DNA of 6,783 nucleotides, from NCBI GenBank assembly GCA_000004985.1, contig GG739017.1. The stretch is one strand, 5' to 3'. This document shows positions 1 through 6,783 of this stretch, in pieces. The position numbers were made by a program, and so were the translations under genes. This DNA comes from Naegleria gruberi. Its lineage: Eukaryota. Numbering within the stretch: position 1 is the stretch's first letter; each line of letters starts with the position of its first letter. Under the pieces are notes generated by a model. It was not told where the DNA came from. It saw nothing but the letters and a program-made list of their open reading frames with translations, and searched no databases.

Positions 1-1
1 T

Positions 2-529
2 GGTGTGAACTTTACAGTTTGTTGTGATTTGGTTTTAAGTAATGGAAAGGTTGGACATAATTTGGATTTTTCAAAAGAAACTCAACATGTTAAAGTGAAT
101 GTTTGTAATCCTGATTTGGTTTATCAAGGTGTTTCAAAACATCCAAGATTTACAATGGGTGCTTTCTTAGAAGCTTTGGATACTTTATTTTTCATTTCAA
201 ATGGAAAGAGACAACATTTACAATATGAATTATTTGGAAAACCACACAAAGTCACCTATGATTATGCAAAGAAAGTTTTAATTGACCAATTGAGATCCTC
301 ACATGCTGGTCATGAAGATAGAGATAATGTCGATGATATGACTATTTATGCAATTGGTGACAATCCATTGAGTGATATCAAAGGTGCAAATGGTGCTGGA
401 TTTGTTTCCATGTTATTGAGAACTGGAGTTTGGCAATCAAGTGAAGAAAATGATTCACAAAATCCTGCAACTCACGTATTTCCATCTGTTAGGGAAGCAT
501 TTAAATTTATTTGTGATAAACATTTATAA
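2..529 (+). CDS. C-terminal fragment (5'-truncated by the window edge) of a HAD-superfamily subfamily IIA hydrolase (NagD/CECR5/YKR070W-like); stop TAA at 527-529
   Basis: The frame is open from nt 2, and the track's M at position 5 is a GTG so the ORF continues upstream of the window. It contains the HAD-IIA motif III lysine context LFGKPHK (~233-250) and a motif IV-like IYAIGDNPLSDIKGANGAG (from ~347), followed by a hydrophobic cap and end. Codon usage matches the other genes (GAA, CAA, AGA, GGT). Confidence 0.55.
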   Translation, partial: GVNFTVCCDLVLSNGKVGHNLDFSKETQHVKVNVCNPDLVYQGVSKHPRFTMGAFLEALDTLFFISNGKRQHLQYELFGKPHKVTYDYAKKVLIDQLRSSHAGHEDRDNVDDMTIYAIGDNPLSDIKGANGAGFVSMLLRTGVWQSSEENDSQNPATHVFPSVREAFKFICDKHL

Positions 530-924
530 TCGAATTATTTTACAACAATATTTACAAAATTGGAAAGGCTATACATATTCAGTGATCAATTCTCTTGGCA
601 TTCAGTCTGCAAAATAATCTTTCGCTTTTTGTTTTGGATAACTTTGATCTGATCCATTCTGTTTTCACTGTTGACAGATATTCGTGTAAATCAGTTGTGG
701 TTGACTTTATGTGTGAGTTTTGCAAAGTGATGAGTCTGGCAGGCATTTTGTTGTGTGTTTCTTGTTGAGGTATTTTATTTTGAATTAATTGTAAATTGCA
801 TGTGGGATCTATTTAAAGATTTTTTACCTGTTCCAATATTTTATGTAATTCCAAAAAACAATGGAATTTTTTAATACACGGACGCAACGCTAAGAAGAGA
901 GCAGGTCGTAGATATGTATGACAC

Positions 925-1140
925 ATGGGAGGAGCTGTGCCTCAATTCCAACATATGGGACAAGGTGCTCAACAAGTTCCTCAAATTCATAACCAATACT
1001 ATAACCAACAATCTCAAGCTCAACAAGGTAGGATAAACCAACTAGCCAACTCAAATAATGGCATGGGTCATTTTCAAGTTCCAATGAACAATCAACCACA
1101 AACCCAAGGAGGTGGTCATCAACCTCACAATAACTTCTAA
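925..1140 (+). CDS. Hypothetical small Q/N-rich protein (71 aa)
   Basis: ATG-initiated ORF very rich in Gln/Asn/Gly/Pro (MGGAVPQFQHMGQGAQQVPQIHNQYYNQQSQAQQ...), encoded almost entirely with CAA/AAC/GGT/CCA codons, as in yeast coding sequence. A TATTTAAAG TATA-like element lies ~110 bp upstream (810-818). Downstream of the stop are AT-rich 3'-end-like motifs (TATGTGTATAC, tandem AAATAACAAAT x2 at ~1166-1195). No recognisable domain, and an alternative out-of-frame ATG at 914 gives a 38-aa peptide. Confidence 0.25.
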   Translation: MGGAVPQFQHMGQGAQQVPQIHNQYYNQQSQAQQGRINQLANSNNGMGHFQVPMNNQPQTQGGGHQPHNNF

Positions 1141-1272
1141 GCTAGATTCCATATGTGTATACTAAATTATTAAATAACAAATAAATAACAAATAAATTAT
1201 TATTCCTCTTCGTGTAACAACTCATTCATTGTCATTGGTTATTTTAAGGCAATGAAATATATATTATAGGAA

Positions 1273-1653
1273 ATGTTTATGTTTATTGTACTTGCTAACA
1301 AGGAGGGTGGATACTATGAGGAGATGGTTCCAATCCTCTCATATTTGGGAAACTCTTTAGCCCACTTGATCATGTTATATGAGCACGAGCTTCAGCATAG
1401 TGAGTCCTTAAATGAATCACATTTTGTTAATAGTGATAACCAATTTGATAACTTAATCAACCCACTATTGGGGGAAAGTGAATTGTTTAAGTCAGCCGAA
1501 CTGTCATTAGCATTATTTAGGGAATTAGAGGAGGGAATTATTAACAAAAGAATCATCAAAACAAACAAGAGGCTTATCGTTTGTCCTAGGAGGCAAACTA
1601 TTGCAAATGATTGTTCTCTTTTCAAGGAATGCTTGAACAAAAAGTGCATGTGA
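1273..1653 (+). CDS. Hypothetical ORF (126 aa), no recognisable domain; overlaps the 3' part of the minus-strand ORF 2007..1525
   Basis: ATG-initiated ORF with no similarity recognised. GAG is used more often than GAA and AGG is frequent, unlike the confident genes here, which argues against it being real. Its last 129 nt overlap the opposite-strand 160-aa ORF, so at most one of the two is coding there. Confidence 0.15.
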   Translation: MFMFIVLANKEGGYYEEMVPILSYLGNSLAHLIMLYEHELQHSESLNESHFVNSDNQFDNLINPLLGESELFKSAELSLALFRELEEGIINKRIIKTNKRLIVCPRRQTIANDCSLFKECLNKKCM

Positions 1654-2007
1654 GCTAACGGTTTTGAAAATTAATTTATCTGGAGCTTGAAGTTGTACTT
1701 TTTCTAAGCTTTCTTTTATGTGAGGTAGACCAGATAATCCAATTACTTCCAAAAGTGGTTGATCAGTCTCAGAAAAGCTCTTTAATTTTAACATCAAGGA
1801 ATAGGTACTTGATGTTATCTCAGCTACCTGTTCCGAAAGGTGGCTCATTAAGCACCATTCGCTTACCCTGTTATCAGAGTTTTGTAACAGTGTTTTAAAG
1901 CCTTGTTTGATGATTTCCATGAACTTGCTCTTCCAACTCTGTAGTGTGAATAAGCTCATTTTTTTCAGTTTGGGCACTAACGAAAACTTTTTTTGGAAAT
2001 ATTCCAT
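1525..2007 (-). CDS. Hypothetical protein (160 aa), no recognisable domain
   Basis: True ATG at 2007 is the first in-frame ATG after an upstream stop (TAA at 2047-2049 on the minus strand). It is the longest ORF in the 1150-2500 interval, and an AT-rich putative promoter lies at 2050-2400. Codon usage is only weakly biased, and there is no motif-level identification. Confidence 0.3.
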   Translation of the reverse strand: MEYFQKKFSLVPKLKKMSLFTLQSWKSKFMEIIKQGFKTLLQNSDNRVSEWCLMSHLSEQVAEITSSTYSLMLKLKSFSETDQPLLEVIGLSGLPHIKESLEKVQLQAPDKLIFKTVSSHALFVQAFLEKRTIICNSLPPRTNDKPLVCFDDSFVNNSLL

Positions 2008-2518
2008 TAATAATAAGGCCTTATTAGTTAATTTACCAAAAGTATTTTATTTCCACAACACATGGTGGTAATTTAGTTTTGAAAATGTTTTGCATCTCAT
2101 TTGCAGTTCAATCCATTCTATCAAAGTCTGAACATACAAACTATCCATCATTACAATGATTAAAATAATTCAATAAAGTTCTTCAAAGTAAACTGATTGA
2201 ATGCGTTTTTCTGAAAGGTAATTCACACCCTTCCCGCAACTTTCGCCACCGACTCTTCTTGATGGTTTCAGGTTGTAAAGATATTGAAATAAGGAACTAA
2301 ACATGACAATGCATAGAATAAAATTAAGGCTTGAAAAATGAATTTAGAAGTAATATTTTAAATTTTAATGATGAATAATGATTTTTTTGGATGTTAAAGA
2401 GCTAGTTGTTTGATGATATATAGAACATTGTATCAATCTTTTAATATTTTACAAATGATCAACAAAAAACTTCTCATCAAACCCAGTTCCATTCTTAACA
2501 TTTTATTTTATGAAATGT

Positions 2519-4661
2519 TTAATTTACTTTCCTCACAATAAGAGGCCAACCAACTTGAATGACAACGAACTTGTGGATAGTTTTATCATTATTGCCAAGT
2601 AATTCTTGTTCTTTTTTGGCATATTGTTTAACCTTAGAACTTGCCTCATTTAAGATACTTTCAACTTTAACATATTTGTTTGCCCATTTTTGAAAAACTA
2701 GCATATTCAATAACTGGCTTTCATCAGCTTGTAATAATTCTTTAAATTTTTCCTTAAACATATAAGGTTTCCAAATTCTAATAGTAGAATATTGTGATAA
2801 ATACATTGGTCTCAAACGTTTCAATTTAATGATAAATATGTCATTGTCGGTTGAAATAACAAGGTCAGCTCTTAATTCAGTATATTCTTTTCCATTGATA
2901 TGATAATTTGTATATTCCTTTTCTGCTCTAAAAGTAAAATCTTTGCTTCTATATAAAGAATATGATCTCAATGCAGATTCAATACAAGATTGTAAACTTC
3001 TTTCAGACATATCATTGTCAAACACTGTTTCTTGCTTGCTTAAAATACTCCAAAGTAATTTTTTCAAATTATCTTGAGTTGGTTCATTAATAAAAGTTGA
3101 TATATCACTTTCACGTAAAGATATAAGTCTACGTAACTGTTCCAAATATTGAACCTTTGCAATTTCATTTGGAATTAACAATTGTTTTGGATTCATTTGT
3201 TTTGAGGATGATTCTGTGAAAGTAATCATACCATGATAATACATGAATGATAAAGCATTATCACGAATCTTTTGTATATCTTCTTCATTGGATGGTGGAT
3301 CAATAATCTCTCTTAATTTCAGTGAAGGATAAATTGACTCGGTTACTTCTATATAATCTTTTGAAAGTAATTGTTGAATAATATCATTCGATACAACTGA
3401 TGATGCCAAAGTTGCAAAAACGTTCTCACTGATCATTGTGTTGGTATCTGTTAATATTGATAATGGAATTTCTTGTTTTTGTAGAACAGCATTTCTGAAA
3501 GGTTCATCTTTTACAAGTTTGTTCAAAAAGAACATTGAAAGAGTTGTGTTGAATAGAGCATGTTTTGAACCAGGAAAATGATAACCTTTATAATACTTTT
3601 TCATGGTTGAAATGGTAATATCTTGATCATTTCCAATAATATCAATGTTATTTAATGCCATTCTCAAATCATTTTCTGTAAAACCAACCAAACCACCAAA
3701 TATCTTATCAGAGGAAATATTACTGGAAACATTATATCCAGATGCATCAGCAAGAGCAATAGGAGTGATACCAGTGATGATACTACGAAAATCTTGTAAA
3801 CCAGTAGCGGAAGACTCTTTCAATCTTTCAAAGAAAGAACGAATTGGTGAAGATGTTGGATCTCCTCTCTTTCCTTCAACTATTAATTGATATTTTTCAG
3901 GATTTTCAAATATTAATTTGTTTGCAAATCTATCATATTCATCAATTAATACCATTAATTTGCCTTTTCTCTTGACTAAAAGTTGGATAAGTTTTTGATA
4001 AGTATCAAATGAATCATTTTGATTAATGCTTACCTCACCACCCATACCATAACATTCCAAAAATCCTTCAATGGTTGTATTGATTTTTCTCATGAAGCCG
4101 TTGATTAATATCTTCCGTTGTACCATCAACTTGAATAGAAAAATCTAACTTTAAAACATGATATTGATTCTTTCCAGGTGTCCAATTCTGTTCATCACCA
4201 ATCCATAAACCAGAAAATAATTCATCAAATTCATCTTTCTTGTTAACATCATAATATAATGAAAGCATTGATAGTAATAGTGATTTTCCCCATCTCGGAG
4301 GACGAACCAAAAATAATTGATCACCTGCCTCCTCTAATCGTGGAATTAAATTAGTTTTATCAACATAAAATTGTTTACTTCTTCGGATGGAACCAAAATC
4401 TGATTTTCCATATGGAAAATATGGTACTAATAATTTTTTATCATTAATGTTGTTAAATTTAATGTTGTTATTTGTTTGTTTTAGAAATTTTAATGAATTT
4501 GAATAGTTTTTAAATTGATTAATTGTACACTTATTATTATTGATGATTAAATTATTAATTTTGAAGATTGGTGTGTTGTGCGGTGTAATTTTAGGTGATG
4601 CAGTAAATAATTGCAATCCTGATGATTTTGTGCTGATTTTACTAAGGACGTTATGTTTCAT
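2519..4661 (-). CDS. AAA-ATPase-like (Pfam PF09820 type: YVDKT ... RPxRxGKSL) protein with C-terminal PD-(D/E)XK-nuclease-like domain (PF08011/DUF1703 type) and an N/K/S/T-rich N-terminal leader; reading frame interrupted by a single-nt frameshift in the T5 run at 4084-4088 (track ORFs 4682..4068 and 4129..2519 are the two halves)
   Basis: N-terminal half: PYFPYGKSDFGSIRRSKQFYVDKTNLIPRLEEAGDQLFLVRPPRWGKSLLLSMLSLYYD is the hallmark block of the predicted AAA-ATPase family (..DF..LR..N..YVDKT...I..L......FLSRPRRFGKSL..S.L). Family-consistent blocks follow downstream: LKLDFS, LIDEYDRFANKL, YKGYHFPG, and a C-terminal GKEYTELRADLVISTDNDIFIIKLKRL that resembles the GRIDLvi....iiiEFK nuclease core. 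The first true ATG is at 4661; the track's 4682 start is a TTG, and a TGA lies just upstream in frame. The two ORFs overlap in different frames. The downstream frame opens immediately after a TAG at ~4150-4152. Removing one A from the AAAAA run yields a continuous ...DINQRLHEKINTTIEGFLECYGMGG... sequence. Confidence 0.7.
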
Positions 4662-4732
4662 ATTTTTCCATTTTTTAACCAATCTTCAAAATGACAACAT
4701 TCACTGTGAATTCTACTTTTCGGTTCGTTCAT

Positions 4733-4976
4733 CCCAACACACTTTGAGGGAAAGTACACCAAAAACTCATTGGCACAACTGTTCCCAGCACACTTTTAAG
4801 TTTGTAAATCAATAAACTATTAAGAATATTTACCAATGCCCCTTCTCCTTCTTTTTCTTTGATAGTACTACCCTTTATCATGCTGGGAGAGTGTTATTTA
4901 TGATTCGGAAGAGAGTAATAACCTTTACAAAATGTGATGGTCAGTCTCATAACATTTTCAAAATGTGCTGGGAACA
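4733..4976. repeat. Short repeated motif CCCA[A/G]CACACTTT: direct copies at 4733-4748 and 4784-4800, inverted copy at 4964-4976 (13-mer TGTTCCCAGCACA at 4780-4792 is exactly reverse-complemented at 4964-4976)
   Basis: Found by direct reading. CCCAACACACTTTGAG and CCCAGCACACTTTTAAG lie 51 bp apart on the + strand. TGTGCTGGGAACA at 4964-4976 is the exact reverse complement of 4780-4792. All copies lie in the intergenic region just upstream (promoter side) of the minus-strand AAA-ATPase-like gene. Confidence 0.5.
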
Positions 4977-5206
4977 ATTCAGTTCGGTTAAAATGCAAAG
5001 TTGTAGAACAGCACATGCCTTGAACTCATTCAGCAAGTGGCAATTCATCTCCGTTCTATTACAGTTGATCAGACACTATTTGTGATGTTTCTGCCATCAC
5101 TGACTATGTTGTTTAACTGTTATTCAAGGTCGCTAGGAAGCAACAAATGTTGTCCATAGATTATCAACTATAATAGAATGCTTACACACTTCTTGAGTAT
5201 AATTTG

Positions 5207-5320
5207 TTGTGAAAAGATGGTGACTAAAGGAAGTGGAATTACTAAGAAAAAATTTAGTAAAAATTCAAAACAACATTTTAGGTTGAATATTGGTTAAATC
5301 ACTCTCTCATCTTTTCACAA
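5207..5320. repeat. 13-bp perfect inverted repeat TTGTGAAAAGATG (5207-5219) / CATCTTTTCACAA (5308-5320), spacer ~88 bp
   Basis: Exact reverse-complement match read directly from the sequence. Located in the divergent intergenic region ~200 bp before the assembly gap. Confidence 0.45.
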
Positions 5321-5527
5321 TATGTCATTTATATATATTTCTAATATATTTGAAACTTCAAGTGATACCTATTCCTGTATTTTGTGAACGATTATGTTGA
5401 AATTATTCTTGTCAACATTCTTTAAGCAAACTGTTATACAATACAATTTATTAGAAGTTTGTTTTACCAATACTTTCAAAAAGGATTTACAGTTGGAATA
5501 AATGGCACAGCTTAAATATTGAATTGT

Positions 5528-5938
5528 NNNNNNNNNNNNNNNNNNNNNNNNNNNNNNNNNNNNNNNNNNNNNNNNNNNNNNNNNNNNNNNNNNNNNNNNN
5601 NNNNNNNNNNNNNNNNNNNNNNNNNNNNNNNNNNNNNNNNNNNNNNNNNNNNNNNNNNNNNNNNNNNNNNNNNNNNNNNNNNNNNNNNNNNNNNNNNNNN
5701 NNNNNNNNNNNNNNNNNNNNNNNNNNNNNNNNNNNNNNNNNNNNNNNNNNNNNNNNNNNNNNNNNNNNNNNNNNNNNNNNNNNNNNNNNNNNNNNNNNNN
5801 NNNNNNNNNNNNNNNNNNNNNNNNNNNNNNNNNNNNNNNNNNNNNNNNNNNNNNNNNNNNNNNNNNNNNNNNNNNNNNNNNNNNNNNNNNNNNNNNNNNN
5901 NNNNNNNNNNNNNNNNNNNNNNNNNNNNNNNNNNNNNN
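5528..5938. other. Assembly gap (411 N) inside the intergenic region between the divergent AAA-ATPase-like gene and the DEAD-box helicase gene
   Basis: Uninterrupted run of n from 5528 to 5938. The ORF-track entries made of X (5369..5941, 5487..6146, 5519..5986, 5524..6009) are artefacts of translating this gap. Confidence 0.99.
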
Positions 5939-6181
5939 CATTCCGTTCTCTCACCATCTCATCACTCTCACACAGCAAGGTTGTAAACAACAAACACGCT
6001 AGCCAATGAATCTTTTGCCTTGAGTTGTGTTGAATCACAACGCGTTGTTTGCTTGGTGCTGCTGGCAGCCGAAGAGAATAAACAAAGCCTGACCAACGCA
6101 CATCTTGTTTGAATCGTTTTCGAAAAAAAAATAACAACAACCCCACTTACTTACTACCCGTAACAATTTTAAATTTAAAAA
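5939..6181 (+). promoter_or_regulatory. Putative core promoter / 5'-UTR of the DEAD-box helicase gene: pyrimidine (CT)-rich tract followed by an A-rich leader
   Basis: CATTCCGTTCTCTCACCATCTCATCACTCTCACACAG (5939-5975) is a pyrimidine-rich tract of the kind found upstream of well-expressed yeast genes. CGAAAAAAAAATAACAACAACCCCACTTACTTACTACC and AAATTTAAAAAATGG put A at -3 and G at +4 of the ATG at 6182. There is no in-frame ATG upstream (TAA at 6170-6172). Confidence 0.35.
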
Positions 6182-6783
6182 ATGGTTAATAATGATATTA
6201 CCGTAACTGTAGAAGATGACTACAAGCAAAAGAGCGGAAAGGCTAGATATGAACAAAAAGAAGTTAAGGAATTTGATGATATGAATCTTAAGGAAGATTT
6301 ACTCAGAGGAATTTACTCTTATGGTTTTGAAAAGCCATCAATTATCCAACAACGTGCCATCTTGCCAATCACTACTTCTGAACCACCAGCAGACGTTATT
6401 GGTCAAGCCCAATCTGGTACTGGTAAGACTGCTACTTTTACTATTTCATTGCTTCAAAGATTAAATATTTCTCCTGATGTTATCCAACCACAAGGACTTG
6501 TTTTGGCTCCAACAAGAGAATTGGCTCAACAAATCCACAAGGTCATCATGTCATTGGGTGAATATATGAAGGTTAAAGTACACGCTTGTGTTGGTGGTAC
6601 TAAAGTTCAACACGATATTGCCATTCTTGAAGAAGGTGTCCACATTATTGTTGGTACTCCTGGACGTGTTTTCCACATGATTCAAAGTGGTCACTTGAAC
6701 GTTAACAGCATTAAGATGTTAGTTATCGATGAAGCCGACGAAATGTTGAGCAGAGGTTCAAGGATCAAATTAGCCATCTTAAG
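6182..6783 (+). CDS. FAL1: DEAD-box ATP-dependent RNA helicase, eIF4A-III / Fal1-like (N-terminal ~200 aa; 3'-truncated by the window edge); apparent 1-nt deletion at 6755-6758
   Basis: Translation gives ...[33 protein letters not shown]... (Q-motif), [22 protein letters not shown] (Walker A / motif I at ~6401-6430), [13 protein letters not shown] (motif Ia), [19 protein letters not shown] (motif Ib) and [11 protein letters not shown] (DEAD / motif II at 6728-6739). LLRGIY(S/A)YGFEKPS, GTPGRVF and DEADEML match eIF4A-III/Fal1 rather than canonical eIF4A (VRGIFGYG). Strong yeast-optimal codon bias. It is not in the ORF track because it has no stop inside the window. Confidence 0.85.

What the first reader, a model, noticed from the sequence alone, without database searches (positions are those of the whole stretch)
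2519..4661. Bacterial-type AAA-ATPase-like + PD-(D/E)XK nuclease-like gene in a yeast-like genome
The YVDKT...FLxRPxRxGKSL N-terminal block, followed by a C-terminal restriction-endonuclease-like (GRxDLvi....iiiExK-type) block, defines a poorly characterised protein family (predicted AAA-ATPase / DUF1703 PDDEXK_9). The family is abundant in Bacteroidetes and other bacteria and archaea, and is sporadic in eukaryotes. Here it sits between a HAD hydrolase gene and a FAL1-like helicase, in DNA that otherwise looks like ordinary Saccharomycotina chromosome. Its codon usage is host-like (AGA, TTA/TTG, CAA, GAA) and it carries a eukaryote-style low-complexity N-terminus. That points to an old, domesticated acquisition or a patchily retained ancestral gene rather than bacterial contamination. 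The function of this family is unknown in any organism, which makes a conserved eukaryotic member a useful handle.
Basis: partly seen in the sequence, partly recalled or inferred. Interest (0 to 1): 0.75.

Follow-up and report, generated by a model that had tools for sequence, protein, structure and literature searches.

The report
Broken Naegleria ATPase-nuclease gene copy
The gene is real and belongs to the poorly understood "AAA-ATPase-like plus PD-(D/E)XK nuclease" (DUF1703) family, but the DNA is a small scaffold of the amoeba Naegleria gruberi, not a yeast, and this copy is one damaged member (frameshift plus a lost catalytic residue) of a family of at least seven loci whose intact members look mitochondrion-targeted.

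Summary
The observation largely holds. On the minus strand, 4661 to 2519, two ORFs join into a 713-aa protein once one A is removed from an A5 run (4084-4088). Pfam PF09820 matches at E=2e-41. The C-terminus is a PD-(D/E)XK domain by profile-profile comparison (hhalign 96%, E=4.5e-9) and by fold, although Pfam PF08011 itself does not hit.

The interpretation needs correcting. The window is an entire 6,783-bp scaffold of Naegleria gruberi NEG-M (Heterolobosea), not Saccharomycotina. GenBank already holds the gene as a truncated 524-aa model, NAEGRDRAFT_76530. It is one of at least seven N. gruberi paralogues with a mosaic, gene-conversion pattern.

This copy has a frameshift that sits exactly at a switch of best-matching paralogue. 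It also has Glu to Lys in the catalytic ExK motif; Glu is 94% conserved there, and the Lys is shared with paralogue 68474. It is most likely a decaying or non-catalytic copy, though an assembly artefact is not excluded.

All eukaryotic relatives form one clade (neighbour-joining bootstrap 100%). Most carry basic, acid-poor N-terminal extensions that bacterial homologues lack, which suggests mitochondrial targeting; this is inferred, not shown. It is neither bacterial contamination nor a yeast HGT. Interest is modest.

The parts
2519..4661 (-). Whole frame-corrected coding region (713 codons plus TAA stop at 2519-2521) of a DUF1703-type gene. No intron is needed. GenBank annotates only 4093..2519 as NAEGRDRAFT_76530 (524 aa).
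   Evidence: ORFs; joined translation; exact match of the 524-aa part to EFC35810/XP_002668554 on a 6,783-bp contig.
4416..4661 (-). N-terminal extension, residues 1-82, absent from bacterial homologues. It is basic, Ser/Thr/Asn-rich, and has no acidic residue in the first 40 aa. Putative mitochondrial presequence (inferred).
   Evidence: The equivalent residues 1-73 of the paralogue model are disordered (pLDDT<50). There is no alternative start codon between Met1 and the P-loop.
3746..4415 (-). PF09820 AAA-ATPase_like domain (residues 83-305), interrupted by the frameshift.
   Evidence: E=2e-41; split hits. The fold resembles SSO1545, PAB2304, NB-ARC and ORC/Cdc6.
4281..4304 (-). Atypical Walker A motif RPPRWGKS (residues 120-127).
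   Evidence: The pattern RPxRxGKS is conserved in essentially all 74 aligned homologues and was described for DUF1703 in PMC1913061.
4084..4088 (-). A5 run holding one extra base, which causes the frameshift after Lys192. It lies exactly where the best-matching paralogue switches from 78045-like to 62270/62226-like.
   Evidence: Alignment to homologues is continuous across the site.
3932..3949 (-). Walker B motif LIDEYD (residues 238-243).
3029..3745 (-). Middle helical region (residues 306-544): the lid and helical domains between the ATPase and the nuclease. Codons 321-440 are 100% identical at the nucleotide level to the metagenome paralogue L001.
   Evidence: Secondary structure; nucleotide identity profile.
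2522..3028 (-). [quoted passage not shown] It is too diverged to hit PF08011.
   Evidence: hhalign 96%, E=4.5e-9. Predicted fold. Matches to SduA, CinB and viral PD-(D/E)XK nucleases.
2819..2872 (-). Nuclease motifs II and III: RADLVISTDNDIFIIKLK. Asp599 (2864-2866) is kept. The catalytic Glu612 is replaced by Lys (AAA, 2825-2827). Lys614 (2819-2821) is kept.
   Evidence: The nearest paralogue, NAEGRDRAFT_62270, has IIELK. Paralogue 68474 shares IIKLK.
5..529 (+). Flank: C-terminal part of a HAD-type hydrolase (NAEGRDRAFT_76529). It is 170/170 aa identical to NAEGRDRAFT_30028 on the 941,567-bp scaffold.
6182..6783 (+). Flank: N-terminal part of an eIF4A/FAL1-type DEAD-box helicase, running off the end of the window.

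Best explanation
Shown: the window is a complete small scaffold of Naegleria gruberi NEG-M. The gene at 4661-2519 (minus strand) belongs to a eukaryote-specific branch of the DUF1703 architecture. From N- to C-terminus it has: a roughly 80-aa extension; an ORC/STAND-like AAA+ ATPase (PF09820) with the atypical P-loop RPxRxGKS and Walker B DEYD; a helical middle region; and a C-terminal PD-(D/E)XK nuclease domain. N. gruberi holds at least seven such loci, and they exchange segments, giving a mosaic, gene-conversion pattern.

Shown for this copy: it carries a one-base insertion in an A-run that separates the P-loop from the rest of the protein, and a Glu-to-Lys change at the metal-binding Glu of the ExK motif.

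Inferred for this copy: it is a recently disabled paralogue. It is either a pseudogene or, at most, a truncated, nuclease-dead product.

Inferred for intact family members: the N-terminal presequence takes the protein into the mitochondrion. There ATP binding and hydrolysis by the AAA+ module gates oligomerisation or DNA engagement, and the C-terminal PD-(D/E)XK domain then cuts DNA, in mtDNA maintenance, turnover or organellar defence.
For: Host and locus:
- The HAD flank is 100% identical to N. gruberi proteins, and the recorded contig length equals the window length, 6,783 bp.
- The 524-aa ORF downstream of the frameshift is exactly NAEGRDRAFT_76530.

Family assignment:
- PF09820 at E=2e-41.
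- The P-loop, DEYD and nuclease residues E580/D599/E612/K614 are conserved in nearly all 74 aligned homologues.
- hhalign of the eukaryotic C-terminal profile against the bacterial PF08011-type profile gives 96%, E=4.5e-9.
- Foldseek finds ORC/Cdc6, SduA and viral PD-(D/E)XK nucleases.

Multigene family and mosaicism:
- Paralogues 78045, 62270, 62226, 68474, 63616 and EFC35597 exist alongside this copy.
- Codons 321-440 are 100% nt-identical to L001, against 56-69% in the C-terminal part.
- The best-matching paralogue changes from segment to segment.

Defects in this copy:
- The frameshift.
- E612K at a position that is 94% Glu across the family.
- The corrected 713-aa protein is absent from a 15-billion-sequence collection.

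Mitochondrial targeting:
- Bacterial homologues start at MKF/MKY, directly at the conserved FPYG motif.
- 21 of the 33 homologues with an extension of at least 20 aa (31 of them in the eukaryote-type set) have net charge of +3 or more and at most one acidic residue in the first 40 aa.
- Acidic residues make up 4.1% of the extensions against 12.6% of the mature parts (p=3e-24).
- R-x-F/Y-S motifs (IRSFSTT, IRKFSTT, RFLSTT) resemble bona fide N. gruberi presequences listed in PMC8134430 Supplementary Data 2.
Against: Pseudogene status is not proven.
- Apart from the single extra A, the 713-codon frame is open, and only 19 residues after position 82 differ from paralogue 62270.
- The frameshift lies exactly at a paralogue-switch point, in a small gapped scaffold whose HAD flank duplicates the 941-kb scaffold. 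It could therefore come from a chimeric or erroneous assembly.
- The Lys variant is kept in a second locus that is 98% identical over 380 aa, so it might be a maintained non-catalytic form.
- dN/dS in the C-terminal part against L001 is about 0.4-0.7 with saturated dS, which is uninformative.

Mitochondrial localisation is inferred from sequence only.
- These proteins were not found in the stored copy of the N. gruberi mitochondrial proteome table, but that copy is truncated.
- A sub-group of eukaryote-type sequences has acidic extensions that do not look like presequences.

No biochemical data exist for any DUF1703 protein in the literature searched.
Confidence: 0.6

Rival explanations
1. The gene is intact and functional. 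The extra A is a sequencing or assembly error, or the product of a chimeric assembly of near-identical paralogues in a small scaffold. The Lys-612 form is a maintained, catalytically inactive 'pseudo-nuclease' paralogue that still binds ATP and DNA, for example as a regulator or partner of the active copies.
For: There is a single frame disruption in 713 codons. The ATPase motifs are intact. The frameshift sits precisely at a switch of best-matching paralogue. The scaffold has a 411-N gap and its HAD flank duplicates another scaffold. The Lys variant is shared by NAEGRDRAFT_68474 at 98% identity. Other heterolobosean paralogues also have altered catalytic residues yet have open frames (Willaertia P0004 with D to R and E to D; N. 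lovaniensis P0008 with D to S and K to T).
Against: The corrected 713-aa sequence is not present anywhere in the protein collection. The other Lys-type locus is also annotated only as a truncated 380-aa model. Glu at this position is 94% conserved family-wide.
Confidence: 0.33
2. The N-terminal extension is not a targeting signal. The eukaryotic proteins act in the cytosol or nucleus as STAND-type, ATP-gated nuclease sensors, an immune-like role analogous to bacterial Avs or NLR-like systems. The paralogue expansion and gene conversion reflect arms-race diversification.
For: The ATPase module is structurally closest to SSO1545/PAB2304 and to NB-ARC/STAND proteins (plant NLRs, CED-4, Avs3/Avs5, BrxC). 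The family is multi-copy and mosaic, with a variable C-terminal half. Some eukaryote-type sequences have acidic extensions that do not resemble presequences. The proteins were not seen in the stored part of the N. gruberi mitochondrial proteome.
Against: There are no PADLOC hits. All seven heterolobosean full-length proteins, and most other eukaryotic ones, have basic, acid-free, hydroxyl-rich N-termini with R-x-F/Y-S motifs, and bacterial homologues lack any extension. No sensor repeat domain (LRR, TPR or WD40) is present in the model.
Confidence: 0.3
3. One reading: an old, domesticated bacterial gene in a Saccharomycotina (yeast) chromosome.
For: AT-rich DNA, AGA/TTA/CAA/GAA codon preference, and housekeeping-type neighbours. 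These features are shared by Naegleria.
Against: The flank and the gene are exact matches to N. gruberi NEG-M entries on a 6,783-bp contig. The closest homologues are Naegleria and Willaertia, and no fungal yeast hit appeared in two database-wide searches.
Confidence: 0.01
4. Bacterial contamination, or a very recent bacterial insertion in the assembly.
For: The family is overwhelmingly bacterial (PMC3424549).
Against: Bacterial homologues are only 27-34% identical. The gene falls inside a clade of 35 eukaryote-type sequences with 100% bootstrap. Orthologues and paralogues sit among ordinary eukaryotic genes in N. lovaniensis and Willaertia. Composition matches the flanks.
Confidence: 0.01
5. 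The gene is the nuclease/ATPase of a selfish mobile element, which would explain its copy number and lack of synteny.
For: There are at least seven loci in N. gruberi, a tandem pair in Willaertia, no conserved neighbours, and structural similarity of the ATPase to TnsC and MuB.
Against: Similarity between the window and L001 stops within 6 bp of the start codon and 1 bp of the stop codon, so no shared element ends exist. No terminal inverted or direct repeats flank the gene. There is no transposase or integrase nearby in the window.
Confidence: 0.05

Closest known systems
DUF1703 proteins of bacteria and archaea (Pfam PF09820 AAA-ATPase_like + PF08011 PDDEXK_9; Knizewski et al. 2007, PMC1913061; Cardinium cCpun expansion, PMC6387759)
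   Same: Same four-part architecture: AAA+ domains 1 and 2, a helical linker and a C-terminal PD-(D/E)XK domain. Same atypical P-loop RPxRxGKS and Walker B DEYD. Same nuclease motifs (E, D, ExK, Q) in the intact paralogues. Like the Cardinium family, the Naegleria family is multi-copy and recombining. Full-length homology at E about 1e-50.
   Different: Only about 30% identical. The eukaryotic branch is a separate clade. It carries an N-terminal extension of 25-100 aa, has a longer insertion after nuclease strand 3, and no longer scores against PF08011. This particular copy has Lys in place of the ExK Glu, and a frameshift.
NAEGRDRAFT_62270 / 78045 / 62226 (N. gruberi paralogues; UniProt D2V0E8, D2V0I2, D2V0A7; 78045/D2V0I2 is named 'AAA-ATPase-like domain-containing protein', the other two 'Predicted protein')
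   Same: 94%, 78% and 81% identical respectively. 62270 has the same type of C-terminal half. The domain order is the same.
   Different: Those three are full-length with an intact IIE(L/F)K motif. The window copy has a divergent N-terminal 82 aa (36 differences), the frameshift and E612K.
Archaeal 'Arch_ATPase' proteins SSO1545 (PDB 2fna) and PAB2304 (2qen); ORC/Cdc6; STAND NTPases (NB-ARC of plant NLRs, CED-4/Apaf-1, bacterial Avs, BrxC)
   Different: Sequence identity is 8-13%. The sensor residues are replaced (as noted in PMC1913061). There are no repeat-type sensor domains, and the effector is a C-terminal PD-(D/E)XK nuclease.
PD-(D/E)XK nucleases such as Shedu SduA (8ps5), Wolbachia CinB (7esz) and phage or archaeal-virus exonucleases
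   Same: The fold of the C-terminal domain and the positions of the D...ExK residues in intact paralogues.
   Different: No detectable sequence similarity, a different domain context, and catalytic Glu missing in the window copy.

Membership tests
Pfam PF09820 (AAA-ATPase_like; N-terminal module of DUF1703 proteins) | HMM match above the curated gathering score | tested here: met
   142.4 bits against a cut-off of 26.1, E=2e-41, profile positions 1-199 of 201, on the frame-corrected protein. 103.2 and 32.1 bits on the two uncorrected ORFs.
Pfam PF09820 (AAA-ATPase_like; N-terminal module of DUF1703 proteins) | Atypical Walker A R-P-x-R-x-G-K-S and Walker B D-E-Y-D (PMC1913061) | tested here: met
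   RPPRWGKS at residues 120-127 and LIDEYD at 238-243.
Pfam PF09820 (AAA-ATPase_like; N-terminal module of DUF1703 proteins) | Uninterrupted reading frame through the domain | tested here: not met
   One extra A at 4084-4088 separates the P-loop from Walker B. Whether this is biological or an assembly artefact could not be tested.
Pfam PF08011 (PDDEXK_9; C-terminal nuclease of DUF1703 proteins) | HMM match to PF08011 | tested here: not met
   No hit at E<=10. None of the eukaryote-type homologues carries a precomputed PF08011 hit, whereas the bacterial ones do.
Pfam PF08011 (PDDEXK_9; C-terminal nuclease of DUF1703 proteins) | Homology of the C-terminal domain to PF08011-bearing proteins by profile-profile comparison | tested here: met
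   hhalign probability 96%, E=4.5e-9, with D, ExK and Q aligned. An HMM built from the bacterial C-termini alone gives only E=0.17.
PD-(D/E)XK nuclease superfamily | [quoted passage not shown] | tested here: met
PD-(D/E)XK nuclease superfamily | Catalytic residues D ... (D/E)-x-K | tested here: not met
   Asp599 and Lys614 are present, but Glu612 is Lys (codon AAA, 2825-2827). Glu is found in 94% of 70 aligned homologues.
Mitochondrial presequence-bearing proteins | N-terminal extension relative to prokaryotic homologues; net positive, acid-poor, hydroxyl-rich; R-2/R-3 type cleavage motif | tested here: met
   An 82-aa extension with 5 K/R, 0 D/E and 9 S/T in the first 40 aa. Across extension-bearing homologues, acidic content is 4.1% in the extensions against 12.6% in the mature parts (p=3e-24). 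Motifs include IRSFSTT, IRKFSTT and KNYSN. No dedicated predictor (TargetP, MitoFates) was available.
Mitochondrial presequence-bearing proteins | Experimental detection in mitochondria | tested here: inconclusive
   Accessions and peptide strings of the N. gruberi paralogues were not found in the stored copy of Supplementary Data 2 of PMC8134430, but that file was cut when stored.
Saccharomycotina (yeast) chromosomal gene | Closest relatives of the gene and its flanks are yeast sequences | tested here: not met
   The gene and the HAD flank are exact N. gruberi entries. No yeast hits.
Known anti-phage defence proteins (PADLOC-DB) | Match to a defence-system HMM | tested here: not met
   No meaningful hit for the window protein, P0001 or a bacterial homologue.

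The most novel reading that the evidence does not exclude
The eukaryotic DUF1703-type proteins would form one monophyletic, patchily distributed clade. Its named members come from Heterolobosea, the amoebozoan Clydonella and the aphelid Amoeboaphelidium, plus protist transcriptomes of unnamed species and many environmental eukaryote contigs. Under this reading they are mitochondrion-imported, ATP-gated PD-(D/E)XK DNA nucleases, a so-far undescribed component of mtDNA maintenance or organellar defence acquired once from bacteria. In Naegleria the family would have expanded and would diversify by gene conversion, producing catalytically dead copies such as the one in this window.
Probability: 0.3. 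Interest if true: 0.6.

Novelty: new member of a known kind. Interest (0 to 1): 0.3.

Why it matters
The finding itself is mostly a correction.

What may be worth following up is the family around it. A well-supported eukaryote-only clade of a large, uncharacterised bacterial ATPase-nuclease family carries presequence-like N-termini and is expanded and recombining in Naegleria. If the intact paralogues (for example NAEGRDRAFT_62270 and 78045) really are mitochondrial nucleases, they would give the first testable cellular role for DUF1703 proteins. They would also be a new example of a bacterial conflict-type module recruited to an organelle.

Tried and rejected
- NCBIfam, PADLOC and PDB-by-sequence searches gave nothing useful.
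- Pfam PF08011 gave no hit. An HMM built only from bacterial C-termini was also too weak (E=0.17).
- Fetching the N. gruberi 941-kb scaffold through exact-protein look-ups failed for P0002, P0127, P0128 and P0121. I therefore could not test synteny, haplotig status or dN/dS among the N. gruberi paralogues.
- A Biopython distance and bootstrap run timed out. I replaced it with my own neighbour-joining script. This is NJ only, with no maximum-likelihood tree and no rooting.
- The AFDB50 fold library was unavailable.
- A literature search for the locus tags and for eukaryotic PF09820 proteins found nothing.
- The look-up in the N. gruberi mitochondrial proteome supplement was negative, but the stored file is truncated.
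- IMG/VR holds only distant, bacterial-type relatives at 24-33% identity over most of the match (one 74-residue segment reaches 45%), so a giant-virus origin is not supported.
- Intron rescue of the frame is rejected, because homology is continuous across the site with no spare sequence.
- Programmed frameshifting is considered unlikely, because the aligned full-length paralogues read straight through this site; L001, the one paralogue whose DNA was available, has a different codon context there.
- A transposon origin is rejected for lack of shared ends or repeats.
Full report
**What is in the sequence.**

The finding lies on the minus strand. ORF listing gives two overlapping ORFs in different frames, 4068-4682 (204 aa) and 2519-4129 (536 aa). 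Each hits one half of Pfam PF09820 (profile positions 1-106 and 99-199). The break is in the run GAGAAAAATC (A5 at window 4084-4088).

Removing one A gives a 713-aa protein starting at the ATG at 4661 and ending at the TAA at 2519-2521. The joined protein matches PF09820 at 142.4 bits, E=2e-41, residues 83-305. It aligns without a gap across the junction to every homologue. An intron therefore cannot explain the break.

Walker A (RPPRWGKS, 4281-4304) and Walker B (LIDEYD, 3932-3949) are the atypical DUF1703 versions described by Knizewski et al. 2007 (PMC1913061).

**The C-terminal nuclease.**

Pfam PF08011 does not hit, even at E<=10.

The domain is nevertheless a PD-(D/E)XK homologue, on three lines of evidence:
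- Full-length bacterial homologues that carry PF08011 align over up to 88% of the query.
- A profile of the eukaryotic C-termini matches a profile of the bacterial PF08011-type C-termini with hhalign probability 96%, E=4.5e-9, placing D, ExK and the motif-IV Q in register.
[quoted passage not shown] It draws SduA, CinB and many viral PD-(D/E)XK nucleases in fold searches.

In the 74 aligned homologues the nuclease residues E580, D599, E612 and K614 are almost invariant. The window copy has Lys at 612 (IIKLK, codon AAA at 2825-2827), one G-to-A step from GAA.

**Where the DNA comes from.**

The best homologues are Naegleria and Willaertia:
- an ENA contig, 79% identical
- N. gruberi NAEGRDRAFT_78045, 76%
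- N. fowleri, 58%
- Willaertia magna, 53%
- N. lovaniensis, 49% and 41%

The HAD-type ORF at 5-529 is 100% identical to N. gruberi NAEGRDRAFT_76529, whose contig length is 6,783 bp, the length of the window. The 524-aa ORF that starts just after the frameshift (MRKINTT..., 4093-2519) is exactly NAEGRDRAFT_76530 (EFC35810, XP_002668554, D2W543) on that same 6,783-bp contig.

The window is therefore a whole small scaffold of the N. gruberi NEG-M assembly. It contains a 411-N gap at 5528-5938. The gene is already deposited as a truncated model that lacks the P-loop.

GC3 of the gene (0.20) matches the flanks (0.17 and 0.30). 'Yeast-like genome' is wrong. 'Not a bacterial contaminant' is right.

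**A recombining multigene family.**

N. gruberi has three full-length paralogues on one 941,567-bp scaffold (78045, 62270, 62226). It also has a partial copy (EFC35597), a 380-aa model (68474), a more distant 376-aa model (63616), and the window copy.

Segment by segment, the window matches different paralogues best:
- residues 141-192 match 78045 (51/52)
- residues 193-237 match 62270 and 62226 (45/45), but 78045 only 19/45
- residues 481-713 match 62270 (228/233)
- residues 1-82 match none well (49/75)

Against the metagenome contig L001, nucleotide identity is 100% over codons 321-440 but 56-69% over the last 150 codons. Similarity ends within 6 bp of the start codon and 1 bp of the stop codon, and the flanks are unrelated. 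This is the signature of gene conversion among dispersed paralogues, as reported for the bacterial DUF1703 expansion in Cardinium (PMC6387759).

In N. lovaniensis and Willaertia the genes are single-exon and lie among ordinary eukaryotic neighbours, as a tandem pair in Willaertia. There is no HAD/eIF4A synteny.

**Is this copy functional?**

Two lesions distinguish it from its nearest full-length paralogue, 62270: the frameshift and E612K. Only 17 other substitutions occur after residue 82.

The Lys is not a read error. NAEGRDRAFT_68474, on a 413-kb scaffold, is 98% identical over 380 aa and also reads IIKLK. That locus, too, is annotated only as a truncated model.

The frameshift sits exactly at the 192/193 paralogue-switch point. 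The HAD flank is 170/170 identical to NAEGRDRAFT_30028 on the 941-kb scaffold. The extra A may therefore mark a sloppy conversion-tract end, or it may be a chimeric or erroneous assembly of a haplotig.

The corrected 713-aa protein is absent from the 15-billion-sequence collection. This is only weak evidence, because no other N. gruberi assembly seems to be included.

My estimates are about 0.6 for a genuinely disabled or non-catalytic copy and about 0.33 for an intact gene with an assembly error and a maintained pseudo-nuclease domain.

**What the family probably does.**

The ATPase plus helical region is structurally closest to the following:

These are nucleotide-gated switches that oligomerise or load onto DNA. 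Fused to a PD-(D/E)XK domain, the simplest mechanism is an ATP-gated DNA nuclease. This is inference. No DUF1703 protein has been characterised in the literature I could search, and PADLOC has no model for it.

**The eukaryotic branch and its N-terminus.**

In a neighbour-joining tree (547 columns, 200 bootstraps) all named eukaryotic sequences group with 100% support, apart from the bacterial sequences. The named members are Naegleria, Willaertia, Clydonella, Amoeboaphelidium and an MMETSP transcript. About 25 environmental sequences group with them. One of these environmental members lies next to an LTR retroelement on a 227-kb contig.

A profile search shows a clear score gap between this branch (at least 440 bits for full-length members) and the bacterial homologues (at most 300 bits). 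PF08011 hits occur only in the latter.

Bacterial proteins begin MKF or MKY, directly at the conserved FPYG motif. Eukaryote-type proteins carry extensions of 25-100 aa. In 21 of the 33 sequences with an extension of at least 20 aa, including all heterolobosean ones and the window copy, the first 40 residues have net charge of +3 or more and at most one acidic residue. Overall the extensions are 4.1% acidic, against 12.6% in the mature parts (p=3e-24).

Motifs such as IRSFSTT, IRKFSTT, RFLSTT and KNYSN resemble presequences of proven N. gruberi mitochondrial proteins listed in PMC8134430. The extension is disordered in the model and must be translated, since no other start codon precedes the P-loop.

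I therefore read the 'low-complexity N-terminus' as a probable mitochondrial presequence. I could not confirm this experimentally, because the stored copy of the N. gruberi mitochondrial proteome table is truncated and contains none of these proteins. A sub-group of environmental sequences has acidic extensions and may be located elsewhere.

**Origin.**

The huge bacterial diversity, the patchy eukaryotic distribution and the single eukaryotic clade fit one old bacterial acquisition followed by loss or eukaryote-to-eukaryote spread. At least three paralogue groups pre-date the splits within Naegleria.

My unrooted NJ tree cannot name a donor or exclude ancestry from the mitochondrial endosymbiont. 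IMG/VR contains only distant, bacterial-type relatives.

**Verdict.**

The family assignment is right, and the host assignment is wrong. The gene is a probably defective member of a known, uncharacterised family, and it is already in GenBank in truncated form.

The modestly new point is the presequence-bearing eukaryotic clade. It deserves a localisation experiment on an intact paralogue rather than on this copy.

Noticed in passing
window 5-529 (+): The HAD-hydrolase fragment is 170/170 aa identical to the C-terminus of NAEGRDRAFT_30028. That gene lies on the same 941,567-bp scaffold as three full-length paralogues of the gene under study. The window scaffold may be an unmerged haplotig or a very recent segmental duplicate.
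   Followed up: partly
window 4084-4088 and residues 192/193: The frameshift coincides exactly with the point where the best-matching paralogue switches from 78045-like to 62270/62226-like. This is either a conversion-tract end or a chimeric assembly joint.
   Followed up: partly
window 5528-5938: An assembly gap of 411 N lies between the gene's upstream region and the DEAD-box helicase gene.
   Followed up: no
window 925-1140 (+) and 1525-2007 (-): A Gln/Asn-rich 71-aa ORF and a 160-aa ORF lie between the HAD gene and the DUF1703 gene. The 160-aa ORF has no Pfam hit at E<=0.01, and neither does the 71-aa ORF. Whether either is a real gene is unknown.
   Followed up: partly
window 4777-4799 / 4957-4979: A 23-nt inverted repeat (87% complementary, 157 nt apart) lies about 120-320 bp upstream of the gene's start codon. 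Its significance is unknown.
   Followed up: no
protein database cluster of NAEGRDRAFT_76530: The annotated 524-aa product of the window sits in a '90% identity' cluster whose representative is a 52-aa ENA peptide. That is why the window's own protein did not appear in the homology search.
   Followed up: yes
L004 4853-9046 (Willaertia magna JBEGDK010000141.1): Two PF09820 genes (671 and 681 aa) lie in tandem. One of them (P0004) has Asp to Arg and Glu to Asp in the nuclease motifs and Gly in Walker B. Catalytically altered paralogues are thus not unique to N. gruberi.
   Followed up: partly
L045 4854-7972 and 10360-13347 (ENA contig ctg104483, 227 kb): A head-to-head pair of eukaryote-type PF09820 genes, one of them split into 448-aa and 228-aa calls, lies next to an LTR retroelement (gag zf-CCHC, RT, RNase H, integrase).
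   Followed up: no
BFVD hit A0A3G5AHI5 (Sylvanvirus sp.): A giant-virus protein of 513 aa aligns structurally over 543 alignment columns (gaps included) with the model (E=9e-5, TM 0.41 normalised to the target). A possible viral relative of the whole architecture; not examined further.
   Followed up: no

What the first reader, a model, noticed from the sequence alone, without database searches (positions are those of the whole stretch)
4068..4152. Frame break of the AAA-ATPase-like gene at a T5 homopolymer: assembly error or recent pseudogenisation
The N-terminal ORF (frame B) ends at TGA 4068-4070. The C-terminal 536-codon frame (frame C) opens only after a TAG at ~4150-4152. The only consistent junction is therefore the AAAAA run (minus strand) at 4084-4088. 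Removing one A gives ...LDFSIQVDGTTEDINQRLHEK|INTTIEGFLECYGMGG..., a sensible continuation of the family's post-LDFS region. Together with the N gap and a second homopolymer-associated frameshift in the helicase gene, this suggests homopolymer miscalls in a draft assembly. If the break is real, the gene is a very young pseudogene with no other lesions.
Basis: seen in the sequence. Interest (0 to 1): 0.5.

Follow-up and report, generated by a model that had tools for sequence, protein, structure and literature searches.

The report
Single-base frame break, probably sequencing error
One extra A in a five-A run splits an otherwise intact ATPase-nuclease-like gene of the amoeba Naegleria gruberi, and because the same small draft scaffold demonstrably carries raw-read errors elsewhere, this is most likely an ordinary sequencing artefact (less likely a very young pseudogene).

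Summary
On the minus strand, one gene (4661..2519) of Pfam family PF09820 is split into two frames. Both frames are stop-free only in 4071-4144. Homology places the extra base at 4084-4089, which is the A5 run plus the adjacent G. Removing one base gives a 713-aa protein colinear with intact homologues: 93.6% identical to N. gruberi NAEGRDRAFT_62270, and 98.6% downstream of the break. Against an intact copy on an independent contig, every other indel is a multiple of three, and dN/dS is 0.26-0.39 on both sides of the break. Intron and programmed-frameshift readings fail.

The window is N. gruberi DNA. Its 845-nt second contig is 100% identical to an independent assembly of the N. gruberi eIF4A locus over 687 nt. 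It has clustered indels at both ends, including four 1-nt deletions in the last 30 nt of this essential gene. That is the profile of a single unpolished Sanger read, so the scaffold contains uncorrected read errors.

Assembly error is therefore the best explanation (about 0.68). A real, very recent frameshift in one copy of a multicopy, gene-converting family cannot be excluded (about 0.27). It gains some support from window-specific radical substitutions, including ExK to KLK. Reads are needed to decide. Interest is low.

The parts
2519..4661 (-). Whole interrupted coding region of an AAA-ATPase_like (PF09820) family gene, running from ATG 4661-4659 to stop 2521-2519. It is 713 codons after removal of one base.
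   Evidence: It is colinear with the intact homologues P0241, P0242, P0002 and P0001.
4068..4661 (-). N-terminal reading frame: 197 codons plus TGA at 4070-4068. It contains the Walker A motif RPPRWGKS at 4304-4281.
   Evidence: The Walker A residues R120-S127 are invariant.
2519..4144 (-). C-terminal reading frame, 541 stop-free codons. It contains a Walker B-like motif LMVLIDEYD at 3958-3932 and a degenerate PD-(D/E)XK-like motif (RADLVI...IIKLK, with K in place of E at 2827-2825).
4071..4144 (-). The 74-nt stretch in which both reading frames are stop-free. The frame switch must lie within it.
4084..4089 (-). Best-supported position of the one surplus base: the A5 run at 4084-4088 plus the adjacent G at 4089 (GAG AAA AAT C, where GAG AAA ATC is expected).
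   Evidence: In the deletion scan, the alignment score to five homologues peaks here. The only indel against L001 that is not a multiple of three maps here.
5528..5938 (.). Scaffold gap of 411 N between contig 1 (1-5527) and contig 2 (5939-6783).
5939..6783 (+). The 845-nt contig carrying the 5' flank and first 192 codons of N. gruberi eIF4A (ATG at 6182). It is error-free over 6070-6756. It has clustered indels and mismatches at 5954-6069 and four 1-nt deletions in 6756-6783.

Best explanation
The frame break is a single surplus A in the A-run at 4084-4088 of an otherwise intact Naegleria gruberi gene. The gene encodes a predicted P-loop ATPase of Pfam family PF09820 with a C-terminal region that resembles a PD-(D/E)XK nuclease. 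The surplus base is most likely a base-calling or consensus error in a small, low-coverage draft scaffold built from Sanger-type reads, not a biological lesion.

Shown:
- The gene is one colinear unit, and exactly one base is in excess.
- The window is N. gruberi DNA.
- The same scaffold contains uncorrected read-end errors, which break an essential gene.

Inferred: the A-run surplus has the same origin as those errors.
For: 1. Only one base is wrong. The merged protein gives one PF09820 match across the junction. It aligns without a gap at the junction to intact 704-709-aa homologues. Against the intact copy on L001, all other indels are 3, 3, 3, 6, 9, 9 or 12 nt, and only the one at the junction is 1 nt.
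2. Both halves evolved under constraint. dN/dS against L001 is 0.26-0.32 upstream. It is 0.38 in the divergent C-terminal third, where dS is about 0.8-1.0.
3. The source is N. gruberi. The eIF4A residues 1-192 are identical to the annotated N. gruberi protein P0245. The region downstream of the break is 98.6% identical to NAEGRDRAFT_62270.
4. The scaffold contains raw errors. Contig 2 (845 nt, about one read length) is 100% identical to the independent contig L003 over 6070-6756. It has indel clusters at both ends, including four 1-nt deletions in the last 30 nt, inside the conserved SRGFKDQIYAIF motif of essential eIF4A. The only published N. gruberi genome (NEG-M) was Sanger sequenced (PMC9928731).
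5. The surplus base lies in one of only 17 runs of five or more identical bases, which cover 4% of the CDS. Such runs are typical places for a length miscall.
Against: - The break is isolated. There is no other indel in 2.1 kb, and the 830 nt immediately downstream are 98-100% identical to L001. The proven errors in contig 2, by contrast, are clustered at read ends. The site is about 1.4 kb from the nearest contig end.
- The window copy carries derived radical substitutions at family-conserved positions. These are GG to RS at 3001-2996 and ExK to KLK at 2827-2825. All are G to A on the coding strand, which would also fit relaxed constraint.
- No intact protein or gene model for this particular copy was found in the protein collection. 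So there is no independent evidence that an A4 version exists.
- Read-level data could not be examined.
Confidence: 0.68

Rival explanations
1. The surplus A is real. Replication slippage in the A-run, possibly at the edge of a gene-conversion tract, has very recently inactivated one copy of a multicopy family. The break falls between Walker A (4304-4281) and Walker B (3958-3932), so neither fragment could be a working ATPase. The copy would be a young pseudogene, or a null allele that is still segregating.
For: - The family is redundant in N. gruberi: three full-length copies on one scaffold, one partial copy and this one. Loss of one copy should therefore be tolerated.
- Where an outgroup polarises the differences from P0241, four or five derived amino-acid changes fall on the window lineage and none or one on P0241. 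They include GG to RS and loss of the acidic residue of the ExK motif, and all are G to A.
- The break is an isolated event in otherwise clean sequence.
- It sits exactly where the similarity switches. Upstream the sequence is P0002-like (TTEDINQRLHEK). Downstream it is identical to L001 and P0241 (INTTIEGFLECYGMGG...).
- No intact gene model for this copy exists in the searched collection.
Against: - There is only one frame-disrupting lesion and no premature stop in 509 downstream codons.
- dN/dS is about 0.3-0.4 on both sides, so any inactivation would have to be extremely recent.
- The same scaffold demonstrably holds sequencing indels that break an essential gene. That makes error the more economical explanation.
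- Active-site residues are also degenerate in some intact paralogues, for example P0004 and P0008. The ExK to KLK change is therefore not proof of decay.
Confidence: 0.27
2. The two frames are joined biologically. The routes considered are a short spliceosomal intron, programmed +1 ribosomal frameshifting or transcriptional slippage at A AAA AAT, or expression as two separate polypeptides.
For: Both frames are open and overlap by 74 nt. A +1 shift at the A-run would restore the full protein.
Against: - Every GT..AG pair in the overlap whose length would restore the frame is 13-61 nt long. Each would remove residues that are encoded here and that align one-for-one with homologues.
- All homologues examined are single uninterrupted ORFs through this site. 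L001 reads CAC ACA AAA ATC in frame. No frameshift site is therefore conserved.
- From general knowledge, an A5 run is far shorter than the runs known to cause efficient transcriptional slippage.
- The break lies between Walker A and Walker B, so a split product would not be a functional ATPase.
Confidence: 0.03

Closest known systems
Naegleria gruberi NAEGRDRAFT_62270 (XP_002682256.1; P0241) and its paralogues NAEGRDRAFT_62226 and NAEGRDRAFT_78045
   Same: The length and architecture match. Identity to P0241 is 93.6% overall and 98.6% downstream of the break. The Walker A and Walker B motifs and the C-terminal tail ...VIQVGWPLIVRKVN are the same.
   Different: The window copy has a unique N-terminal region of about 80 residues with in-frame indels. 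It has the HEK variant at the junction, as in P0002. It also has the one-base surplus, GG to RS, and ExK to KLK. No annotated protein corresponds to this copy.
Pfam PF09820 (AAA-ATPase_like) with PF08011 (PDDEXK_9) proteins of bacteria such as Desulfamplus, Desulfosarcina and Prevotella
   Same: The N-terminal predicted ATPase domain matches at E=2e-41. Bacterial homologues are about 28-34% identical over 60-88% of the length.
   Different: PF08011 is not detected in the window copy even at E up to 10. It is only marginal in P0002 (E=0.012). The eukaryotic proteins carry an extra N-terminal extension. No member has a solved structure by sequence search, and none matches an NCBIfam model. The function is unknown.
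Indel errors at low-quality read ends in low-coverage draft (Sanger) assemblies
   Same: There is a small scaffold with a sized N gap. It contains a read-length contig that is perfect in the middle and riddled with small indels at both ends. There is also an isolated one-base length change in a homopolymer.
   Different: The A-run site is not at a contig end and is not accompanied by neighbouring errors. Its attribution to this cause is an inference.

Membership tests
Pfam PF09820 AAA-ATPase_like | Significant match to the family profile above the gathering score | tested here: met
   142.4 bits against a cutoff of 26.1, E=2e-41. It is one stretch, residues 83-305, on profile positions 1-199 of 201 of the frame-corrected protein.
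Pfam PF09820 AAA-ATPase_like | P-loop (Walker A) and Walker B-like acidic motif | tested here: met
   RPPRWGKS (4304-4281) and LMVLIDEYD (3958-3932). The residues are invariant among seven heterolobosean homologues. The two motifs lie on opposite sides of the break.
PD-(D/E)XK nuclease, Pfam PF08011 PDDEXK_9 (usual C-terminal partner domain) | Profile match and D...(D/E)xK catalytic motif | tested here: not met
   One search gives no PF08011 hit for the window's C-terminal 224 aa at E up to 10. P0002 is marginal at E=0.012 and the bacterial P0042 scores 1.5e-06. The motif reads RADLVI...IIKLK here, against IIE[FL]K in the paralogues.
Processed or decayed pseudogene | Multiple disabling lesions and relaxed constraint (dN/dS near 1) | tested here: not met
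   There is one 1-nt indel only. There is no in-frame stop in 713 codons after correction. dN/dS is 0.26-0.39. A very young pseudogene is not excluded.
Programmed ribosomal frameshift site | Frameshift and slippery site conserved in homologues | tested here: not met
   L001, P0241, P0242, P0002 and more distant homologues are single ORFs through the site.
Spliceosomal intron | GT..AG interval whose removal restores the frame without loss of homologous residues | tested here: not met
   the six candidates are 13-61 nt long, and all delete residues that align with homologues. The homologous gene on L001 has no intron.
Sequencing or assembly indel error | Independent sequence of the same locus shows a different run length, or reads show low quality or coverage at the site | not testable with these tools
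   No independent copy of this paralogue was retrievable. The criterion is met only for the neighbouring contig 2, against L003.

The most novel reading that the evidence does not exclude
The A5 frameshift is real, and this unannotated copy is a silent member of a bacterial-type ATPase-nuclease gene family in Naegleria. The copies of this family exchange sequence by frequent gene conversion: tracts of 100% nucleotide identity lie next to tracts of 55-70% identity. Broken copies would then serve as donors or recipients in a diversification or repair cycle rather than simply decaying.
Probability: 0.04. Interest if true: 0.45.

Novelty: not a real feature. Interest (0 to 1): 0.1.

Why it matters
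The main value is for annotation. If the break is an error, the locus should be annotated as one intact 713-aa member of a multicopy N. gruberi family, not as two fragments or a pseudogene. The small scaffold should also be treated as low-quality sequence, since its eIF4A fragment duplicates an intact, annotated gene. If the break is real, it is one more young pseudogene in a redundant family, which is of minor interest. The side observation may deserve a separate look: a bacterial-type PF09820 family that is multicopy and mosaic in Naegleria. It is not what the finding is about.

Tried and rejected
- Intron. All GT..AG pairs in the overlap were enumerated. This was rejected because each deletes homologous residues and the homologues have no intron there.
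- Programmed frameshift or slippage. This was rejected because the homologues are single ORFs.
- In-register gene-conversion chimera between the HEK-type and HTK-type paralogues as the cause of the break. An in-register join gives A4, not A5, by reasoning. It does not explain the surplus base.
- Assembly chimera of two annotated paralogues. This is not supported. The N-terminal part matches no annotated copy, and the C-terminal part differs from P0241 at 6-7 residues.
- Independent DNA for this copy or for the N. gruberi paralogues. Exact-protein look-ups for P0002, P0241, P0243, the two window fragments (three start variants) and two flanking ORFs all returned nothing. A protein-guided scan and an exact 28-mer scan of JGI metagenome contigs returned nothing.
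- Synteny between the window and L001 flanks. None was found by blastn or tblastx, so L001 is a different locus.
- Literature search for PRJEB11402. No paper was found.
- Relatives with known structure or curated function. There was no meaningful PDB or NCBIfam match.
- tRNA and tandem-repeat scans. These found nothing relevant.

Full report
**What is in the sequence.** The minus strand between 4661 and 2519 carries two long reading frames.
- The first runs from ATG 4661 to TGA 4070-4068 (197 codons; ORF 4682..4068; translation).
- The second is stop-free from 4144 to 2522 (541 codons) and ends at stop 2521-2519.
- The nearest upstream stops in the second frame are TAG 4147-4145 and TAA 4153-4151.
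- Both frames are open only in 4071-4144.
- The minus-strand sequence there reads ...CAA CGG CTT CAT GAG AAA AAT CAA TAC AAC CAT TGA. The A5 run is at 4084-4088.

**It is one gene with exactly one base too many.**
- After one A is deleted, the 713-aa product gives a single PF09820 (AAA-ATPase_like) match of 142 bits, E=2e-41. The match covers residues 83-305 and so runs straight across the junction at 204/205.
- The product aligns over 100% of its length with intact proteins of 704-705 aa, with no gap at the junction.
- The closest relative is N. gruberi NAEGRDRAFT_62270 (P0241). It was hidden inside a 90% cluster and recovered. Identity is 93.6% overall. Downstream of the break only 7 of 509 residues differ.
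- I deleted each base from 4150 to 4065 in turn and scored the products against five homologues. Almost any deletion in 4070-4146 opens the frame, but the score peaks only for 4084-4089, with 4091 tying for two homologues. It is homology, not ORF logic, that singles it out, because a second five-base run at 4139-4143 also lies in the overlap.
- The break separates Walker A (RPPRWGKS, 4304-4281) from the Walker B-like LMVLIDEYD (3958-3932). Both motifs are invariant in the family alignment.

**Comparison with an intact copy at the DNA level.**
- An ENA metagenome contig (L001, 7549 nt, sample ERZ929261) carries an intact 704-codon paralogue.
- In a global alignment with the window gene, the indels are 12, 9, 9, 3, 3, 3 and 6 nt, plus a single 1-nt indel at the junction.
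- At the junction L001 reads CAC ACA AAA ATC (H T K I) in frame.
- Identity along the gene is strongly mosaic. It is 100% over 3731-3402 and 98-100% over most of 4083-3250, but 55-70% in the 5' 200 nt and the 3' 450 nt.
- The flanks are unrelated.
- This is the pattern of gene conversion among paralogues at different loci.
- Nei-Gojobori dN/dS between the two copies is 0.26 for codons 1-80 and 0.32 for codons 81-204. It is 0.38 for codons 481-713, where dS is about 0.8. Both halves were therefore under purifying selection for essentially all of their divergence.

**Alternatives that would make the break biological but harmless.**
- All GT..AG intervals within the overlap whose removal restores the frame are 13-61 nt. 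Each deletes residues that align one-for-one with homologues. L001 has no intron there.
- All homologues are single ORFs, so there is no conserved frameshift site.
- I reject the intron and programmed-frameshift readings.

**Where the window comes from and how good the sequence is.**
- The 3' end of the window (6182-6783) encodes the first 192 residues of eIF4A (PF00270).
- A full-length query found the annotated N. gruberi eIF4A (P0245, 407 aa). Its first 192 residues are identical to the window's.
- The same protein is encoded exactly by an independent contig, L003, from the same ENA sample as L001.
- The window's second contig (5939-6783, 845 nt, after the 411-N gap at 5528-5938) aligns to L003 as follows:
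  - 100% identity over 6070-6756 (687 nt).
  - Near its start, two 2-nt deletions, one 3-nt deletion and three mismatches within 5954-6069.
  - At its end, four separate 1-nt deletions within 6756-6783.
- The deletions at the end turn GGT TTC AAG GAT CAA ATT TAT GCC ATC TTT AAG (G F K D Q I Y A I F K) into GGTTCAAGGATCAAATTAGCCATCTTAAG.
- The same four deletions are seen against a more distant Naegleria contig, L002.
- A read-length contig that is perfect in the middle and degraded at both ends, breaking an essential gene that is annotated intact elsewhere, is the signature of an unpolished single read.
- The only published N. gruberi genome (NEG-M) was Sanger sequenced (PMC9928731).
- The errors pile up at the window's last bases, so the window probably ends at a scaffold end. 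It may be an entire small scaffold. This last point is inference.

**Weighing error against a real lesion.**

For error:
- The scaffold demonstrably contains uncorrected indels.
- The gene has a single lesion, and that lesion is in a homopolymer. Runs of five or more bases make up only 4% of the CDS.
- Both halves show constraint.

For a real, very recent frameshift:
- The lesion is isolated in otherwise clean sequence and is 1.4 kb from a contig end.
- The family is redundant. Three full copies lie on a 941-kb scaffold, and one partial copy lies on a 7.6-kb contig.
- No intact model of this copy exists in the protein collection.
- Four or five derived amino-acid changes fall on the window lineage and none or one on P0241. 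They include GGA GGT to AGA AGT (3001-2996) and GAA to AAA in the ExK motif (2827-2825). All are G to A on the coding strand.
- These changes could reflect relaxed constraint. They could also reflect ordinary paralogue divergence, because other intact paralogues also have degenerate catalytic residues.

I put error at about 0.68, a real young pseudogene or null allele at about 0.27, and everything else at about 0.05.

**What the gene is.** It belongs to an uncharacterised family with an N-terminal predicted P-loop ATPase (PF09820). In bacteria the family usually also has a C-terminal PD-(D/E)XK nuclease domain (PF08011).
- In the window copy PF08011 is not detectable. In P0002 it is marginal.
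- There is no solved structure by sequence search and no NCBIfam model.
- Eukaryotic relatives appear in Naegleria, Willaertia, an aphelid and some transcriptomes.
- The bulk of the hits are bacterial, at about 30% identity.

**Verdict.** The finding is ordinary: most probably an assembly artefact in a low-quality N. gruberi scaffold. The reads could not be examined. The decisive test is to count the A-run in reads anchored on the copy-specific patch at 4092-4125.

Noticed in passing
window 5939-6783 (vs L003 1-853): The eIF4A-bearing contig is 100% identical to an independent N. gruberi contig over 6070-6756. It has two 2-nt deletions, one 3-nt deletion and three mismatches in 5954-6069, and four 1-nt deletions in 6756-6783. 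This is the profile of a single raw read. The eIF4A fragment duplicates a gene that is annotated intact on a 413-kb scaffold.
   Followed up: yes
window 2519-4661 vs L001 3179-5293: The identity between paralogues is mosaic: 100% nucleotide identity over 3731-3402 and 98-100% over about 4083-3250, next to 55-70% at both gene ends, with unrelated flanks. This indicates gene conversion within a multicopy N. gruberi family (NAEGRDRAFT_78045, 62270, 62226 and a partial copy).
   Followed up: partly
window 3001-2996, 2827-2825, ~3352-3350, ~3913-3911 (minus strand): The derived amino-acid changes of this copy are all G to A on the coding strand: GG to RS, E to K in the ExK nuclease motif, V to I and M to I. 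This could mean relaxed constraint, mutational bias or ordinary paralogue divergence. It was not resolved.
   Followed up: partly
window 4092-4125 (minus strand): A 34-nt patch just upstream of the break differs from L001 at about 10 positions, yet it encodes TTEDINQRLHEK, exactly as in paralogue P0002. Immediately downstream the window is identical to L001 and P0241. The frame break therefore sits at a switch of paralogue similarity.
   Followed up: partly
window 2-526 (+): An open frame runs off the window start with a HAD-hydrolase-like C-terminal domain (PF13242, E=9e-14). This is presumably the 3' part of a neighbouring gene.
   Followed up: no
window 893-2046 (both strands): There are several overlapping ORFs with no Pfam match: a Q/N-rich frame at 922-1137 (+), 1270-1650 (+) and 1528-2046 (-). 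A perfect 11-nt tandem repeat (2.5 copies) lies at 1171-1197. The gene structure here is unresolved.
   Followed up: no
one search hit list (family distribution): PF09820 proteins related to this gene are mostly bacterial (Desulfamplus, Desulfosarcina, Prevotella; about 30% identity). Scattered eukaryotic members occur in Naegleria, Willaertia, Amoeboaphelidium and transcriptomes. This is suggestive of an old horizontal acquisition. It was not tested phylogenetically.
   Followed up: no
L002 1-1564: The JGI metagenome contig of a related Naegleria eIF4A (88% nt identity) lacks about 62 nt relative to the window after ...LAPTRELAQ. It also contains a duplicated HRIGRSGRYGRKG segment, so it is itself a flawed assembly.
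   Followed up: no

Follow-up and report, generated by a model that had tools for sequence, protein, structure and literature searches.

A predicted mitochondrial import signal on an unannotated second DUF1703-type AAA+/PD-(D/E)XK gene of Naegleria gruberi

The acid-free N-terminus of a DUF1703-type protein encoded in the genome of Naegleria gruberi is predicted to be, most likely, a mitochondrial import signal. An earlier note on the same DNA had proposed a mitochondrial targeting presequence, and that proposal stands in part: it agrees with the leaders of eukaryotic relatives, with the absence of a leader from bacterial proteins and with the evolutionary constraint on the leader itself, whereas the leader of this particular copy, taken alone, appears to be a weak presequence, because it contains no arginine and its amphipathicity is no better than that of shuffled sequences. 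The case for a mitochondrial presequence rests on the comparison with relatives.

The window, that is, the whole stretch of DNA analyzed here, is an entire 6783-bp scaffold of N. gruberi NEG-M (Heterolobosea). The yeast origin considered in the earlier note does not hold, as the best matches are to Naegleria and Willaertia and a neighbouring open reading frame is 100% identical to NAEGRDRAFT_76529. The gene (2519-4661, minus strand; Table 1) ends with a TAA stop at 2519-2521. Since a stop codon lies in frame upstream of the Met1 codon (ATG, 4659-4661, minus strand) and the second in-frame Met is residue 132, within the conserved core, translation must begin at Met1; the earlier translation from the first ATG (4661) was reproduced exactly. 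That note had also spoken of a "corrected protein", and a correction is indeed required, the open reading frame being split by a 1-nt insertion in the A5 run at 4084-4088; the frame-corrected product has 713 amino acids. An intron was excluded as the cause of the split, as the protein alignment is contiguous over the junction. A second apparent homopolymer indel is present on the same scaffold, in an eIF4A-like gene, which makes an assembly error a possible cause of the frameshift. Scans of the window for tRNA genes and Rfam families found nothing.

Table 1. Positions of the gene and of the features discussed in the text (window coordinates; residues of the frame-corrected protein)
Feature	Residues	Position	Strand	Basis
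Whole gene, DUF1703-type AAA+/PD-(D/E)XK protein		2519..4661	(-)	ORFs, homology
In-frame TGA, 9 codons 5' of Met1		4686..4688	(-)	fixes start codon at 4659-4661
N-terminal extension (proposed presequence plus linker)	1-79	4425..4661	(-)	absent from bacterial homologues; dN/dS 0.26
Acid-free stretch	1-73	4443..4661	(-)	translation
K51-N-Y-S54, candidate MPP/Icp55-type processing motif [RK]-x-[FY]-S	51-54	4500..4511	(-)	alignment; function inferred
AAA-ATPase_like domain (PF09820)	83-305	3746..4415	(-)	E 2e-41, 142.4 bits vs gathering cut-off 26.1
Deviant Walker A, RPPRWGKS	120-127	4281..4304	(-)	alignment; DUF1703 motif per PMC1913061
A5 run with 1-nt insertion (GAG AAAAA TC; A4 needed), ORF split	K192/I193	4084..4088	(-)	paralogue comparison
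Walker B, LIDEYD	238-243	3932..3949	(-)	alignment; PMC1913061
PD-(D/E)XK motif II region, RADLVI	597-602	2855..2872	(-)	alignment; motif II Asp present
PD-(D/E)XK motif III region, IIKLKR	610-615	2816..2833	(-)	alignment

In the database searched, no gene model is at least 90% identical to the window protein, and by its sequence the gene is an unannotated second N. gruberi copy, a paralogue of NAEGRDRAFT_78045 (P0002). Aligned over its full length (100%) with NAEGRDRAFT_78045 and with a close relative of the latter, P0001, which is encoded on contig L001, the corrected protein shows 76-79% amino-acid identity. All have the same architecture and length, begin with MKH, contain the LQLFTASPKI block and the KNYS motif, and carry ...GWPLIVRK at the C-terminus. 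Homology at the DNA level with contig L001 covers exactly 2518-4667, thus beginning 6 nt upstream of the ATG. That contig is a separate locus with no neighbours in common with the window, and the possibility that the window holds an allelic or syntenic copy of NAEGRDRAFT_78045 was rejected on the unrelated neighbours of this related contig. An exact search with the 197-aa open reading frame of the window matched no contig. The window copy differs from both others in that it alone has the frameshift and a Lys, K612, instead of Glu, and from NAEGRDRAFT_78045 in having no arginine in its leader, against four. Divergence between the window copy and the paralogue is uneven (dS 0.6-1.1 in the leader and the C-terminal third, 0.016-0.07 in residues 201-400), and such near-identity of one segment next to strongly diverged ones suggests gene conversion between the copies.

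The DUF1703 family combines PF09820 (AAA-ATPase_like) with PF08011 (PDDEXK_9) and carries the Walker A motif RPxRxGKS and the Walker B motif DEYD; its published description names bacterial and archaeal members only (Knizewski et al. 2007, PMC1913061). In agreement with the earlier description of an AAA-ATPase-like protein of bacterial type, the window protein matches PF09820, and it has both Walker motifs in common with bacterial and archaeal DUF1703 proteins, to which it is about 30% identical in alignments that cover roughly 60-88% of the length. Like the rest of the eukaryotic clade, it differs from them by additional insertions, such as one between motifs III and IV, and by a C-terminal domain that lies below the reach of the PF08011 model: at E <= 0.01 there is no PF08011 match in the window protein, and no eukaryote-type homologue has one on record. 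In motif III, K612-L-K614 replaces E-x-K, in a column where at least 90% of the sequences in an alignment of 25, the paralogue included, have Glu. With the frameshift and this Glu-to-Lys replacement, the window copy may not yield a functional product, and it may be nuclease-inactive or a young pseudogene. An AF2 model of the paralogue P0002 (pTM 0.78) has its best Foldseek matches in ORC, Cdc6 and RFC (E 1.7e-5 and up), so that the predicted fold, as judged on this paralogue, is that of an initiator/clamp-loader-type AAA+ protein. The AAA+ ATPase domain of the protein is Orc/Cdc6-like, and a PD-(D/E)XK-like nuclease domain lies at the C-terminus. PADLOC and NCBIfam scans of eukaryotic and bacterial representatives gave no matches, and a sequence-profile search of the PDB returned nothing at E <= 1.

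The acid-free N-terminus is real, yet shorter than the approximately 78 residues once reported: acidic residues begin not near residue 80 but with D74 (codon 4440-4442), inside the interval that had been described as acid-free, so that the stretch measures 73 residues. The conserved core, PYFPYG, begins at residue 80. Residues 1-73 comprise 16 Asn, 10 Lys, 9 Ile, 7 Ser, 6 Leu, 6 Thr, 5 Phe and 2 His, with no Arg, Asp or Glu, and the leader has a single Ala. As expected of a presequence, the extension is at the extreme N-terminus, 5' of the core, with 79 residues compared to a bacterial median of 5.5, and its acid-free part carries a net charge of +10, a property partly explained by its G-poor composition. 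It is not, on the other hand, Arg-rich and enriched in Ala, Leu and Ser, as Lys, Asn and Ile dominate. The coding strand of the leader has 5% G and 48% A, only 3 of its 73 codons begin with G, and FYMINK residues account for 58% of its amino acids versus 35% elsewhere in the protein; the lack of acidic residues is in part due to this A-rich, G-poor low complexity. Whether the acid-free state exceeds chance depends on the null chosen, the probability of finding no Asp or Glu in 73 residues being 3.5e-5 with the composition of the remaining protein, 0.014 with the intergenic base composition and 0.15 with the base composition of the leader itself.

Bacterial homologues had been said to start directly at the core, and this is borne out: the 74 bacterial-type homologues have a median of 5.5 residues before it, only two have at least 20, and the bacterial proteins are in this sense leaderless. 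The comparison of orthologues that the earlier note had proposed gave the opposite picture for other eukaryotes, whose orthologues and paralogues retain a basic, acid-poor or acid-free N-terminal extension, 24-80 residues long in nearly all eukaryotic relatives. The eukaryotic clade comprises Naegleria, Willaertia, Clydonella, Balamuthia, Nuclearia and Amoeboaphelidium, and in a midpoint-rooted NJ tree the eukaryote-type sequences fall on one side. Complete N-termini with extensions of at least 20 residues are present in 33 eukaryote-type sequences, and 20 of these have no acidic and at least three basic residues in the first 25. Many of the extensions have the look of classical matrix presequences (for example MLVRRVFAGHRFLSTTT, MLSVRRGAVVPRFARGAGFPRLMSTTA and MFPVFFRRVALSSAALRRFAATRA); further textbook-like cases occur in Balamuthia, Nuclearia and metagenomic relatives, and the extensions of distant homologues are rich in Arg, Ala and Ser. 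One eukaryote-type subclade (P0027-P0030, P0036 and P0037) has acidic N-termini, unlike presequences.

The amphipathicity of the window leader (maximum helical hydrophobic moment, muH(11), 0.46) was equalled by 694 of 1000 shuffles (69%); the leader of the paralogue reaches 0.74, matched by 137 of 1000 shuffles, and that of Willaertia 0.875, matched by 31 of 1000. The sole conserved block among the otherwise divergent leaders of the heteroloboseans Naegleria and Willaertia is [RK]-x-[FY]-S, which reads KNYS in the window, NAEGRDRAFT_78045 and Willaertia, RSFS in N. fowleri, and RKFS and RRFS in N. lovaniensis. The window version has Lys where the MPP-type motif R-x-[FYL]-[SA] (Arg at -2/-3) has Arg.

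Fifteen N. gruberi proteins listed in a published proteome of the mitochondria (PMC8134430, Suppl. Data 2) served as a reference set. In these the first acidic residue lies at positions 24-76, the leaders abound in N, S and T, and 5 of the 15 have R-x-F-S near the end of the leader. Long acid-free, N/S/T/K-rich N-termini are shared between the window protein and proteomics-supported presequences of the same species (for example HslU, Mgm101, DNA ligase, XP_002680798 and a Pet127-like protein), which differ in their enrichment for Arg, Ser, His and Cys, whereas the window leader has only Lys and more Asn and Ile. It is for the latter reason that its composition score, 0.10, falls in the lower half of the range of the positives (-0.13 to 0.37), by a classifier that is crude, having been built with 15 positives and 6 negatives; the score is nevertheless above the maxima of the 6 non-presequence N-termini (0.034) and of the 35-aa windows in the mature part of the same protein (0.066). 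The accession and peptide strings of NAEGRDRAFT_78045 had no match in the part of Suppl. Data 2 that was searched (Horváthová et al., PMC8134430), a literature search found no mention of this protein, and the family is unmentioned in the Andalucia mitochondrial proteome paper.

The leader evolves under purifying selection, with a dN/dS of 0.26 (Sd 16 of 39 sites versus Nd 23 of 168; Fisher p 3.7e-4), and none of its five indels relative to the paralogue-type copy shifts the frame. In the AF2 model of the paralogue, residues 1-73 have pLDDT values below 50, with a helix drawn at residues 2-12 at low confidence, and the fold starts at about residue 74, which places the leader outside the predicted fold. 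These data bear on the alternative that the leader is an AT-driven, Asn/Lys/Ile-rich, low-complexity disordered tail without a targeting role, acid-free by virtue of a G-poor strand. The base composition, the FYMINK excess, the ease with which the leader's own bases yield an acid-free stretch, the shuffle-like amphipathicity, the absence of Arg and the disorder seen in the model would all suit such a tail. A neutral tail would not, however, show this dN/dS and exclusively in-frame indels, nor a motif conserved between genera; bacterial relatives are wholly tailless, and in homologues from GC-richer organisms the corresponding position is taken by extensions rich in Arg, Ala, Leu and Ser, for which AT bias cannot account. 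We consider this alternative unlikely.

It is also rather improbable that the copy in the window has become a pseudogene or non-functional duplicate, with a leader that is the decaying relic of the NAEGRDRAFT_78045 presequence and no targeted product. The frameshift, the replacement of a near-invariant motif III Glu, the loss of all four arginines of the paralogue's leader along with the weaker amphipathicity, and the missing gene model are what such a history would leave behind; against it, the reading frame is intact across 713 codons apart from the single frameshift, itself a possible assembly error, and the divergent segments give a dN/dS of 0.18-0.41 relative to the paralogue-type copy, below the expectation for a copy that has long been neutral. 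We regard it as highly improbable that the extension directs the protein to the nucleus or nucleolus, to peroxisomes (by PTS2) or into the secretory pathway: the leader is basic and Lys-rich, and several mitochondria-linked N. gruberi proteins co-fractionate with peroxisomes (PMC8134430), but the leader has no PTS2 match and no NLS-type cluster (at least 4 K/R in 6 residues), its maximum Kyte-Doolittle(15) value of 0.49 argues against a signal peptide or transmembrane segment, and the C-terminus (...VRKVN) is not PTS1-like.

The explanation that we favour, and hold to be moderately probable as a whole, is that of a nuclear DUF1703 gene whose product carries a matrix presequence, is cleaved near KNYS and becomes a mature matrix enzyme. 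For a protein of the window type we infer that the basic, acid-free and hydroxylated N-terminus would be recognized by the TOM/TIM23 import route, that a processing peptidase would remove the leader near K-N-Y-S, or near R-x-F-S in the proteins of sister species, some 25 residues ahead of the folded core, and that the mature enzyme would serve in the matrix as an ATP-dependent nuclease or as a protein that handles nucleic acids. As for the role in mtDNA metabolism mentioned in the earlier note, one may speculate that such an enzyme could have it. MGME1 is a nuclear-encoded, presequence-bearing mitochondrial PD-(D/E)XK nuclease that acts, or has been proposed to act, on mtDNA. The protein predicted here would resemble it in joining a presequence to a PD-(D/E)XK nuclease proposed for mtDNA, and differ from it in that MGME1 is of a different family and without an AAA+ module.

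If the leader works as predicted, the "bacterial/archaeal DUF1703" family would gain a eukaryotic branch inside the mitochondria of free-living amoeboid protists, a candidate ATP-driven nuclease would join the mitochondrial nucleic-acid toolkit, and one more patchily distributed bacterial gene would have been recruited to the organelle. For the locus itself the practical gain is smaller: a gene copy that had escaped annotation, and likely homopolymer errors in a small scaffold of the reference assembly, are brought to notice. More tentatively, and with doubts that we would not hide, a monophyletic and patchy eukaryotic clade of DUF1703 AAA+/PD-(D/E)XK proteins, bacterial in origin and fitted with presequences, might represent an unrecognized mitochondrial ATP-dependent nuclease acting on mtDNA or on mitochondrial selfish elements, with N. 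gruberi possessing two gene-converting copies, one of them nuclease-dead. So read, the clade would extend over heteroloboseans, discosean amoebozoans, nucleariids, aphelids and uncultured protists. The relatives of Naegleria concerned include pathogens, N. fowleri and Balamuthia.

The acid-free N-terminus of the AAA-ATPase-like protein is, on sequence grounds, best explained as a mitochondrial presequence, and this explanation is a reasonably probable one. The earlier note, which had made the suggestion, was mistaken in taking the host for a yeast, since the DNA is a whole small scaffold of Naegleria gruberi NEG-M and its ORF at 5–529 is 100% identical to NAEGRDRAFT_76529. It was essentially right about the leader itself: its translation is identical, letter for letter, to the ORF read from the first ATG, and the conserved core does directly follow the leader, although the first Asp/Glu, placed at about residue 80, is D74, so that the acid-free run comprises 73 residues. 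Met1 is the sole workable start, because an in-frame TGA lies upstream and the second in-frame Met is residue 132, within the conserved core. That the presequence reading is the best supported is owed mainly to the N-termini of homologues rather than to the leader's own properties.

Features of the window, with strand and remarks
Feature	Position	Strand	Remark
HAD-hydrolase-like C-terminal part	5–529	+	PF13242; relatives labelled TIGR01456 family; runs past scaffold start
ORF without assigned function	925–1140	+	71 aa, Gln/Asn/His-rich
ORF without assigned function	1273–1653	+	126 aa
ORF without assigned function	1525–2007	-	160 aa
Motif III (ExK) of PD-(D/E)XK	2816–2833	-	reads IIKLKR
A5 run with one extra A	4084–4088	-	GAG AAAAA TC; splits ORF
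Core PYFPYGKSDF	from 4424	-	begins at residue 80
First acidic residue	4440–4442	-	D74
Acid-free run	4443–4661	-	residues 1–73
First ATG	4659–4661	-	Met1
In-frame TGA	4686–4688	-	nine codons 5' of Met1
N run (scaffold gap)	5528–5938		411 bases, between divergent AAA+ and eIF4A-like genes
eIF4A-like DEAD-box ORF	6182–6783	+	extends past scaffold end

Residues 1–73 include 16 Asn, 10 Lys, 9 Ile, 13 Ser+Thr, 2 His and no Arg (net charge +10). The probability of finding no Asp/Glu is 3.5e-5 under the composition of the remaining protein, 0.014 under intergenic base composition and 0.15 under the leader's own base composition, its coding strand being 5% G and 48% A with G-initial codons at 3 of 73 positions; as the chance level varies with the null, a presequence and A-rich low complexity are inseparable by composition alone. 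Of the signals for other compartments, none was found in the window protein (PTS2, PTS1, an NLS-like cluster, a signal peptide). Compared with the copy of the type of NAEGRDRAFT_78045, the N. gruberi paralogue, the leader has dS 0.59, dN 0.15 and dN/dS 0.26 (changes at 16 of 39 synonymous vs 23 of 168 non-synonymous sites; Fisher p 3.7e-4), and the lengths of its five indels are all divisible by three. In the AF2 model of the paralogue (pTM 0.78, mean pLDDT 81.7), pLDDT is below 50 for residues 1–73 and the fold begins at about residue 74. Together, the dN/dS, the in-frame indels, the start of nucleotide homology just 5' of the ATG and this low pLDDT indicate that the leader is translated, constrained and outside the enzyme fold.

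Bacterial-type homologues start at the core, as had been stated, with a median of 5.5 residues ahead of it and at least 20 in only 2 of 74. In an NJ tree with midpoint rooting the eukaryote-type homologues lie together on the same side of the root, and nearly all of the complete ones have an N-terminal extension of 24–80 residues. Among 33 eukaryote-type sequences with complete N-termini and extensions of at least 20 residues, 20, including five isoforms of one Clydonella gene, have no acidic and at least three basic residues in the first 25. A subclade (P0027–P0030, P0036, P0037) has acidic N-termini that are not presequence-like and may represent mis-modelled metagenomic genes or non-organellar paralogues. 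Many of the extensions look like textbook presequences, among them MLKVVRKVLPFHRLSSTAP, MLVRRVFAGHRFLSTTT, MLSVRRGAVVPRFARGAGFPRLMSTTA, MMRSAAVTAARSWFRSAAAPAARAFSHA, MLHRLPSLRAMTTAKVLQPAVRATK (Nuclearia), MLGQQWSPLRTQFVKRITISPPPLCFSRHVFSF (Balamuthia) and MFPVFFRRVALSSAALRRFAATRA. The Naegleria and Willaertia leaders are highly divergent, and their sole common aligned block is [RK]-x-[FY]-S, present as KNYS (window, 78045, Willaertia), RSFS (N. fowleri) and RKFS or RRFS (N. lovaniensis), a candidate MPP/Icp55 processing site of the 'R-3' form.

The leader was also compared with 15 N. gruberi proteins listed in the published mitochondrial proteome (Suppl. Data 2 of PMC8134430). Their first acidic residue lies at positions 24–76, two of them at 73 and 76, close to residue 74 of the window protein, and at 2–18 in six N-termini without presequence from the same table. 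A crude log-odds composition score gives 0.10 for the window leader, against -0.13 to 0.37 for leave-one-out positives, at most 0.034 for these non-presequence N-termini and at most 0.066 for 35-aa windows taken from the mature part of the same protein. Five of the 15 reference leaders contain R-x-F-S. NAEGRDRAFT_78045 was not found in the examined part of the table.

The data also allow that the window copy is decaying. All four Arg of the paralogue leader have been lost, the best helical hydrophobic moment is weak (0.46, equalled by 69% of shuffles; paralogue 0.74, Willaertia 0.875), and the A5 frameshift is joined by K612, a Lys (AAA) replacing the near-invariant Glu of motif III, which is Glu in all other aligned homologues save Asp in Willaertia. 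Long-standing pseudogenisation is, however, at odds with an ORF intact apart from the frameshift and with dN/dS of 0.18–0.41 across divergent segments. Removal of one A yields a 713-aa protein with gapless alignment over the junction, which excludes an intron as the cause of the split. The extra A may itself be an assembly error, since a second apparent homopolymer indel occurs on the same scaffold: in the eIF4A-like ORF near 6755–6759 the frame reads SRIKLAIL and FKDQI, expected from the eIF4A consensus, resumes in another frame, probably because one T is missing from a T run (GGTTC for GGTTTC) 30 nt before the scaffold end, hinting at homopolymer errors on this scaffold.

As no gene model at least 90% identical was present in the protein database searched, the window copy is unannotated. 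A Naegleria contig with a 78045-type gene (L001) matches the window at 2518–4667 only, and its neighbours are unrelated, which favours a paralogue over an allele; nucleotide homology starts 6 nt 5' of the ATG. The promoter region of the AAA+ gene is incomplete because of the intergenic N run. Between the two copies (2519–4661; L001 3179–5293), dS is 0.6 in the leader, 0.07 at residues 201–300, 0.016 at 301–400 and 1.1 at 601–713, a mosaic which suggests that the central part may have been exchanged by recent gene conversion between paralogues. P0001, a metagenome protein, also resembles a 78045-type gene with a window-type segment at about residues 193–240.

The corrected protein matches Pfam PF09820 (AAA-ATPase_like; 142 bits, residues 83–305). 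Its Walker A, RPPRWGKS, is of the deviant type and, like its Walker B, LIDEYD, agrees with what Knizewski et al. (2007, PMC1913061) described for the DUF1703 family, in which an AAA+ module is joined to a PD-(D/E)XK domain at the C-terminus. The predicted family function is that of an ATPase and probable nuclease; PF08011 was undetected in eukaryotic members, and PADLOC, NCBIfam and PDB sequence searches gave zero matches. The closest relatives, both aligned over the full length, are P0001 (ENA; 79% identity) and NAEGRDRAFT_78045 (76%), followed by N. fowleri, Willaertia magna and N. lovaniensis. Named hosts of eukaryote-type homologues are Heterolobosea, Amoebozoa (Clydonella, Balamuthia) and Holomycota (Amoeboaphelidium, Nuclearia), a patchy range compatible with an ancient origin followed by losses as well as with transfer between eukaryotes. 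All of these (Naegleria, Willaertia, Clydonella, Balamuthia, Nuclearia, Amoeboaphelidium; homologues P0017, P0041, P0179, P0180) are free-living amoeboid or phagotrophic protists. A presequence is an ordinary feature type, here on a protein of bacterial type that has been little studied; what may be new is a eukaryotic DUF1703 clade directed to an organelle. In the literature searched, neither NAEGRDRAFT_78045 nor a branch of the family in eukaryotes or in mitochondria is mentioned.

Elsewhere in the window, Pfam searches of the 71-aa and 160-aa ORFs gave zero matches, and the NAEGRDRAFT_76529 model covers 124 aa of an open frame of 174 aa.
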